Shown one piece after another: positions 1 through 64,000 of a stretch of DNA of 64,000 nt (its first letter is position 1; the number at the start of each line of letters is the position of its first letter). Below the pieces are notes generated by a model. That model searched no databases. It was not told where the DNA came from and saw only the letters and a program-made list of their open reading frames with translations. The stretch spans positions 662,508 through 726,507 of the forward strand of contig JAHQJS010000004.1 of assembly GCA_019057385.1 (NCBI GenBank). The letters are read 5' to 3'. Both the position numbers and the translations under genes were made by a program. The DNA comes from Candidatus Borrarchaeum weybense. GTDB lineage: Archaea; Asgardarchaeota; Sifarchaeia; Borrarchaeales; Borrarchaeaceae.

Positions 1-143
1 CAAATGTAGTTCACCGAAGTTAGTCTTTTTTTGAGTTGTAGAGTTAGGTAAATTAGGTAAATTTTTAAAGTACTTGGCAATAAATCAGTTAGAATCGTAC
101 ACCAAAGAGAACTATTTATAGGGATCTGGGGGTAGTTTATCAC

Positions 144-797
144 TTGACATACAATCCAAACGCAGATTATTCTACTAGCGAAAGAAAAGCATTAGATATA
201 ATAAATGATCAAATGAGAGAAGTAGTTCTAGCAGTAAAAGAACTACGCGGACTTATAGAAGCTTGGGCAGTGGGTAATACATCAGAAATGGATGAAACTT
301 ACAAGAACTTAAATCAACTAGAGACGTCTGCTGACGAAATTAGGATTTCGTTACTTAGTGAAGTTTCCAGAGCAGGACCAGGCCTTTTATTGAAGGAAGA
401 CATACTTCGTTTTTTAGTCATAGATAAAATAGTGGATACCGCAGTTGGTGGGGCATTCTATATATCCACCTTAAAGGATTGGCAGATTCCATCAGAGCTT
501 TCAGAAAAAATCCTAGATTTAGTAGATATTTGCATTGCAGCGGTAACACATTTGAAATCCGCCATTTATAATGTCATTTCGAACCCAGAAAACGCACTAA
601 ACTTCGCCAGAGAAATTGATATCCTAGAGAAACAAATTGATAAACTCTATAGACCCTTAATAGTTCAGATTACTGAACTAAATGATGATTTATGTATAAT
701 TATGGCTCTAAGAGAGCTCGTTCTTAGAATTGATGAAATCGCAGATATTGGATTAGAAATAGCGGATGCTGTAAGAATGCTAGCCCTCACACGTTAA
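144..797 (+). CDS. DUF47/PhoU-like phosphate transport regulator family protein
   Basis: Two helical repeats with LETSADEIR...IDKIVD and LEKQIDKLYR...IDEIAD motifs typical of DUF47. Confidence 0.75.
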   Translation: MTYNPNADYSTSERKALDIINDQMREVVLAVKELRGLIEAWAVGNTSEMDETYKNLNQLETSADEIRISLLSEVSRAGPGLLLKEDILRFLVIDKIVDTAVGGAFYISTLKDWQIPSELSEKILDLVDICIAAVTHLKSAIYNVISNPENALNFAREIDILEKQIDKLYRPLIVQITELNDDLCIIMALRELVLRIDEIADIGLEIADAVRMLALTR

Positions 798-921
798 AAA
801 ATGAGTGTATCTTTGCAGAATTATAAAGAATTTCGCTTTATGTCTAGCATTTCTTGTATTTTGTTAAGCGAACTATTTTAAACTAGATAAGAACAAAATC
901 ACATTTTTAGAGGCGTTTAAA

Positions 922-1548
922 ATGAATGAATCCGAGAATCAAATTGACATTCAAAAAGAAGAAGAAGGAGAAGAAGAAGAAGAAGAAGTTATAACAGAAG
1001 AGGATCTTGAAGCTGAATTACTTGAAGATAGAATAATTGTTTGGAATCCAAAAGTTGGTTCTTGGTTGTACAAGCATGGATATTATGGAAAGCCGGTTGG
1101 AATACGAAAGCCGAAGCATTTCAATTTTACACGACCTCTTGAGTTGTCCTTGCTCGAATCTACTTATCTTTTGTCAATAAATAAATTAAGAATCAAGAGG
1201 GCAATTTCCAACAAACCAATATCATATGAAGAGTTAAAAAGAATTGGTGAACTGCATTACGATCGATTTACTGAGAAATTTCTAGTTTATACTGATCTCA
1301 GGAAGAAAGGTTATGTTGTGCGACCCGGGCTTAAATTCGGTGCAGATTTTGCAATTTACGAACATGGCCCAGGCATTGACCATTCTCCACTTATTGTCCA
1401 TGTTTTGTCAAGAGGTGTTGAACTTTCTCCCATTGAACTTGTTCGAGCAGGTCGTCTTGCCACAACAGTTAGGAAAAAATTTACCATTGCAACAGTCCCG
1501 CCCGACGGTACGCCTAGATACTTTATGTTTTCATGGTTCAAGCCTTGA
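922..1548 (+). CDS. endA: tRNA-intron (splicing) endonuclease, catalytic subunit
   Basis: LSLLESTYL, VYTDLRKKGYVVRPGLKFGADFAIY, GPGIDHS and RKK carry the catalytic Tyr/His/Lys. Confidence 0.93.
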   Translation: MNESENQIDIQKEEEGEEEEEEVITEEDLEAELLEDRIIVWNPKVGSWLYKHGYYGKPVGIRKPKHFNFTRPLELSLLESTYLLSINKLRIKRAISNKPISYEELKRIGELHYDRFTEKFLVYTDLRKKGYVVRPGLKFGADFAIYEHGPGIDHSPLIVHVLSRGVELSPIELVRAGRLATTVRKKFTIATVPPDGTPRYFMFSWFKP

Positions 1549-1850
1549 TGTCAATGTTAATTGTTTTTGAGAAATGATCTAATCGTGAGTGCAATATTTT
1601 ATTTACATGCGGTGAAAAATACCATAAGTGTATTAATTTGCAAATCATATTGGTTCCTGACTGATCCACACACATATAAGATATGTTTACTGTGGTGAAA
1701 AACATCACAAAAGAAATATAATTTGGTAATGATAATTTCTCTTTAGCAAATTCCATTAATTAATAAACGAGTTTATTAGGTTTATATTGCCACTTGGAAT
1801 TGCATATGAAACTAATGCGTGTTTAATTATATTCGGCGAGGTTTGAAAAA

Positions 1851-2312
1851 ATGGGTGAATACATAGACGATTTATTTAGTGAGATTCAGACTAGCCCCTC
1901 AAAGATGGAAGAGGTGGTTCAGGCAATTAATACCATTCTTGAGAATTTCATTAACGTTGTGTTCAAGGCTGTTGAGAGTCTTAGTAATGAAGTTGCAGGA
2001 ATTAAATCAGAATTTAGACAATCGCTCAATAATCTGAACACTAAAATGCAATCAATAGAAGGCAGGATGTCGTTAATGAGAACAGCAGGTCCAGCAGCAC
2101 CAATGGGACCAACATCAACTGGTTTACCACCACCTACGACACCAGGTCCTTCAGAGCCTTTTCTCACTCCCCCTCCTACGGCAGCAGGTCCTGGAGGACC
2201 TGGAGGACCAGAATCCCCACCACCGGTAACTGGAGCTACACTACGCATGCAACTCAACTCAGAGTTAAAAAAAGCCTTTTCAAGAATAAAAGGCGGCGGC
2301 GCAGAGGAATAG
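1851..2312 (+). CDS. Hypothetical protein: N-terminal coiled coil, Pro-rich linker, C-terminal WH2-like helix
   Basis: GAGG upstream of ATG; heptad N-terminus, LPPPTTP/LTPPPT/SPPPV tracts, ending LRMQLNSELKKAFSRIK. Confidence 0.7.
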   Translation: MGEYIDDLFSEIQTSPSKMEEVVQAINTILENFINVVFKAVESLSNEVAGIKSEFRQSLNNLNTKMQSIEGRMSLMRTAGPAAPMGPTSTGLPPPTTPGPSEPFLTPPPTAAGPGGPGGPESPPPVTGATLRMQLNSELKKAFSRIKGGGAEE

Positions 2313-2327
2313 AATTCCTTTATGAGA

Positions 2328-2957
2328 TCAATTTTCTTTTTTCAATTTCTTAAGTGCAATTTCTACATATGTTGTATCGATACGATCTTTTTCCGAAAAT
2401 CCAAGCCGTTTTGCATAATTCATCAGATCCTTTTCGAGTTCAATAACACTAATATCTTCAGGTAGTTCACTTTCTAAACTAACCTGTAAGAATGATCCCA
2501 TAGGGATTTCTTTGTCTTCATGTAATAATGTTACTTTCTCATCGAACTCAATTTCAATTTCACTTTCAGCAATTCTATATCGTGTTCGCACTTTACGAAA
2601 TGCTACCAGAACTTCATATCCTAATTTTTCTAAAATGGTACGTAAATCTTCTGCTTGATCTACAGGAATATCTATCGAATGATCCTCGCGTAAGTCAGTT
2701 TCTCTAGTTGGTCTAGATCCTTTCCAAGTCCATTGGCAGTAACTTAATTCCTGTAATGGTGTATATTCTAATCTAATTCTTAGCCGTTCATCGTTTGTGT
2801 ACAGTTTTCTTTGTCCGACAACATCGTAGTAATAATCAAATTGTATTACATCTTTTGTTTGCTCAAAACCAAATTTATGAAGTTGTCCCTTTATTTCCTT
2901 AATTTTTCCGTTAGCAGCAAGCTTAATCTCGAATTCTTTGAAAGTCATTTTAATCAC
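2328..2957 (-). CDS. CYTH-domain protein (class IV adenylate cyclase/triphosphate tunnel family)
   Basis: N-terminal EFEIK (ExExK), QFDYYY, RLRIR, KVRTRY. Confidence 0.85.
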   Translation of the reverse strand: MIKMTFKEFEIKLAANGKIKEIKGQLHKFGFEQTKDVIQFDYYYDVVGQRKLYTNDERLRIRLEYTPLQELSYCQWTWKGSRPTRETDLREDHSIDIPVDQAEDLRTILEKLGYEVLVAFRKVRTRYRIAESEIEIEFDEKVTLLHEDKEIPMGSFLQVSLESELPEDISVIELEKDLMNYAKRLGFSEKDRIDTTYVEIALKKLKKEN

Positions 2958-3127
2958 TTTGTCAAATAATATTGCAGTTTTTCAACTGATTTTTCTAGTA
3001 TCAAGGTTCTGAAATCAGGATTTCTTTTTTAATGGAGAACGATGACGATATATCTAATAAATATGTATTAAGCACAAGTCTGTATTTGTTTTAAGATGCT
3101 AACCAAAGGATTATTTGGAGGTTTTAT

Positions 3128-4033
3128 ATGTCTAAAAGAAAGGTTCATCGAGTTTCCATAAATGATGTAGTATTTGCTACGGATAAAAATAATCCACCTG
3201 TGCTACATATTTCATCGGGAGACACAGTCATCTTTGAGTGCAAGGACGCATTTAATCAAGGAATACAAAGTTCCACCGATTTACCGACAGATTTGGACTT
3301 CGAAAGGGTAAATCCTGCAACGGGTCCCGTTTATATTGAAGGAGCAGAACCTGGTGACACGTTAGAGGTGCATATAGAGAAAATCGAGATGGCGGCTCAA
3401 GGAGCCTGTTGCATAGTTCCTGGCTTTGGTTTTCTTGCTCCAGAATTTCCTGATGCATGGACAAAGATAATTCCTATTAAAAACGGTTATGCTGAGTTTG
3501 GCAAAGGAATACGAATCCCGATTGATCCCTTTCCAGGAACCTTAGTAGTAGCCCCTCCTGGTGAAGGCGAAGGTACGTTGGTTCCTAAAGATCATGGAGG
3601 AAACATGGATACGAAAGCGATTAAAGAAGGAACTGTGCTTTACTTACCTGTTTTCGTTCCTGGGGCGCTATTCGGAGTTGGGGATGTACATGCCGTACAA
3701 GGAGACGGTGAGATATGTGGTACTGCAGTGGAGGTCGATGCCGAAGTCACGATTAGACTTCTAGTGAACAAACAAAAGAAGATCACACGACCACAAATTG
3801 AGACACCTGACTTCTTTATGACTACTGCTTATGCTGAAACGACAGATGAAGCAGTGAAGATAGCTCTGCGTGATATGATAGACTGGCTTGAAGCAGAAAA
3901 AGGACTTACACGGCAGGAGGCTTATGCACTCTGTAGCTGTGCCGTTGATATGCGGATATCGCAATTGGTAGATATAACCCCTGGAGTTCGTGTAGTTCTT
4001 CCAAAAGTCATATTCATCGAATCAGAATCTTAG
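3128..4033 (+). CDS. Acetamidase/formamidase family protein
   Basis: NPATGPVYIEGAEPGD, HGGNMD, GDVHAVQGDGEICGTAVE. Confidence 0.92.
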   Translation: MSKRKVHRVSINDVVFATDKNNPPVLHISSGDTVIFECKDAFNQGIQSSTDLPTDLDFERVNPATGPVYIEGAEPGDTLEVHIEKIEMAAQGACCIVPGFGFLAPEFPDAWTKIIPIKNGYAEFGKGIRIPIDPFPGTLVVAPPGEGEGTLVPKDHGGNMDTKAIKEGTVLYLPVFVPGALFGVGDVHAVQGDGEICGTAVEVDAEVTIRLLVNKQKKITRPQIETPDFFMTTAYAETTDEAVKIALRDMIDWLEAEKGLTRQEAYALCSCAVDMRISQLVDITPGVRVVLPKVIFIESES

Positions 4034-4135
4034 TCGAAAATCCTCGGAGTTAATGAAAAACGACTACAAGAGTAAAGTGCTAGAAATACTAGATTCATTA
4101 TGTAAGAAGACCATTTTCATGAGAGGAGATTTTGC

Positions 4136-5161
4136 ATGGTGAATGTACAAAACCTACGTACATTGAGCCGAGTCGCATTAATTTTGCTGATGGCTGTACA
4201 TGTGGCTACATGGTATCTTTGGGGTATCCATGCTGTGGGTAGCATCGGAATCGAGGCGCTCTTTTCCGGTCTCTCTCGGGGAGTATTCAATGCAGGGTTT
4301 GTTTTCTGGATATTGGTTCTCGTCTCAGCGGTAATCCTTGGGAGGACCTTTTGCGGATGGTTCTGCTGGTTTGGTGGCTATCTGGAATTGGTCGAGTGGG
4401 GGATAGGCAGTCTAAAGATTAAAATTCCGCGCCGGATGCTACTGTATCTAGGAGTTATACCATTTGTTAGCTTGGCGCTGAAAGTGTACAACTCATTGAT
4501 AGTAAACTGGATTCAGGGGTTCCCAACTACGTTCACATTCCAGCTAGCTGATGTTGAGCCTTGGGGTGGACAGCAGACCGGTATTTCTATCCTGATAACA
4601 TTGATCATGTTTGGACCGGTACTCTTCTTTGCTTTTGGTCGAAGGGCTTGGTGCCGCTACCTGTGCCCTATTGGCGCCCTGCTTAAGATTTTCGGCATCG
4701 TGGGCTTGTGTAAGGTACGGTTGGTAAACGATAATTGCAATGGTTGCGGAACCTGCAACCGCACTTGTGATATGCAGGTAGATGTTTTAGGCGAACTCAA
4801 AACTCACGGTGAGGTGCTCAGTTCAAACTGCATCCGCTGTCTCAAATGCACCAACGAATGCCCCACAGGAGCGATTGGCTTTAATTTTAACCGAAAAGAA
4901 ACATCCCTTTCGGATGACGCTTCATCCAAGGCCGAACGGATTTCTCTCAAGAGGAGGCGACTTTCTGCCTTTGATATAGCGATTACCTCGCTGTGGGCTA
5001 GCATAATGATGATCTTTTTCTTCCTTGGTTTTCAAAGCAGCTCACAGGAGATAAAGGTGCTCATGACACCAGGGCTGCTGTTAGTGACCTTTGGCTTAGT
5101 ATGGATAGTTCAAAAGGCTTGGAGTAGAAATAAGATAAGCGAGCCTACGCATTTCCAATAG
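4136..5161 (+). CDS. Membrane 4Fe-4S binding protein (NapH/MauN/FixG-like)
   Basis: TM helices, GRTFCGWFC, WCRYLCPIG, two CxxCxxCxxxC motifs. Confidence 0.85.
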   Translation: MVNVQNLRTLSRVALILLMAVHVATWYLWGIHAVGSIGIEALFSGLSRGVFNAGFVFWILVLVSAVILGRTFCGWFCWFGGYLELVEWGIGSLKIKIPRRMLLYLGVIPFVSLALKVYNSLIVNWIQGFPTTFTFQLADVEPWGGQQTGISILITLIMFGPVLFFAFGRRAWCRYLCPIGALLKIFGIVGLCKVRLVNDNCNGCGTCNRTCDMQVDVLGELKTHGEVLSSNCIRCLKCTNECPTGAIGFNFNRKETSLSDDASSKAERISLKRRRLSAFDIAITSLWASIMMIFFFLGFQSSSQEIKVLMTPGLLLVTFGLVWIVQKAWSRNKISEPTHFQ

Positions 5162-5183
5162 TCAGAATGCTGAAGCCTTCCCT

Positions 5184-5840
5184 TTAGAGTGGGGTAATTG
5201 CAATAACCCGTGCTGGTGCTGCATCTCTTCCCTTTATTTTTAATGGAAGTGCTATTAGGAGAACCCTCTCTCCTGTAATTTTTTCGAGGTTTGAGGAGAG
5301 AGTTTCAATAAGCGGTATGTTATTACTTAGCAGTGTTTTATGTGTCTCGGGTGCATCTGCTTTGTATTTTTCTACACTTAGACAATCAATCCCTACAATT
5401 GAGACCTTTTTTTCGACTAACCATTGTGCAGCACGAGGATCAATATAAGTGAAATTTCTTAAAATTTTTTCGTTTCCCCAGTGTTTGCTAGTTCCAGTAT
5501 AGAGTAAAACTCCATTTCCTTCACTAATCTTGTCTGAGAATTTTTCAAGGTCATCAACTGTAATCGCAGAACCCATTTCTTTGTAGGAAAGATCTAGGAC
5601 TATTGCTTCTGTCACTAACTTCCTGAAGTCAAGCGCATCAATGGGTTCCCCTCCTTTGATAAAATGAAGTGGTGCATCCATATGTGTGCCTGTATGGGTT
5701 CCTAGCTGCATCTGAGTGACAAGAACGCCATGTTCCTCTAAAGTTCGAATTGCTTTAAAGTCAGGAGTAGGATCACCAGGATAAATTGGCATACCATTTT
5801 CAAGAGATACTGAAAGATCAATTATTTCTTTGATTTTCAT
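5184..5840 (-). CDS. Cyclase family metal-dependent hydrolase (kynurenine formamidase-like)
   Basis: HTGTHMDAPLH motif and IIDLSVSL N-terminus; start moved to ATG at 5840. Confidence 0.9.
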   Translation of the reverse strand: MKIKEIIDLSVSLENGMPIYPGDPTPDFKAIRTLEEHGVLVTQMQLGTHTGTHMDAPLHFIKGGEPIDALDFRKLVTEAIVLDLSYKEMGSAITVDDLEKFSDKISEGNGVLLYTGTSKHWGNEKILRNFTYIDPRAAQWLVEKKVSIVGIDCLSVEKYKADAPETHKTLLSNNIPLIETLSSNLEKITGERVLLIALPLKIKGRDAAPARVIAITPL

Positions 5841-5898
5841 GTGTAGTCTACCCCTAAGCACCCCAGAGCGGGGCGGGCTGTAAATGTTGATGTAACTT

Positions 5899-6777
5899 TC
5901 ACTCAAGCTGTAAATTTTTGATGAATTCAGAAATCTTTTGTCGTTGTTCTTCAGATAATGGGCTTAGAGGGGGTCTCGGATCTCCCATATCTATACCTAA
6001 CGCTTCCGTGACTAATTGCTTTAAGCCTGCAGGAAACACGCCAATGAAAACGTATCCAATGATTGCAGATAAAGCTACTTGAATTTCGTTAGCTATTTCA
6101 TATTTGCCTGCTCTAGCTAAAACATAAAGTTCAACAACCTTTTTTGGTATGACCATTGAGGTTCCCAAAACACCTCCAACTGCACCATGCATCATTGATG
6201 CTAAAAATATCGTATCAATACCCGGAAAAACAACAAAGTCGCGTGGTGTTTCTCTTATGTATATAATTACCTGATTTAAAACCCCAGATGAATCTTTAAT
6301 TCCAGCAAGTGTCCCCTCTTCCGCCAGTTTTGAAACTATATGGACTGGCATCGTGCTTCCAGTTGCAGACGGAATATTATAAGCTAATATTGGAATATCC
6401 GCCTTAGCAAGTTCTCGATAGTGCCACAATAATCCTTCTTCTGAAGGTTTGAGATACCAAGGGTTTGTTACCATAACACCATCTGCACCAATGTCTTTTG
6501 CGTGTTTAGTAAGCATCAATGTTTCGTTCGTGCTTGGTGCTGCTGTTCCAACAATTAGCTTAGTTCTTCCATTTATATGATCTGCGACGCCTTCTGCGAT
6601 TTTCATTCTTTCATCAGTTGTAAACATAGGAAATTCACCAGCTGTCCCCATCGGAACAACACCATGAAGTCCGCCTTCTATTAACTTGTCTAATAATGCA
6701 CGGAATGCTTCCCAGTTAACTTCATAGTTGGGTAACAATGGTGTAACTAGCGGTGCGAATACGCCCTCAAAGCTCAA
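5899..6777 (-). CDS. Dihydrodipicolinate synthase/KDG aldolase family class I aldolase
   Basis: GTAGEF, AYNIPSATG, GIKDSSG (Schiff-base Lys). Confidence 0.9.
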   Translation of the reverse strand: MSFEGVFAPLVTPLLPNYEVNWEAFRALLDKLIEGGLHGVVPMGTAGEFPMFTTDERMKIAEGVADHINGRTKLIVGTAAPSTNETLMLTKHAKDIGADGVMVTNPWYLKPSEEGLLWHYRELAKADIPILAYNIPSATGSTMPVHIVSKLAEEGTLAGIKDSSGVLNQVIIYIRETPRDFVVFPGIDTIFLASMMHGAVGGVLGTSMVIPKKVVELYVLARAGKYEIANEIQVALSAIIGYVFIGVFPAGLKQLVTEALGIDMGDPRPPLSPLSEEQRQKISEFIKNLQLE

Positions 6778-7010
6778 ATTTTATTTCCTCCTTTTGAAAA
6801 ACTCAATGGCTACAGTAAACATATCAATAATTTGTCTTGTTTATAGTACATATAGGGTAATGCGTTCATTCATCTGCAAACATTTCATGAATTTCTGATT
6901 TTAACTATAATTTCCTATTATTAAAAAGTTGAGAATCATTGATTCATTATCGATGTTTTACTTCAGTATTCATCAGTCTACAGTTGTATACAGCTCGTCT
7001 CAGAAGAGTT

Positions 7011-8744
7011 TTACAGCATCATACGCCCGCCTTTACTGGCTGAAGTTGCATGCTGTGTATAGAAAGCTAACATTCCCGTCATAAACTTTCTTGGTGGCGG
7101 TTTCCAAAACTGTTTTCTCTCAACTAATACTTTAGTGATTTCTTCTGATTTAAGAGTTTGATCTTTTACGCCTACCAACTCTAAACGTCTTTTAGGTATG
7201 TCGATTTCTATCAAGTCGCTATTTTCTAACAATGCGATTGTTCCTCCCTCTACAGCTTCGGGAGACACATGACCAACGACAGGTCCTCTTGAGGCTCCAC
7301 TAAAACGTCCGTCTGTAAGCAAAGCAACAGAGATGTTTAGTTTCGGATCAGAAGCGATAGCTTCTGTTGCATAAAATTGCTCTGGCATACCACTTCCCTT
7401 TGGCCCTTCATACCTGATGATTACTGCATCGCCACTTTCGATCTTTTCATCAAAAATTGCTTTTACAGCATCATCTTGTGAATCGAAAACCTTTGCTCTT
7501 CCAGTGAATTTATGCATAGAAGGATCAACTGCGGTAATTTTGACTACAGCACCATCTGGGGCAATATTCCCCTTTAATATCGCAATTGATCCAGTTTCTG
7601 AGAAAGGATTTGATTTAGTTCGAATTACTTCATCTCTTGAAACTTTGTAGTTCTCTAAATATGTCGCTATCTTCTCAAAGTAATTCTCTTTTTCGAGATT
7701 CTTTATGTTTTCTTCAACTGTTGAACCAGTAACAGTTAGTACATTAAGGTGAAGTTTATCGATTAATTGTTTCATGACGTATTGGGTGCCACCCGCGTAC
7801 CAAAAGAAACTACTTGGGTATCTTCCTGATGGTCGAATATTTGTTAGATATGGTATTCTTCTATTGATGAAATCAAAGTCATCATGAGTTATCTCGATAC
7901 CCCTTTCAGCAGCTAGCGCAATAATATGCAATAATGCATTAGTGGATCCAGCTATAGCAGCATGTACCATTATCGCATTTTCAAATGCTTCTTTAGTAAG
8001 TATTTTTCCTGCAGAAAGTCCTTGTTCAATCAGATACAAAACTTGTTTTCCAGCTTTACGTGCGAGCCTAGTTATCTCGAAACCGGTTGAAAGTGCCAAT
8101 GCACTTGTTGGGAGTGCCATCCCTAGTGCTTCACTCATTATCTGCATTGTACAGGCAGTTCCCATAAAGGCACATGCCCCAGGTGTAGGGCACCCGAATT
8201 TAGCCAAGAATTGATATTCTTCTGTACTTAACTTACCTCTTCGCCGCTGAGAGTCATATGTTGCTACCTGTTCCAATGTCATCCCGTGAGGGCCCCAATC
8301 TGCGGTACCACCAGGAACAAGAATGGTCGGTAAATCAAGTCGCGCTGCTGCCATCAAATGACCAGGGATTGATTTATCACAACTACTGATTAATGTCATT
8401 CCATCAAAATGCCCAGTCTTCGCATGCATCTCAACTGCAAATGAAATCAACTCGCGGCTGGGTAGACTGTAGCTCATGCCAGGAGTACCCTGTGAAATTC
8501 CATCGCAGGTATCCGTTATATAATACTTTGCAGGAGTGCCTCCAGCTGATACTATTCCATTGATTACTTCATCTCCGAGAAGTCCGAGCCGGACGCTTCC
8601 TGGATGACTTTGACCTTCAACGGAATCCACAAGAATCCACGGTTTTTTCAAATCATCTTCTGTCCATCCACAACCTAGACGAAGGCTGTCAATTTCTGAA
8701 GCCTTTCTGCGCATTTTTTGACTAGTTAAATTAGAAGTATTCAT
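7011..8744 (-). CDS. IlvD/Edd family dehydratase (dihydroxy-acid or sugar-acid dehydratase)
   Basis: CDGISQG, SCDKSIPG, GACAFMGTACTM, TDGRFSGASRG, GHVSPEA. Confidence 0.92.
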   Translation of the reverse strand: MNTSNLTSQKMRRKASEIDSLRLGCGWTEDDLKKPWILVDSVEGQSHPGSVRLGLLGDEVINGIVSAGGTPAKYYITDTCDGISQGTPGMSYSLPSRELISFAVEMHAKTGHFDGMTLISSCDKSIPGHLMAAARLDLPTILVPGGTADWGPHGMTLEQVATYDSQRRRGKLSTEEYQFLAKFGCPTPGACAFMGTACTMQIMSEALGMALPTSALALSTGFEITRLARKAGKQVLYLIEQGLSAGKILTKEAFENAIMVHAAIAGSTNALLHIIALAAERGIEITHDDFDFINRRIPYLTNIRPSGRYPSSFFWYAGGTQYVMKQLIDKLHLNVLTVTGSTVEENIKNLEKENYFEKIATYLENYKVSRDEVIRTKSNPFSETGSIAILKGNIAPDGAVVKITAVDPSMHKFTGRAKVFDSQDDAVKAIFDEKIESGDAVIIRYEGPKGSGMPEQFYATEAIASDPKLNISVALLTDGRFSGASRGPVVGHVSPEAVEGGTIALLENSDLIEIDIPKRRLELVGVKDQTLKSEEITKVLVERKQFWKPPPRKFMTGMLAFYTQHATSASKGGRMML

Positions 8745-8967
8745 AAGATCACTTTACGTTATTGACTAGTATGAGAATTCTTAATAGTATGGTTTTCTTT
8801 ACATTAATTAACATTGTCCATTCTCCGTTGGTTTTGAAGAAAACAATTCCTTATTCACTTTTATGGCAAAGTTGGATGGATATTTTTAAACTGAAGGTGA
8901 GAATAAGCTAAGATGCAATCAATTAACCAATTGATACTCACTGCTAAAACCACGACATAACACATTT

Positions 8968-9849
8968 TTGGTGAACTTAATGATTATGGTATTGAAGGGG
9001 CACACTGAGACTGTTTACGACATTGCTATCAAAAATGATGGTCTTATTGCATCAGCGTCTGGTGACAAGACGGTTAGACTCTGGGATTTAAAATCAGGTA
9101 AACAATTAAAGGTACTTAAAGGCGCACATTCAAAACCAGTGTATGGAGTGGCGTTTCACCCCTTTGATGATAATCTACTTGCAACGTGTTCGATGGATAA
9201 CGAGATCGCATTATGGGATATAGCTACAGAAACAAAATTAAAAACATTGAAGGGGCATACGAAATCGATTCGATCGATTAGTTTTTCTCTTGATGGAAAT
9301 GTATTGATATCAGGATCAAATGATAAAACTATAGGATTATGGGATATATATTCTGGCAATCTTCTAAGAACACTAAAAGGGCATCTCGATCAAGTGTGGA
9401 GTGTTGCGATTGGCTATGATATTACCCTTGCCTCCGCTTCTAAAGATAAAACAGCACGTTTGTGGAATCTAGAAACAGGAGAACTTCTGCAGGTTTTTTC
9501 ACATGCCAATTACGTTTCAGATGTAGCGTTCTCGCCACAAATTGACCTTTTAGCATCCGCATGTTTCGATAATAACATCTATTTCTGGCAAAGTGGCTCA
9601 AAATCTCCTGTCAGGCTTATAAAAGCCCATGAACAACCTGTGTTAGGCATAGCTTTTAGCCATAATGGTAAATTTGTTGCATCGAGTTCTGCAGATAATT
9701 CCATAGGTCTATGGGATGTTCGTACTGGTGAATCTATTTTACGATTAACTGGGCATTCCGAGCCAGTTAGAAAGATTTTATTCAATTTAGATGATTCATT
9801 TTTGATTTCTTGTTCAGAAGACAAAACAATTGGTATCTTTGAAATTTAG
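8968..9849 (+). CDS. WD40 repeat protein (about 7 blades)
   Basis: Repeated GH...S.S.D.T..LWD units. Confidence 0.95.
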   Translation: MVNLMIMVLKGHTETVYDIAIKNDGLIASASGDKTVRLWDLKSGKQLKVLKGAHSKPVYGVAFHPFDDNLLATCSMDNEIALWDIATETKLKTLKGHTKSIRSISFSLDGNVLISGSNDKTIGLWDIYSGNLLRTLKGHLDQVWSVAIGYDITLASASKDKTARLWNLETGELLQVFSHANYVSDVAFSPQIDLLASACFDNNIYFWQSGSKSPVRLIKAHEQPVLGIAFSHNGKFVASSSADNSIGLWDVRTGESILRLTGHSEPVRKILFNLDDSFLISCSEDKTIGIFEI

Positions 9850-9895
9850 ACTTTTCTTCTTTGAAAATGGAGGCAGAGTATAATTTTTTTGAATT

Positions 9896-9934
9896 CCCAT
9901 AGAAAGAGGCAGGGTATTTACCCGCTTTTCTATG
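9896..9934. terminator. Stem-loop between convergent genes
   Basis: CCATAGAAAG...GGGTA-TT-TACCC...TTTTCTATGG imperfect inverted repeat. Confidence 0.45.
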
Positions 9935-9980
9935 GTTCAATAGGAAACTTAGAGGAAATAAAAAATGCCTGATTAGGATA

Positions 9981-10157
9981 TTAGAACTTATGTAATACTG
10001 GAACTGGCCCTGTGATTATAATCTTTGAACGACTGATAGTCTTATCACATTCTTCACAGAAGTATTCCTCATATATTTCTCGTCCATTGTCACCATGTAG
10101 TATTATGAAACGAGATGCACACTCTACCCCGCATTTAGGACACATTGTTCCATTCAA
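9981..10157 (-). CDS. Small zinc-ribbon protein (58 aa), absent from ORF track
   Basis: GAGGTGGT RBS before TTG; MNGTMCPKCGVEC...YFCEECDKT has two CxxC pairs. Confidence 0.7.
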   Translation of the reverse strand: MNGTMCPKCGVECASRFIILHGDNGREIYEEYFCEECDKTISRSKIIITGPVPVLHKF

Positions 10158-10664
10158 TAGTTACCACCTCTTCAATAGTTAACATAGACTTTGTAGATTG
10201 TTATATCGAGTTACCGTAATTTACGATATCCTTTTTTTTGGCTATTTGGGCAAAAAATCGATTCAATAGGAGATTTTTTCTTTTATTCCATAGGAAAATG
10301 GGTTTAATTAAGGGTTCATTTTAAAAAATGACCCCCGTCTGGAGGAAAATTCGCCTCTTGACGAAAACCCCTTCTAATTCCAACATTCAATTTTTTGACA
10401 TTTCTTGTTTACTACTTTCATTTATCACCTCTTTATTGAATGTTCAATATTTTTCACAAATATTGTTCATTTGTCTTATTAATTACCTCTAGATCGTTCA
10501 TTTAATAGATCAAATTGAATACCAACATTAAATCGTTCATTTATAAATCTTTCGCTATAGAAGATGATCGAATTATATCAAAAAAGATATTTTTTTACAT
10601 TTCTATTTCAAAAAGAGTTGTATATTTCACTTACGTGTTACAAATAGGCTAAAAAGTTCTAGTA

Positions 10665-10743
10665 GGCGATTTGGTGAACTTTGGCTAAGTTATCAAGAAC
10701 AAGAAATCATCTTTTTTTTCTTTCTTATTCCCTACCAAATCAC
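10665..10743 (-). promoter_or_regulatory. Structured 3'-UTR element, candidate SECIS, copy 1
   Basis: Near-identical to 11331-11407; GAUUUGGU/ACCAAAUC outer stem, GGGAAUAAGAAA/UUUCUUGUUCUU stem and AACUU/AAGUU hairpin, directly after a UGA-containing gene. Confidence 0.6.
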
Positions 10744-11216
10744 TTATTTAACTTTTCAAGCACTTCGAATAATGCTTTATTCTTCGGAATGTCGCTCATA
10801 GAATCACTGTAATAAGCATATTGAATGATTCCCTCTTTGTCGACTATAAGTAGCGCCGGCATGCGTCCTAATTTTCGAATTTTGAATTCCTGATGCAGTT
10901 TTTTGGCAACTTCCTTATTGTTATCGTAATATATCGGAAATTTTTCTTTCGCGTACTTTTGTTCCATCTTAATAGCATTTTCAAGCGTGTCTACCAAAAT
11001 TGGATAAATAATCGTGTCTAATTGCTCAAATTGCTCTTTATCTTTAGCAAAACTGCGAACTTGTGCTCTGCAATATGGTCAGTTGATGCTTCTAAGTAAA
11101 GCAACGATAACATTATTCTTTTCGATGAAGTCTTTGATGTTTACGTTTTCTTCCCTTGAATTAGGCAGAGAAAATTCTTCAATTTCCTTCCCTACCATTT
11201 CAAATTTATCCTTCAT
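10740..11216 (-). CDS. AhpC/TSA (peroxiredoxin-like) redoxin, probable selenoprotein with UxxC (U46-P-Y-C49), 158 aa
   Basis: Continuous frame MKDKFEMVGKEIEEFSLPNS...LLRSIN-TGA(11079-11081)-PYCRAQ joins the track ORF 10740..10997; PALLIVDKEGIIQYAY C-terminus. Confidence 0.88.
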
Positions 11217-11330
11217 TCGTCTCTCTCTCAAGTTCTCCGTCCTTTGAATTTACTTTGATTCTGTCATTACAGTGTTTTTAATCTTTATTGATGCGGTATA
11301 CGGCCCTTTTGACTTAAAAATAAGAATTCT

Positions 11331-11407
11331 GGCGATTTGGTCAACTTTGGCTAAGTTACGAGAACAAGAAATCATCCTTCTTTTCTTTCTTATTCCCTAC
11401 CAAATCA
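11331..11407 (-). promoter_or_regulatory. Structured 3'-UTR element, candidate SECIS, copy 2
   Basis: Near-identical to 10665-10743 and starts a few bases after the stop of the UxxU gene. Confidence 0.6.
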
Positions 11408-11411
11408 GTTA

Positions 11412-11891
11412 CTACTGTAGATTTCTAATTGCTTCTAACAATTCCTCAATTTTAGGATTGTCCTTTCCAGAATCACCATAGTAAGCATATTGTATGATTC
11501 CTTCTTTATCTACTATGAGGACGGCTGGCATTCGTCTATATTTGTCATCTACTAATTTAACTTCCTGGCCGAGTATTGTTAGTACTTCTTTCGATTCATC
11601 ATAGTACACAGGAAACTTACCTTTTGCATATTTTTGCTCCATTTCAATGGCATTTTTGAGTACATCCTCCGTAATTGCAATGATGATGGTATTTGACTGA
11701 TCAATCTCATCAAAATGATTAGCTAAGCTCTGGATGTGCTTTCTTCAATGTCCTCAGGCCAGTCCTTTTTTCAATGATATGACTATGTTTTTTCGTCCAA
11801 GAACTTCTTTAATATTTACCGTTTCGCCTCTCGAATTAGGCAGGGAAAACTCCTTGATGTGTTTTCCTATCATATTAAATTTATCTTTCAT
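11412..11891 (-). CDS. AhpC/TSA (peroxiredoxin-like) redoxin, probable double-Sec selenoprotein with UxxU (U46-G-H-U49), 159 aa
   Basis: MKDKFNMIGKHIKEFSLPNS...KKGLA-TGA(11754-56)-GGA-CAT-TGA(11745-47)-RKHIQSL continues in frame into track ORF 11412..11642; colinear with the neighbouring paralog. Confidence 0.83.
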
Positions 11892-11937
11892 AATTCAACC
11901 CGTTCTGGATTTTAATTTTAAAGAAATTGATCAAGTT

Positions 11938-12645
11938 TTATTTATATTCTTCGCCGATCCCTTCTGGAGGATATTTCGCTTTAACGCGTGGAATTGCGAT
12001 AAATTCTCTTATTTCAAGTCCTTCTTCTGGGTCAAAAAATTTCAAACTGGTGGAGGGTTTAATGACAACTGCAGTATCTAGACCCATAGAAGTGCCGGCA
12101 GCAACAACGACTTCCTCTTGGGATTTAATTACATTCGCGTCTGCAGCCATTATTGCAACTTCTACGCACACAATTAACCCACCAGAGATTAACCTCAGCG
12201 CTTCTGTCATCATTTGTTCGAAAGTAACTCCTTTAAATGTTCCAGCGATAGCTGTACCGACTCCATAAAAAGGAATAGTACCCCTAACAACTTTAATCCC
12301 TAACTCTTCAAGCTTATCCTGTATTTCATCAGTCATGTCCATTCTTACCTTCTTTAAGCCTTTTTGTTGCCATTCTCTTAGCTGTGTTTTCAGTTCAGGA
12401 ATATCACTCCAAGGACCATGTAAAGATTCTTTGACCGTCCAATATGCTCCAGGAGGAATGGTAACTGCGATAATTTCCAATTCTTTCCCCATAATCTCAT
12501 GGGCTTTTAAGGCACTATTTCCACGAAGGGTGGCAACAATCACGGTCTTAATGCCGAGTTCATTACTCCTCTCTTTGATTAATTCAAGTGTTCTTAAAGT
12601 GTTACCTGGACCGGGTCTTTCAAAGTATTCTATCCACTTTCGCAT
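11938..12645 (-). CDS. Archaeal protein with pyruvate kinase C-terminal-like domain (COG1751-type)
   Basis: YFERPGPGNT, VIVATLRG, VCVEVAIMAADA, GLDTAVVIKP. Confidence 0.8.
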   Translation of the reverse strand: MRKWIEYFERPGPGNTLRTLELIKERSNELGIKTVIVATLRGNSALKAHEIMGKELEIIAVTIPPGAYWTVKESLHGPWSDIPELKTQLREWQQKGLKKVRMDMTDEIQDKLEELGIKVVRGTIPFYGVGTAIAGTFKGVTFEQMMTEALRLISGGLIVCVEVAIMAADANVIKSQEEVVVAAGTSMGLDTAVVIKPSTSLKFFDPEEGLEIREFIAIPRVKAKYPPEGIGEEYK

Positions 12646-12734
12646 TTGTCTCCCCTAATTTCCTATATTGCAGAGAAGGTAAACTAATTATATTCGTTCA
12701 CAAGATCTTACTTTTATAATTAATCGATATTAAC

Positions 12735-13370
12735 TTGGAGGCTAAACTTGTGAAAATCGGAATATTGGGCACAGGTAATGTAGGACGTGCTTTGGCGAAA
12801 CCATGGGCAGAAAAAGGTCATGAAATAGTATTTGGTTCTCGTGATCCTAATAAAGCGCTAGAAATTGCGGAATCCATGGGAAAAAACGTATGTAGCTCAA
12901 CATATGAAGAAGCAGCGCAGTGGGCCGAAGTTGTCGTTCTTGCAGTCCCTTATACAGCGGCTCTGGATGTGCTTCGGGATGCAGGTGATTTAACTGGGAA
13001 GATCTTGGTAGATTGTACTAATCCTATTGCTCCAGGTTTGAGTGGTCTTTTGATAGGACTTACCACTTCAGCTGCAGAAGAAATTGCTAAAATGACATCT
13101 GCAAAAGTGGTAAAGGCATTCAATACTATGGGAGTTGGCGTCATGGCAAATGTGCAGTTTGGATCTGAAACAGCTAGTAATTTCATCTGTGGTGATGACG
13201 AGGCAAAATCTGTCGTTAGGAGCCTGGGAGAGGATATAGGCTTTGATGTTATTGATATCGGTCCGCTCTCAAATGCTCGACTGCTCGAACCATTAGCCAT
13301 GCTGTGGATTTACCTAGCGTTTAAGCATGGAATGGGGACGGACATTGCGTTCAAACTGCTTCGACGTTGA
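12735..13370 (+). CDS. NADPH-dependent F420 reductase-like oxidoreductase (F420_oxidored)
   Basis: GILGTGNVG Rossmann motif, GSRDP, VDCTNP, VVKAFNT; start may be GTG at 12750. Confidence 0.88.
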   Translation: MEAKLVKIGILGTGNVGRALAKPWAEKGHEIVFGSRDPNKALEIAESMGKNVCSSTYEEAAQWAEVVVLAVPYTAALDVLRDAGDLTGKILVDCTNPIAPGLSGLLIGLTTSAAEEIAKMTSAKVVKAFNTMGVGVMANVQFGSETASNFICGDDEAKSVVRSLGEDIGFDVIDIGPLSNARLLEPLAMLWIYLAFKHGMGTDIAFKLLRR

Positions 13371-13628
13371 ATAAAATCCAAAAGATGAAATCTCTTAATT
13401 AAATCCCATTTTTTTCATTTCCTATTTTTTATCACACATAGATTTTGTGGTATTACGCTTCTTCTTATTTAAGAAACTTTCATTTCTAGTTTTAAACACA
13501 TTACACTCATAATTTAAACTAAACTTAAAGTAAAACAATGGACAGCTACCCCAATAATATCATAACTTATATCTAAAAACACAAGAAAAGTAAAAAGGAT
13601 TAGAAGTTTTTTGTCGGATTGATTTTGA

Positions 13629-14045
13629 ATGAAAGTAGCATCAGTTGTTTTGCAAAGTAATCCAGTAATTTGTAATATTTGCGGAAAGCAATGCAAAAAT
13701 GAAAGAGGATTGAGCATTCATACTGGACACATGCATAATGGAAAAGGGAATGGCCATAATCATCATTTCAACGGTGCCGGTTTGATGAATAATGAAATTC
13801 TGGCAGAACTTTACTCACTTCGCCAAATGATCATCGACCTGTCATATAAAATAGACAATAACGGACACTCAATAAACTATGAACAACACCACGATACTTT
13901 ACCAAAAATACAGAGCTCTCCAAAGGGAGATTCAATTCTTGCTCAACAGCACCTTAAAAATTATCTGGGTTACGGAGGCGATCATTTGACTTTAATGGAC
14001 GAATTAAGATCAGCATTAAAAGAACGGACACTCATATCTGTCTAA
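13629..14045 (+). CDS. C2H2 zinc-finger protein with C-terminal WH2-like helix
   Basis: CNICGKQCKNERGLSIHTGHMH; C-terminal HLTLMDELRSALKER. Confidence 0.7.
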   Translation: MKVASVVLQSNPVICNICGKQCKNERGLSIHTGHMHNGKGNGHNHHFNGAGLMNNEILAELYSLRQMIIDLSYKIDNNGHSINYEQHHDTLPKIQSSPKGDSILAQQHLKNYLGYGGDHLTLMDELRSALKERTLISV

Positions 14046-14219
14046 TAGTACAAAGGTAATTTGACCATCTTTCACAGTCTTGTTTTAAAGAAATGAACTT
14101 AAATTTAAAACCAGAAAGAGAGTATTTTTTCTATATTCAATTAAGAATGAAAATTTGATTATCAACTTAAAGGTAATAATTTTCGCGAGGTTTTGATTTT
14201 TAAGCTCTAAGGAGGACTG

Positions 14220-15824
14220 ATTGCTATTTCGTTTGAAAGCCCCATTGTAATCACTAATGGCACGCTAATTGATGGAACAGGTAAATCACCTATCGAGAAC
14301 AGCGTTGTTGTCACTTTTGGATCCAAAATCCTTGATGTTGGATCTGCCAATGAAATAAATGTTCCAAAGGATGCTAAAGTTATTGATGCCAATGGCAAGA
14401 CTGTAATACCTTGTTTTATTGATTCCCATTCGCATTTCTTTTTAATGGGACTAAAGGTGCTCACTGAACTTGATCTGTCAATGACTAAGTCTATCTCTGA
14501 GGTCATGGAGAAGGTCAAAACAAAGGTAAATGAGTTGCCTGATGGAACCTGGCTCAAAGGTCATGGTTGGGATGAAAGTAACTGGACCGAGAAAAGATAT
14601 CCCACAAAGAAGGATATGGATCCAGTATCTCCTAATCATCCAGTTGTTCTTACACCATATTACTGGCATATGGTTACAGTGAATAGCCGTGCTCTCGAAC
14701 TAGCTAAGATTAATAAACAAACTCCAGATCCTCCTGGAGGAAAGATTGAGAGAGATCTGACAGGTGAAGCCTCTGGAGTGTTGAAAGAGGAAGCAATGAA
14801 GTTAATCGATAAAGCACAACCGCCATTAACTGAAACACTAGCAATGAAGGCTATAGAGAAGGCATGTGAGATCGTGTTACAATGGGGCTGCGCGAGTATT
14901 CACGAGTTAGCCTCAACTTCAAGTGATTTAAACACCTATCAAAAAGCTTTTGAAAAAGACCTTCTAAAGGTACGCTCATATGTCTTACCGGCGACACGGT
15001 ATATTGAGAATCTGTTAGATGGACTGGATACTCTCGGTATCAGAACTGGCTTTGGTAATGAATTTGTCAAACTAGGCTCTGTGAAAATCTGGTTTGACGG
15101 CGCAATGGGATCACATACAGCTGTATTTTCTGAACCCTATGCCGATGATCCGACAACAAGTGGATTATATACGATTTCTCCTGAGCAACTCAACTTAACT
15201 GTAGCAAGGGCACATAAAATAGGAATGCAAGTTGCTATTCATGCCATTGGCGATAAGGCAATCGAGGAGGCTCTTGATGCTATAGAAATAGCGGTTAAGG
15301 ATGAACCAAGAAAAGATCATCGTCACAGGATCGAACACTGTGAAGTCATCAACGAAGATCAAATACGAAGGATGAAGCGGCTAGGAGTCATTGCTGCAGT
15401 ACAGCCCAATTTCGTTGGAGAGTGGGAACATCCTGGAGGAATGTATGAGCAACGATTAGGTTTAGAACGCCTGAAACTCTGCAATCCGTTTAGGAATCTA
15501 ATCGATGAGGGGATTACTGTTACATTTGGAACTGACTGTGGCTATTGTCCACCCTTTCCCTTTAATCCTTTGTATGGTCTATGGTCCGCTATATGCCATC
15601 CTATAGAGGCGCATCGCATCACATTAGAGGAAGCTGTGAAATGTTATACGCTTAATGGTGCATACGCTTCCTTTGAGGAAAAAATAAAGGGATCAATTGA
15701 ACCAGGAAAACTTGCCGATATAGCGATTCTATCGGAGGACTTGACCGCAATAGATGCAGAAAGAATCAAAGATGTAAAGGCAGATCTGACGATGGTAGGT
15801 GGAAAGATTCAATGGCAAGCGTAA
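14220..15824 (+). CDS. Amidohydrolase family 3 (YtcJ-like) protein
   Basis: Frame stays open upstream of the track start through VITNGTLIDG...FIDSHSH; HAIGD, RHRIEHC, GSIEPGKLAD; start CTG14217/ATT14220 after GGAGG. Confidence 0.88.
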   Translation: MAISFESPIVITNGTLIDGTGKSPIENSVVVTFGSKILDVGSANEINVPKDAKVIDANGKTVIPCFIDSHSHFFLMGLKVLTELDLSMTKSISEVMEKVKTKVNELPDGTWLKGHGWDESNWTEKRYPTKKDMDPVSPNHPVVLTPYYWHMVTVNSRALELAKINKQTPDPPGGKIERDLTGEASGVLKEEAMKLIDKAQPPLTETLAMKAIEKACEIVLQWGCASIHELASTSSDLNTYQKAFEKDLLKVRSYVLPATRYIENLLDGLDTLGIRTGFGNEFVKLGSVKIWFDGAMGSHTAVFSEPYADDPTTSGLYTISPEQLNLTVARAHKIGMQVAIHAIGDKAIEEALDAIEIAVKDEPRKDHRHRIEHCEVINEDQIRRMKRLGVIAAVQPNFVGEWEHPGGMYEQRLGLERLKLCNPFRNLIDEGITVTFGTDCGYCPPFPFNPLYGLWSAICHPIEAHRITLEEAVKCYTLNGAYASFEEKIKGSIEPGKLADIAILSEDLTAIDAERIKDVKADLTMVGGKIQWQA

Positions 15825-15865
15825 ATTAATCGGTCTAGTGTAGATAAAAACTGTGTTCACAATGT

Positions 15866-16030
15866 GACTAGTTCTGTTAAAATTTTGCGCGTGAATTTCA
15901 ATAACGCTCTTCATCGCTGGTCATCTTGCTCGCTAACGATGCGGACGGGCTTGATTGATAATATTTGGACTGTTAAACGGTTACAGATCGCGATTATTGC
16001 TTCTATCATCATCAAATCAAAAGGACTACC
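15866..16030 (+). pseudogene. Possible degenerate IS1-like transposase 3' remnant
   Basis: LTMRTGLIDNIWTVKRL resembles the TPAMAAGLTDHIW C-terminus of IS1-like transposases; followed by ...GGACTACC, a terminal-repeat-like end. Confidence 0.3.
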
Positions 16031-16265
16031 CAAAAGTTTACAGACACGAATAGATATATTTCCGGATATATTTGTATGTTTCTGAGTGATAATATATTTT
16101 TCAAAATCATCGAACTATAAGAGGGGTCTGGGAAATTGCAAATATTTCAGAAAGAAGTGAGCTTATTTATCTTAGCTTTCCTTCCCTTCCCCCCTTCTTT
16201 CTTTGAAAATTGTAATTAGTTCGCTTAATTGGAATAATTGGAATGCATTTAAAGGAGTGAAGGAA

Positions 16266-16721
16266 ATGTCTGAAAGACCAAAGGGTTTACGTCTTGTTAG
16301 TACCATACAATTCATTGGAGGAATCGCTGTTGCTGCTAGTTCTTCATTAGCCTTCTTCCTCGCAATATATTTGACACGCCGAATGATGTCAGATGTTTAT
16401 TGGTCCGATTATGACCTTATAGTAACGCCTAGATTTATACGATTTGCAACGATGTTCGGAATTACGCTACTTATTGTAGGCATTCTAGGGTGTATTACGG
16501 CATATGGACTTTGGAAACTCAAGCCTTGGGGCTTTTTTGGGTCAATAACTGCAAACGGTCTTATAATACCTGTATTTCTTTGGATAGGAGACCATTTGTT
16601 TGTAGAGTGGTTTGTTGGTTCGCCACTCCGGCCTTTTATTTGGATTATGATAGCTTCTTTACTCTGGATTCCGATAGTCTTTTTGGTATATCTATTCTTC
16701 ATCAGAGAACATTTCAAGTAA
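16266..16721 (+). CDS. Hypothetical 4-TM membrane protein
   Basis: GGAG upstream of MSERPKG; four hydrophobic segments; YGLWKLKPWG. Confidence 0.75.
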   Translation: MSERPKGLRLVSTIQFIGGIAVAASSSLAFFLAIYLTRRMMSDVYWSDYDLIVTPRFIRFATMFGITLLIVGILGCITAYGLWKLKPWGFFGSITANGLIIPVFLWIGDHLFVEWFVGSPLRPFIWIMIASLLWIPIVFLVYLFFIREHFK

Positions 16722-16779
16722 TAACATAACTTTACCAACTGTTCTGGAGTTTATCTAAACAGACTAGGAGGGAAAATAG

Positions 16780-17448
16780 ATGGTGAGAAAAAAAGCAAAA
16801 GTTCTCATAAGTTTCATTAGTGCACTCATAGTTTTTCTCTTAGCTAGTACCGCAACAACAACAGTTGCGGCTGGAGACTGGGGGAATTTAAAGGTTCGCG
16901 ACGAAATAGAATGGAAAATAGTGCCAGATCCAGTAGACTTCCCTGACTTAGCAGTATATGTGGAATTAAAGATTACGGGTTTTAGGGAGGCAGACATGGC
17001 GTATAGATATAGTATGACTGCAGTTAATGATTCGTCCACCGATGTTATTCATACTGATGCTCAAGGCACGGCCGACGAGGAAGCATGGTATGTATTTTCA
17101 CAGAGTTACCTGCAAAAAATGAAAGCGTATGCAGAAGATGATCCGAATATGACATGGACAGAGACCGATTTTAATTGGAAGGGAACTAATTACAAGGCAT
17201 ACTACTTGAAACGAATTGATGATGGGGGTATCTTTGAAGGTTGGATGGATCAGGGCACGGGAATCTCCTTTGAAATATGGTGGACTATTGGCGGAACAAC
17301 TTATACATATGTTGAACTGGAGAGGACAACCGCCAATCTAACTGAAACTGAGGGATTGTGTCTAGGTACAATCCTTATTGCTTTCGTTTCTGTTTCAACA
17401 CTTGTCTCTTATAGCATTGCACGATATAAGAAAAAGAAAAGGACCTAA
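16780..17448 (+). CDS. Secreted/surface protein with C-terminal TM anchor and basic tail
   Basis: Signal peptide; GLCLGT + hydrophobic helix + RYKKKKRT. Confidence 0.75.
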   Translation: MVRKKAKVLISFISALIVFLLASTATTTVAAGDWGNLKVRDEIEWKIVPDPVDFPDLAVYVELKITGFREADMAYRYSMTAVNDSSTDVIHTDAQGTADEEAWYVFSQSYLQKMKAYAEDDPNMTWTETDFNWKGTNYKAYYLKRIDDGGIFEGWMDQGTGISFEIWWTIGGTTYTYVELERTTANLTETEGLCLGTILIAFVSVSTLVSYSIARYKKKKRT

Positions 17449-17632
17449 GTCCACATTTCTTTTTTTCATCCATTTTAGTTACTCTAGGTATGGATACTGT
17501 CCTTGTTTAATCCAATTCTTCTATTCTAATAATCTCACTGTTGAGGTTGTTGTTGAGGTTTGGTCTAAATGAAGCTGTTTCCAAAGACGGTACAAAAAGA
17601 GAGGAAGTCATTAAAATAACGGAGGTGATCAG

Positions 17633-18466
17633 TTGAGGAAAATAGTTCAAACAATGTTATTAGTAATGTTACTTGCCACAGGCTTTTATTTAATTCCTCC
17701 TGTAAGTGCGTCCACAAGTGAAATAGGATTCAATTATACGTGGGAGGAAGAAACTGGCACTGAAATACACTTTAACTTTGTGTTTGATGTAACAACGACA
17801 AGCCCATCACTGCTGTTTGGTGGGACTGAACGCTTCCACATTGACCTTCAACCATCTCGTACAGAACTTAGTCTTGAGTTGGTAATGAATGGATACGGAT
17901 TCTGGGACGTAACCTTTGAGAGCGAAGCACCAATAGGAGAAGAGACATTTAGAATTGAAACACCAAGTTTGAGAGATCAATACGGAATAGAAGCGTTTTT
18001 GATTGGTGTTGATGGTACTCCTTATGTAAGTTATTCAGATGATGGGAGGCTTAGTGCAAGTGGAACATTAAGTTGGAATGATGCTGGTAGCAAATCATTC
18101 AGTGTAACCGCTCCATCAGGTATTGGTGATGGAGATATAAGAGCAACATGGCAATATGAATGGAAGGTTCGCTTTGGTTTGGATCTTGTAGGAATTGGAG
18201 ACCTTTTCAACGAGTGGAATGAAATGGGTGATTTAAAAAGTCCACGAATGCAAAACTATCATCTATATTACGGATTTGGCTGGCTTGTTGTTGTTCTTGT
18301 AATTATTGTGGCTATTCCAGTAGCACTGGTTATTAGAAGAAAGAGAAAACTCAAGCCAGAACTTGAAGCAGAACCAGAACCTTCAGAAATGTATTGCAGG
18401 TCTTGTGGAAAGCCTATTTCAACGACAAGTGAATATTGTAACTTCTGTGGGACAAAGGTTGAATAA
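17633..18466 (+). CDS. Single-pass membrane protein with cytoplasmic zinc ribbon
   Basis: Signal peptide, TM followed by RRKRK, C-terminal CRSCG...CNFCG. Confidence 0.8.
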   Translation: MRKIVQTMLLVMLLATGFYLIPPVSASTSEIGFNYTWEEETGTEIHFNFVFDVTTTSPSLLFGGTERFHIDLQPSRTELSLELVMNGYGFWDVTFESEAPIGEETFRIETPSLRDQYGIEAFLIGVDGTPYVSYSDDGRLSASGTLSWNDAGSKSFSVTAPSGIGDGDIRATWQYEWKVRFGLDLVGIGDLFNEWNEMGDLKSPRMQNYHLYYGFGWLVVVLVIIVAIPVALVIRRKRKLKPELEAEPEPSEMYCRSCGKPISTTSEYCNFCGTKVE

Positions 18467-18809
18467 AAGGAGCAGAATTATGAACTGCTGAAGTTTAAGC
18501 CGACTCTTAGGCTCTAAAAATAGAAAAAGGACGGAAAATGAGAATCCTAATAGTGGACTCCCTAGAAGTTATGAGGGATTAGGATTTAAAAATGAATCAA
18601 AGCTCTATGGCTCGTTAGATGGATCCCGGCCTGTATGTAAGTTTCACTTTCGTGTTAATACTTATTTCTGTCATTTTGTATACTTCAACACGCATCTAAG
18701 TTGATATTACTCTTTTATCATTCATTTCTTTTCAAATGAAGTTATCTAGTTTTTTAAATTAAATTAGATAAAAAATAAATTCTATATTGGCAAGCACAAA
18801 ACTGATTCT

Positions 18810-19565
18810 CTATCCAAGCATGTACAAGCCTGCAAATGGTCGATGAGATACTGGTTTCACCACAATGAATTCCCCGTCTAATAGTTTTTCCAATGGTATA
18901 CCAAACAAAGTTGAAAACTTCTGTAGAGTAGATTCTACTTTTTTCATATCTTGTTCTTTTGCCACATGCATTTTTGTTCCAACACCGAGTTGGTCTTCAG
19001 TTACTTTTCCTCGAATGAAGATTTTTCCGCCATGCATTCCCGTACCTACCCATTCACCCACTGGTGATCCATTTTTGCGGTTCATTCCTAGGACTATAAT
19101 TGTCCCACCTGCCATATATTCGCCACAGAAATCGCCAACGGATCCTCCTATGATGATTACTGGTTTCTTGTTGTGATATTCTTTCATATGGATGCCTATT
19201 CTATATCCTCCATTACCTTGAGCTAATATTTCTCCTCCACGCATTCCATAGCCCGCAATGTCTCCAATATTGCCATGAATGATGATTTCGCCAGCATCCA
19301 TAGTATTTCCTACGCCGTCTTGAGTGTTCCCAAAGATTTCTATCGTTGGACCTCGCATAAAGGCGGCAAGATCCTGTCCTGGAGTCCCAAAGACATCTAT
19401 TTTTAATTTAACGTCCTTTAATCCCGTACCGATATATCTCTGGCCGTTTACGTTTTCAAGTTTAAGATAGTCAACTTTATCGATCGTGGCAGCATGATAT
19501 ACTAATTCATTTAATTCTCGAAATGTTAATGACTCCGCATCAATAACACTTTCTTCTTTCTCCAT
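18810..19565 (-). CDS. Glutamate synthase GXGXG-domain subunit (cluster 1)
   Basis: GQRYIGTG, GNTMDAG, GEYMAGG, GTGMHGG repeats. Confidence 0.9.
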   Translation of the reverse strand: MEKEESVIDAESLTFRELNELVYHAATIDKVDYLKLENVNGQRYIGTGLKDVKLKIDVFGTPGQDLAAFMRGPTIEIFGNTQDGVGNTMDAGEIIIHGNIGDIAGYGMRGGEILAQGNGGYRIGIHMKEYHNKKPVIIIGGSVGDFCGEYMAGGTIIVLGMNRKNGSPVGEWVGTGMHGGKIFIRGKVTEDQLGVGTKMHVAKEQDMKKVESTLQKFSTLFGIPLEKLLDGEFIVVKPVSHRPFAGLYMLG

Positions 19566-19569
19566 ATTA

Positions 19570-21078
19570 TTACGCTCCAGCTGGTTTTACTCCGAGTACA
19601 TCGAGGGTAGGCTGTGTCAATTCAATCGCTCTTAAACGATCTCGATTGCTCCTTAGACTTTCGATGGAATTTAATCCGAGTGCTCCTAGTATCTCCTTTA
19701 GTTCATCATTCCATGCTCTAATTAGATTTGCAACTCTTTGCGCCGCTTCTTGAACTTTTAACCTCCTAGTCAAATCAGGACGTGTAGTTGCAATACCCCA
19801 TGGACATATCCCTCTATAGCACTGTTGACATACACGGCAACCCATAGCTATTAACACCGGAGTTCCAATTTGTATTGCATCCGCACCCAGCGCAATTGCC
19901 TTGGCAACTTCAGCAGCAGATCTAATTGAACCCATTGCGATGATTGAACCCCAATGCCTTATGCCTTCATCCCTCAATCTCTGATCTACTGAAGCAATGG
20001 CAGCCTCGATTGGTATACCCAAGTGGTCCCGTATCGCCGTAGGTGCTGCTCCTGTGCCTCCGGTTAATCCATCAAGAAGTATCCCGTCTGCTCCTGCACG
20101 CAAGATACCGCTTGAAATCGCTGCGGAATTATGAACCGCGGCAATTTTTACAAAGACAGGTTTCTTGTAGCGCGTAGCTTCCTTTAACGCATAAATGAGC
20201 TGTGATAAATCCTCTATTGAGTAAATGTCGTGATGTGGTGCAGGGCTGAGGGCGTCTGAACCTTTTGGAATCATTCTCGTTTGAGATATCGCCTGGCTAA
20301 CCTTTTCGCCTGGCAAATGGCCACCTATACCGGGCTTTGCACCTTGGCCAATTTTTATCGTCATTGATGCTGCGACATCTAGGTAATCTGCATGAACACC
20401 AAATCGTCCACTTGCCACTTCAACATCAATATAATCGCCGTATTCGTATAACTCGACGGGAAGCCCTCCTTCTCCTGAGCCAAATATAGTGCCTACCTCC
20501 TTCGCTGCCATCGCCAGTGCTTTAAATGCGTTGAAAGAAAGTGCACCATAACTCATATGACTGATCATAATCGGTGTTTCAAGTTCCAGTTGAGGTGAAA
20601 CGCTCGTCTTTAATTCTACATTATTGTCAATGTCATTAAATTCGAGTTTTTCAGGTTTTTTGCCAAGAAATGTTTTAATTTCAATGGGCTCCCGCAAAGG
20701 GTCGATTGATGGGTTAGTTACTTGGCAAGCATCTATTACTAAACGATCAAACAGTCGAGGGTAGGGAAGGGGTGTGCCAACTCCCGCAATTAACGCAGAA
20801 CCCGTATTGGCCTGCATCCATATGGCACGCTTAGTATCATCATTATATACGTAATGATAAGGAAGAGTTCCTGGATGCTTTTCAATGGTTATAGCCTGTT
20901 GTGGACACATAATGGCGCATCTTTGGCACGCAACACAATTCTCATCTATCGGTTTAGGTCTATCTGTATATGTCATGGCATCAAACGTGCAGTTAATCAT
21001 GCATCGTTTGCAATGTTTGCACTTTTCATAATCTACAGTTATTTTATACTCTGGTAATACACCCGCCATCACTATCAC
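19570..21078 (-). CDS. gltB: Archaeal glutamate synthase FMN-binding subunit with N-terminal 2x[4Fe-4S] (cluster 1)
   Basis: MSYGALS, GEGG, SGRFG, KIGQGAKPGIGGHLPG, CRVCQQCYRGICPWG. Confidence 0.93.
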   Translation of the reverse strand: MIVMAGVLPEYKITVDYEKCKHCKRCMINCTFDAMTYTDRPKPIDENCVACQRCAIMCPQQAITIEKHPGTLPYHYVYNDDTKRAIWMQANTGSALIAGVGTPLPYPRLFDRLVIDACQVTNPSIDPLREPIEIKTFLGKKPEKLEFNDIDNNVELKTSVSPQLELETPIMISHMSYGALSFNAFKALAMAAKEVGTIFGSGEGGLPVELYEYGDYIDVEVASGRFGVHADYLDVAASMTIKIGQGAKPGIGGHLPGEKVSQAISQTRMIPKGSDALSPAPHHDIYSIEDLSQLIYALKEATRYKKPVFVKIAAVHNSAAISSGILRAGADGILLDGLTGGTGAAPTAIRDHLGIPIEAAIASVDQRLRDEGIRHWGSIIAMGSIRSAAEVAKAIALGADAIQIGTPVLIAMGCRVCQQCYRGICPWGIATTRPDLTRRLKVQEAAQRVANLIRAWNDELKEILGALGLNSIESLRSNRDRLRAIELTQPTLDVLGVKPAGA

Positions 21079-22214
21079 GTCTTTTGAGTAATTGACATTT
21101 CAATGCCTCTATGTCGTTCAATGGCTTCTTCTTCTAGTTTGGCAATTATTGGATGCCCCGCTTTTGGCGCCCATACGTCTTCTGGGTTCTTTTCTATAGA
21201 ACGTATCGCCTGTTCTTCACTTGACATGTAAACTTTGTCTTCTTTTACTCCAACAATGAGCGGACGAAGTTTTATTCTATCATTCAGGCCTAATAGGGTC
21301 GTATTGTTCGCTACCAATATGCTAAAAGGCCCATTAAGTAATGCAGAAGCGTAAGTAATGCGAATTGATTTTAAAATTAGCTTCTTTTGTAATGAAGGTT
21401 CCCGTTCTATCTGTGACCAGAATCTAGGAGCAAGTGCTTCACAAGCTAACGCAAGAGGCAGCTTATGGCGTCTAACTAGCAGGTCAAAGAGATATGCGAC
21501 GACTTCTGTATCTGTTAGGAGAGTGCACTTATATCCATACATTTCTAGGTATCGCTTGTTGGTTCCATAAGATGAAATCTCGCCGTTGTGAATCACAGAC
21601 CAATCCAGTATGTTGAAGGGATGTGCACCGCCCCACCAACCAGGCGTATTCGTTGGAAATCGCGTATGTGCTAACCAGAGGTATCCTTTGTATTCTTCTA
21701 GTCTATAAAATGCTGCGACCTCATCTGGATGTCCAACAGCTTTAAACACACCCATGTTTTTTCCGCTTGACAAAACGAATGCATCGCCGATATTTTCATT
21801 GATATGCATCACTAATCTTATTATGTAATTATCTTCCTCTGTCTTCTGCATGTTCTTATCAGGGGTTTCTAGAAAAAACCTCCAGAGGATGGGAGGGTTA
21901 GTTATTTCGCTCACTTTATTAATGGGGATCTTTTCGTCAGCAACGATTGTTGCATTCTTTGCAAGATAACTTTCAACATTCGTCAGGGCCGTTTCATCTT
22001 TTGTCATTACCTGCACAGCATATTTATCAGAATACTTTGGAAAGATTCCATATACTGCAAATCCAGCACCTAAACCATTACCGCGAACTTTCATTGAATT
22101 AATCATTTTAATTGGATATTTGCCTTCGATCAGTTTTCCTTCTTTGCTTAAGATCCCTGCAAGTCCGCAGCCATCTATAATTTTATCATCATGATATTGG
22201 ACCATCATCTTCAC
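21075..22214 (-). CDS. Class II glutamine amidotransferase subunit of glutamate synthase (cluster 1)
   Basis: CGLAG, RGNGLGAG, HTRFPTNT, HPF, HNGEISSYG, DTEV. Confidence 0.9.
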   Translation of the reverse strand: MKMMVQYHDDKIIDGCGLAGILSKEGKLIEGKYPIKMINSMKVRGNGLGAGFAVYGIFPKYSDKYAVQVMTKDETALTNVESYLAKNATIVADEKIPINKVSEITNPPILWRFFLETPDKNMQKTEEDNYIIRLVMHINENIGDAFVLSSGKNMGVFKAVGHPDEVAAFYRLEEYKGYLWLAHTRFPTNTPGWWGGAHPFNILDWSVIHNGEISSYGTNKRYLEMYGYKCTLLTDTEVVAYLFDLLVRRHKLPLALACEALAPRFWSQIEREPSLQKKLILKSIRITYASALLNGPFSILVANNTTLLGLNDRIKLRPLIVGVKEDKVYMSSEEQAIRSIEKNPEDVWAPKAGHPIIAKLEEEAIERHRGIEMSITQKT

Positions 22215-23538
22215 AATCCAATTTCTTTTTTAAAAGTTTTAGTTTTATTTTTTTCAATTCAGGAAGATCTAATTCTTCTCTAAAAACACTTGAGTCGGGT
22301 AATCCTCGTCCAGAGGCTAATAACATGTTTTTCTTTTTATTTATGAAATCTGGGATTTTTCCTCTCTTAGAAGCCATATTTTTTAATTGAGTGAAGAAAT
22401 CTGTCAACCCAAAACACTGTGGGCATAATTCGTAGCAGGTGTGACATGCAATACAATTCCAAAACTCTCCTGCATCGATAACACTTTCTAAATTTCCATT
22501 TAACACGTCCTGGACTATCTTATGAGGCTCAAAGTCCTCTACTTCCGCAACTGGGCAATCTTCTTCACAAGCACCGCATGAAGCACATATTCGTAGAGAT
22601 TCATAGTCAAAATGACGTTTTATTTCATCAAGAGCAATCTGTTTCATGCGCAATTTTTGAAATACACTATCAGTTGGAATAACATGATACGGAAAACTAA
22701 TTTCTACAACATCCTCCATGCCAAGTGCAATTCCAAGAAGTTCCAAGAAGTAGAATGTAGGGATCTCAAAATTGGTTTCATCAATTCTATTTACCTGAAA
22801 CTGTGCTAAATCATATTGACTAAAACAATATGGACAAACAACCGCAATACCATCTGTGCCCCGATGTTGGAGCGATTCAAGTTTTAATCTTACAAGATCG
22901 TAGGCTGCCTGTTCAGAAGTCGAAGAGAGACTTCCTCCACAGCATAACATTTTTTCAGGATAATTTAATGGTGTTGCACCTATTGCTTCTATCAACCTAT
23001 CAAAGACACTAGGATCAATAGGATCGTCAAACAGAATCTTATCGCTTGGTCTCAGAAGGTGACAGCCTGGATGCGTTGCAATTGTTACTCCAGTTAATGG
23101 GCGGGTTATGTGCTCTTCAATTTCTATTGGACCAATATCGAATGCCAAAACTTCTAAAATATCTTTTACGTGAACAGAGCCATTATAGTGTAATCCTTCT
23201 TCTTCAGCAAGTAGTTTATTAATTTCGTTTCTAAGGGCGCTATTTTCCTTAAGTTCCATATTTACGTTTTTTAACGTGCCATAGCACCCATTACAAAAGG
23301 AGATAATGTCAAGACCTCTTTCTTCGGCAATCGCGAGGTTTCTGGCAGCGATGGCGTACCAAGTCCTTTCATCATATCCTCTTATGCTAAGGGGATCAGG
23401 ACAGCAACTGAAGTCATCTAAGTCAATAATATCGACTCCTAATTTCTCAAGGACGCGTTTCGCTAATATTTCGATGTAGGGATATTTATTTTGGATCAAA
23501 CAACCGTAAAACGCAGCATATTGTTTGTCTTTTTTCAT
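22189..23538 (-). CDS. Heterodisulfide reductase HdrB-HdrC-like fusion (CCG domains plus 2x[4Fe-4S])
   Basis: FYGC, SCCP, CNGC, HPGCH, CCGG, CPYC followed by CASCGACEEDCP and CIACHTCYELCP. Confidence 0.85.
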   Translation of the reverse strand: MKKDKQYAAFYGCLIQNKYPYIEILAKRVLEKLGVDIIDLDDFSCCPDPLSIRGYDERTWYAIAARNLAIAEERGLDIISFCNGCYGTLKNVNMELKENSALRNEINKLLAEEEGLHYNGSVHVKDILEVLAFDIGPIEIEEHITRPLTGVTIATHPGCHLLRPSDKILFDDPIDPSVFDRLIEAIGATPLNYPEKMLCCGGSLSSTSEQAAYDLVRLKLESLQHRGTDGIAVVCPYCFSQYDLAQFQVNRIDETNFEIPTFYFLELLGIALGMEDVVEISFPYHVIPTDSVFQKLRMKQIALDEIKRHFDYESLRICASCGACEEDCPVAEVEDFEPHKIVQDVLNGNLESVIDAGEFWNCIACHTCYELCPQCFGLTDFFTQLKNMASKRGKIPDFINKKKNMLLASGRGLPDSSVFREELDLPELKKIKLKLLKKKLDCEDDGPIS

Positions 23539-23831
23539 GTGAGCATGATCTCCTGTTTACATCTGACAACATATTTACATATATCAAGGTATTAGACAAA
23601 GTGTTAATAAATCTTGTTATTTTGACTATTTGTACTGAGTAGGGCTATTTATACTGAACGTTTGATGATTTTGGAACGTATTTGTTGAACATTTTGATAT
23701 TCAACACTACGGGGTCTTTTTAAATAATTAATCAAAATGTCATAAATATACGTAAAGTCCATTTTTAGATAACAGATAATTATATATACTATAAGTCTAA
23801 TATTATACTCAAAGTACAAAAAATAGGAAGT

Positions 23832-24608
23832 GTGAATATGCATCCGGCAATAATTGGTATAATGTATGTCATAGCGTTCTCGGTTTTATCCGTAGTTATT
23901 ATGGTTAAAACAAAGTTCAACAACTTGTTGCGAATTGGGCTTTTAATTGCAGCATTGCTTGCGTTTTATGTGCTTCCAACTGGACATTTGATCGGCTTAA
24001 TGCCTAAATTGGGTTCTAACGGTGTAATGGCTGAAACAGGAGACGTTGGATCAGGTATCGTTACAGCGTATTCTTTCCCTTTAGCATTGTTAGCACTCAT
24101 TGTAACACTTGGTCTTACCTTCTTTGTAGGACGTGCATTATGTAGTTATGGATGTCCTGTCGGTGTAGTTCAAGAACTCCTCTATGAAGCCCCAACTGGC
24201 AAAAATGGCGGAAACAAACTGACCTTGCCTACAAAAATCAGTTATTTCATAAGATTGGGAGTACTAGGTCTGATAGTTGTCCTAGTTCTTGTCTTTGGTC
24301 TTGGACTTATTCAAATAGCAGCACTGTCTCCATTGGTAATTCCTGTGGCGTTCATTATAGGTGTTTGTATTATAGCATCAATTTTCGTATATAGACCCTT
24401 TTGCAGGCTTTTCTGTCCCTATGGTGCCTTGGCAGCATTAGTGGCGAAATTCTCCAAAGTCAAACCAGGGAAGGGAGATTCATGTACGGAGTGCGGACTT
24501 TGTGATATGAACTGCCCAACAGGAGAATTAAACGAAAAGTATGGTGAATGTTATCTCTGTGGACGATGTGTTCGAACATGCAATGTAGATGCTGTAAAAT
24601 TCTGCTGA
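23832..24608 (+). CDS. Membrane 4Fe-4S binding protein (NapH/MauN-like)
   Basis: GRALCSYGCPVG, RPFCRLFCPYG, two ferredoxin motifs. Confidence 0.85.
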   Translation: MNMHPAIIGIMYVIAFSVLSVVIMVKTKFNNLLRIGLLIAALLAFYVLPTGHLIGLMPKLGSNGVMAETGDVGSGIVTAYSFPLALLALIVTLGLTFFVGRALCSYGCPVGVVQELLYEAPTGKNGGNKLTLPTKISYFIRLGVLGLIVVLVLVFGLGLIQIAALSPLVIPVAFIIGVCIIASIFVYRPFCRLFCPYGALAALVAKFSKVKPGKGDSCTECGLCDMNCPTGELNEKYGECYLCGRCVRTCNVDAVKFC

Positions 24609-24621
24609 GAGTAGATGATTT

Positions 24622-24647
24622 TGCTATCTACGGATAGCATTTTTTTT
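24622..24647 (+). terminator. Hairpin plus T-tract
   Basis: TGCTATC-TACG-GATAGCA followed by a T run. Confidence 0.55.
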
Positions 24648-24691
24648 AAATTTGAAAGAATTTCGTTATTAGGTAATTGAAGGTGTAAAAA

Positions 24692-25423
24692 ATGACAGGG
24701 TCAAATGATAGAAATGCTGAAACAAAAACAGGTGCGAAATTAACGAGGAAAGAACGTAAAAAAACGTTTCAAAAACAACATGATCTTGATGCGGCAACGG
24801 AACTGTTCAAAAAAGCCCCCTATGATGATGTAACGATGGATGATATAGCAGAACAAACGCTGTTAAGCAGAGCTACATTGTACAAATATTTTGGTGGTAA
24901 AGAAGGCATCTACTTCGAAATCGGTATTCAAGGTTTTAGAATTATTTCCAAAAAGCAAGAAGCACTAATCAAATCTGAATCTTCTTCAGGACTCGATAAA
25001 ATCTTAAAATTAAGCGAAACTATCCTTAGATATTTGTTTGAAAATCCATTAAGTCATGAAATCATGCGCCATTACCTTGTTACGGAAAATAAAGCAGAAA
25101 TTACCACTGATAAGATCCTGAGGAAAATGAAATTAGGGGAAGATGTGGAGAATCCTTCTGATAGAATACGAGCAAGGTTTTTACAAGAAATCCGCAAATT
25201 CGAGAAACCCTGGGCAATCGCAGTGGAACAGGGTTTCAAAGATGGATCAATCCACCAGGATATGAATCCCGATCATTTAGTGCATTTCCTTTTTATGATC
25301 ATTTCTGGGATTGTTGATCGTGCCAACTTGGAAAGAGTAATGATGCAAAAGGTGAACTTATCCGTCGAAGACATCATAAAGAGGACTATTGATCTGATCC
25401 GGAAAGATTTGGGAAGTGACTGA
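24692..25423 (+). CDS. TetR/AcrR family regulator
   Basis: VTMDDIAEQTLLSRATLYKYF HTH. Confidence 0.9.
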   Translation: MTGSNDRNAETKTGAKLTRKERKKTFQKQHDLDAATELFKKAPYDDVTMDDIAEQTLLSRATLYKYFGGKEGIYFEIGIQGFRIISKKQEALIKSESSSGLDKILKLSETILRYLFENPLSHEIMRHYLVTENKAEITTDKILRKMKLGEDVENPSDRIRARFLQEIRKFEKPWAIAVEQGFKDGSIHQDMNPDHLVHFLFMIISGIVDRANLERVMMQKVNLSVEDIIKRTIDLIRKDLGSD

Positions 25424-25470
25424 ACTCTTACGAATCATTAATTTGAAATATACAAAAAATTTGGCAGGAG

Positions 25471-25998
25471 GTGAAAAAAATTAGTTCAAGACATGATAAA
25501 CACGAACATCTCGTAGGCGAAGAAATGCCTTATTCACATCTGCTGCAATTAAGTTCTGCAGTAGTGTTTCTACTAGTCTGGTCATTAGATTCTTTTATTT
25601 TCAAATTCTCTGTTTGGTTTGCAAATTTTGTGCCATGGGTGTTTCGATTAATTCTGGCTCTATGTGTGATCATACTTGGAATTATGCTAGCGCGTTCAGC
25701 GGAAAAGGCGTTATTTCAAGAAGAACTTGAGTCACCTAAAGTGGATGTAATTGATACAGGGATACTTGGTCATGTGAGGCATCCTTTATACCTTGGAGTG
25801 CTATTAGTCTATATTGGATTCATTCTGGGAACATTTTCGTTGATTTCAGTTGCAGTTTTCGTATTAGTTGCATTAATTCATAATAAATTGGCAAATTATG
25901 AAGAACAGGATCTTGAGCGGATATTCGGTGAAGAGTATTTAGAATATAAGAGCAGGGTGCCAAAATGGATTCCACGCTTATCATCGGCCACTATCTGA
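25471..25998 (+). CDS. Isoprenylcysteine carboxyl methyltransferase/PEMT family membrane protein
   Basis: VRHPLYLG, EEQDLERIFGEEYLEYKSRVPKWIP. Confidence 0.88.
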   Translation: MKKISSRHDKHEHLVGEEMPYSHLLQLSSAVVFLLVWSLDSFIFKFSVWFANFVPWVFRLILALCVIILGIMLARSAEKALFQEELESPKVDVIDTGILGHVRHPLYLGVLLVYIGFILGTFSLISVAVFVLVALIHNKLANYEEQDLERIFGEEYLEYKSRVPKWIPRLSSATI

Positions 25999-26021
25999 TC
26001 CTAAACTGTGAAGAAACAGTA

Positions 26022-26657
26022 TTAATCCTTTTTAACCTTTTTTTGACAGTATTTTACAATCTCCTGTGCACTCTTCCCTACTAACTGCTGTTCATCAGCC
26101 TTTATCGGATTATAAAGAAGGTTTAGACCCTTGAGGTTAGTGAGGTGCTCCAATCCCTTAAGCTCTTTTATCCGGTTTGACCAAAAGGAGAGTTCTCTGA
26201 GTTCGGTAAGGTTTTCCAATCCTCTTATCTCTTCTATTTGATTCTCACTAAGACCTAGATGTTGGAGGTTAGTGAAGTTCTCCAATCCCTCAAGCTCTTC
26301 TATTCGATTATGACAGAGATAGAGTCCTTGGAGGTTAGTGAGGCTCTCCAATCCCTTGAGGTTTTCTATTTTATTATCCATAAGGTTCAATTTTTTTAGG
26401 TTAATGAGAGATCCCAATCCTTTGATCTCTCTTATTCGATTATATTGGAGGTTGAGTTCTTTGAGATTTTTGAGATTCTCCAACCCTTCAATCTCAGTGA
26501 TATCTTTAATCCCAATATTGCTAAGATCAAGTGTGCCGTTCTTGACATGATATTTCCTTCCTTTAACCGTCACAAAATCTGAATCTGGACTCATACACGG
26601 CACCACTTTCTTTTGTTGAAAGAGTTTATCCTCCTCTGAATTACGCGTGACTTTCAT
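26022..26657 (-). CDS. Leucine-rich repeat protein (SDS22-like, 22-aa repeats)
   Basis: Repeated GLENLTNLxxLxLxxNxIxEI. Confidence 0.93.
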   Translation of the reverse strand: MKVTRNSEEDKLFQQKKVVPCMSPDSDFVTVKGRKYHVKNGTLDLSNIGIKDITEIEGLENLKNLKELNLQYNRIREIKGLGSLINLKKLNLMDNKIENLKGLESLTNLQGLYLCHNRIEELEGLENFTNLQHLGLSENQIEEIRGLENLTELRELSFWSNRIKELKGLEHLTNLKGLNLLYNPIKADEQQLVGKSAQEIVKYCQKKVKKD

Positions 26658-26719
26658 CTTGCATATTATAAATCTGATCCTAATAAGTTTTTTAAATCCT
26701 TAAATATATAGTATTATTG

Positions 26720-27125
26720 TCTACTTTGCCACATCTGGCAATAGATGACACGATCTAGTGTCATATTTGGCAACCAAGTAGAGCAATTCAGCAAGCAATA
26801 GAAAATCTAATTGCCACATATGAAATAGGTCACATGATCTATATCACATCTGGCAAACAGACAACACAAATCTAGTTGCCGTACCTAGCACAGGTAGAAC
26901 TATTCAGCAGTTAACAAAAGATCTATTTGCCAAATTTGACAAATAGGTCAACACGATCTAGTTGTCATATCTGGCAAACCAGAAACACCCAATCTAGTGA
27001 TTAAAACAGGATTTGTTGTCACATCTGGCATATAGGTGACATAACCTAATTGCCATATCTGACAACCAAGTAGAGCAATCCGACAGTTAACAAACAATCT
27101 AATTGCCACATTTGGCGAAGTAGAC
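26720..27125. repeat. Degenerate array of about 10 copies of ATCTA(G/A)TTGCCACATCTGGCAA
   Basis: Copies near 26720, 26753, 26805, 26837, 26870, 26921, 26956, 27011, 27044, 27097; palindromic TTGCCA-N4-TGGCAA core; spacing about 33 or 52 bp. Confidence 0.8.
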
Positions 27126-27157
27126 ATCTTAAAATAGAATATAAACGAGGTGAAAAG

Positions 27158-28390
27158 ATGTCTGCGATGATTCACCAAATTCCTATGCAGATCAAAATCC
27201 ATGATCAGATTGTGGGAAATGGTGCGCATTATTGGGATACTCCTGCCAAGTGTGTTAATTTTGCTGCTTCACTGCAGAGGAGTGATATTACAAAAGATTT
27301 AATGTATAACGTTAATAAATCCACAGAATATCCTTTTCGTAGAAAGGTAAACATAAGAAGAATAGACTTGGAGTACTGCCAAAAAGGTGTAGTAGAAGGA
27401 CGAACTATCACCTACAAACCAGCACACAGTATAAAATTCATAGACCCTAACACTACAAGTAATGAAGGATTCCTAAATGAACTCAGAAATTCTTCTTTTG
27501 CTGTTGATATTCCTCTTTGGTTCGCTAAAAAATCTGGTGACCTTGATTTAATGCCTTTAGGACATGCTTTAAAGAAATGGAATATGCAAATGATCTATCA
27601 GTATAAAGGGTGCAATCTTAATTGTCGGTATTGTTACGTTAGTGATATTGACAACTCCGCCACAAAAGGGTGTTGTTCTAATATAACTCCGCGAGATATA
27701 TTCGATTCTTACAGATTTTATAATGAACAGGGAAAAGTACAAGGCATTCGCTGTAGTGGAGGTGAACCAAGTCTATATTTGGATCACATACACAAAGTTA
27801 TTAGAGTTTTCAAGGAAGAAAACAAGCCTGTTCTTATCCAACTTGATACCAATGGTTCAACATTTTCTTATATTGAACACATGCTAAAACATGACCCCAA
27901 TTGGGATGATGTCATGATTCAAGACCTTGCCGAACACACGATGGTATTTTTTGCATTTAAAGGAACCGATGATAAAACAATTCAGGAGATAACAAAATCA
28001 AAACTTACTTTAGATGATCAGTTTAATACTCTAAGATTTTACGTATCTAATGATTTCGATGTGTACTTAAACCTATATAGTTCCAACCCTGTAACATTAC
28101 CTTCTTTTATCGGACGGCTTGACGAAGAGTATGGTTCTAACGCTATAAGAAAATTGCGTTGCCTTCCGCTAGAACTTTATTCTCCAACAAAACAAAGACT
28201 TGAGAGAGACGCTAAACATAAAGACATGTTTTTCAGGCGGCATCCTGAGCAATATGCAACAGGTATCGGCATGAAGTGGATGCTAGATTTCCAAGCAAGT
28301 GCTAGATACTTGAAAAGAATATGCAGAGAAGAATATGGGTTCAAATACCCTGAAGTTATGCGCTGTAACTATAAAATAGGGGATAGGTGA
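27158..28390 (+). CDS. Radical SAM protein
   Basis: GCNLNCRYCY (CxxxCxxC), IRCSGGEP, LDTNG. Confidence 0.88.
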   Translation: MSAMIHQIPMQIKIHDQIVGNGAHYWDTPAKCVNFAASLQRSDITKDLMYNVNKSTEYPFRRKVNIRRIDLEYCQKGVVEGRTITYKPAHSIKFIDPNTTSNEGFLNELRNSSFAVDIPLWFAKKSGDLDLMPLGHALKKWNMQMIYQYKGCNLNCRYCYVSDIDNSATKGCCSNITPRDIFDSYRFYNEQGKVQGIRCSGGEPSLYLDHIHKVIRVFKEENKPVLIQLDTNGSTFSYIEHMLKHDPNWDDVMIQDLAEHTMVFFAFKGTDDKTIQEITKSKLTLDDQFNTLRFYVSNDFDVYLNLYSSNPVTLPSFIGRLDEEYGSNAIRKLRCLPLELYSPTKQRLERDAKHKDMFFRRHPEQYATGIGMKWMLDFQASARYLKRICREEYGFKYPEVMRCNYKIGDR

Positions 28391-28396
28391 TCGTAA

Positions 28397-29320
28397 ATGC
28401 ATGTAGAATCACTTGGTGGTCTAACTGCTCTTCTACCCTCACTCGCAACATTCGTAATCAAAAAGGGAAAAATTGGAAATAGAGAAGAACTATCAGAGAA
28501 GGAACGACGAATTTCTACATTTTTGGATCGATATAATGAAGTTACACCACAAGATATTCTTAAGCGCGAAGAACATGCAGAATTCGGAATTAGACACGTC
28601 CCTGCCGAGCACATCCAATTCATGGTTGACAATGCGTTTAGTTCCGCAATTGAACAGCTGTATAAGAATGAAATAATTGCTTCGGATTCTGAAAATTTCG
28701 GATCCAAACTAAAAGAATTTCGGGGAATTGCTCAAAAATTAGAATACTTACGATTTTTGCCTCGCTTAGACATGAACGTTCTGAAAGAGGAAGGTCGATT
28801 AATTGAATTAAGAGATAAGTCGTTAGATGAACTCACGCAGTTTAAGTTAATGTATGAGGGCCCCTTATTCACGTTAGCAAATATACTTGAGTCAGTATCA
28901 AATCATACTTGCTGGATGCATCTCTTTAAGCTCATTCCCTATTTGATTCGCAAAGAAGTTTCTATCAAAGAAATGATTGAAATGACTCATAAGGTAACTG
29001 ATATGTCGATAGATGCACAACCTATAGTTACTCCCGCTGAGAAACTCAAGTCGATCTCCGACACTCTTGAAACGCTTTATCAGGGATTTAAAGAAGAAAT
29101 ATTTGAATCTGATGCTCCTAAGATAAATGTACTCGAATTGATTCAAGAGATCCTATCCACGCTTGACAAACAAATGGATAATCCAACAGATTATTTAGAG
29201 GTGAACGAAGTCTTGGGGAAAGGGGGCTTCAGGCACTCATCGCGCTTCAAAAAACTGAATAGTCCTACATACTTGGTTCAAAACACACAGGCTGCAAAAG
29301 GAGTTTTCTTTTCTCAATAG
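28397..29320 (+). CDS. Hypothetical helical protein
   Basis: 307-aa ORF 6 bp after the radical SAM gene, with a GGTGA RBS; no motif recognised. Confidence 0.65.
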   Translation: MHVESLGGLTALLPSLATFVIKKGKIGNREELSEKERRISTFLDRYNEVTPQDILKREEHAEFGIRHVPAEHIQFMVDNAFSSAIEQLYKNEIIASDSENFGSKLKEFRGIAQKLEYLRFLPRLDMNVLKEEGRLIELRDKSLDELTQFKLMYEGPLFTLANILESVSNHTCWMHLFKLIPYLIRKEVSIKEMIEMTHKVTDMSIDAQPIVTPAEKLKSISDTLETLYQGFKEEIFESDAPKINVLELIQEILSTLDKQMDNPTDYLEVNEVLGKGGFRHSSRFKKLNSPTYLVQNTQAAKGVFFSQ

Positions 29321-29377
29321 GCTTCTTTTATTCTAAGAATATTGTGGATGTTTGATACGAATGGAGGAAAAAATTGA

Positions 29378-30127
29378 ATGAAGGTCGCAATAATTGATGG
29401 AACAGATATACGAGGAGTAGGTTTAGCTTTACGCTGGGCAAAAAACAGTGATATAAATCTCCTTATCGGATCCAAAGATGAAAATGCTGCAATTAAGGTC
29501 GCAGCAGAAATTCGAAAAACTACAGGTGCGTCCCAAGATCGTGTTACTGCCATGTCAATTATTGACGCTGCAAAAAATGCAAATATAGTTGTTTTAACAG
29601 TCCCATTTCGAGAACAAATTTCTACACTCGAAGAAGTAAAAGACTATCTAAAGAAGAATACCCTACTGATAGATACAACGCTCCCAATAGAAGTGGATGA
29701 TGACGGTGAACCGGTTTTTGTGCAAGTTGAGGCAGGTTCTTGTGCCCAACAGGCAAATCAGATAGTGGGAGATAGCGTAAAAGTTGTTTCCGCCTTTAAA
29801 CCTCTTGGAGCTGAGTGTCTCTCCAATCTGGATGAAGAATTAACATGTGATGTTATTGTTTGTAGTGATCATGACGACGCGAGAAAAATTGGAGTACATC
29901 TAGTAGAGAAACTCTCATCAACACTAAAGATTACAGAAGGTCCTCTTTCTTTTGACCATCTCTCAGAAAAACTGGTTGCCACGCTGATCAACTGGAATAA
30001 AAAGTGGGGGCAGTTATGCAACGTCATACGAGTTCCAATGGAAGGCGTTGAAGGATCGATGTGTAGTTGTTTGAATCCCTTCCTTAAGTTGTGTCCGAAT
30101 AGAGGCATAAAATGTCTGTCTATATGA
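29378..30127 (+). CDS. NADPH-dependent F420 reductase (NpdG-like), divergent
   Basis: KVAIIDGTDIRGVGLALRWA (degenerate Rossmann motif), VVLTVPF, GSCAQQ, VVSAF, CDVIVCSD. Confidence 0.75.
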   Translation: MKVAIIDGTDIRGVGLALRWAKNSDINLLIGSKDENAAIKVAAEIRKTTGASQDRVTAMSIIDAAKNANIVVLTVPFREQISTLEEVKDYLKKNTLLIDTTLPIEVDDDGEPVFVQVEAGSCAQQANQIVGDSVKVVSAFKPLGAECLSNLDEELTCDVIVCSDHDDARKIGVHLVEKLSSTLKITEGPLSFDHLSEKLVATLINWNKKWGQLCNVIRVPMEGVEGSMCSCLNPFLKLCPNRGIKCLSI

Positions 30128-30144
30128 AAAAATAACGATAATTT

Positions 30145-30915
30145 GTGTTTGAGGCAGAAGATTGTATGAATGATCATTTATCACAATTAGAAGATCGATT
30201 TCTGGTCCTTTTATATAAAAACGCAGGTATTTTTCCGCTTTATGAACGAATGGACTTTGGCAAGACGGAGCTTTCGCTAGGTAAATTGATTTTCTGGTAC
30301 GCTGGAAAACTTGAAATCGGAACAAAAACTCTTCTAAGGACATTGAAGAGTCTTGAAGAAAGAGGAATCATTGAAAGGAAGGACTGTGCAAGAAAACGTT
30401 CTTTATTAATGAGATACATCCTCACAAAAAAGGGAAGGGAACTGGCAATTCAATTTATGACAAGATTAGAAGCAGCATGCTCCAAAGCGTCAGAATGCTA
30501 TATCAAAGTATTAACAAAGACAGAGAGCAGTGAAGGTGCAGAACAGCCACTTTTTGCGATAAAAAAGGGACATATATTAGCAATCGAGAACGTTACAGTA
30601 AAGAAAGAATTCACAGGGGGCACAGAGTTCGTTATTACATTTGGAGACACGCTTGTAGTTACAGTTAGAACGAAACATGCAGCGCATGAGGTTTTCATAA
30701 AAGGACTTACTTACGACGCTAAGTCTTTTGAGAAGGCAAAACGATATGCACTTGTCATTTTACGGCAGAGACGCAATTCCAAAAGAAATCAAATATCTTC
30801 TAAATTTGTTCCTCTCACTCCCATCTCAGGGGACTATCTTTCAAGAAAGCTACCTTTACGGCAAAAAACTAAAAAACTTCTCGAAGAATGGAAGCGACAT
30901 ACGATTCCTTTCTAG
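30145..30915 (+). CDS. Winged-helix (MarR/PadR-like) domain protein with unknown C-terminal domain
   Basis: TLLRTLKSLEERGIIER...YILTKKGRE; start may be ATG at 30166. Confidence 0.65.
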   Translation: MFEAEDCMNDHLSQLEDRFLVLLYKNAGIFPLYERMDFGKTELSLGKLIFWYAGKLEIGTKTLLRTLKSLEERGIIERKDCARKRSLLMRYILTKKGRELAIQFMTRLEAACSKASECYIKVLTKTESSEGAEQPLFAIKKGHILAIENVTVKKEFTGGTEFVITFGDTLVVTVRTKHAAHEVFIKGLTYDAKSFEKAKRYALVILRQRRNSKRNQISSKFVPLTPISGDYLSRKLPLRQKTKKLLEEWKRHTIPF

Positions 30916-30967
30916 CGCACATTACTTAAGATGTTGTATTGAAAAAAAGGATAAATGACAACATGTT

Positions 30968-31804
30968 CTATTGAGCCCGTGGGTATGAACCTAGGATATA
31001 CAGGAACGACGTCAGTTCTTTGAGTTCCTCAAGAGCATCACTAAATTTTTTATCCTCAATGTGTCCTCCAAAATCCAGAAAGAAGATATAGTCACCAAAT
31101 TTCTTTTTTGAAGGGCGTGATTCGATTTTTGTCAAATCTATATTCCTTTCCGCAAAGGGACGAAGCGTCTCGAAAAGAACGCCAGGTCTATTGATAATTC
31201 CATATACAATAGATGTTTTATCATTGCCTGTTGGTTTCTTTAGTTCTTTGCCCACGATAACGAACCGCGTAACGTTGTTTTCCGCATCCTGAATATTTTC
31301 GTCTAAAATCTTGAGTTGATATTTTATCGCTGCTCTTTTTGACGTAATAGCCGCAGCATTTTCGTAGATGCCTCCAGCCACTTTAAGTGCCGCTTCAGTG
31401 GTAGAAGCTGCTGCTAATACTTCTGCCATTGGATAGTTTTTGTTGATGTATGACTTACATTGTGAGAGTGCCTGTGGATGTGAGATAATGGTCGTTATTC
31501 TCTCAGATAGATCTGTAGCTAAAACATGGGCAATGGGAAGTAAGATCTCTCCAACTACTTTGATATTTTCGTTAACAAGTGAATCCAATGTAGAAGTAAC
31601 TGAACCCTGTAAAGAGTTCTCAATGGGGACTACTCCAAATTCGCAAATGTTTTTTGCAACAGAATTAACTACAGCTTCAATTGTTCTGTAAAACTTGAAA
31701 TGGGTCTCATCAAAAACCGTTAATGCTGCAGCTTCAGTATAAGTTCCTCTAGGGCCGAAAACCCCAACTTTTTCATTTTCAGAAAAGACGATACCCCTGC
31801 ATAT
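30968..31804 (-). CDS. pheA: Prephenate dehydratase with ACT domain
   Basis: Frame extends upstream of the track start through VGVFGPRGTYTEAA and VVPIENSLQGSV; SHPQALSQC, NVTRF, LTKIESRP; true start codon unclear. Confidence 0.92.
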   Translation of the reverse strand: MCRGIVFSENEKVGVFGPRGTYTEAAALTVFDETHFKFYRTIEAVVNSVAKNICEFGVVPIENSLQGSVTSTLDSLVNENIKVVGEILLPIAHVLATDLSERITTIISHPQALSQCKSYINKNYPMAEVLAAASTTEAALKVAGGIYENAAAITSKRAAIKYQLKILDENIQDAENNVTRFVIVGKELKKPTGNDKTSIVYGIINRPGVLFETLRPFAERNIDLTKIESRPSKKKFGDYIFFLDFGGHIEDKKFSDALEELKELTSFLYILGSYPRAQ

Positions 31805-31871
31805 TCAATCCTCCGTATACAGCAGAAATATCGCATTAGGTTATCCCTTAAATAGTTTTCTAAGGGGATTA

Positions 31872-32984
31872 TCATTTTCTCTTTTTCTTCTTAAATTCCT
31901 TAACGATTTCGATATACTCTTTTACGGGAATGACATTTGGCTTCCGACGAAACCCTGCAGGTATGGTTGCATCACAACGAGAACAGAGGTTTGAACTTTT
32001 CTGCCAATCCTTGAATTCATCAGCATGTGCTGGATATCGACAATGAGGACAAAGAACAACGCCACGATCCTTATCTTCGGATTTAAAATCTTGAAAGCAA
32101 AATATGCATTTGAAATCTTCCAATGTCAGTATCCCTGCTTTCGGTTTGAGTTTTTCGAATTTTTCACTCATTTTAGGTTTTGTTTTCCGTTTAGTTTTCT
32201 TCCTAGTTGGAGTTGTAACTGCTGTTGTTGTTTTCTTGGTAGTTGATCTTTTCTTCTTGGTGGTTGGTGAGGTACTACGAGTTCTTGTCGTTGTTGAGGT
32301 GGTAGTTGTGATGGTAGTTGATCTTCCACCCCTAGGAGTTGTTGACGAACTGCCTGTCGTGCTACCGGTACTACTACTTTCAGGTATGTCTCTGCGAATA
32401 ACTGTTGAAATGTCAGGGATTGCAGATTTTCCACCGAATATCCCAAATACGATCAATAAAAGCAATGAGATAATACCCAGTAGCCAAAACATTAAACCAG
32501 AGAAGAATTCCAACGCGAAATAAAATCCAAGGATTGTAATTAAAAAACTTAGAAGAATGCCAAATTTGCGGGCACTAAATGATTTCTGTCCAATATAAAC
32601 CACTGCATATCTTTGGAGACAAGAATAAAGTATGAATAAGCCATACATAAGATACGGAACTGCAAAAATGAATGTCCACGGACTCAATTGTACTGTTGAA
32701 GTCTCCAGAAGATTCCCTCTGAGTAAACCTGTAGAACGTCCCCACAAACTGTAAAGTATTCCTATAAACAGAGGACCAAAAACAAAGAACGAAGTATTAT
32801 GCGGTGAGCGAAATTCACGAGCATATTTTACCCTAATTACGAATGCTAAGGTAAAACATATCCAACATCCAACAGCTAGCCAAGAAACGAACACATCTGT
32901 TGAGTTTTCAATTCCCATGCCATGTACAACTGCAGTAATTAGGCTCGCCAGTAATATGATGGCATACCATCGCTTTTGTACCAA
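31872..32984 (-). CDS. Multi-pass membrane protein with Thr/Lys-rich linker and C-terminal RING-variant zinc finger (putative E3)
   Basis: About 6 TM helices, T/K-rich tract, CIFC...VVLCPHCRYPAHADEF...CSRC; last gene of the ubiquitin operon. Confidence 0.75.
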   Translation of the reverse strand: MVQKRWYAIILLASLITAVVHGMGIENSTDVFVSWLAVGCWICFTLAFVIRVKYAREFRSPHNTSFFVFGPLFIGILYSLWGRSTGLLRGNLLETSTVQLSPWTFIFAVPYLMYGLFILYSCLQRYAVVYIGQKSFSARKFGILLSFLITILGFYFALEFFSGLMFWLLGIISLLLLIVFGIFGGKSAIPDISTVIRRDIPESSSTGSTTGSSSTTPRGGRSTTITTTTSTTTRTRSTSPTTKKKRSTTKKTTTAVTTPTRKKTKRKTKPKMSEKFEKLKPKAGILTLEDFKCIFCFQDFKSEDKDRGVVLCPHCRYPAHADEFKDWQKSSNLCSRCDATIPAGFRRKPNVIPVKEYIEIVKEFKKKKRK

Positions 32985-33024
32985 TATTCCTTTACCACCA
33001 TTCTTCTAATGAATTATTTCTTAA

Positions 33025-33801
33025 TTAATCATCATCATATTCAAGATAGAGTGCTTTTCCCTCTGATATCGGGTTTATAAACTCCAAAAGTTCCGGTAGT
33101 AAACGCATATCCAACTGGCCTTTAACATCAAAAGGCACCTCAAACCACGAACGTGATTTTAAATCCGCCTTGAAGATCTTGAAGCCTAATGATTTGCCGT
33201 CAATTAAGTAAGGGTCAATTACGAGAGCAAGCGATTTAGGCCATAGTTTCTGGTATCTGATCTGGGTATCGAAATCATCCGTGCTCATAAAAAGTCCATA
33301 AGATGGGTGAGAATGATACCAACCGCAAATGAATAAGTTGTTCTTTTTGATATCGTTGAAAGCCCTCACGTAATTTTTATAATCCTTGATTTCAGCAGAA
33401 ACGGCTGATCCATGTCCCATCGGATAAGCGTCTTCTATTTGAACTATAAGACCGTTATCATCTAATTTACCTGCTAGAAGTCCAATAACTTCTATCCATT
33501 GATTCTTTGGAATTCTGGAATTGGCATATTTGAATGAATGGCTTGCAATTTTGAGAATCGTCGTGACCGAAATGGTTATTGTTTCCTTATCTCTTACAGG
33601 TTCAGTAGTGACAAGTTCTTGAGTTGATATTTCTTCAGTCTCTAATTCATCATCAGGTCGGACAGTAATCTCTTCTCGGAGTTCCTCGGACATCAATAGT
33701 TCACTGCGGATTTCTTCAAGAAGTTGTTTTTTTAATTCTTCTTTGATTTTCTTTTTCAAGTCTTCTAAATCCAAAGCGTCTTTTGGTCCGTCACTATTCA
33801 T
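33025..33801 (-). CDS. JAMM/MPN+ metallo-isopeptidase (Rpn11/CSN5-like)
   Basis: EVIGLL, GWYHSHPSYGLFMSTDD (HxH-x7-S-x2-D), ALVIDP. Confidence 0.93.
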   Translation of the reverse strand: MNSDGPKDALDLEDLKKKIKEELKKQLLEEIRSELLMSEELREEITVRPDDELETEEISTQELVTTEPVRDKETITISVTTILKIASHSFKYANSRIPKNQWIEVIGLLAGKLDDNGLIVQIEDAYPMGHGSAVSAEIKDYKNYVRAFNDIKKNNLFICGWYHSHPSYGLFMSTDDFDTQIRYQKLWPKSLALVIDPYLIDGKSLGFKIFKADLKSRSWFEVPFDVKGQLDMRLLPELLEFINPISEGKALYLEYDDD

Positions 33802-33812
33802 TTAAATCGCCT

Positions 33813-34349
33813 CTACCATTTTTTGTTGGCAAATTTTTTGGTCAAATGTTTTACTTTTTTATTAAAGTTCTTTGGGTCATTTATAAGCTCAAGTGCAGCC
33901 TTCTTGTTAAAAACGTCTGTTGGATTAACATAATACCCCTTTGTATTCAACATTGCACGAATTGCTTGTATAACAGTTACAATGGTTTTTGATGGACTCC
34001 ACCCGCCTTTTTTCCCAACATAATTCGGATCTATAAGACCAAGACAGATATTTCGCTGTCCTGGATATTCGTGAGGTTTAGGCCAAAAATTCGGATGCCA
34101 AATACCAGTATGCATGCGCATAAATGGAGGGTGACGTGGATAATCTGGAGGGAATTTAATTTCAAGTTTGAATAACCCACCTTGATATGGGGTTCCCTTG
34201 GGACCAATTAGCGTGATAGCAAGGTGATCTATGCTTTTTTGACCTGGAAACGGTTTTAATTGCGCTATTACACCTTCTTTCAGCATTTTTTTAAGTGCTG
34301 CATTATCTTGCGAAATTCGACTACTTCTAACACTCATTTTTTTCACCAT
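33813..34349 (-). CDS. Ubiquitin-conjugating enzyme E2 (UBC fold)
   Basis: GPKGTPYQGGLFKLEIKFPPDYP, WHPN, NICLGLI catalytic Cys, WSPS. Confidence 0.95.
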   Translation of the reverse strand: MVKKMSVRSSRISQDNAALKKMLKEGVIAQLKPFPGQKSIDHLAITLIGPKGTPYQGGLFKLEIKFPPDYPRHPPFMRMHTGIWHPNFWPKPHEYPGQRNICLGLIDPNYVGKKGGWSPSKTIVTVIQAIRAMLNTKGYYVNPTDVFNKKAALELINDPKNFNKKVKHLTKKFANKKW

Positions 34350-34420
34350 TTATAATAATCATATCTGTTTTTCTACGCTGTCAAAACATCAAATAGAGAC
34401 TTTTTACAACCATTTGCAAT

Positions 34421-35653
34421 TTAACTGATATGTAACGTTATGAAAAGTTCCCCATTTTTAAATCCCGCAGCAGTAACGAGTTCAAGATCTCTTAATTCGT
34501 TTTGATAAGGCGTACCATCTTGATCTACTTCTAATACATTGTCAAAATCCATTATTGTCAAAATAGGCTCCATTTCAGGGTCTATTACAAACCCCTTTTT
34601 AATAAGTGAACTAATTATTTCGCTGCAAGGGTCAGCACGGCTCATTGTGATATCAATTCTTCGAACATTATCACCGCACTGTCTGCATTGGGGATTTCGA
34701 TTCTTTCCTATTGAATATAACTTCATAGTCATTGCATTGAATATTTTGTATGATTTAACCGGTTCACCAAGACTTTTATTTCCTTTTATTGTGTGTAAGA
34801 TTTTGATAACTTCGTGAGACTGGAGGGCACTAATCACGGCGTTCATAGTTATAATGCCAGGATCATGTATATCGATAAGCTGAACGATTTCGGCTCGTGA
34901 AAACAACGGCAGGAAATTATGGCGTTCTGCGAGTTCATTCGCTTCTTTCTGAATAAAACTGATGTGTTCAATGTTTTTAGGATCTGCTTCGTCAAGCTCG
35001 AACTGTTCCATAAGGGATAGATATGCTTTAAAAACGCAATGGACTCTTTTTCGTGGAACTCCAACGACCGTACACGCTGCCATGTCATCCATTTCAGCCT
35101 CAGGCATTGGGTAGCACTCAAAACATGCGTTTTCATAGGGGAAAATCGTGTAAACATGACCATGAAATCCCACAACACCTCCATCAACGAGTGGTTTATT
35201 GAAGCGCACACACTGTGCATTCAGGTTAAACCGGGCATTCATTGAGTCCAGTCCACCGACAACAACATCCGCTGCGTCATAGATTGCGGGATCAAGTCTC
35301 TCAAGTGAGGTGTGGTAACCCTTGATCTTGATGTTCCGATTGATCTCGGTTAATTTTTTAGCGGCGACTGTAGCTTTAGGTTCCCCCATTTTGGCACCAA
35401 CAAAGAGGATCTGTCGATTTAAGTTTGAATGTTCGATTACATCCAAGTCAATGAGGTCTAGATGCCCGATACCCAGCATGGCGAGATTTTTGGCGATCTC
35501 ACAACCGAGACCGCCCACCCCTGCAATCAGAACTCGTGAATTCTTAATAATTTTCTGATCCCAACCATCGAGCCTGAATTGCCGATCGTATAATTCCCGT
35601 TCTTCTGAAGTTAAATCTTCACTAAAGAAATCTGAATTTTCCAATTTTTTCAC
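34421..35653 (-). CDS. Ubiquitin-activating enzyme E1 (ThiF/UBA family, Uba3-like)
   Basis: YDRQ, GVGGLGCE, DLDVIEHSNLNRQ, CFEC/CRQC Zn pairs, AACT catalytic Cys. Confidence 0.93.
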   Translation of the reverse strand: MKKLENSDFFSEDLTSEERELYDRQFRLDGWDQKIIKNSRVLIAGVGGLGCEIAKNLAMLGIGHLDLIDLDVIEHSNLNRQILFVGAKMGEPKATVAAKKLTEINRNIKIKGYHTSLERLDPAIYDAADVVVGGLDSMNARFNLNAQCVRFNKPLVDGGVVGFHGHVYTIFPYENACFECYPMPEAEMDDMAACTVVGVPRKRVHCVFKAYLSLMEQFELDEADPKNIEHISFIQKEANELAERHNFLPLFSRAEIVQLIDIHDPGIITMNAVISALQSHEVIKILHTIKGNKSLGEPVKSYKIFNAMTMKLYSIGKNRNPQCRQCGDNVRRIDITMSRADPCSEIISSLIKKGFVIDPEMEPILTIMDFDNVLEVDQDGTPYQNELRDLELVTAAGFKNGELFITLHIS

Positions 35654-35672
35654 CAGTCTCTATTTTGATTGA

Positions 35673-35695
35673 AAAGTACGAAATATTCGTACTTT
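35673..35695. promoter_or_regulatory. 10-bp inverted repeat between the Ubl and E1 genes
   Basis: AAAGTACGAA-ATA-TTCGTACTTT. Confidence 0.45.
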
Positions 35696-35768
35696 CTTGA
35701 GAAGATATAAAAAAATGTTTAAAAGAAAGTGCTCTGTAGTTTTTTGAAAAATGAAGATTGAATTAAAT

Positions 35769-36107
35769 TCAACCTGCTGTGCTTGCTGGAATTAAGAGGA
35801 CGGTATCTCCGTCGTTGATCTTATACTCAACTAAAGCACTATCCTCATCCATCGTAACGCCGTCATGACTTAAATGAAAGTCTGTTGGGGTCAATCCAAA
35901 CATGTTAGAAACCGTTTCTTTAACGTCTCCCACTCGATACCCGGTATCTACAAGCAACTTCTGCTTCTTCTCACCGGGACCAATTGTTGACATGAAGTAG
36001 ACGTTGACTTTCTCCCCTTCAACAATGGGGCTTGATGGCGTTTTTGAACTGATATCTTCGGGCTTTTTCTCTTCTGGTTCAAGCTCTTCATCAAATTCTT
36101 CAGACAT
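35769..36107 (-). CDS. Ubiquitin-like protein with acidic N-terminal extension, ending STAG
   Basis: Beta-grasp pattern RVGDVKETVS...HLSHDGVTMDEDSALVEYKINDGDTVLLIP; directly upstream of E1. Confidence 0.9.
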   Translation of the reverse strand: MSEEFDEELEPEEKKPEDISSKTPSSPIVEGEKVNVYFMSTIGPGEKKQKLLVDTGYRVGDVKETVSNMFGLTPTDFHLSHDGVTMDEDSALVEYKINDGDTVLLIPASTAG

Positions 36108-36334
36108 TTTATACCACCTTATTTTGTAACACAGCCCAAGAAGAAAATGGCACCTAGATACTTAAATATTTTTAAATTCCTAAAATTTAGCATTTGAAAA
36201 TTCACAACTACTTGAAGTTCCCTCTTACAACTCAATACTCTAGAACTCTCGAAAATGATTTCAATTTCACAAAACACATAGAACGATATTAAATCAATCG
36301 TTATATTAACAAGTCTAGTTATGATAAAGAGAGC

Positions 36335-37522
36335 GTGACCCCATTGACTGATGATACTCCTCCCAAAACCCAAATCAGCGAGAAAGTACCAGATAAAAAG
36401 GTACTTGAGGAACTTAAGAAAGAAAGGGAAAAACTGGAAGAAGAGCGTAAAAAGTTAGAAAGGGAACGAAATGAATTGGAAAAAAGTATCAAGAAGTTTG
36501 AAAGTTACCACGTAACTATCGAAGATCTTGAAAAAAAGAGAAAAGATCGTGAGAATGAACTTAAAGATCTTTTAAAAGAAAGGGATCGCTTAAGAAGTGA
36601 GTTGGACACGCTTAAGAATGGGGTTTTATTAGAGAAAAAGCGGATTTCCGATGAAAAAAGATACATTAATATTGAGAAGGAGAAGATCCACAAACAAAAT
36701 GAAGACCTTGCCAAAGAACTTAGAAAGCAAAATGAAGAACTTGCTAAGGAAATCAACGCGAAGAATACCGAATTACACAACATTGAAGCAAGAAGTCGGA
36801 AAGAGGAGGATCGTATACGCGAGTTAAGAAAAGAAATCTCACGGTTGGAAAATAGCAGTAATTCTTTACAAAACAAAATTAACAACTTAGAAAACGAAAA
36901 AAATCGGCTTGAAACCGATAAGAAACGATTAGAACAAGATAGGAAGAATTTAAGAGACGAAGTTGATAAAATTAAAAAAGATTCTGAACTTGAGAAGAAG
37001 CGGATTTCTGACGAGAAAAAACAAATTGATAAAGATAAAGAGAAACTTCAGAAGAAAGACAAAGAGCTAGATCGGAATGAAAAAGCATTATGGCGCAAGA
37101 AAAAACAAATTGATGACGACATACAAGATCTAGAACGACATCGAAGAAAAGAGGATGATCGACTTCGTGAATTGAATAAAACGACATCAAATTTAGAAAA
37201 CAATAGGCAATCTTTGCAACGAGAAATTAGAGATTTAAAAGATGAAATAAAAAAATTGAATAATGAGAAAAAGCGATTAGAACAAGACAGAAAGCAAGCA
37301 TTAGAAGACTTAAAACGACAAGAAGCGGAAGTTCAAAAGGAAAAACGCGAAATAGAACATGAAAAGAGAAAGATTAGAGAAGAAAAAAATAGCATCAAAA
37401 ATGAACGGGAAAAATTGAAACGAGAAAAAGAAAGTCTGGAAAGAGAACGAAAGAGACTAGAAGAAGAAATTAGAAAACTGAAGAGTATACCAAAAGAAAA
37501 AATAAGGACTAAAACTCCTTGA
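36335..37522 (+). CDS. Long charged coiled-coil protein with an internal duplication of about 120 aa
   Basis: E/K/R-rich heptads; LEKKRISDEK...RKE(E/D)DR.REL...KKRLEQDRK occurs twice. Confidence 0.85.
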   Translation: MTPLTDDTPPKTQISEKVPDKKVLEELKKEREKLEEERKKLERERNELEKSIKKFESYHVTIEDLEKKRKDRENELKDLLKERDRLRSELDTLKNGVLLEKKRISDEKRYINIEKEKIHKQNEDLAKELRKQNEELAKEINAKNTELHNIEARSRKEEDRIRELRKEISRLENSSNSLQNKINNLENEKNRLETDKKRLEQDRKNLRDEVDKIKKDSELEKKRISDEKKQIDKDKEKLQKKDKELDRNEKALWRKKKQIDDDIQDLERHRRKEDDRLRELNKTTSNLENNRQSLQREIRDLKDEIKKLNNEKKRLEQDRKQALEDLKRQEAEVQKEKREIEHEKRKIREEKNSIKNEREKLKREKESLERERKRLEEEIRKLKSIPKEKIRTKTP

Positions 37523-37563
37523 AAGTTATTTTTATGACAGTTATTTGACAAAAAGCAAGTGGT

Positions 37564-39306
37564 TTAACCCGCTCTACTTGACGGGATTAACAGGATTGTA
37601 TCTCCATCCTTTATATTGAACTCTTCAAAAATACTGTTTTCATCCAATGTAATTCCGTTATAAGATAAATGAACTCCTATAGGGTTCAGTCCAAATGAAT
37701 TCGACACAGTCTCCTTGATATCATTCACTTTGTGATCGAGATTAATGAGTAATTTTTGTTTCTTTTCGCCAGGTCCAATTGTGGACATGAAGTAGATGTT
37801 AATTTGTTTGTCTGTGACATCGTTTTCTATGAGTTTATCGATCTTTTCGCCAGCGATAGGTTCCGTAATTTCAGAAGTTATCATTGCAGCTGTTTCATCC
37901 GTAGGAACTTCTTCTATTGCTGACGGCAGGATGATTTCTTCGACCATTTCTGAGTCTTCAACGACTTTTTCAAGTTTAGCCTCTTCTTCTGCATGTAATT
38001 CCTTTCTTTTAGCCTGCTGTTCCTCTACTTTCTGCCTAAAGTAATTAGTGACTGTTTCAGTCATAGCATCTTGTATATCATCTTCGTCTATTGTTTTATG
38101 GTCGGTTACCAGCCATCGTGCATTAAATTGAATCACATTATCTTCGAATTCGTCAGGACATATCAGTAAAAATTCACCAGCAGAGAGTTTAGGTAATTGA
38201 GCTACTATGTCATTGGCTTTCTCTGGATTCAAACTTTTTAATAGGTGATGCACTTTTGAGATGTCCTGTTTTGTCATCATACGTCCTAATACCCAGGTGT
38301 TTGCTTGTGCCATCGCTTTGTAGTCAATGTCTGCAGGATTTTGAGTTGCAATCAGATTGCTTACGCCATATTTCCGTGCTTGTTTCATAAGCAGTTGTAA
38401 AGAATTCTTAGGGGGAGGATTATAAGGATGTGGTGGCAAATAAGGTGCAATTTCATCAACATAGAAAATGAGTTGAGGATCATTCTTTGGATGGCGAAGC
38501 ATCCATTCATATAATTGTCGGCTTAATGTTGCGATGAAGAAGTGTTTATCGGCTTCCTTATTCAGCGTGTTAAGATAGATAATGTTTACAGGGGTCTTTC
38601 CAGCCTCTACAGGCGTCAAGAAGGTATCGATATCCAGAGCTATACCCATTTCGAAAATCAGTTTAGTTGCTCCGGTCGCCAAAAATCGAATCTTTTTTGC
38701 TAGCTTTCGAATTTCTCTCGTATCGATCACACCAGAAGATCTTTCTTTGAGCTGTTCAGGAGGATTTTCCACGCATTCAGCTAAAGTCTTTAAATGGTCT
38801 AAAGGTGACCCTTGTTCCCTATAATAATCCAAAAGTTGAAAGAGATATGTCTGTGCTGCTTTCCCGGTATCATTTTCAGGATCGTAGCCTAGGAAACGAA
38901 TTAAAGTTACTGCTATATTGTCTACTGCCTTTATGATATCTTCAACATCCATTTCCTCTTCTGAAAATTTTAACGGGTTTATACATAAAGGAATACCTTT
39001 TGATGATGCAGGAGTCCAGATACGAACTTCTGCATTTTCCCAATACTCTTCAGCAAATTCCAGGGGAGTTCCCATCTCTTGAAGTTTCTCTGGATCACCA
39101 AGTAGCCCCAGACTTGCAATATCTCCTTGTGGGTCGATTACTAGGGTAGGAATTTCCTGTCGTGTAGCTTCTTCCACTAATACCTTACAAAAAACAGTCT
39201 TTCCAGACCCGGAGGCGCCTAGGGTACAAATATGACGTTTTAAGGTCTTTTTCTTAAGTTCGACAAATTCCTCTGTTGCTTTATTTTTACCTAAAACTAT
39301 ACTCAC
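37564..39306 (-). CDS. HerA/FtsK-superfamily (DUF87/DUF853-like) ATPase fused to a C-terminal ubiquitin-like domain ending SRAG
   Basis: Walker A GASGSGKT, IDPQGD, Walker B FYVDE, ARKYG, ATQNP; last ~80 aa share YFMSTIGPGEKKQKLL and GDT.LLIP with the free Ubl. Confidence 0.9.
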   Translation of the reverse strand: MSIVLGKNKATEEFVELKKKTLKRHICTLGASGSGKTVFCKVLVEEATRQEIPTLVIDPQGDIASLGLLGDPEKLQEMGTPLEFAEEYWENAEVRIWTPASSKGIPLCINPLKFSEEEMDVEDIIKAVDNIAVTLIRFLGYDPENDTGKAAQTYLFQLLDYYREQGSPLDHLKTLAECVENPPEQLKERSSGVIDTREIRKLAKKIRFLATGATKLIFEMGIALDIDTFLTPVEAGKTPVNIIYLNTLNKEADKHFFIATLSRQLYEWMLRHPKNDPQLIFYVDEIAPYLPPHPYNPPPKNSLQLLMKQARKYGVSNLIATQNPADIDYKAMAQANTWVLGRMMTKQDISKVHHLLKSLNPEKANDIVAQLPKLSAGEFLLICPDEFEDNVIQFNARWLVTDHKTIDEDDIQDAMTETVTNYFRQKVEEQQAKRKELHAEEEAKLEKVVEDSEMVEEIILPSAIEEVPTDETAAMITSEITEPIAGEKIDKLIENDVTDKQINIYFMSTIGPGEKKQKLLINLDHKVNDIKETVSNSFGLNPIGVHLSYNGITLDENSIFEEFNIKDGDTILLIPSSRAG

Positions 39307-39454
39307 TGTATAGCCTCCTTTTCAGTAGAAGCTAGGACAGTATATACTATATTTCTTTCCTCTTAGACAAAAAAAATGAATCAAATGGAGGATTATTTAG
39401 GCACGATTTTCCGCGAAATATTCGAGGAAACGTTCTCTGGTGAATGTCGGAAAC

Positions 39455-40030
39455 CTAAGGTTTTTTGAACTCTTTTCCGATGGAAAACGCCTTTCCTAGA
39501 AATCCTCCCATAGAATAATATTCACGAATTCCGGGAGCATAAGCAATCGGATCAATCTTTTTAAAATCGGGATTTCCGTCTTCTCTAAGGCATTCTTCAT
39601 CAATTTTTACGTCCAAGACTTCGCCCACAAACAGCGTATGCAGTCCTAATTCATGAGAATGCACAAGTTTGCACTCAAGAATAAGAGCAAATTCCTTTAC
39701 GTAAGGAGCGTTTACTAAATCACTCTTGACAGGGGTAAACCCAGTGTCTTCAAATTTATTTGTGTTTTTTCCTGAAGCAATGCCAAAATAGTCAACGTGC
39801 TTCACGTAGTCTTGAGAAGCAATACTTACCGTGAACTCTTTCTGTTCTAAAATATTCCCATAGGTGTAGGTGGCTTTTCTTAAGGCGATAGAGACGCAAA
39901 CAGGTTTTGAACAGCAAATACTTCCCCAAGCGACCGCCATCACGTTAGGATTTCCAGATTTATCATAGGTTCCAACTATGAAAACTGGAGTTGGGTAAAC
40001 GATAGTTTTCGAACCTAGAGATTTTTTCAT
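39455..40030 (-). CDS. Flavin reductase family (flavoredoxin-like)
   Basis: [29 protein letters not shown]. Confidence 0.9.
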
Positions 40031-40074
40031 TTATGATCCCCTCTGATATGTGGATCAACTATAAGTTTTGTTTT

Positions 40075-41304
40075 TTAAAGAGTTTTTGAAGAAATGGTTT
40101 CACTTAATTTCAGTAAAACAATTACTGTCCCAATAATGGGGAAAATTGCAAGAAACACGAACATTACACGTAAACCAAATAATTGTGCCGTAATCCCCCC
40201 TAAGACTGACCCGGTGACCGCACCAAGAGATAAACTTGAATTAAGGAGCCCCATTGCTTCGTTATGTTTAAATTCAGGAGCAACATCTGAAACAAAGGCA
40301 CTTCCTCCAGTATAAATCGCCGCAAAAACCACGGAAAGAAAGATTTGAATTGCAAGCAATAAGAAGAGATCATATGCTAATGCATAGATTATCAAGGTAA
40401 CACTAGTACCTAGTGACCCTAATATTAAAATTGGTTTTCTTCCTATTTTGTCTGAAAGCTTTCCAATGGGTGCCATTAGGAATCCCGACAGTCCTAAATA
40501 GATGCCAATAAGAATTCCAGCCCACGAGTTCGAAAACAATCCTGCAAAGAAAATTGATAAGAAAGAAAACGCACCTCCGTAAGCTGAATAACGTAAATAA
40601 AATACTACATACAGCCAACTTAAACCATGCTCTTTTAGGTAAGAGTTTTCGTCACTATTTGGTAAAAATCGATTTTTCAATGAACTGATTATCCTTCTGA
40701 AGTTTCTTTCTTTATTAGTACTGGTTGTAATCTCTATAAGGAAAATTATAGTCAATATTACTGCAGTAAATGCAATGGAACATGCAAGGTAAAATGTCAC
40801 TGCAAAATTGAAAAGATCTGCAATTAATCCTCCTAGAAATGAGCCACACGCCCAGCCTATGGAAGTTGATGTATTAAGAATACCTAGACTTTTGCCTTTT
40901 TCATGCTTCAAGGAAATTGCAGAGACCAACCCCATGCACGTGGGACGAAATCCTGCAGCAATAAACCCCATAATCCCCATTAGCAAAATCAAAAGCGTTG
41001 GAATATTAATGAAGGCGATGAATAGAAGAATAACTGCCATTCCAGATAGACTAAAGATGATAAACGGTTTACGTGATCCCATGATATCACTTAAAGCCCC
41101 CATAAATACTAAACTCACTGTTTGGACACCATAATAGGTCGCTAAAAGGAGGCTCGCTTGAAGTAGTGTTGCTCCTAAAGATCTCGCATAAAGAGGCATT
41201 ACGACCAATGGTATTATTATTGCGAACGAGAACAGCAAATTTACAGTGCTTATCGGTACTAATGATTTCGAAAAACCCTCTTTTTCTGGATCCAAAGGAA
41301 TCAT
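40075..41304 (-). CDS. MFS transporter
   Basis: About 12 TM helices; GALSDIMGSRK and GKLSDKIGRK motif A. Confidence 0.92.
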   Translation of the reverse strand: MIPLDPEKEGFSKSLVPISTVNLLFSFAIIIPLVVMPLYARSLGATLLQASLLLATYYGVQTVSLVFMGALSDIMGSRKPFIIFSLSGMAVILLFIAFINIPTLLILLMGIMGFIAAGFRPTCMGLVSAISLKHEKGKSLGILNTSTSIGWACGSFLGGLIADLFNFAVTFYLACSIAFTAVILTIIFLIEITTSTNKERNFRRIISSLKNRFLPNSDENSYLKEHGLSWLYVVFYLRYSAYGGAFSFLSIFFAGLFSNSWAGILIGIYLGLSGFLMAPIGKLSDKIGRKPILILGSLGTSVTLIIYALAYDLFLLLAIQIFLSVVFAAIYTGGSAFVSDVAPEFKHNEAMGLLNSSLSLGAVTGSVLGGITAQLFGLRVMFVFLAIFPIIGTVIVLLKLSETISSKTL

Positions 41305-41574
41305 TTCTGCTCGCGTTCGATGTTTTTGATTCGAATTTAAATTTTTGTGTAGAGGTTGAAGCTGTCATCTAATCACTTAAGCTTTAGATAAGTTTCATTT
41401 CGTCTACAAAACGCTGGAGAACAGCTATTCTTGGTGAAAAGTTCAATTCTCATATGTGATCGTCTAGCCAATCGCCGAGGTCTGTAAGAACTCTTCTCCT
41501 ATCCTCTATTAATTCATTGTAATCGCTTCTGGAGACTCCTTCCTTTTAAGGTGGAGAGGAAAGAGGCGTAAAAA

Positions 41575-42777
41575 CTAACATAAACTGAATAATAACCCTT
41601 TTCCATATGTTATCAACTCCACGTTGTTAATTGCGACACTGGGATTTTTTCCTTTAGGATTGTCCAACACAACTCGTTTTCCGTAACAATGAACTCCTTT
41701 TACTCTATATGTGTTATGATTATACTTGACAAGGTCATAGGGTTGCAACTGGTATCTCTGTCTCCTAATAGACGGTTTGAATCCCTTTCTATTCTTCTGT
41801 AGCGAACGGTTATTGCGCCTGATTTGTATCACCTCATACGGGCGGCAGCGTTCTTGATTGGTGCCGCCGGCAATGACGAATGCATCATTAATATGAGATT
41901 TTTCTAAACCTAACTTATTGCGGTGGTATTTAGTAACGTATCCGTAAGTATATTCTGCATCTAATTGCTCTACTAGTTTCCAACGAATGTTATTCAGACA
42001 GGCGGTTGCTTTAAGTGGCGTCTTTGCCTGCTGCTGGATGTGAGGGTAGCCGAACTCCTCGGCGGTCTTATCTCCTTTTTTAAGGTTACATTTCCTACAG
42101 GCGATCGTCAAATTCGACACTCGATCTGTCCCACCTCGGCTTTTCGGAACGATATGCTCGACTTCTAGGGGCACGCCCGTTTTACCACAATAGGCACATT
42201 TGCGTCCCCACTTATCTAACAGGTATTCTTTGACTTCGTAGCCCTGAAGTTCGCCCTGCTGGTACTCTACGCCTGTAATTTCCGGATGTTGCATTTTGTG
42301 AGCGTCGAAATTGCCCACCTCTATTTTTTTGAAGGGTATCGGTAGCATCGTTTCAAGTGTTTCACCTAATCGAATATGTGAGTCATGCCGATGTTGAATA
42401 CTGGGGGGTAACCAGCCTTCAGGTCGTGTTCGGTTATCAAATCGTGGTGGTCGATACCCTAATCTGCCTCTACGAGTGCTACGATACCTACGTTTTTCCG
42501 CTAGCTTGTTAGATACATCCTTGCGCAAGCGTAACGTGCAACTGATGACTTCTAATTTATCGGTCGTGGCACTAAATCCGAGTTTCATATATCCCGGGTC
42601 TACTCCCAGTTTAATCGATTGTGTCGCCTCTCCGGTGGCATAATTCAACTGAATGGTAAACGGGCATCGCTGAACAACTGTTGCCTTGCCTTCTTTTAAC
42701 AACTTTTTTCCTGTATGTTGTGTGGTCGGCATGAGGGGGTGCCCCCTCATGTTCAACACATAGATAGGTACTCTCAA
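41575..42777 (-). CDS. iscB: RNA-guided endonuclease IscB
   Basis: PLMP, RuvC-I GVDPG, Arg-rich bridge helix, RuvC-II E, HNH (CAYC...EHIVPKSRGG...CRKCN), RuvC-III SHINDA. Confidence 0.95.
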   Translation of the reverse strand: MRVPIYVLNMRGHPLMPTTQHTGKKLLKEGKATVVQRCPFTIQLNYATGEATQSIKLGVDPGYMKLGFSATTDKLEVISCTLRLRKDVSNKLAEKRRYRSTRRGRLGYRPPRFDNRTRPEGWLPPSIQHRHDSHIRLGETLETMLPIPFKKIEVGNFDAHKMQHPEITGVEYQQGELQGYEVKEYLLDKWGRKCAYCGKTGVPLEVEHIVPKSRGGTDRVSNLTIACRKCNLKKGDKTAEEFGYPHIQQQAKTPLKATACLNNIRWKLVEQLDAEYTYGYVTKYHRNKLGLEKSHINDAFVIAGGTNQERCRPYEVIQIRRNNRSLQKNRKGFKPSIRRQRYQLQPYDLVKYNHNTYRVKGVHCYGKRVVLDNPKGKNPSVAINNVELITYGKGLLFSLC

Positions 42778-42779
42778 GT

Positions 42780-43047
42780 CCTATCTCCTCCTTTAACGAG
42801 TGTTAAAGTCGGTTGGTTCTCTTCGCCAAGGTTATCAGTCAGTACTCTACGATGATCACTGAGAGTTTCCTCTCTGTTTAAACCACCGTTTACAGAGCAA
42901 GGGACTAGAGAAGCATCCCTTGGTGTGTTCTTTAACTCTCCTGATAACTTAGATACCGCCATATCCATGACCTCTCTTAGGCTAATCAACTAATTACTCT
43001 CAGGTCTCACGACCCAAGCCCCGACTCTTCAGGGTGGGGTAATTGAC
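42780..43047 (-). ncRNA. omegaRNA (HEARO-like) of the IscB element
   Basis: About 270 nt of non-coding sequence 5' of iscB, with the GTCAA..CCCC/GGGG hairpin, ACACCAAGGGATGCTTCTCTAGTCCCTTGCTCTGT and AACTTGGCGAAG segments. Confidence 0.8.
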
Positions 43048-43084
43048 TGTAAACCTCATGGTAGAGCCCCTCGTAGATTTTTAT

Positions 43085-43487
43085 CTAACCTCCGCAAGAA
43101 GACTCCATCCGACAGGGTGGAGATGAATTGCGGTACGGGTTGTGTCTCACGTATCCCTTTCTGCGAGCACAGGGGATAGTGTGCCCATACCAAACTATAT
43201 TTAACGACCTGTAAAGGTCAGCTCCGCCGAAGCGGGTTTGTCCTCATCACCAATGTTGAGGCAGGCACGGAACATGATGATGGTACAGGTCTCGGGATAC
43301 CGATCTGGGTCGTCCACCATGTCTTTCAGAGCCTGGAACTTGAGGAGCATTCCAGGGTGATTTTCAGACACTCAGCCCCGAACGTAGTTCATCTGCCTCC
43401 ACCCTACAGGAGACTTCACTTAGGCTAATCTCCTACCCCTCTACAGGAGCTCTTTCAACCCCCTTCCGAAAGGGAGGGGTAGTTGAC
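43085..43487 (-). mobile_element. Non-autonomous omegaRNA-only IscB-family element (403 bp)
   Basis: Starts GTCAACTACCCCTCCC..GGAAGGGGG; contains ACTACGTT, CACCCTGGAATGCTCCTCAAGTTCCAGGCTCTG, AACATTGGTGA and a 3' hairpin; no ORF; exact removal restores the host frame. Confidence 0.82.
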
Positions 43488-44054
43488 AGTTTTATCCGGC
43501 ATACTCATTAATTCATCAAGTTCATCTGCACCAAGCACTAATGAATCTGAAGATCTGCTTTGAACCAAAGTAGGAATCCTAATCTGACTAACCAATTTCT
43601 TGGCTTGCATATTTGCTGCTATTAATTCTGTGCCTAACTTAAAAGTGATTTTAGAAAGAACTAATGGATCGTCTTCATACACTGTAACTACGTTGGGATC
43701 ACGAGAAATCTCCGTACTTAATTTGGGATCGATTTTGCGTTTCATGAGAAGGCGCGTCTTCGAGCGTTACCGAATCGTCTCATCAGGTCGTCCAGCACCT
43801 GTGTGTCTGCGAATGAGGTGATAACCCCAGGAAGTGTAATCACGGCCATAGTACGTCGCTTCCAGTAGTTAGAAAGTTAGTAAGGAGCACCACTCTTATA
43901 AACAGACAGACCCCAACCTGTAACTAAAAAAGTGAAGCAGAAGACGGACCCCTTCAAAATTCACGGATTTTTTTAAAAACCCGAAATTCAAAATTGAAAA
44001 AAAGAAGCTGAAAAGGAAAAAAGAGAACGATAAGAGGCCTGAATAATTTTCTAG

Positions 44055-44201
44055 CTAAATCTTACCTTCCTTTTTCAATTTATCAAGCATTTCTCGACCG
44101 TGACATTTGATTATCTGCTCTTCTGAGCAGTTTCCTTCTTTAAATGAATCCCTAATTTCAGGCTTGTCACATTCACATTCTTCGGCGTGTTTTTCAACCA
44201 T
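44055..44201 (-). CDS. Small Cys/His-rich protein (48 aa), absent from ORF track
   Basis: GAGGTGA RBS; MVEKHAEECECDKPE...GNCSEEQIIKCHG...; divergent from the HxlR gene. Confidence 0.7.
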   Translation of the reverse strand: MVEKHAEECECDKPEIRDSFKEGNCSEEQIIKCHGREMLDKLKKEGKI

Positions 44202-44342
44202 ACTGTTCACCTCTTAGTTTTACAAACACAGAGAATACTATAACTTGAACTTCTCTGCATTGCAACTTATTTAGTGATGTTTTTTGTTTTTAGAGAAAAT
44301 TTTTTATTACTTCAAAAAATATAGTGTATCTGATAATATAAA

Positions 44343-44825
44343 TTGCAAAGAGGATGCTATGGAAATAACTTCCCAAAAGTAAAGCGGCAGAAAGGTGATT
44401 ATATGATTCAAGAAAATGAATGTAAGAGTTTAGATCATGCTAATAAGTCGGATAAAGTTACCAATACTAATGAACGCCTTCATTGGCATTGTCTGCAGCA
44501 TGAAGGAAATCTTAATTGTACAAGTGAATGTGTGCTTCAAAATGCATTGAAAATTTTTGGAAAGAAGCATTCTATGTCCATAATTCGGGCTCTTCTGCGT
44601 CACAATAAATTACGCTTTAATAAACTACTGGACGCGGTAGGAGGCAGCCCTAAGACCCTTACTAAACGTCTAAGAGAGTTAGAGGAACACGGGTTATTAG
44701 ACCGAGAGACTTATGACGAAATTCCACCTAGGGTTGAATATTCACTTACAAAACCTGGAAAAGATTTGGAAGATATCTTTGAAAGGATTTCCATCTGGGC
44801 TGGAACTTGGATCGCGAGTAGATAG
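44343..44825 (+). CDS. HxlR family winged-helix regulator
   Basis: LRFNKLL...SPKTLTKRLRELEEHGLL.R..YDEIPPRVEYSLT; true start likely downstream (about 44403). Confidence 0.9.
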   Translation: MQRGCYGNNFPKVKRQKGDYMIQENECKSLDHANKSDKVTNTNERLHWHCLQHEGNLNCTSECVLQNALKIFGKKHSMSIIRALLRHNKLRFNKLLDAVGGSPKTLTKRLRELEEHGLLDRETYDEIPPRVEYSLTKPGKDLEDIFERISIWAGTWIASR

Positions 44826-44883
44826 AAGAACGCAAAATTAGAATGAAATTACTAGAAAACAAAAAATGGTGCGTCAGACAAAT

Positions 44884-45357
44884 TTAATCGATTACTTCTT
44901 CAACATAGACTAAAGCTTCATTTGGACAATGTGCCACACATGCTGGAACGTCGCTATCTGGACAAAGATCACATTTTGAAACCACTTTAACATTGTTATT
45001 TTCATCTCGAGCAATAGTAATAGCCCCATACGGGCACACCATGATACAACTGCAGCATCCGACGCATTTATCTGCGTTATGTTGTACTGTCCCGTCTTCA
45101 TCAATGTACATAGCACCACTAATGCACGCATACACACAATCAGGTTCATTACAGTGACGGCATTGCAGTGCAAATGAAATTGGTTTACTTATTTCTACTA
45201 TTACTTTTGGATCTGGTTTCTGTAATTCGTGTTTGAATGCTTTGATTATGTCTTTTGATTTAGAATGTTCAACTACACACCAAATCTCACACAGTTTGCA
45301 GCCTATACATACTTCTTCGTTAGCATAAATTCTTTTCATAAAACTCATCTGCCTCAA
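44884..45357 (-). CDS. 4Fe-4S dicluster ferredoxin-like subunit (glutamate synthase cluster 2)
   Basis: CIGCKLC, CRHCNEPDC, CVGCCSCIMVCP, KCDLC. Confidence 0.9.
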   Translation of the reverse strand: MRQMSFMKRIYANEEVCIGCKLCEIWCVVEHSKSKDIIKAFKHELQKPDPKVIVEISKPISFALQCRHCNEPDCVYACISGAMYIDEDGTVQHNADKCVGCCSCIMVCPYGAITIARDENNNVKVVSKCDLCPDSDVPACVAHCPNEALVYVEEVID

Positions 45358-45375
45358 ATTTCAAATGACATTAAT

Positions 45376-46143
45376 TCAATATGCATATAATTTTCCATAA
45401 GGACGTTTATGAACAGGAATGAGTTTGGTAAATGGCATATCTAAGATTTCTTGATCGTTGAAACCATCAAAATACCATGTAAACTCTCTAATAGCTTTTT
45501 CTAGCAATTTAAAGTCTTCTTCGTCCATTTCAACAGGGCTGATTTCTTTTCCTAACTGAGACTCTTTTATGTTATCTTCATCGCCACGGATGAAAAGCGT
45601 CCCTCCATGCATACCAGTTCCTATGAAATTAGCTCTGTGAGTTTGACCTTTTCTTAAAGTTAATCCAAGTAAAATTCCGATTCCACCCGCCATATATTCC
45701 CCGAAAAAGTCTTGTGCAGTCCCACCGATAACTACAACCGGTTTTTTCAGTAAATATTCTTTCATATGCAAAAGACATCTATACCCGACATCTCCTCGTA
45801 TGAAAATCTTGCCACCACGCATTGACATAGCGAGCAGATCTCCTGCGTTGCCATGAACTATGATTTTGCCATCGTTCATCGTATTTCCGATTCCATCCTG
45901 ACCATTTCCATAAACCTGAATGCTAATAGGTCCGTTCAAAAATGCTCCTAAATCCTGTCCAGGTGTACCATTTATTTCAATCTCTATCTGACGATCGTAA
46001 ACACCAGTACCAATATAGCGATGTCCATATACATTATCAAGAATGAGTTTCCTAATTCCATTGGTTGCTGCTTGTCTTATTTTTTCATTTAATTCACGGA
46101 AAGGTATGCCCGCAGCATTAATTACCTTAGCATAAGTGCTCAT
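45376..46143 (-). CDS. Glutamate synthase GXGXG-domain subunit (cluster 2)
   Basis: GHRYIGTG, GNTMNDG, GEYMAGG, GTGMHGG. Confidence 0.9.
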   Translation of the reverse strand: MSTYAKVINAAGIPFRELNEKIRQAATNGIRKLILDNVYGHRYIGTGVYDRQIEIEINGTPGQDLGAFLNGPISIQVYGNGQDGIGNTMNDGKIIVHGNAGDLLAMSMRGGKIFIRGDVGYRCLLHMKEYLLKKPVVVIGGTAQDFFGEYMAGGIGILLGLTLRKGQTHRANFIGTGMHGGTLFIRGDEDNIKESQLGKEISPVEMDEEDFKLLEKAIREFTWYFDGFNDQEILDMPFTKLIPVHKRPYGKLYAY

Positions 46144-47640
46144 CTATTGTCCAGCCCCCTTTACACCTAACACCTTTAGTTCCCAATCGGCTAAATCGAT
46201 CCCACGTAAATGCAATCTGTTTCCTCTAAGGCTTTCTAATGCGTTGATACCCATTCCACCAAGCATTTCTTTAACTTCTAAACTCCAAGCTTTTAGTAAG
46301 TTGAGCAATCGTCTTCTTGCGATATCTGGGTTTAATCGTTTTGCCAAGTAGGGGTCTTGTGTGCATATGCCCCAATTACATTTTCCTGTATAGCAACGCT
46401 GGCAAACAGTACATCCCATAGCTACAAGAGCAGCGGTCCCAATATAGACTGCATCTGCACCCAGAGCGATTGCTTTAACAATATCTGCAGAATTCCGGAA
46501 ACCACCTGCACATATAAGTGAACATTGATTTCGGATGCCTTCTGCACGCAATCGGTCATCAACCGATGCAAGTGCAAGTTCAATTGGAACCCCTACATTA
46601 TCGCGAATAATTTGAGGGGCGGCACCTGTGCCTCCACGGAACCCATCTATTGCAACAATATCTGCGCCTGCACGTACAATACCTGACGCTATTGCCGCTG
46701 CATTGTGAACTGCTGCAATTTTGACTGAAATCGGTTTGTAATTTGTAGCTTCTTTCAGAGCGTAGATCAGAGTAGAAAGATCTTCAATGGAGTAAATGTC
46801 ATGTTGAGGAGCAGGAGACAAGGCATCAGTGCCTTCTGGTATCATTCTGGTTTGTGAGACTGTAACTGAAACCTTTTCACCTGGTAAATGTCCACCTATA
46901 CCTGGTTTCGCTCCCTGTCCAATTTTAATTTCAACGATCCTTGAGGTGTTTAGGTAATCTGAGTCAACGCCAAATCGTCCTGAAGCACACTGTACGATAG
47001 CATTATTACCATATTTTCGCAGTTCAAGAGGTAATCCTCCTTCTCCTGTATTAAACAGCGTTCCAAATTCTGTAGCAGCTTGTGCTAATGCCTTTTGTGC
47101 TTGAAAACTTATCGCACCGAAGCTGATCGCAGAGAAGATAATGGGCGTTTCTATCCTTACTTGTTCTGTTTCTTCATATTCTAGGACTCCATTTTTATAA
47201 GAGAGCCCCTCAGGCTTTTTACCAAGATATATGCGAAGTTCCATCGGTTCCCGCAAAGGATCTATGCTTGGATTTGTTACCTGTGATGCATTGATAAGTA
47301 AATGATCAAAATAAATTTTATATGGTTGTGGGTTGCCACATCCCGTAAGTAAGACGCCTCCAGTTTCTGCCTGCTTTTTTAAATTGTTTATAACTTCTTT
47401 TGTCCAACTAGCATTAGGACGATAATCAGCTGGATTTGGTCGAATAATTAGTGCATTAGTTGGACATAGGACTGCGCATCTTTGGCAACCAGCACAGTCT
47501 TCTTCTTTCACAAACATAAGATCAAGTTCTTCATCATGTCTATGAACCTCGAACCCACACTGTCGAACGCACACGCCACAACGTATGCATCTGTCTTCAT
47601 TTCTTTCAATAAGAAATTCTGGGAGTAATTGTGATTTCAT
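46144..47640 (-). CDS. gltB: Archaeal glutamate synthase FMN-binding subunit with ferredoxin domain (cluster 2)
   Basis: NTGEGG, SGRFG, KIGQGAKPGIGGHLPG, CTVCQRCYTGKCNWG. Confidence 0.93.
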   Translation of the reverse strand: MKSQLLPEFLIERNEDRCIRCGVCVRQCGFEVHRHDEELDLMFVKEEDCAGCQRCAVLCPTNALIIRPNPADYRPNASWTKEVINNLKKQAETGGVLLTGCGNPQPYKIYFDHLLINASQVTNPSIDPLREPMELRIYLGKKPEGLSYKNGVLEYEETEQVRIETPIIFSAISFGAISFQAQKALAQAATEFGTLFNTGEGGLPLELRKYGNNAIVQCASGRFGVDSDYLNTSRIVEIKIGQGAKPGIGGHLPGEKVSVTVSQTRMIPEGTDALSPAPQHDIYSIEDLSTLIYALKEATNYKPISVKIAAVHNAAAIASGIVRAGADIVAIDGFRGGTGAAPQIIRDNVGVPIELALASVDDRLRAEGIRNQCSLICAGGFRNSADIVKAIALGADAVYIGTAALVAMGCTVCQRCYTGKCNWGICTQDPYLAKRLNPDIARRRLLNLLKAWSLEVKEMLGGMGINALESLRGNRLHLRGIDLADWELKVLGVKGAGQ

Positions 47641-47642
47641 TA

Positions 47643-48785
47643 TTATGATTCACCTACCGCATAAACAGCTTCTTTATTATAGAGAACTTTACGATCTTTT
47701 AATCGACCGATAATCGGTTCACCGCCTTTTGGAGTCCATGTGGTTTCAATATCAGGACAAACTAGGCGGATAGATCCCTCTTCCGAAGATAAGTAAAGCA
47801 TGTCATTCTTTTCATTAATTCCTGCACTTAAAGGTCGAAGTCTGATTCTATCGGTAAGTCCGATCATTTCACCTTCGTGTGCTATAATTATTGTAAATGG
47901 TCCATTAAGTAAGAGATCGCCGAAAGCCTTTCGTAGCGTTGTATATTGGTTGCGAAGTTTTTCATCCTCTAATGCGTCTATTTCACTCCAAAGAGGCGCA
48001 GAAAAGACTTTGGCAACTAAATCAATCGGTAAATTATGTCTCCTCATTAACAGATCAACAGCATAGGCTATAACTTCTGTATCCGTGAACAATGTGCAGA
48101 TGTAGCCATACATTTCAAGGAAACGTTTGTTTGTGCCGTAAGAGGAAATCTCTCCATTGTGTACTACAGACCAATCTAAAACACCAAAAGGATGCGCTCC
48201 ACCCCACCACGCTTGTGAATTTGTCGGGAATCTACCGTGGGCAGTCCAAAGATATCCTTTGTACTCTTCTAAACGGAAATATTCGCCAATCTGTTCTGGG
48301 AATCCAACACCTTTGAAGATGCCACTATTTTTACCACTTGAGAAAACAAAAGCGTCCTGAATTTGTGTATTGATCTCCATTACTTTCTTCACAATGTAGT
48401 CTGGATTTTCAACAGGAGGCTTTACGAAATAACGCCAGACTATTGGTGCATGGAGTTGATCAATGCTAAGAGTTGGTTTAGTGGGAATTTCTTCGTCAAA
48501 TTCGATCTCAAAATTATGCTTAAGAAAATCTTCTGTGAGTTCTTTTCCTTTTCTAGTTTGATACATGATATGAAATGCATAATAATCCTTGAATTCGGGA
48601 TATAATCCATAAATTGCAAAGCCTCCCCCTAAGCCATTGCCTCTCTCGTGCATGTTAGCAATCGCATGAAGTATGTCATTTCCATAGAACAAATCTCCTT
48701 TAACATTCATCATTCCGAAGATAGAACAATTAGAAATGACTTTATCATCATTATACGGATTCGCTATTTTCTTCAAGTCATGCAT
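47643..48785 (-). CDS. Class II glutamine amidotransferase subunit (cluster 2)
   Basis: CSIFG, ERGNGLGGG, HGRFPTN, HNGEISSYG. Confidence 0.9.
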   Translation of the reverse strand: MHDLKKIANPYNDDKVISNCSIFGMMNVKGDLFYGNDILHAIANMHERGNGLGGGFAIYGLYPEFKDYYAFHIMYQTRKGKELTEDFLKHNFEIEFDEEIPTKPTLSIDQLHAPIVWRYFVKPPVENPDYIVKKVMEINTQIQDAFVFSSGKNSGIFKGVGFPEQIGEYFRLEEYKGYLWTAHGRFPTNSQAWWGGAHPFGVLDWSVVHNGEISSYGTNKRFLEMYGYICTLFTDTEVIAYAVDLLMRRHNLPIDLVAKVFSAPLWSEIDALEDEKLRNQYTTLRKAFGDLLLNGPFTIIIAHEGEMIGLTDRIRLRPLSAGINEKNDMLYLSSEEGSIRLVCPDIETTWTPKGGEPIIGRLKDRKVLYNKEAVYAVGES

Positions 48786-50077
48786 GAGAGGTTCTCCTTT
48801 GCCAGTAAATCATTTCTTACTTGATCGCTCAAGTGGATAAGACCGAAATCTTCAGAAAGTAAATCATCCTTGAATTCCGAGACATCAATTTTGTTTCTCA
48901 TTAACCCAAGGAAAATTCCTGCACGATCTATCTCATTAGCTAGAACGAATCCCATTATTTTATTATCCTTTAAAATAATTGATTTGTAAAAACTCTCTGT
49001 GTTTTGGCTTAAAATCTCGTAATCTGATTTTTCTTCGTCTGAAAGGTTGATTATTCCAGCAGAGATGATTGGAAATCCAAAAAAGGTCGTAGAATTCATG
49101 CTGGTGCCCCAATAGTACTCTTTACAATCACCCGCCATATTGAATCCTGCGATTCTCCCACCTACAAAAGCGGTTGGCCACAACGGAGTCAATCTGAAAG
49201 AATCCATAATAAAATCATAGACTTCTGCACAATCACCGCACGCAAAAACATTGGGCACACTAGTCTCCATTTTCTTATTAACTAAAATTCCCCGGTTGAC
49301 TTCTACTTCACTTTCTCTAACTAATTCTATCCTTGGTCGCACACCTATCGCAATAACTACAATGTCGCATCGGATTGTAGTTCCATCTTTTAGAACGACT
49401 CCCCCTACTTCATTAGGATTTGAGAAACTTCCAGTAATTTCTGAGATAGTGTTACCAGTTATTATCTTGATGTCTTGATTTTCCAGGACTGTTTCAACCC
49501 ATTGAGAGGCTGGTTGATCAATTACTAGTGGCATAAGTCGATCTAGAAGTTCAACAACAGTAACTTCAAGTCCTTTCATTCTTAATGCTTCAGCTGCTTT
49601 GAGTCCAATAAGCCCTCCGCCTAAAATAACAGCTCTGCCTTTCTTTTCGGATATGGTTTTTTGGAGCTCAAGTGTAGTGTCAAGTGTGTTGAACCCCCTA
49701 AAAACTCCTGTCTTATCTAGACCGGGCATATTTGGGACGAAAGGTGTGCCACCAGTAGCTAGTAAAAGTTTCTCATAATATAATTTTTTTCCATTATCTA
49801 ACGTAACTTTTTTTTCGTTAAAATCGATATTTGTTGCTTGAGTGCCAAAAAAAGTAGCTACGCCGTTATCCTCATAGAAATTAGGCACTCTAAGATAAAT
49901 ATCGTCTAGTTTAATTTTTTCAGCTAGTAGATATGAAATTAAAGGTCTTGAATAAGCCGAATAGGGCTCATCAGAGATTACTGCTATTTCATTGGTTTTG
50001 TCAACCTCTCTTATTGCTTCTATAGCTCCTATCCCACCAGCTGAGTTTCCAATGATAATGTACTTGTAATAATTCAT
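48773..50077 (-). CDS. NAD(P)/FAD-dependent oxidoreductase (NirB/rubredoxin-reductase-like)
   Basis: IIGNSAGG, LLATGG, GGGLIG, ETSVPNVFACGD; start set at MNYYKY. Confidence 0.88.
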   Translation of the reverse strand: MNYYKYIIIGNSAGGIGAIEAIREVDKTNEIAVISDEPYSAYSRPLISYLLAEKIKLDDIYLRVPNFYEDNGVATFFGTQATNIDFNEKKVTLDNGKKLYYEKLLLATGGTPFVPNMPGLDKTGVFRGFNTLDTTLELQKTISEKKGRAVILGGGLIGLKAAEALRMKGLEVTVVELLDRLMPLVIDQPASQWVETVLENQDIKIITGNTISEITGSFSNPNEVGGVVLKDGTTIRCDIVVIAIGVRPRIELVRESEVEVNRGILVNKKMETSVPNVFACGDCAEVYDFIMDSFRLTPLWPTAFVGGRIAGFNMAGDCKEYYWGTSMNSTTFFGFPIISAGIINLSDEEKSDYEILSQNTESFYKSIILKDNKIMGFVLANEIDRAGIFLGLMRNKIDVSEFKDDLLSEDFGLIHLSDQVRNDLLAKENLSCMT

Positions 50078-50439
50078 AGGACACATCGTCCATAGATTCA
50101 ATAGTTTACATTTGTCAAAGATCGATTCAATAACTTGCTTTTGTCCCAAATCGATCAATTACAATAAGGATATCGCTTTAAATGTTTTGCGTTGATTCAC
50201 AAATGTTGAACTGAAGAAATGTTCACTCCGAGCTTGTTTTTTTGAACGTTTGATACGTTTTCTAATACTCAGCAAAATATTCAAACAAACAAACAAACAA
50301 ATTCTCGCAAATGTTTGATCGAATGTATACTTTCTGAGATAGTAATTAACACGGGTTTTTTCTTTTCTAACTCATTACAACGTAAAGAATTAAAAAAAGA
50401 AATGAGGAAAGGGACTTCCGCATTACACATGGTTATGAA

Positions 50440-51834
50440 TTACACACGGATAAGATATTTGTCAATTTCCCACTGTGTAATTTTCTGCTTGTGATCGGGG
50501 TCGCCCTTCACAAACTCTTCATACTCTGCAACTTCAGCACGTTTCAATTTGAGATATAAGTTAAAGGTATATTCGCCAAGCGCTTCTTTTATCACTGTGT
50601 CTTTTTCTAATTCATTTAAAGCTTCAGTTAATGAGCCTGGAAGCGTTTTTATGCCTCTGTCTGCTAAGTCTTGCTCAGTAAGATCATAAACATTCAACCC
50701 TGTACAGTTCAATGTTTCTGGCATCTCAATTTGGTTTTTAATTCCGTCAAGGCCTGCACTCAACATGACGGCGTAGGCCAAATATGGGTTACAGGAAACA
50801 TCAGGACACCTAAACTCTGCGCGAATAGCTTTTTCCAGATTTGGATGATAGTTTGGTACTCTAACGAGGGCAGATCTATTTGCGAAAGCCCAGCTAATAT
50901 AGACAGGAGCCTCATAACCTGGTACTAAGCGTTTGTATGAATTAATAGTGGGTGCTACAACTGCAGTTAAAGCTTTAGCGTGTTTTAATAGACCACCAAT
51001 ATACCATTTACCCACATCGCTAAGAGAACTATCAGCACTAGCGTCATAAAACGCATTTTTTCCTGTGTCAACTGCAAAAAGACTTTGGTGAACATGCATT
51101 CCAGAACCGTTTTCACCGTAGTATGGTTTTGGCATGAAAGTCGCATACATCCCAAGCTGCACCGCCATCGCCTTTGTTGCTTGTTTGTAGGTTATGGATT
51201 TATCAGCTGCCTCTAATGCCTCTGCGTATCGAAAGTCTATTTCGTGCTGCCCGGGAGCAACCTCGTGGTGGCTCATTTCGATTTCCAATCCGAAATCTTC
51301 CATTGCAAGAATTGCAGCTCGACGCACGTCAGTTCCCATATCCATTGGCATCATATCAAAATAGCCGCCAGAGTCCATGGGGCTCATACAACCGCCGTTA
51401 TCCATTCTTACTAAGAAAAATTCGAGTTCAGGCCCTGTTAAAAAATTATAGCCCATATCTGTTGCTTTCTTTATTGCTCTTTTTAGAATATAACGCGGAT
51501 CGCCTTCAAACGGTCTTCCGCCAGGACGCATAATATCGCAAATCATTCTCGCAGTTGTTAATTCCTTAGGTCTCCATGGAAGAATAGCCCAAGTGTTTGG
51601 GTCGGGCATAGCTATCATATCTGAATCATAGATGGGAGTAAAACCCTTTATGGAAGAGCCATCAAACCCCGTACCATTAGTTAATGAATCTCCAACGTGA
51701 GTGATCGGAATTGCAACGTTCTTGAGCGTCCCGAAAATATCTACGAACTGGAGTCGCAGAAATTTGACATTATGTTTTTCTGCGAGTGCAGCCAATTCTG
51801 CAATTTTCTCTGTGTTAGTTTCTATAGTTTTCAT
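50440..51834 (-). CDS. glnA: Glutamine synthetase type I
   Basis: FDGSSI, GPELEFF, HHEVAPGQHEI, FMPKP, NGSGMHVHQS, KRLVPGYEAP, NRSALVRVP; start set at MKTIE after a GAGG RBS. Confidence 0.96.
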   Translation of the reverse strand: MKTIETNTEKIAELAALAEKHNVKFLRLQFVDIFGTLKNVAIPITHVGDSLTNGTGFDGSSIKGFTPIYDSDMIAMPDPNTWAILPWRPKELTTARMICDIMRPGGRPFEGDPRYILKRAIKKATDMGYNFLTGPELEFFLVRMDNGGCMSPMDSGGYFDMMPMDMGTDVRRAAILAMEDFGLEIEMSHHEVAPGQHEIDFRYAEALEAADKSITYKQATKAMAVQLGMYATFMPKPYYGENGSGMHVHQSLFAVDTGKNAFYDASADSSLSDVGKWYIGGLLKHAKALTAVVAPTINSYKRLVPGYEAPVYISWAFANRSALVRVPNYHPNLEKAIRAEFRCPDVSCNPYLAYAVMLSAGLDGIKNQIEMPETLNCTGLNVYDLTEQDLADRGIKTLPGSLTEALNELEKDTVIKEALGEYTFNLYLKLKRAEVAEYEEFVKGDPDHKQKITQWEIDKYLIRV

Positions 51835-52010
51835 TTTTTTACCTCTTTTTTTTATGGTAATTTCAGTTTTTTGTACAATTGTTTTATCCGATATTATACA
51901 ATGTACAGTTTTTTTAACTGACATTGTCCATTTTTTGGTACTTTAGAATGTGAAATTAAACACTTGGAAGTGTATACTATTTATAAATCTTACGTACGAC
52001 TCATAAAAAG

Positions 52011-52028
52011 TATACATATTTATGTATA
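52011..52028. promoter_or_regulatory. Perfect inverted repeat in the glnA/aro divergent intergenic region
   Basis: TATACATA-TT-TATGTATA. Confidence 0.4.
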
Positions 52029-52189
52029 AAGGTAATATGTGTCTCAAAATGAGGGCGTTAACAACTTTTTTGGAGCGTTTCTAGAAATAACTTTTTTATT
52101 CTATTTCGTAATCTTTTTTATTTCACTAAAGGCTAATTCAGAATTATCAAACACCGAAAAATACAATTGGACTAAACAGGAGGGCTATT

Positions 52190-52876
52190 GTGCAAATCTG
52201 TGTAGCTGTCGGAGAAAAAAGTATAAACAAACTTTTCATGTTGATATCTAACGCTGAGTTTCAAGCAGATCTCATTGAATTTCGTCTAGATTATTTGGAG
52301 GCCCTCGATTATGGTGAATTAGAAAAACTATTAGAAAAAATGAAACTCCCTGTAATTTTTACTGTCAGACGTAAGAACGAAGGTGGTAAATTTAAGGGGA
52401 GTGAAGAAGATCGTTTCAAGACTCTTAATAACTTAATTGATTTGCGCCCCGATTTCATTGACATCGAATTAAGTAGTCCATTTCTAAATGAGGATCTCGT
52501 AGATTCTGCAAAAAAGGTTGGAGTAAAAATCATTGGTTCATATCATTCATTTCAAGATACTCCACCAACCCATGTTCTCTTAAAGAAAATAGATATGGCG
52601 TACAGATTGGGTATTGATGTAGTGAAAATAGTAACTTATGCAAAAGAAATTGAAGATAACTTAATAATTTTAAGTTTACATAGCGCGGCGGAGAAATATC
52701 TCAGAGAAATGGAAATTGTAACATTCTGTATGGGCGAAAATGGTTTAATCTCTAGGGTATTATGTCCTTTATTCGGTTCAAAATTTACATTTGCATCATT
52801 CGGGGCGAATGTTACAGCGCCGGGTCAAATTAGCATTCAAAAAATGAGACGGATTCAGAAATTGATAAGTGAATGA
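52190..52876 (+). CDS. aroD: 3-dehydroquinate dehydratase type I
   Basis: IEFRLD, RRKNEGG, GSYHSF, VVKIV, MGENG, APGQ. Confidence 0.92.
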   Translation: MQICVAVGEKSINKLFMLISNAEFQADLIEFRLDYLEALDYGELEKLLEKMKLPVIFTVRRKNEGGKFKGSEEDRFKTLNNLIDLRPDFIDIELSSPFLNEDLVDSAKKVGVKIIGSYHSFQDTPPTHVLLKKIDMAYRLGIDVVKIVTYAKEIEDNLIILSLHSAAEKYLREMEIVTFCMGENGLISRVLCPLFGSKFTFASFGANVTAPGQISIQKMRRIQKLISE

Positions 52877-53750
52877 AATGATCACGTCAGAAACACAGCT
52901 TTGTGGACTAATTGGACATCCAGTCAAACACTCTCTTTCTCCAATTATGCACAACGCAGCATTCAAAGAAGTTGGCATAGATGATAAATACTGCTATTTA
53001 GCATTTAACGTCCTCGAAAGTGATTTAAAACAGGTGATAACTGCAGTTAAAACCTTAAACATCCGAGGATTGAATGTCACTATCCCTCATAAACTTGCTG
53101 TAATGGAATACCTTGATCTTATTGATACGACAGCACAAAGCATTGGTGCTGTTAATACAATTGTAAATAATCAAGGATTTCTCAGAGGATACAACACAGA
53201 TCTTCTAGGCGTGACAAATGCATTAAAGGAAGCCGAATTTGATCCAACAAACAAAAAAATTGTGATATTAGGTGCTGGTGGTGCAGCACGGGCAGCATCA
53301 TTTTCAATCGGAAGAAAAGCAGCTGAACTCGTCATCGTGAACCGGTCAATAGAAAAAGCTAATGAGCTTTGTAACGACTTATTGGAAAGTGTGATTGTTG
53401 AAGCCCGATCTCGTGAGTTATCAGAAAAAATTCTAAGAGAAGAGGTCCAAAATGCAGATCTGCTCGTTAACTGCACATCAGTTGGAATGTGGCCCGATGC
53501 AAACCAAACATTACTTAAACGAGAAATTATCCCTGAAACTATCACAGTTTTTGACACTGTCTATAACCCTCTTGAGACACAACTATTGAAAGATGCAAAA
53601 AAGGCAGGCGCAAAGACAATTTCTGGCTTAGCCATGTTTGTATGGCAAGGTGCTATAGCATTTGAGTTGTGGACGGGAGCTAAAGCTCCTATTCAAAAGA
53701 TGAAAGAAATTGTTAGTGAAAAATTGAAAGGCGGCAGAAATGAAAAATAA
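52869..53750 (+). CDS. aroE: Shikimate dehydrogenase
   Basis: HSLSPIMHN, NVTIPHK, GAVNT, GYNTD, GAGGAA. Confidence 0.95.
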   Translation: MNEMITSETQLCGLIGHPVKHSLSPIMHNAAFKEVGIDDKYCYLAFNVLESDLKQVITAVKTLNIRGLNVTIPHKLAVMEYLDLIDTTAQSIGAVNTIVNNQGFLRGYNTDLLGVTNALKEAEFDPTNKKIVILGAGGAARAASFSIGRKAAELVIVNRSIEKANELCNDLLESVIVEARSRELSEKILREEVQNADLLVNCTSVGMWPDANQTLLKREIIPETITVFDTVYNPLETQLLKDAKKAGAKTISGLAMFVWQGAIAFELWTGAKAPIQKMKEIVSEKLKGGRNEK

Positions 53751-54246
53751 TCTTGTAATCATAGGTTTCATGGCGACAGGAAAAACCAGTGTAGCACAAG
53801 CTCTAGCTAGCAAATTAGGAAAGGAATATGTAAGCACGGATGATTTAATTGTAAAAAAAGCTAACAAATATATCCCGAAAATCTTTGAAGATGATGGCGA
53901 GATCAAGTTTAGGGAACTTGAAATAGAAATAGTTAAAACAGTCTCAGAAATGGACGATATCGTTGTAGATTGCGGTGGAGGCGTTGTTCTCAATTGGATA
54001 AATGTTGTAAGGTTGAAAGAGAAGGGAATTATAGTTTTACTAACAGCATCTGTGGAAAGGATATTGGAAAGGTCTTCTTCGAGTACAGAAAGACCTTTAC
54101 TTAACGTTCAAAATACAAGGGAAAAAATTGTGGCACTATTGAAATTTCGAGAGCCTTTTTACGAAAAAGCTGCAGATGTGATTATTGATACAAACAACCT
54201 TAGTATTGATAATATTGTTGCACAAATCTTGGATTTCTTAAAATAA
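53740..54246 (+). CDS. aroK: Shikimate kinase (bacterial P-loop type)
   Basis: IGFMATGKTSV, GEIKFRELE, CGGGVV, RPLL. Confidence 0.92.
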   Translation: MKNNLVIIGFMATGKTSVAQALASKLGKEYVSTDDLIVKKANKYIPKIFEDDGEIKFRELEIEIVKTVSEMDDIVVDCGGGVVLNWINVVRLKEKGIIVLLTASVERILERSSSSTERPLLNVQNTREKIVALLKFREPFYEKAADVIIDTNNLSIDNIVAQILDFLK

Positions 54247-54262
54247 TGGACGTTAATAAAGC

Positions 54263-55525
54263 ATGAAAATAAAAATAACCCCCTCTGCGATTGAAGGACA
54301 AGTTGTAGCGCCTCCTTCCAAGAGTTACACTCACAGAGCACTAGTTTGTTCAGCGTTAGCTAACGGTGAGAGTAAAATAATTTCCCCACTAAACAGCGAT
54401 GATACAGAAGCTACGATGGATTTATTGGAGAAACTCGGTGTTAAAATACGTGTTAAAGAAGACTTTTGGAATGTAAATGGTGGACAGTTACATCAACCTA
54501 AAGGAGATCTGTTTTGTCGAGAATCTGGAACAACTATGAGATTTATGACAACAATTTGCTCACTAGTCAACGGAACCTGCCGATTGACTGGTGGAAGTTC
54601 ACTATCAAAAAGGCCAATGAAACCATTGATTGACGGATTGAAACAACTAGGCGTTGAATGTTCCTCTGAAAGAGGATTTCCTCCTATAATTGTTAAAGGA
54701 GGGCTGATAGGTGGGCGCACAAAAATTCCGGGTAACATAAGTTCTCAATTTATTTCTGCTTTGCTTTTAGTAGCACCTCTAGCAAAAGACGATACAGAGA
54801 TAATACTTACAACACCCTTAGAATCTAAGCCATATGTTCTGATGACAACAGATGCACAAAGACAATTTGGTGTTGAAATTGGGGCTTCTGAAGATTTAAG
54901 AAAATTTTGGATAAAAAAACAGGCTTACAAACCAATGATTTACAAAGTTGAGGGGGATTGGTCGAGTGCAGCATTGTTATTATCCTCTGGTGTATTGGCT
55001 GGGGAAATCGAGGCACAAAATTTGAATGCAAAAAGTTTACAAGCAGATAGAGAGATCTTGAATGTGCTAAAAAAAATGGGAGCAGAAGCTATTTCAAAAA
55101 ATGGGAGTATAAAACTAAAGAAATCCGAATTAGAAGCCCTCGAATTTGACGTAACTAATTGCCCGGATCTATTTCCAATACTTACAGTTCTTTGTGCAGT
55201 TGCTGAAGGTAAAAGTAAATTAACGGGGATCAAAAGACTCAAGATAAAAGAATCGGATCGAATTGCTGCAATGAAAGAAGGTTTAGTGAGAATGAATGTA
55301 GATGTGAGCGAGGAGGAAAATAGTATTATAATTAAAACCTCAAAACCTAAGGGAGCGATAATAGATCCGAAAAACGACCACAGGATAGCAATGGCATTTG
55401 CTGTTTTATCGTTAGTTGCAGAGGGTGAGACTTTAATCCAAGATGCAGAATGTGTATCAAAATCATTTCCAAATTTTTGGGATGTAATGAAACACTTAGG
55501 TATGAATTTTGAGGAGATAACATGA
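54263..55525 (+). CDS. aroA: EPSP synthase
   Basis: PPSKSYTHR, ESGTTMRF, SSQFISALL, KESDRI, DHRIAMA. Confidence 0.95.
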   Translation: MKIKITPSAIEGQVVAPPSKSYTHRALVCSALANGESKIISPLNSDDTEATMDLLEKLGVKIRVKEDFWNVNGGQLHQPKGDLFCRESGTTMRFMTTICSLVNGTCRLTGGSSLSKRPMKPLIDGLKQLGVECSSERGFPPIIVKGGLIGGRTKIPGNISSQFISALLLVAPLAKDDTEIILTTPLESKPYVLMTTDAQRQFGVEIGASEDLRKFWIKKQAYKPMIYKVEGDWSSAALLLSSGVLAGEIEAQNLNAKSLQADREILNVLKKMGAEAISKNGSIKLKKSELEALEFDVTNCPDLFPILTVLCAVAEGKSKLTGIKRLKIKESDRIAAMKEGLVRMNVDVSEEENSIIIKTSKPKGAIIDPKNDHRIAMAFAVLSLVAEGETLIQDAECVSKSFPNFWDVMKHLGMNFEEIT

Positions 55526-56631
55526 GTAATAGCTTAGGTGAAAAATTTCGGATAACAAGTTTTGGTGAGAGCCACGGAAAATGTGTGGGTGTCGTGATTG
55601 ACGGTTGCCCTAGTGGTTTATCGTTATCCGAAGATGATATCCAACCTGAATTAAACAGAAGACGTCCAGGTCAAAGCCAGATTACTACTAAGCGACAAGA
55701 AGAAGATCAAGTAGAAATTCTATCTGGCGTCTTTAATGGTTACACAACAGGTGCACCAATTTGTATGCTTATTTGGAACAAAGACGTTGATTCTACTAAA
55801 TATGAACTCTTTAGGGATGTACCTCGACCAGGTCATGCCGATTTCACTGCACGCCAAAAATATGGTGGATTCAACGATTATCGAGGCGGTGGTAGATTTT
55901 CAGGTAGAATAACCGCTAGTTTCGTGATGGCGGGTGCTGTAGCCAGAAAACTCCTAAGAGATGTTTTAAATGTAGATATTACTGCCCATACTATTGAAAT
56001 AGGCGGGATCAAAGCAAAGAAAATAGAGGATATATCATTAATTAAGAAAAATGTTGAAAAAACTCCTATACGAACTGCTGATTTAGAAACTGCCGAAAAG
56101 ATGATTGAACTAGTAATACAGGCAGAGAATGAAGGAGATAGTATAGGAGGAATAATCGAATGTATAGTAACAAATGTTCCAATTGGTTTGGGTGAACCAA
56201 TTTTTTCTTCTTTAGAATCAGACATTAGTAAAGCAATTTTTTCAATTCCTGCAGTTAAGGGAATAGAATTTGGTGCTGGTTTTCGTGTTTCAAGAATGAA
56301 AGGCTCTGAAAATAATGATAAATTTACCTTTAAAAATGGGCAAATTCTCACAAAAACAAATAATGCAGGTGGAATTTTAGGCGGTATATCAACTGGCATG
56401 CCTATTACATTTCGGATAGCGATCAAACCCACAGCTTCAATCACGAAAAAACAAGAATCCGTGAGTATTTCAGAGAAAAAAGAAACTGAACTTCAAATAG
56501 AGGGAAGACATGACCCATGTATAGTCCCAAGAGCTGTACCAGTTGTTGAATCCATGACAGCGATGGTTTTAGCCGATCATGCGATAAGATATAATGTAAT
56601 TCCGCCAGTAATCAGGAGGATGACTTCTTGA
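55522..56631 (+). CDS. aroC: Chorismate synthase
   Basis: GESHG, RPGHAD, GGRFSGR, GGISTG, GRHDPC. Confidence 0.96.
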   Translation: MSNSLGEKFRITSFGESHGKCVGVVIDGCPSGLSLSEDDIQPELNRRRPGQSQITTKRQEEDQVEILSGVFNGYTTGAPICMLIWNKDVDSTKYELFRDVPRPGHADFTARQKYGGFNDYRGGGRFSGRITASFVMAGAVARKLLRDVLNVDITAHTIEIGGIKAKKIEDISLIKKNVEKTPIRTADLETAEKMIELVIQAENEGDSIGGIIECIVTNVPIGLGEPIFSSLESDISKAIFSIPAVKGIEFGAGFRVSRMKGSENNDKFTFKNGQILTKTNNAGGILGGISTGMPITFRIAIKPTASITKKQESVSISEKKETELQIEGRHDPCIVPRAVPVVESMTAMVLADHAIRYNVIPPVIRRMTS

Positions 56632-56894
56632 GTTTAGAAGAATTCCGAGACGAAATTAGAGATACTGATCTTAAAATATTGGATCTTATTAAAAAACGAC
56701 TGGATATCGCTAAAAAGATAGGTTTGTATAAGAAAAAACACCAATATCCAGTTAAAAATGTAAAGGTAGAAGAAAAAGTAATAGAGCATGCGAAAAATCA
56801 TGCTTTAAGTCTTGGAATACCTACCGAACTTGCAGTCAATGTAATTAAGTTGTTAATCGAATTTTCTGTGAAAATTCAACTACAGAATCTGTAA
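56628..56894 (+). CDS. Chorismate mutase (AroQ type)
   Basis: LEEFRDEIRDTDLKILDLIKKR...IGLYK; directly after aroC. Confidence 0.85.
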   Translation: MSLEEFRDEIRDTDLKILDLIKKRLDIAKKIGLYKKKHQYPVKNVKVEEKVIEHAKNHALSLGIPTELAVNVIKLLIEFSVKIQLQNL

Positions 56895-56917
56895 GTAGTC
56901 TTAACGATCGATGAAAA

Positions 56918-57514
56918 GTGATTAAAGTGATTCAAAATGTTATGAAGCGACGAAGAAGCATTAGAAAATTCAAGAAAGATAAGTTTGGAATTGAAAAACT
57001 CTGTTCAATTCTGAAAGCAAGCTTACTGGCACCTTCAGGTGCAGATCAAAGCCCATTTACTTTGATTATAATTGATAATGAGCAGTTGAAAAGACAGATA
57101 AGAACTGAATGTGAAGTTGCAGACAAAGATTTCCATGAGGGGTCCCCTGCTTGGCTAAAAGAGTGGTTTGCTAAAAAAAATATCACAACTGAGAAAAAGT
57201 TCCTTACAGACGCTCCGTTTTTGGTTGTATTAGCTGGAAATACCACGATGCCCTATTGGTTAGAATCAACCTGGATTTCAATAGCATATCTCATTCTAGC
57301 TGCCGAAGAGGAAGGCCTGGCCACATTAACATATACACCTGGTCAAATGAAGTTTCTCATGCCGCTTTTAGAATTGCCAGAAGTGTATGAACCTGTAGTT
57401 ATTCTTCCAATAGGATATCCTGACGAATTTCCGACTAAAATTGACAATGGTGATAAAGAAACTAAAATCTTTTTTAATAAATTTGGTGTTGAAGAGAATT
57501 CTTGTCGTTCTTAG
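56918..57514 (+). CDS. Nitroreductase family protein
   Basis: RRRSIRKF, LAPSG, LAAEEEGL, ILPIGYP. Confidence 0.88.
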   Translation: MIKVIQNVMKRRRSIRKFKKDKFGIEKLCSILKASLLAPSGADQSPFTLIIIDNEQLKRQIRTECEVADKDFHEGSPAWLKEWFAKKNITTEKKFLTDAPFLVVLAGNTTMPYWLESTWISIAYLILAAEEEGLATLTYTPGQMKFLMPLLELPEVYEPVVILPIGYPDEFPTKIDNGDKETKIFFNKFGVEENSCRS

Positions 57515-57572
57515 TCAATTTTATATTTAAAAAATTGTTAATAATAGCCTTAAATGATTTTTTAAGCGAGGT

Positions 57573-59666
57573 TTGTCTCTTATGCAGACTAGTCTTAACA
57601 AATTCATTAAGAAAAGGGCAACATCGTTTATTCTCTTGCTGATTTTAGTAACTAGTTCTTTTGCTATACTGTCGTCATATTTACCGCTCGTAGATGAAGA
57701 TCGTTTTTCGCCAAAAGGCGAAGATCGAGTTCCTCTTACAACATGGAAATTCAAGATAGATCCGAATAAAGATGGAATGGAGGAAAAATGGTTTGAGGTA
57801 GATTATGAGGATTCACGATGGCAAGATGTAATAGTGCCTTCTACATGGAATTTAGAGCCAGATCTTGAATGGTATAAAGGTCTTGGCTGGTATCGCAACC
57901 ATTTTTTTATCCCTGATGCTTGGCAAGCGTCGCAAAGTGACGAATTGATAAATGTACACTTTCTTGCTGTATTTCTTAAATGCGATGCGTGGTTAAATGG
58001 TTATTATCTTGGAAATCATCGTGGAGGTTATACTGATTTTTCTTTTGATATTTCTTCAATTGTTAATTACAAAGGTGAAAATATTCTAGCTGTCCGAGTT
58101 GATAATCAGTTATATAATACTCAAATTCCAGCTATATCATTTGATTGGTGGTTTTGGGGTGGTTTAACTAGGGAAGTATTCATAGAAAAACGTCCTCGAC
58201 TACAGATCTCAGATATTTCAATAACTACAAAGGTATTAATGAATGATCTTGCACTCATAAATGTGACTTGCACAATTAATAATGATTATAATTCTGACTT
58301 CGAGAGCAACATCCAATTAAAACTTTTGAGAGATAATATCCTTACTTATTCTTCTTCTTTTGACATTTTAATTAGTTCTAATGATCATTATCGATGGTCT
58401 AAGACTTTATTTCTGAATAATCCTAAATTATGGTCTCCAGAGAATCCAAATTTATACAAAGCAGTAGTTAGTGTAAGTGTCGAGAATAAAGTACACCATA
58501 GAGTTGAAGAGCGGTTTGGAATACGTGAGATCAAGAGAAAGGGGAATGCACTATATTTAAACAATAGAATGATCTTTTTGCGCGGATTCTCGCGTCACGA
58601 GGATCACCCCGACTATGGGAACATTTTGCCATCCGACATCCAGTATAATGACCTTAAAATGATAAAGGAAAGCGGAGCGAATTTCGTTCGTCTTGCTCAC
58701 TATCCTAATCATCCCTCTGTTTTGGAAATCTGCGATGAGCTAGGGCTCTTAGTTTGGGAAGAAATTCCTGCTTGGCATATTCCTCCCGAAACTTTATCGA
58801 ATCCTAAAACCATCGAAAAGTGGGCTAAACCACAGCTAAAGGAAATGATCCAACGTGATAAAAATCATCCAAGTATCATCATTTGGTCAATTGGTAACGA
58901 ATTTGATACTATGTCCGCTCTTTCGTTAATTTACGTTCGCAAGATGGTCAATTATACTCGAAGTTTAGATAATTCACGTCTAATTACTTATGCTACAAAT
59001 AGATATCAAGGAGATCTTGGTTATGATTATATTGATGTTATATCAATCAATGCGTACATGGGCTGGTATACTGCGGAGATTAATGAGTTTGGAAAAATAT
59101 TAGATGATATCCACAAATATAATCCCAATAAACCTATTCTGATAAGTGAATTTGGTGCTGGTGCGGTTTTAGGGAAAAGAGGGGAAGGGAAATATACCGA
59201 AGATTTTCAAGTAACCTTTTTGAAGGGTTATTGGAGTCAAATAGAAGAACGAATGAGTGGAAGCTCCACCAACACAGGCTATGTTGTCGGAGCCGCTTGG
59301 TGGGTGTTTGCAGACTTTAAGAGCCCGCGACGTATACATAGTCAAATTCCAAAATATAACCTAAAAGGCGTTGTAGATCAATTAAGGCAGCCAAAATTAG
59401 CATATTTTGAAATAACAACTCTTTTCAGCACTTCACCCAATAATTCTAAAACTCTTAGAAGCGCGCTTTTGTTTAAGAGCGATACTACCTTAGAATTGTA
59501 TAGACAGTATTCTTGTTTCAAAAATTCCCAAACTCAGTATTCTCGCATTCAAATCTTAGAAAAACACTTAATTTATACGAGTATAGACTCCAGCAATAAG
59601 CGTAAACTCATTTTCGACTTTTTGAAAACGGCTTTCGAAACGATAGCTTTTAAAAACATTGAGTAA
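57573..59666 (+). CDS. Glycoside hydrolase family 2 (beta-glucuronidase/galactosidase-like) with N-terminal signal/anchor
   Basis: GFSRHED, FVRLAHYP, DKNHPSIIIWSIGNE (acid/base), ISEFG (nucleophile). Confidence 0.92.
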   Translation: MSLMQTSLNKFIKKRATSFILLLILVTSSFAILSSYLPLVDEDRFSPKGEDRVPLTTWKFKIDPNKDGMEEKWFEVDYEDSRWQDVIVPSTWNLEPDLEWYKGLGWYRNHFFIPDAWQASQSDELINVHFLAVFLKCDAWLNGYYLGNHRGGYTDFSFDISSIVNYKGENILAVRVDNQLYNTQIPAISFDWWFWGGLTREVFIEKRPRLQISDISITTKVLMNDLALINVTCTINNDYNSDFESNIQLKLLRDNILTYSSSFDILISSNDHYRWSKTLFLNNPKLWSPENPNLYKAVVSVSVENKVHHRVEERFGIREIKRKGNALYLNNRMIFLRGFSRHEDHPDYGNILPSDIQYNDLKMIKESGANFVRLAHYPNHPSVLEICDELGLLVWEEIPAWHIPPETLSNPKTIEKWAKPQLKEMIQRDKNHPSIIIWSIGNEFDTMSALSLIYVRKMVNYTRSLDNSRLITYATNRYQGDLGYDYIDVISINAYMGWYTAEINEFGKILDDIHKYNPNKPILISEFGAGAVLGKRGEGKYTEDFQVTFLKGYWSQIEERMSGSSTNTGYVVGAAWWVFADFKSPRRIHSQIPKYNLKGVVDQLRQPKLAYFEITTLFSTSPNNSKTLRSALLFKSDTTLELYRQYSCFKNSQTQYSRIQILEKHLIYTSIDSSNKRKLIFDFLKTAFETIAFKNIE

Positions 59667-59781
59667 GTCATCCCTTTAGAATTTTAAATCATTATAAAAT
59701 TAGGAATAATTATGCGCGCAAAAATAATAATGGTGAAATGGTGTCCCATTTAGTTGCTGAATATGATTTTAATCCATTTTT

Positions 59782-60486
59782 ATGGAGTTGACATCTCTGT
59801 TAGGTCGTTTCAAGCAAATAACTGAAAAAGTCTTTAAGCCATTCGCAAAAATTCTCGCAGATCTTGGACTCAGGCCAAATCATCTTACAGTAATTGCATT
59901 CATACTTTCAGTTCTTACAGCATATTTAATTCTAGTTCATGATTTCGCTTGGGCTGCAGTAACATTGCTTGCTGCAGGTGGATGTGATCTTCTTGATGGA
60001 TTAGTTGCCCGTATTACTAATACCGTTACGATCAGAGGCGGTTTTCTAGATTCCGTTTTCGATAGATATAGTGATGCTGTAATTATCGGAGCAATTACTT
60101 TTTCGGGTAATTGTGACCCAATTTGGGGTGTTCTTGCGATTTTTGGTTCACTCTTAGTTAGTTACGTTAGGGCTCGTGCAGAAGTTGCAGGAGCAAAACT
60201 AAGTGGGATAGGTCTCGCGGAAAGACCAGAAAGGCTTGCTATAATTGCATTCTTTTCATTCTTCAATTATTCAATTCACCATGAACTTTTCAATACCGTC
60301 AATTATATAGACCTATTTAATGCGCAGGGAGACATTCTTATTCGGATCAGTATGTTAACATACGGCCTTAACTTTGGCATGATTATCCTTACAATCCTCA
60401 CACAAATTACATTACTGCAAAGGATTTGGTATGCCTGGAAACACCTATCTGGTGAACCTATATCCCATGAAAAAGAATCTAGTTGA
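59782..60486 (+). CDS. CDP-alcohol phosphatidyltransferase (archaetidylinositol phosphate synthase-like)
   Basis: DLLDGLVAR...GGFLDSVFDRYSD, SYVRARAE, ERPER. Confidence 0.9.
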   Translation: MELTSLLGRFKQITEKVFKPFAKILADLGLRPNHLTVIAFILSVLTAYLILVHDFAWAAVTLLAAGGCDLLDGLVARITNTVTIRGGFLDSVFDRYSDAVIIGAITFSGNCDPIWGVLAIFGSLLVSYVRARAEVAGAKLSGIGLAERPERLAIIAFFSFFNYSIHHELFNTVNYIDLFNAQGDILIRISMLTYGLNFGMIILTILTQITLLQRIWYAWKHLSGEPISHEKESS

Positions 60487-60533
60487 ACCTATACTATGGC
60501 AAAAGACCAATCAACAAGAATGAGACTCTTAAT

Positions 60534-60941
60534 TTAACTCTTTGAGTTCCCTTGTACCTTAACTGAAAATACATCTGTTAATAGTTTTTCTAAGAATTCT
60601 TTCGCATTAAGCATTTGTTTTTTACCAAGTTCTGTTGCATGGTAGTATTTTCTATCAGGTCTTCCCATTGGGGACTCTTCCCAAGACTCGTCCACGAGTT
60701 TCTCACTCTTCATTTTGTATAGAACAACGTAGCAACTAACTCTAGCCGGCGAGAAATCGAAGTTCTCTTGAATTTTTTGCCGGATTTCATATCCGTACAT
60801 TGGACGCTCTTGGAGAAGCCGCAGGACGTAAATCCATAGATTCTCCTTTGTCAATTTCTTTATCAATCTTTTATAAGCCTTGGTTTCTTGCGCCTGCTGC
60901 TCTGAACTCATCACAATCCTCCTGTTATGCATGTGTTGCAT
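60534..60941 (-). CDS. PadR family regulator
   Basis: PMYGYEI, YVVLYKM, RKYYHATELG; start may be MSSEQ. Confidence 0.88.
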   Translation of the reverse strand: MQHMHNRRIVMSSEQQAQETKAYKRLIKKLTKENLWIYVLRLLQERPMYGYEIRQKIQENFDFSPARVSCYVVLYKMKSEKLVDESWEESPMGRPDRKYYHATELGKKQMLNAKEFLEKLLTDVFSVKVQGNSKS

Positions 60942-61066
60942 GCTTCACTTTAAAAAAGATATGGTAAATAGAAACGACTATCCTTCCTATTAATGTTGTA
61001 ATCTTTATAGCTCTATTTATTTTTAAAAAACTTATTAAAGCTAGCCCACTTAAAGCCTTTCAATTT

Positions 61067-61927
61067 TTGGAGGAATTTTCTTTGGCTGATTTAATGATAA
61101 TTTTATACGCTTTAGCTGGGATTGGAGTAGGGTTTATAGCAGCTTTACTAGGGCTTGGCGGTGGATTCATAATGGTACCTCTCCTGAACTTGGTATTTGG
61201 AATTCCAATTCGCCAGTCTATCGGGACAAGCCTTTTTACGATCGTTTTTACCTCTTCTAGTAGTAGTGTAGAGTATGTAAGAAAAAGGGTCACTGATCTT
61301 AAATTAGGGGCAATGATGATCCCCTTTACTATTACTGGCGCTGTGATAGGGGCGAATGTTTCAGTACTAATACCTGAAGACATTCTCAAGGCTATTTTTG
61401 GTGTTGTACTCTTTATCGCAAGTGTTCGGATGTTCCTGAAAAAGAATAACAAGGATAAATTAGGCCTACAATCTGATACAGAAGAGGACGTATCTGGCTC
61501 AAAGTTTCTGTGTGTTAGTCGAATATGCACTGAACCGGATGGGACTCAATTTGAGTATACCGTGAGCATTCCTCTAATTGCATTATTTGGTTTTTGTGCA
61601 GGCTTAGTGTCCGGTTTATTGGGAGTGGGGGGTGGCATAATCCAAGTTCCAGTACTGAATCTGATATTTGGAATACCAATTCATATAGCGATTGCAACAT
61701 CGCTCTTTATTATCATTTTCACATCAAGTTTTGGCATGACCACTCATTTATTGCTGGGAAATGTAATCCTATCTATAGGCATTTTATTGGCTATTGGTAC
61801 GGTTATCGGTGGACAAATTGGTGCACGAGCGGCGCAAAAAATAGAAAGAAGGAAACTCAGAAAAATTTTTGCTATTTTAATGGCGTTTGCTGGTATTAGA
61901 ATGTTTATTTCATTATTTGCTATTTAG
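61067..61927 (+). CDS. TSUP (TauE/SafE) family transporter
   Basis: Two GLGGG/GVGGG..VP repeats, GTSL/ATSL. Confidence 0.92.
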   Translation: MEEFSLADLMIILYALAGIGVGFIAALLGLGGGFIMVPLLNLVFGIPIRQSIGTSLFTIVFTSSSSSVEYVRKRVTDLKLGAMMIPFTITGAVIGANVSVLIPEDILKAIFGVVLFIASVRMFLKKNNKDKLGLQSDTEEDVSGSKFLCVSRICTEPDGTQFEYTVSIPLIALFGFCAGLVSGLLGVGGGIIQVPVLNLIFGIPIHIAIATSLFIIIFTSSFGMTTHLLLGNVILSIGILLAIGTVIGGQIGARAAQKIERRKLRKIFAILMAFAGIRMFISLFAI

Positions 61928-61949
61928 AAGAGAACTTGAAGGTGGTTAA

Positions 61950-63629
61950 ATGAATGTTGCAAATGCGATTGTTAAGATTATGGAGTCTGAAAAAACAAAA
62001 TACGTTTTTGGGCATCCTGGCACACAGACACTTCCTCTTTATGACGCTCTTTATGATTCAAATATTTATCACGTTTTAGTCAGACATGAACAGACTGCAT
62101 CACAAGCTGCAGATGCTTACGCAAAAATTACAGGTAAGGTAGGTATTTGTGATGCTTCGCTTGGACCTGGTGCGATGAATTTAGGAATTGGAATTGCTGG
62201 GGCATGGATTGATTCTACACCGATGATCGCATTTACTGGAGACCGAAGTGCAGAAATCATAGGGAAAGGCGCATTTCAGCATATTGAAATGCAAGGCATC
62301 TTCCACCCCATCACTAAACTCTCTAATGTTCTTTCACTGCCCGATAAAGTTTATCATACCATCAGGACTGCCTATCGAGTTGCGTTAAGCGGACGTCCAG
62401 GTCCGGTACATATAGTGATACCTGAGGACGTACTTCGTAAAGAAATAAGTGGTGAAGAAGATATAAAATCTGAACGAATATATAGAGCCTTTGCAAAGCC
62501 AAGGGCCGATCCCGAGTTAATCAAGAAAGCTATTGATCTACTTTTACAGGCTGAACGCCCAGTAATCTTGGCGGGTGGTGGATGCCACTATTCTCCCGGT
62601 AGTGCCTATAAAGAACTACTAGAACTAGCAGAACTGTTATGGATCCCAGTTGCATGCACTCTGAATGGACGTGGATGTTTTCCTGAGGATCATCCTCTTT
62701 CTATAGGCAGGACAGGAGTTTTTAGCGCAAGATACGTTAATAAATTTGTTTATCAGGCGGATGCACTTCTGGCAGTTGGATGCCGCTTTGCTGACTTAAG
62801 TATGAATCATTGGAAGATTATCAATCCAGAAACGAAGATTATTCACATTGATATAGATCCTACAGAAATTGGGAAGAATTATCCAGTTGAAATAGGTATT
62901 GTTGGAGATGCAGGAGCCACGCTGTCCGATCTTATAAATGTCCTCAAACAGCATCTAACAACGCCACGAGCAAAGGATACTCCTTGGTTGCAAATGCTAG
63001 AAAATGGAAAGAAAGAGTGGCAAAATGAAATACATGACAAGATAACATCGGATGATGTCCCTTTGAAGCCCCAACGAGTTATAAAAGAGGTTCGTAAATT
63101 CTTCGACCGTAAAACAGTTTTTACGCTTGATGCAGGTGAGCACAAAATGCTAGCGGCTGCCAATGGCTTATTAGATATTTACGAACCTGGCACATGGATT
63201 AATTCTGGAGAATTTGGACCCATGGGGTACGGACTACCAGCAGCTATTGGATCCAAAGTTGCCAGACCAAATGATAATGTTGTTGTCATAGCCGGAGACG
63301 GAGGTTTTTCTATGACACTTCAGGAATTGGCAACCTGTGTGAAACATAATTTGCCGGTAATAAGTTGTGTGCTAAATAATGATTGCCTTGGAGTGATTAA
63401 AACCTTTCAACGTAGAACTTATGATTCTCGTTTTATTTCATGTGATCTTAAAGGATCAAATCCCAGTTTTGTAAAAGTTGCTGAGGCTTTCAATTGTTAT
63501 GGCGAAAGGGTAGAAAAGCCATCCGAGATCATACCCGCATTGAAGAACGCATTGAATGCAACAAAAGAAGGCATCCCTGCGGTACTTGAATTCATTACAG
63601 ATCCCTTTGAAGCACCAATTCGCGTATGA
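61950..63629 (+). CDS. Thiamine diphosphate-dependent enzyme, acetolactate synthase large-subunit-like
   Basis: RHEQ, GPG, GRPGPV, MGYGLPAAIG, GDGGF...NN. Confidence 0.9.
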   Translation: MNVANAIVKIMESEKTKYVFGHPGTQTLPLYDALYDSNIYHVLVRHEQTASQAADAYAKITGKVGICDASLGPGAMNLGIGIAGAWIDSTPMIAFTGDRSAEIIGKGAFQHIEMQGIFHPITKLSNVLSLPDKVYHTIRTAYRVALSGRPGPVHIVIPEDVLRKEISGEEDIKSERIYRAFAKPRADPELIKKAIDLLLQAERPVILAGGGCHYSPGSAYKELLELAELLWIPVACTLNGRGCFPEDHPLSIGRTGVFSARYVNKFVYQADALLAVGCRFADLSMNHWKIINPETKIIHIDIDPTEIGKNYPVEIGIVGDAGATLSDLINVLKQHLTTPRAKDTPWLQMLENGKKEWQNEIHDKITSDDVPLKPQRVIKEVRKFFDRKTVFTLDAGEHKMLAAANGLLDIYEPGTWINSGEFGPMGYGLPAAIGSKVARPNDNVVVIAGDGGFSMTLQELATCVKHNLPVISCVLNNDCLGVIKTFQRRTYDSRFISCDLKGSNPSFVKVAEAFNCYGERVEKPSEIIPALKNALNATKEGIPAVLEFITDPFEAPIRV

Positions 63630-63649
63630 ATTGAATTTGAGGTGAGTTT

Positions 63650-64000
63650 TTGAAAAATGTGCCTGCAATAGTTGTGCATGGTGGAGCGTGGGATGTAAGT
63701 CGTGAACTAGTTGGTCCAAATAAAACTGGAATAAGTCACGCAGCTATAGCTGGAATTGAAGTCCTTAAAGCCGAAGGCAATGCTTTAGATGCTGTTGAAG
63801 CAGCGATTAGGATTTTAGAAGATGACGATTCGTTTAACGCTGGAATTGGTTCAGTACTGACCTTAGATGGACATATTGAAATGGATGCTGCTATTATGGA
63901 TGGAAAAACGCTGAAGGCGGGTGCTGTAGGATCTGTTTCAAATGTTCGCCATCCTATTTCTTTAGCGAGAAAAATTGCTGAAGAAACGATCCATGTGTTT
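63650..64000 (+). CDS. Isoaspartyl peptidase/L-asparaginase (Ntn hydrolase), 3'-truncated by the window edge
   Basis: TTG after GAGGTGA; AIVVHGGAW...ALDAVEAA...FNAGIGS...EMDAAIMDG. Confidence 0.88.
   Translation, partial: MKNVPAIVVHGGAWDVSRELVGPNKTGISHAAIAGIEVLKAEGNALDAVEAAIRILEDDDSFNAGIGSVLTLDGHIEMDAAIMDGKTLKAGAVGSVSNVRHPISLARKIAEETIHVF

Follow-up and report, generated by a model that had tools for sequence, protein, structure and literature searches.

A probable double-selenocysteine Prx-like gene and a three-way-junction SECIS candidate in its 3'UTR in a Borrarchaeum-like Asgard archaeon

The double-TGA gene, its paralog and their surroundings

The window analyzed here is a stretch of 64,000 nucleotides, the minus strand of which harbors at positions 11412-11891 a reading frame of 159 codons with only two internal stops, both of them TGA, namely codon 46 (11754-11756, -) and codon 49 (11745-11747, -). 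Translated with selenocysteine (Sec, U) at these codons, which lie 9 nt apart, the frame reads ...KKGLA-U-G-H-U-RKHIQ... around the pair U46-G-H-U49 and terminates with TAG at 11412-11414, immediately followed by a TAA (window 11409-11414). The 159-residue translation contains no Cys codon and thus no cysteine outside the redox box, a feature noted for the Lokiarchaeota Prx-like (PrxL) protein as well. Within the Pfam AhpC-TSA/Redoxin domain the two TGAs occupy the two redox-box positions.

The gene is adjoined by a tandem single-Sec Prx-like paralog of 158 residues at 10740-11216 (-), U46-P-Y-C49, identified by translation and by Pfam matches to AhpC-TSA and Redoxin. Its redox box lies in the context ...LRSIN-U-P-Y-C-RAQ..., with codon 46 being TGA (11079-11081) and codon 49 being TGC, from which a single transversion leads to TGA. 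The paralog stops at a TGA (10740-10742), whose GA at the same time provides the first two bases of the P1 stem of the RNA element described below. The two proteins are colinear, with 54% identity and one two-residue gap. The initial annotation had located the two TGAs at positions equivalent to U46 and C49 of the paralog, in a frame otherwise intact and colinear with it, and both statements are borne out by translation and alignment.

Fragmentation of the gene by gene callers had likewise been expected and is indeed found: standard ORF calling splits it into pieces of 45 and 76 aa, and public protein collections hold it solely as pieces of 45, 76 and 107 aa. An Asgard catalogue from 2024 lists a Prx-like family including the entries 'Sifarchaeia_GCA_019057385_U' and '_U_2', Sec being written as X in its supplement (Huang et al. 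2024, PMC11227280). As judged from identical sequences, the first entry corresponds to residues 1-48 of the double-Sec protein and the second to the paralog. The former ends at the second TGA, giving a 48-residue fragment with one Sec; the full-length double-Sec reading is absent there. This reading is new here, and it corrects the truncated catalogue entry as well as the fragmentary public annotations.

Upstream, a co-oriented gene at 11938-12645 (-) encodes a stand-alone protein resembling the C-terminal domain of pyruvate kinase (Pfam PK_C, 5.2e-9). A scan for sigma-70 promoters and terminators is uninformative for an archaeon. With respect to stop codons, comparison of loci L026, L027 and L146-L149 with window positions 11409-11414 gives UAG in all five UxxU lineages and UGA within the P1 stem in the tandem UxxC copies. 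Decoding of UAG as pyrrolysine and a Prx selenoprotein have been reported for Sifarchaeia (Sun et al. 2021), and ARAGORN calls a tRNA-Pyl in the genome at C7:143743-143811 (contigs are abbreviated by C and their number). Elsewhere in the window, an Amidohydro_3 match (381 bits) on the plus strand at 14211-15821 begins at residue 56 when read from 14211, so that the domain starts ahead of the ORF-called ATG at 14445. A HEARO/omega-type RNA (Rfam RF02033, 124.9 bits) is found at 42812-43047 (-), directly upstream of a 400-aa protein with RRXRR and HNH domains (41575-42777, -); together they form, at 41575-43047 (-), an Asgard archaeal locus for an IscB-like RNA-guided nuclease.

Selenocysteine decoding in the host and selection on both sides of the UGA codons

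The window lies on contig 4 of a metagenome-assembled genome of 4.18 Mb in eight contigs with an estimated contamination of 7%. Among named relatives, Candidatus Borrarchaeum yapensis and a further Borrarchaeota MAG come closest. The initial annotation had referred to the Sec machinery of Lokiarchaeota-type Asgards. The machinery is present, whereas the organism is not a Lokiarchaeote and instead belongs to the Borrarchaeum-like Sifarchaeia/Borrarchaeales. On contig C1, a tight intron-free run of six tRNA genes (e.g. 19435-19896) coincides with a higher GC content (0.39); this contig looks bacterial, consistent with the estimated contamination.

All components proposed for a check of the genome, i.e. 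tRNA-Sec, SelD, PSTK, SepSecS and SelB, were found. SepSecS is matched with 410 bits, SelD with 250 bits and itself carrying one in-frame TGA, and the genes for PSTK and SelB, the latter from position 282919 onward, are neighbors on contig 7. With an nhmmer profile derived from five Asgard tRNA-Sec genes, tRNA-Sec(UCA) was located at C6:464916-465039 (-) with E=2e-7. Its acceptor stem of 9 bp is perfect, its anticodon loop reads CUUCAAA, and its T-loop contains an insert of about 30 nt, probably an intron, after removal of which ARAGORN calls the gene as tRNA-SeC(tca). Because of this insert, the gene was missed in the genome by Rfam RF01852, by ARAGORN with or without introns and by two home-made pattern scans. 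RF01852 also gives no tRNA-Sec above cut-off in complete Freyarchaeia and Atabeyarchaeia genomes bearing UGA-containing PrxL genes; hidden tRNA-Sec genes of a similar type may therefore be common in such lineages. A search of the Sec-machinery loci and the window with Rfam returned no SECIS or tRNA-Sec family.

Sec decoding is clearly in use in this genome, since it encodes a vhuD (vhuD/mvhD) homolog with two in-frame TGAs (C6:186006-186371) followed at C6:186407 by a textbook lokiSECIS, AUGA-AACUCAUGGG-AAAACUUAG-UUCAUGAGUU-AA, with stem arms of 10 bp. Two further genes with an FlpD domain, at C4:638628-638996 and C6:371753-372118, each have a single in-frame TGA.

In whole-genome searches, 60 relatives yielded 15 homologs, every one of which has TGA at position 46. 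Two-TGA forms among these relatives are confined to the window's own genus, with UGHU in genomes G000 and G004 and UANU in G001, and metagenome contigs add double-TGA loci reading UGQU (87% identity), UAHU (85%) and UANU. In a set of 80 clade loci, taken from one genome per species, Sec occupies position 46 with a single exception, whereas position 49 is Cys in 63 and Ala, Ser or Thr in 17, with Sec found in the Borrarchaeum lineage only. Hence the homologs offer Sec at the first and Cys, Sec or Ala/Ser/Thr at the second redox-box position, and Trp at neither, a residue that the initial annotation had named as speaking against its reading. That one or both TGAs are assembly or sequencing errors for TGC or TGT might be suspected in a metagenome-assembled genome with 7% estimated contamination, but has virtually no chance of being correct: the pair recurs identically, with different flanking codons, in independent assemblies, namely the genomes of two other species (G004, G001) and four JGI metagenome contigs.

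Both TGAs are retained in five orthologous lineages, while the flanking residues as well as the residues between them (GH, GQ, AH, AN) vary, resulting in a consensus redox box U-[GA]-[HQN]-U for the UxxU lineages. The match of the GH spacer to the CGHC motif of protein disulfide isomerases (PDI), to which the initial annotation had drawn attention, therefore carries little weight, given that orthologs read GQ, AH or AN. The PDI-like spacer is new here, and it is not conserved.

The proposed comparison of dN/dS on either side of the TGAs revealed purifying selection on both sides. For codons 50-159 the Nei-Gojobori ratio is 0.10-0.19 in all nine computable pairs, including those with dS >1.6, and the fold-critical residues R120, P122, D128, G131 and Y135 downstream of the TGAs are invariant, which shows that the full-length product is under selection. 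These values bear directly on the view that the gene is a decaying duplicate whose second TGA truly ends translation prematurely, so that a peptide of about 48 residues or nothing at all is made. Such decay would fit the published sequence for this assembly, which ends '...GLAXGH', the fragments delivered by gene callers and the presence of a functional single-Sec paralog next to it. It is nevertheless very improbable in view of the low dN/dS and the invariant residues past the second TGA, the absence of further stops and of frameshifts from five lineages between which dS reaches about 2, and the conserved 3'UTR element that the double-Sec gene has of its own.

A related possibility is that only UGA46 is efficiently read as Sec, UGA49 mostly leading to termination or being decoded with low efficiency, such that full-length UxxU protein would be a minor, selenium-dependent product in a form of attenuation. 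With one element serving two UGAs at a distance of 9 nt, inefficiency should indeed compound; however, SelL and Lokiarchaeota PrxL.1 likewise combine one SECIS with two nearby UGAs (PMC4989117), and the strong purifying selection on the C-terminal 110 codons shows that the full-length product matters. Attenuation at UGA49 is accordingly considered improbable, if slightly less so than decay of the gene.

Outside the UxxU lineages, a well-supported PrxL sub-clade keeps Sec46 and reads UPYA, UPYS or UPYT, thus possessing one Sec and no resolving residue at position 49 (loci L074, L077, L079, L081, L089, L092, L098, L100, L103, L110, L111, L113, L124, L126, L127 and L133). The PrxL loci L068 and L092, which have the Asgard-type 3'UTR element, stem from MAG records labeled Deferrimicrobium and Nanopelagicaceae and are most likely mis-binned Asgard contigs. 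L068 also bears a tandem paralog devoid of Sec (D46...C49).

A three-way junction in the 3'UTR

Starting 0-5 nt past the stop codons of the double-Sec gene and its paralog, a block of about 75 nt is 93% identical between the two, as compared to 64% DNA identity between the coding sequences. The block folds into a three-way junction, presumed to be the SECIS, which comprises positions 11334-11406 (-) in the 3'UTR of the double-Sec gene. Stem P1 (GAUUUGGU/ACCAAAUC) is formed by 11399-11406 with 11334-11341 (-), and P2 by 11386-11397 with 11360-11371 (-), enclosing the loop GAAAAGAAGGAUGA at 11372-11385. P3, AACUU-AGCCA-AAGUU, pairs 11353-11357 with 11343-11347 (-) around the loop AGCCA. The second copy, at 10668-10741 (-), is located directly 3' of the paralog.

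The junction fold was evaluated on 59 homologous 3'UTRs, which stem from many lineages of Asgard archaea and among them from the cultured Lokiarchaeum ossiferum and Promethearchaeum syntrophicum. RNAalifold recovered P2 alone from the MAFFT alignment, and the full junction was specified by hand and then tested: 84.6% of cells pair as opposed to 76.0% in shuffles, none of 500 shuffles reaching the observed value, compensatory changes occur in 21 of the 25 pairs, and the covariation score is 0.308 compared to at most 0.128 for slid controls. The corresponding covariance model matches only the two PrxL 3'UTRs in the window, with 76.6 bits behind the double-Sec gene and 75.5 bits behind the paralog; it gives no match behind SelD, vhuD, the other PrxL clade or the Sec-less paralog of L068, for which the 3' flank spans only 37 nt. 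A sequence profile likewise finds two copies in the 4.18-Mb genome, both directly behind PrxL genes. In every Sec-encoding clade member examined the element begins 0-15 nt past the stop codon, the distance being 5 nt in the double-Sec gene.

In the published lokiSECIS, a 9-bp stem with an 11-nt loop is flanked by AUGA on its 5' side and by GA on its 3' side. In the catalogue from 2024, most SECIS elements of prxL genes are reported to be of the type I eSECIS-like form (Huang et al. 2024, PMC11227280). The element at 11334-11406 differs from both patterns in that it is devoid of the AUGA...GA kink-turn quartet: the flanks of P2 are GGUA and GU here and are non-conserved bases across the 59 sequences. 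P2 itself, on the other hand, is a 9-12-bp arm with an A-rich loop, [G/A]AAAA...AUGA(G), close to the stop codon, and thus has the stem and loop of a lokiSECIS-type hairpin; this long arm resembles the lokiSECIS hairpin, yet is situated in a junction rather than on a kink-turn base. A canonical lokiSECIS, AUGA-AGCAUAGGU-AAAAAAAUGAG-ACAUAUGCA-GA, is found behind L145, a Lokiarchaeial PrxL gene from the other clade. Since its apical loop AAAAAAAUGAG is essentially the P2 loop of the Lokiarchaeial members of the present clade (AAUAAAAAUGAG), we infer that P2 is the SECIS hairpin and that the element, to judge by its position, its conservation and this loop similarity, may function as a SECIS. Its hairpin loop is conserved, whereas the kink-turn-like base linking the lokiSECIS to eukaryotic SECIS elements is absent, and the element thereby bears on Sec-codon recognition in Asgard archaea, the closest relatives of eukaryotes.

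The junction could also be a different cis-element, such as a terminator, a stability element or a regulatory RNA, with recoding depending on something else. This would account for the missing basal AUGA_GA quartet of published Asgard SECIS models and for the use of canonical lokiSECIS elsewhere in the genome, e.g. behind the two-TGA vhuD at C6:186407. It is unlikely, though, because neither PrxL 3'UTR contains another conserved structure or an AUGA-stem-GA element, because the junction begins within 15 nt of the stop in all Sec-encoding members examined and occurs nowhere else in the genome beyond the two PrxL UTRs, and because its P2 loop matches that of the canonical lokiSECIS. No description of a three-way-junction SECIS variant lacking the AUGA_GA quartet was found in the literature examined.

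Two alternative descriptions of the element were discarded. A literal lokiSECIS fold, AUGA-UUUCUUGUU-(11 nt)-GCCAAAGUU-GA, has the 9+11+9 nt spacing, but pairs at 5 of 9 positions only, covariation is not seen, and neither the paralog nor most of the homologs have the 3' GA. A 'circularly permuted SECIS / K-loop', in which GA...AUGA closes the P2 loop, was dropped on the grounds that the canonical lokiSECIS of L145 possesses an A-rich...AUGAG loop too.

Variants of the element occur within the family. The P2 loop of the UPYA/UPYS/UPYT sub-clade ends in UUGA. The 3'UTR of L150 (metagenome contig Ga0164315_10181457), a UPYC member with 45% identity, is without the GAUUUGG junction and begins UGAAAGAAAUGAAUCAUUAUGA, possibly representing another SECIS form within the PrxL family.

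Fold, proposed redox chemistry and probable origin of the UxxU box

Pfam assigns the double-Sec protein to AhpC-TSA (PF00578; 1.4e-16, 61 bits) and Redoxin (1.7e-14). An AlphaFold2 model calculated from a 14-sequence alignment has a pLDDT of 94.5 and places residue 46 immediately N-terminal to the helix spanning residues 47-58. The closest solved folds are S. solfataricus Bcp1 (3drn) and Bcp4 (3hjp), with TM scores of 0.84-0.86 and a sequence identity of about 18%. When the profile is aligned to PDB, Sec46 coincides with the Thr of the Prx TxxC motif and Sec49, whose counterpart in the paralog is Cys49 (TGC), with the peroxidatic Cys of Bcp-type peroxiredoxins. Pro122, part of a conserved RMPA motif, stands in place of the Prx Arg, and Arg42 in place of the Prx Pro. 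A C/UxxC/U box in place of T/SxxC within an AhpC-TSA/Redoxin domain, as is characteristic of PrxL proteins, is thus present, and the canonical Bcp/PrxQ signature Pxxx(T/S)xxC with its conserved Arg is not kept.

It is very likely, albeit not certain, that the gene is a functional, mis-annotated double-Sec selenoprotein gene encoding a 159-residue PrxL oxidoreductase with a Bcp-type thioredoxin fold. The initial annotation had proposed a full-length double-Sec thioredoxin-fold redoxin, for which the Sec machinery, the homologs, the purifying selection and the conserved 3'UTR structure now provide support.

Bcp/PrxQ peroxiredoxins share the fold of the double-Sec protein, but their catalytic signature has been lost in the latter, and Prx-type peroxidase chemistry is therefore unexpected. 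As far as can be told from sequence, the protein is a Prx-like thiol/selenol oxidoreductase and not a canonical peroxidase; the missing Prx Thr and Arg and the cis-Pro-type 'RMPA' motif, taken together, point to disulfide or selenylsulfide exchange in preference to direct reduction of peroxide. Contrary to PDI, the double-Sec protein is a single Bcp-like domain without the PDI a/b architecture and without a conserved GH spacer. The UPYA/UPYS/UPYT sub-clade, which has no second redox residue, suggests that Sec46 would be the essential nucleophile and position 49 the resolving partner.

In the mechanism proposed here, both UGA codons would be recoded by Sec-tRNA(Sec) and SelB, directed by the one three-way junction that begins 5 nt past the stop codon. 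By analogy with known UxxU proteins, Sec46 and Sec49 may form a reversible diselenide, such that the enzyme would cycle between the diselenol and an intramolecular diselenide, with U46 at the N-terminus of helix alpha-1 presumably acting as the attacking residue.

To our knowledge, nature offers few diselenide (UxxU) proteins, and no archaeal representative has been characterized biochemically. SelL (Shchedrina et al. 2007, as cited in PMC4989117) reportedly combines the UxxU motif with a Prx-like domain of thioredoxin fold. In Lokiarchaeota PrxL.1, likewise a Prx-like protein, Sec occupies both redox-box positions (UxxU) and Cys is absent elsewhere; a diselenide has been proposed for it, and a single 3'UTR SECIS serves its two UGAs, which lie two codons apart (Mariotti et al. 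2016, PMC4989117). UxxU is also found in 'Prx-like 2' proteins of marine bacteria, with two adjacent UGAs (Zhang and Gladyshev 2008, PMC2398784), and a review from 2026 tabulates Prx-like proteins as 'UxxC, UxxU; 1~2 Sec'. While SelL and the bacterial proteins are likened to the double-Sec protein by motif and fold, they come from eukaryotic or bacterial lineages and employ other SECIS types. The initial appeal to the rarity of UxxU overlooked PrxL.1 as a direct precedent (PMC4989117) and thus rated the novelty too high: this kind of protein is already published and the finding in this respect is incremental, the three-way-junction SECIS candidate being the more unusual item.

PrxL.1, although an Asgard UxxU Prx-like protein without other Cys, like the double-Sec protein, belongs to a different PrxL clade. 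A 'WXHHX' sequence published from Lokiarchaeia shares 63% identity with the L145 clade, as against only 29% over 41 residues with the double-Sec protein, and the Lokiarchaeial UxxU clade carries the canonical AUGA-9bp-11nt-9bp-GA lokiSECIS where the double-Sec gene has the three-way junction. Because the published Lokiarchaeial double-Sec sequences belong to this other clade, the UxxU state has probably arisen twice in Asgard PrxL, and the Borrarchaeum-lineage form most likely originated independently of the Lokiarchaeia PrxL.1 clade. New here, accordingly, would be UxxU in a different PrxL clade, that of Borrarchaeales/Sifarchaeia and not of Lokiarchaeia, probably of independent origin, by which the gene adds a second archaeal UxxU lineage. 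The combined claim of a second independent diselenide redox box in Asgard Prx-like proteins, decoded via a three-way-junction SECIS variant without the AUGA_GA quartet, is put forward tentatively, with slightly less than even confidence. If true, the UxxU/UxxC tandem pair under like elements would constitute a natural matched comparison of a diselenide with a selenylsulfide, and could reveal the minimal requirements of an Asgard SECIS.

A maximum-likelihood tree separates the UxxU trio from 81 UxxC/A sequences by a branch with 100/99 support. Rooting with the other PrxL clade introduces a very long outgroup branch (9.76), making the root unreliable with respect to the order of duplication and Cys-to-Sec exchange. 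Lineage-specific features of the UTR element are common to the UxxU and UxxC copies, which favors duplication within Borrarchaeales, or gene conversion of the UTR; the UxxU copy would most likely have arisen by duplication followed by the single TGC-to-TGA change at codon 49.

Follow-up and report, generated by a model that had tools for sequence, protein, structure and literature searches.

Can a ubiquitin-like conjugation cascade ligate a whole motor enzyme onto its targets, besides a small modifier? This question is raised by a locus of Candidatus Borrarchaeum weybense lying within the stretch of DNA analysed here (the window, 64,000 nt; GCA_019057385.1, contig JAHQJS010000004.1, positions 662,508-726,507 of the forward strand). 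A first-pass annotation had described there a free ubiquitin-like protein (Ubl), an E1, an E2, a JAMM isopeptidase and a multi-TM RING-variant protein, together with an ATPase bearing a second Ubl at its C-terminus. Our reading of the open reading frames and Pfam searches bear out this anatomy: the ORFs lie where they had been placed, the ThiF, UQ_con, JAB and DUF87/HerA_C families are matched, and the minus strand carries ATPase-Ubl, free Ubl, E1, E2, JAMM and a 6-TM RING-like protein, as follows.

37564-39306, minus strand: ATPase-Ubl fusion gene, 580 aa (Pfam DUF87, HerA_C, ubiquitin)
38062..39306, minus strand: ATPase domain, aa 1-415 of ATPase-Ubl (Pfam, PDB matches, AF2/Foldseek)
37816..38061, minus strand: linker, aa 416-497 of ATPase-Ubl (AF2 pLDDT, orthologue lengths, dN/dS)
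37567..37815, minus strand: C-terminal beta-grasp Ubl, aa 498-580 of ATPase-Ubl (identity to free Ubl, AF2)
36335..37522, plus strand: Lys/Glu-rich coiled-coil protein, 395 aa (sub-threshold coiled-coil Pfam matches)
35769..36107, minus strand: free Ubl, 112 aa (Pfam ubiquitin 24.4 bits, weak)
34421..35653, minus strand: single-chain E1, 410 aa (Pfam ThiF, E 1.5e-60)
33813..34349, minus strand: E2, 178 aa, UBC fold (Pfam UQ_con, E 6e-26)
33025..33801, minus strand: JAMM/MPN+ isopeptidase, 258 aa (Pfam JAB, E 8e-13; motif in translation)
31872..32984, minus strand: membrane protein with RING-like finger, 370 aa, candidate E3 (no Pfam family)

The ATPase gene had been placed upstream on the strand of the cascade. 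The strand is right, but the plus-strand coiled-coil gene between them had been underplayed; it separates the ATPase-Ubl gene from the Ubl gene, being convergent with the former and divergent from the latter. Because of this intervening opposite-strand gene, ATPase-Ubl stands outside the transcription unit of the cascade and co-transcription is excluded.

The ATPase domain is a DUF853/YjgR-type member (PDB 11kk; Pfam PF05872) of the HerA-FtsK P-loop superfamily. Its matches to DUF87 (48.3 bits) and HerA_C (49.8 bits) both exceed the Pfam cut-off, Walker A (GASGSGKT) and Walker B (FYVDE) motifs are readable in the translation, and sequence matches in the PDB include HerA and the 'HerA like helicase YjgR' (11kk_A, over residues 21-382). 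The AF2 monomer model (pLDDT ~80) retrieves HerA, TrwB and DndH in Foldseek (E ~5e-14), in agreement with the fold proposed earlier. ATPases of the DUF853 family, on whose function no paper was found, occur in 290 of 400 Asgard genomes and are apparently inherited vertically. The nearest non-fused relatives are ~50% identical to the ATPase part; DUF853 relatives of ~700 aa end in an unrelated ~250-aa domain or in zinc ribbons, Ubl-ended ones being confined to the Borrarchaeum-like group. The linker consists of a long helix followed by an acidic disordered tether (AF2 pLDDT 25-40 at residues 449-498), its length differing by ~40 aa between orthologues and its dN/dS being 0.25-0.38, with 0.08-0.11 for the ATPase domain. 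In the AF2 model the fused Ubl is placed at the end of this long tether, unpacked against the ATPase.

That the C-terminus of the ATPase is a paralog of the free Ubl is confirmed by 61% identity over 84 residues without gaps (E 4e-36). The stretch YFMSTIGPGEKKQKLL is identical in both, and the shared LLIP-x-S-x-A-G-stop endings are found in the translations as LLIPASTAG* (free) and LLIPSSRAG* (fused, stop codon at 37564-37566). These two are the only copies of the operon-type Ubl in the genome. The fused Ubl has a predicted beta-grasp secondary-structure pattern (AF2 pLDDT ~85) and matches Pfam ubiquitin over residues 516-573 just below the cut-off (24.5 against 25.4 bits), while the family profile matches ubiquitin in the PDB. 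The free Ubl begins with an acidic tail that contains an SKTP motif, after which comes the beta-grasp fold; orthologues from distant lineages of Asgard archaea share STIGPGEKK and LLIPASTAG* with it, and the terminal Gly is present in every one, the C-terminus being Ala-Gly and not Gly-Gly.

The terminal Gly is also conserved among homologues of the fusion, with ...LLIP[AS]S[TR]AG kept in 20/20 clusters (74-88% identity) at synonymous divergence of up to ~1.2. The stop codon follows the Gly directly in 18 of them, and the other two have a pro-Ubl-like extension of 7-8 aa. The fused Ubl retains each of the 18 family-wide invariant residues, P79, S81, A83 and G84 among them, and is under purifying selection (dN/dS 0.10-0.31 at dS 0.3-1.2). 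The fused Ubl of the window forms a long branch, and the difference between its SSRAG tail and the ASTAG of the free Ubl might alter recognition by the E1.

The enzymes of the cascade have their motifs intact. The E1, with an adenylation domain and a catalytic Cys, shows GVGGLGCE, two CxxC pairs and AACTVVG with the conserved Cys194 (this Cys and the CxxC pairs are invariant). Among solved structures Uba1, SAE2 and UBA3 come closest to it, UBA3 being aligned over residues 35-336; its C-terminal domain could be a ubiquitin-fold domain. The E2 has the UBC fold and HPN...NICLG, with the catalytic Cys in NICLG, and matches Ubc15, Ubc1, Ubc13 and Ubc9 in the PDB. The JAMM protein, with an acidic N-terminal extension, carries HSHPSYGLFMSTDD with an intact HxHx7Sx2D motif. 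The membrane protein comprises ~6 TM helices, an 80-aa disordered linker rich in Ser, Thr and Lys, and a cytosolic RING-like finger of the pattern C-x2-C-x15-C-x2-C-x4-H-x-D-x11-C-x2-C, in which seven Cys/His ligands, the Asp and Trp327 are invariant in 40 homologues. Its C-terminal 95 aa match Prok-RING_1 and zf-RING_2 below threshold (E 0.005-0.009), as does the canonical small RING protein of the same genome; the finger is modelled with pLDDT 80-90, and the top of its Foldseek list is mostly RING/U-box, including HRD1, all with E >= 0.036. We consider this protein a candidate E3.

Of the 26 Asgard families sampled, 5 have the operon, made up of the divergent coiled-coil gene, a Ubl ending in LLIPASTAG, E1, E2, JAMM and TM-RING; the cultured Lokiarchaeum ossiferum is among its carriers. 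Gene order is conserved across distant lineages, with identities of 69-88% for the E2 and 58-83% for the E1. Out of 400 Asgard genomes, 3-4 were found to have the ATPase-Ubl fusion, and these belong to one genus (g1, Borrarchaeum-like). The operon is old among Asgard archaea, and the fusion is an innovation limited to a single genus. Linkage between the two, which bears on the earlier interpretation, holds only in part: the fusion adjoins the operon in the window, in G004, in L004 and in L052/L059, four contexts in all, and lies away from it in three (L001, L002/L054 and G002), where it sits between Meth_synt_2 and HMGL. In G002, a 76% complete genome with the fusion, the operon Ubl, E1, E2 and TM-RING were not found. 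The B. weybense genome encodes four ThiF-type E1s and four UBC-type E2s, including an E2(153 aa)-E1(344 aa) pair (C4:215.5-216.8 kb) shared with each of the other four genomes of the genus. It also holds, elsewhere, a canonical RING-Ub(GG)-JAB cluster whose Ubl ends in ...TEGGNI, and therefore the AG-tail operon is a separate, parallel system.

It would appear that in one genus the Ubl was duplicated and one copy joined, via the ~80-aa acidic tether, to the C-terminus of a DUF853/YjgR-type ATPase, where it would replace the different modules borne by other members. The exposed terminal Gly of ATPase-Ubl would be adenylated by the E1 and converted to a thioester, and the fused Ubl would be transferred to the Cys of the E2. 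With the help of the membrane RING protein it would then be attached to target lysines at the membrane. The motor, probably hexameric, would in this way become covalently tethered, and the JAMM could reverse the attachment. We see the chances as evenly balanced that the ATPase is charged by this E1 and ligated through its own Ubl. More generally, a ligation-ready Ubl on a motor ATPase suggests that whole enzymes could be ligated onto targets. This conjugation interpretation, already put forward in the first-pass annotation, gains from the anatomy, the tail, the invariant residues and the other fusions described below, and is weakened by the restriction to one genus, the unlinked subclade and the genome with no detected operon (G002). 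The long branch of the fused Ubl, its SSRAG tail, the opposite-strand gene and a stand-alone 129-aa gene on a 1.5-kb contig (L058), consisting of a fused-type Ubl with part of the linker, also speak against it.

The same Ubl, with the same tail, is found at the extreme C-terminus of CDC48_N-VWA, Roadblock and zinc-ribbon proteins and in tandem poly-Ubl genes (P0242, P0244), fusions that arose independently of ATPase-Ubl. The CDC48_N-VWA-Ubl gene directly adjoins TM-RING and JAB genes, and a zinc-ribbon-Ubl gene lies ~6 kb from an operon. In TM proteins carrying the Ubl as an integral domain, which also adjoin the operon, the AG is lost (...ALIPSRKRNN, ...ALIPSRNKKD), and it is likewise lost in P0301 and P0386. 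Loss of the tail in these integral sister fusions and its retention in the independent C-terminal ones speak for conjugation.

The fused Ubl could also never be conjugated, and act instead as a non-covalent docking or regulatory domain in the manner of the Rad23/Dsk2 UBL or of YukD. It might then gate the ATPase or recruit it to some partner: a Ubl receptor, the E1/E2/JAMM or the membrane RING. An integral Ubl does exist in the same genome, at the N-terminus of TopoVI-A/Spo11, and the operon-adjoining TM-Ubl proteins lacking the terminal Gly belong to the same Ubl family; YukD, tied to an FtsK-like ATPase, is unconjugated (PMC1779556). The unlinked subclade, G002 and the other, apparently non-catalytic modules found at the same place in DUF853 relatives point in the same direction. 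However, docking does not need an exposed AG, which every cluster of the fusion and the independent fusions retain and the clearly integral versions of the operon-type Ubl lack, and the Ubl is modelled on a long disordered tether without packing against the ATPase. We consider docking rather unlikely. Another reading is that ATPase-Ubl is conjugated by a different E1/E2 pair of the genome, its adjacency to the operon being left over from the duplication; the multiplicity of E1s and E2s and the presence of the E2-E1 pair across the genus, G002 included, would fit this. It is made improbable by the origin of the fused Ubl from the operon Ubl, with the family-specific invariant residues and tail kept, by the ...TEGGNI ending of the Ubl used by the other system, and by the further fusions of operon-type Ubl adjoining the same type of operon.

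HerA ATPases and E1/E2/JAB sets are frequent components of bacterial defence systems, and the locus has homology-level matches to the PADLOC HerA, mad8 and E1-E2 models. A defence system akin to CBASS type II, Bil or Sir2-HerA, whose HerA-type effector would be armed by conjugation, is nevertheless very improbable here. The antiviral role contemplated earlier is unlikely because the operon is strongly conserved in order and sequence across distant lineages, is syntenic with housekeeping genes (pheA, Sec61beta, ribophorin, carbamoyl-phosphate synthase and FtsZ) and matches none of the known system architectures in PADLOC, which has no model for the Ubl, JAB or TM-RING; the wide occurrence and apparent vertical inheritance of the DUF853 ATPases also argue against it. 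Very improbable too, in our view, is a neutral accident or Ubl reservoir, in which the fused Ubl would lack a function of its own or would be released from the ATPase. The narrow distribution, the stand-alone gene on L058 and the poly-Ubl genes could be read in this way, but purifying selection has acted on the fused Ubl across dS ~1, the alignment of orthologues has no conserved ...AG cleavage site upstream of it, and JAMM enzymes of the Rpn11 type cut after, not before, the Ubl (PMC5654768).

No paper was found on a system of this architecture, in line with the first-pass annotation; there are, however, conceptual precedents in CBASS Cap2 and in Bub/Bil Ubls that bear an N-terminal domain. 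The operon resembles the Ub/E1/E2/small RING/Rpn11 cluster of Caldiarchaeum subterraneum and the Ub clusters of Asgard archaea (PMC5654768, PMC6043591) in bringing together a modifier of beta-grasp fold, an E1 made of one chain, an E2 of the UBC fold and a JAMM, along with a finger that here is RING-like; its enzymes are closest to Uba1/UBA3 and ordinary UBCs. It differs from them in a modifier that has an acidic tail at its N-terminus, ends in Ala-Gly instead of Gly-Gly and requires no trimming, in a finger with C4-H-D-C2 ligands on a 6-TM protein, and in the second copy of the modifier fused to a 500-aa ATPase. In Cap2/Cap3 of type II CBASS (PMC10097602, PMC10449767), a bacterial defence system lacking a RING, a whole enzyme is activated by the E1 at its own C-terminus, ligated and released by a JAB, as proposed here; Cap2, however, is an Atg7-related protein in which E2 and E1 are fused, and a beta-grasp domain is absent from the CD-NTase, whereas our locus encodes a eukaryote-like E1 and E2 as separate proteins and a cargo enzyme with a complete Ubl. 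We rejected an assignment to type II CBASS, given the separate E1 and E2 genes, the absence of CD-NTase and effector, and PADLOC E1-E2 matches at the level of homology only.

The Bub/Bil Ubls of bacterial stress and defence operons (bioRxiv 10.1101/2024.11.21.623966; PMC11601596) have another domain followed by a C-terminal beta-grasp, and the modifier therefore carries cargo along. Their N-terminal parts are disordered, coiled-coil, DUF1508 or an extra beta-grasp, none being described as an enzyme or motor (bioRxiv 10.1101/2024.11.21.623966; PMC11601596), and their E1 and E2 types differ from those of this operon. An assignment to Bub/Bil was also rejected: the E1 here is a single, UBA3-like ThiF domain, DUF6527 is absent, and only the domain plus C-terminal Ubl is common to both. 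YukD resembles our case as a beta-grasp protein tied to an FtsK-HerA ATPase at the membrane (EssC/YukA, type VII secretion; PMC1779556), but it is separate or membrane-fused and has neither a conjugatable C-terminus nor E1/E2 partners. ATPase-Ubl does not have the make-up of the integral, non-conjugated UBL proteins either, its Ubl being at the extreme C-terminus with AG-stop in 18 of 20 clusters, and the integral members having no Gly.

We would only tentatively extend the conjugation reading to a single conserved, membrane-associated cascade that, in part of the Asgard archaea, ligates whole Ubl-tagged proteins besides the small tag. If true, the motor ATPase of HerA type would be one of the proteins so ligated, next to the CDC48_N-VWA adaptor, the Roadblock-type regulator and zinc-ribbon proteins, and this would amount to a reversible enzymatic layer of protein-to-protein ligation in the closest prokaryotic relatives of eukaryotes.

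The coiled-coil gene has counterparts in Lokiarchaeum ossiferum and others, by tblastn scores that are partly compositional. In L004, L052 and Helarchaeota L050, a gene that shares its N-terminal motif (DDTPPKxQISEK) occupies the same position and orientation upstream of the Ubl.

ORF calling and Pfam searches place six proteins on the minus strand of the window between 31872 and 39306, in an Asgard source genome (G000) of 4.18 Mb in 8 contigs, where the window spans G000:C4:662508-726507.

Genes of the ATPase-Ubl locus in the window
37564-39306, minus strand: ATPase-Ubl, 580 aa, DUF87 and HerA_C domains followed by a C-terminal ubiquitin-like domain
36335-37522, plus strand: coiled-coil protein, 395 aa, Lys/Glu-rich
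35769-36107, minus strand: free Ubl, 112 aa
within 31872-39306, minus strand: E1, ThiF-type
within 31872-39306, minus strand: E2, UQ_con
within 31872-39306, minus strand: JAB/JAMM protease
within 31872-39306, minus strand: TM-RING membrane protein, 370 aa, without a Pfam family

Since the plus-strand coiled-coil gene lies between the ATPase-Ubl and Ubl genes, the ATPase adjoins the operon but stands outside it. Its C-terminal 84 residues form a gapless alignment with the free Ubl (61% identity, E 4e-36), and the translations bear out the first-pass annotation as regards both the 16-mer shared by the two proteins and their tails, LLIPASTAG-stop in the free Ubl and LLIPSSRAG-stop in the ATPase; these two are the only copies of this Ubl type found in the genome. 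The DUF87/HerA fold proposed there was likewise recovered by Pfam, AF2 and Foldseek, and the Ubl fold by AF2, with a Pfam ubiquitin match just under the cut-off. In the AF2 model (mean pLDDT 73), residues 1 to about 415 form a HerA-like ATPase continued by a long helix, residues 449-498 a disordered acidic tether (pLDDT <40) and residues 501-575 a confident beta-grasp (pLDDT about 85). Foldseek matched this model to HerA, TrwB and DndH (E about 5e-14), and the PDB sequence matches include 'HerA like helicase YjgR'; this assigns the ATPase to the DUF853/YjgR family, and our literature search found no paper giving that family a function. A second DUF853-type paralogue without a Ubl (G000:C4:754755-756086, minus strand; 38% identical, open frame of 635 aa) is located on the same contig about 28 kb past the window end, with orthologues in the Asgard genomes G004 and G005.

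The census of the fusion in a large protein collection gave 20 clusters (74-88% identity), and the terminal Gly, on which the proposal of the ATPase as a second modifier depended, was kept in all of them as LLIP[AS]S[TR]AG. The stop follows the Gly directly in 18 of the 20; the other two clusters (P0001 and P0019) read through for 7-8 residues (LTTSCLIE) after SSRAG, an extension that resembles a pro-Ubl which would need trimming by the JAMM. The tail is of two types: the window and its closest relatives have SSRAG, and G004, Candidatus Borrarchaeum yapensis and the rest have ASTAG. The two fused types may have a single origin or reflect recombination with the free Ubl, the Ubl tree being short. 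Pairwise Nei-Gojobori dN/dS, at dS of 0.3-1.2, was 0.08-0.11 for the ATPase region, 0.25-0.38 for the linker and 0.10-0.31 for the fused Ubl, so the latter is maintained by selection, and it retains 18/18 of the family-invariant residues. A 1.5-kb metagenome contig encodes a stand-alone 129-aa protein (L058:301-690, plus strand) composed of a fused-type (SSRAG) Ubl and part of the linker, 94% identical and with no ATPase encoded in the 300 bp upstream; the gene may have been split or truncated naturally, or else rearranged.

The same Ubl family was found, by an exhaustive search with the fused Ubl as query, at the extreme C-terminus and with the tail intact in several other protein types: zinc-ribbon proteins (255-330 aa), Roadblock/LC7-like proteins, CDC48_N-VWA proteins (565-570 aa) and proteins with other, unassigned N-terminal domains. 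Tandem Ubl genes with two or three copies also appeared. One zinc-ribbon-Ubl gene maps some 6 kb away from an operon in which a second free Ubl is also encoded. In contrast to the intact tails of these C-terminal fusions, a family of TM-Ubl proteins encoded next to the operon has the Ubl fold built in as an internal domain and lacks the terminal Gly, its sequences ending in ALIPSRKRNN. Among the in silico arguments that the exposed Ala-Gly of the ATPase is there for use, this difference is the strongest. The TM-Ubl genes (L055:14602-15396 and L051:5056-5850, both minus strand; tblastn matches in L063, L074, L076 and L094), whose products bear their Ubl copy at the C-terminus, adjoin the operon in several lineages, where a second free Ubl, about 125 aa long, is also encoded. 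A second large protein with the operon's Ubl type is the 570-aa CDC48_N-VWA-Ubl of another Asgard MAG, GCA_041305965.1 (L056:265-1977, plus strand; tail ...LLIPASHAGKHKPF), whose gene lies tail-to-tail with the TM-RING and JAB genes of an operon of this type (L056:1981-3108 and 3174-4004, both minus strand).

The operon is old and the fusion young. DUF853 ATPases occur in 290 of 400 Asgard genomes, among which the match extends through the Ubl only in the Borrarchaeum-like genus (G000, G002 and G004, with G001 broken by a contig end), and the next relatives of the ATPase (about 50% identical) have zinc ribbons or an unrelated stretch of 250 aa at their C-terminus. The same locus, with a 79% identical fusion, is present in B. 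yapensis (contig JAEOSF010000047), the closest named relative. Linkage of fusion and operon, expected under the first-pass reading, held in part: the order flavin reductase, fusion, coiled coil, Ubl, E1, E2, JAB, TM-RING, pheA is found in the window, G004, L004 and L052/L059, whereas in L001, L002/L054 and G002 the fusion stands between Meth_synt_2 and HMGL-like genes. No operon gene (Ubl, E1, E2 or TM-RING) was found in G002, which is 76% complete. The L001 fusion (MFX1519023) and a 70%-identical TM-RING protein (MFX1521816) have NCBI accessions 2,793 apart, a hint that both come from one MAG. At the syntenic locus L004, an IS605 OrfB/Cas12f-like (TnpB) gene (L004:8558-9943) is inserted between the flavin reductase and ATPase-Ubl genes.

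The order Ubl, E1, E2, JAB, TM-RING is common to Promethearchaeota, Helarchaeota, Thorarchaeota, Hodarchaeota and MAGs labelled 'Odinarchaeota', as well as to Sifarchaeum, Promethearchaeum sp. and the complete Lokiarchaeum ossiferum genome, with 69-88% identity among these lineages for the E2 and 58-83% for the E1. The free Ubl has about 110 aa and always ends in LLIPASTAG-stop, and the TM-RING protein occurs in 27 of 121 sampled Asgard genomes (5 of 26 families). Upstream there is usually a divergent coiled-coil gene, whose location, orientation and N-terminal motif (DDTPPKxQISEK) are retained out to Helarchaeota (window 36335-37522, plus strand; L004:11823-13358; L052:3890-5599; L050:5467-6645), with internal repeats causing its product to range between 393 and 570 aa; the protein may belong to the module as its sixth component, or may be a substrate. 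Membrane and secretory genes are neighbours of the operon in two cases: in CP070831, a complete Promethearchaeota genome (L049:4254-6484), it follows immediately after Sec61beta and a ribophorin-I-like gene, and in Helarchaeota (L050) it adjoins a rhomboid protease and an Arf-like GTPase.

Regarding the enzymes, the E1 is closest to Uba1, SAE2 and UBA3, the E2 to ordinary UBCs and the Ubl profile to ubiquitin itself. The single terminal Gly and the membrane link recall UFM1, but a UFM1-like reading was dropped because Pfam gives UQ_con, not UFC1, and the Ubl profile matches ubiquitin, and a sulfur-carrier (MoaD/ThiS) reading because the operon contains an E2, a RING-like protein and a JAMM. 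In the TM-RING protein, about six TM helices are joined by a disordered Ser/Thr/Lys linker of 80 aa to a finger of the pattern C-x2-C-x15-C-x2-C-x4-H-x-D-x11-C-x2-C, whose ligands and one Trp are invariant in 40 homologues. It is likely a RING: Pfam RING models fall below threshold and the whole model had no Foldseek match in the PDB at E <= 0.001, the suggestive point being that the matches listed are for the most part RING/U-box domains, HRD1 among them, all at E >= 0.036. An S-K-T-P motif, sometimes doubled, precedes the beta-grasp in free Ubls (window 35769-36107, minus strand; L049, L050, L051, L055, L057) and recurs in the linkers of zinc-ribbon-Ubl and Roadblock-Ubl fusions, being absent from that of the ATPase-Ubl; it might supply an acceptor lysine for chain formation or be phosphorylated.

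Judged from the sequences, the leading reading, at about even odds, is that the neighbouring cascade conjugates the ATPase by way of the Ubl that it carries. If so, Asgard ubiquitin-type chemistry would attach effectors (motor, adaptors, regulators) covalently and reversibly to their targets; we know of no eukaryotic ubiquitin system that attaches effector proteins in this way, and the only forerunners known to us are CBASS and some Bub/Bil Ubls. The claim that no such system had been described stands in that our searches turned up no paper describing a HerA/DUF853-Ubl fusion, Asgard proteins with this Ubl fused at the C-terminus, or this operon together with its membrane RING-like protein, but precedents do exist: CBASS Cap2 ligates a whole enzyme (PMC10097602), as proposed here for the ATPase-Ubl, and Bub/Bil Ubls have N-terminal domains as the ATPase-Ubl does, although none is an enzyme (bioRxiv 10.1101/2024.11.21.623966; PMC11601596). 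A further outcome is the recognition of a strongly conserved Asgard module (coiled-coil gene, Ala-Gly Ubl, E1, E2, JAMM and 6-TM RING-like protein), whose core is testable at the bench since it is present in cultured L. ossiferum and in Promethearchaeum, and whose candidate membrane RING ligase with dedicated E1/E2 bears on the origin of ERAD- or MARCH-like membrane ubiquitylation.

The fused Ubl might instead serve for non-covalent docking, which we consider rather doubtful, though it is the strongest of the rival readings. A predicted complex of the E1 with the fused Ubl, run without controls, scored 0.02 against a mark of 0.32 and is counted neither for nor against conjugation. It seems very improbable that the fusion is neutral or a Ubl reservoir, its dN/dS being that of a domain under selection. 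The antiviral role suggested in the first-pass annotation is quite unlikely because the operon's neighbours are housekeeping genes and PADLOC matched no defence system. Conjugation of the ATPase-Ubl by another E1/E2 pair of the genome is an unlikely alternative to conjugation by the neighbouring cascade, though G000 has further E1/E2 genes. It also has a canonical archaeal ubiquitin cluster (L045:1014-2245, plus strand, G000:C4 about 124.2-125.4 kb) of small RING (127 aa), Ub ending in TRTEGGNI and JAB (140 aa), with a 249-aa E2-like gene about 1.5 kb beyond, and thus the window module is a parallel system. The Asgard ESCRT-linked Gly-Gly ubiquitin cluster is distinct from this module, whose Ubl ends in Ala-Gly. 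Elsewhere in the genome (L046:343-1734, minus strand, G000:C6 about 515.4-516.8 kb) a TopoVI-A/Spo11 homologue (TOP6A-Spo11_Toprim, E 2e-62) carries an N-terminal ubiquitin/SUMO-like domain, matched by Pfam as Rad60-SLD/ubiquitin at residues 9-78.
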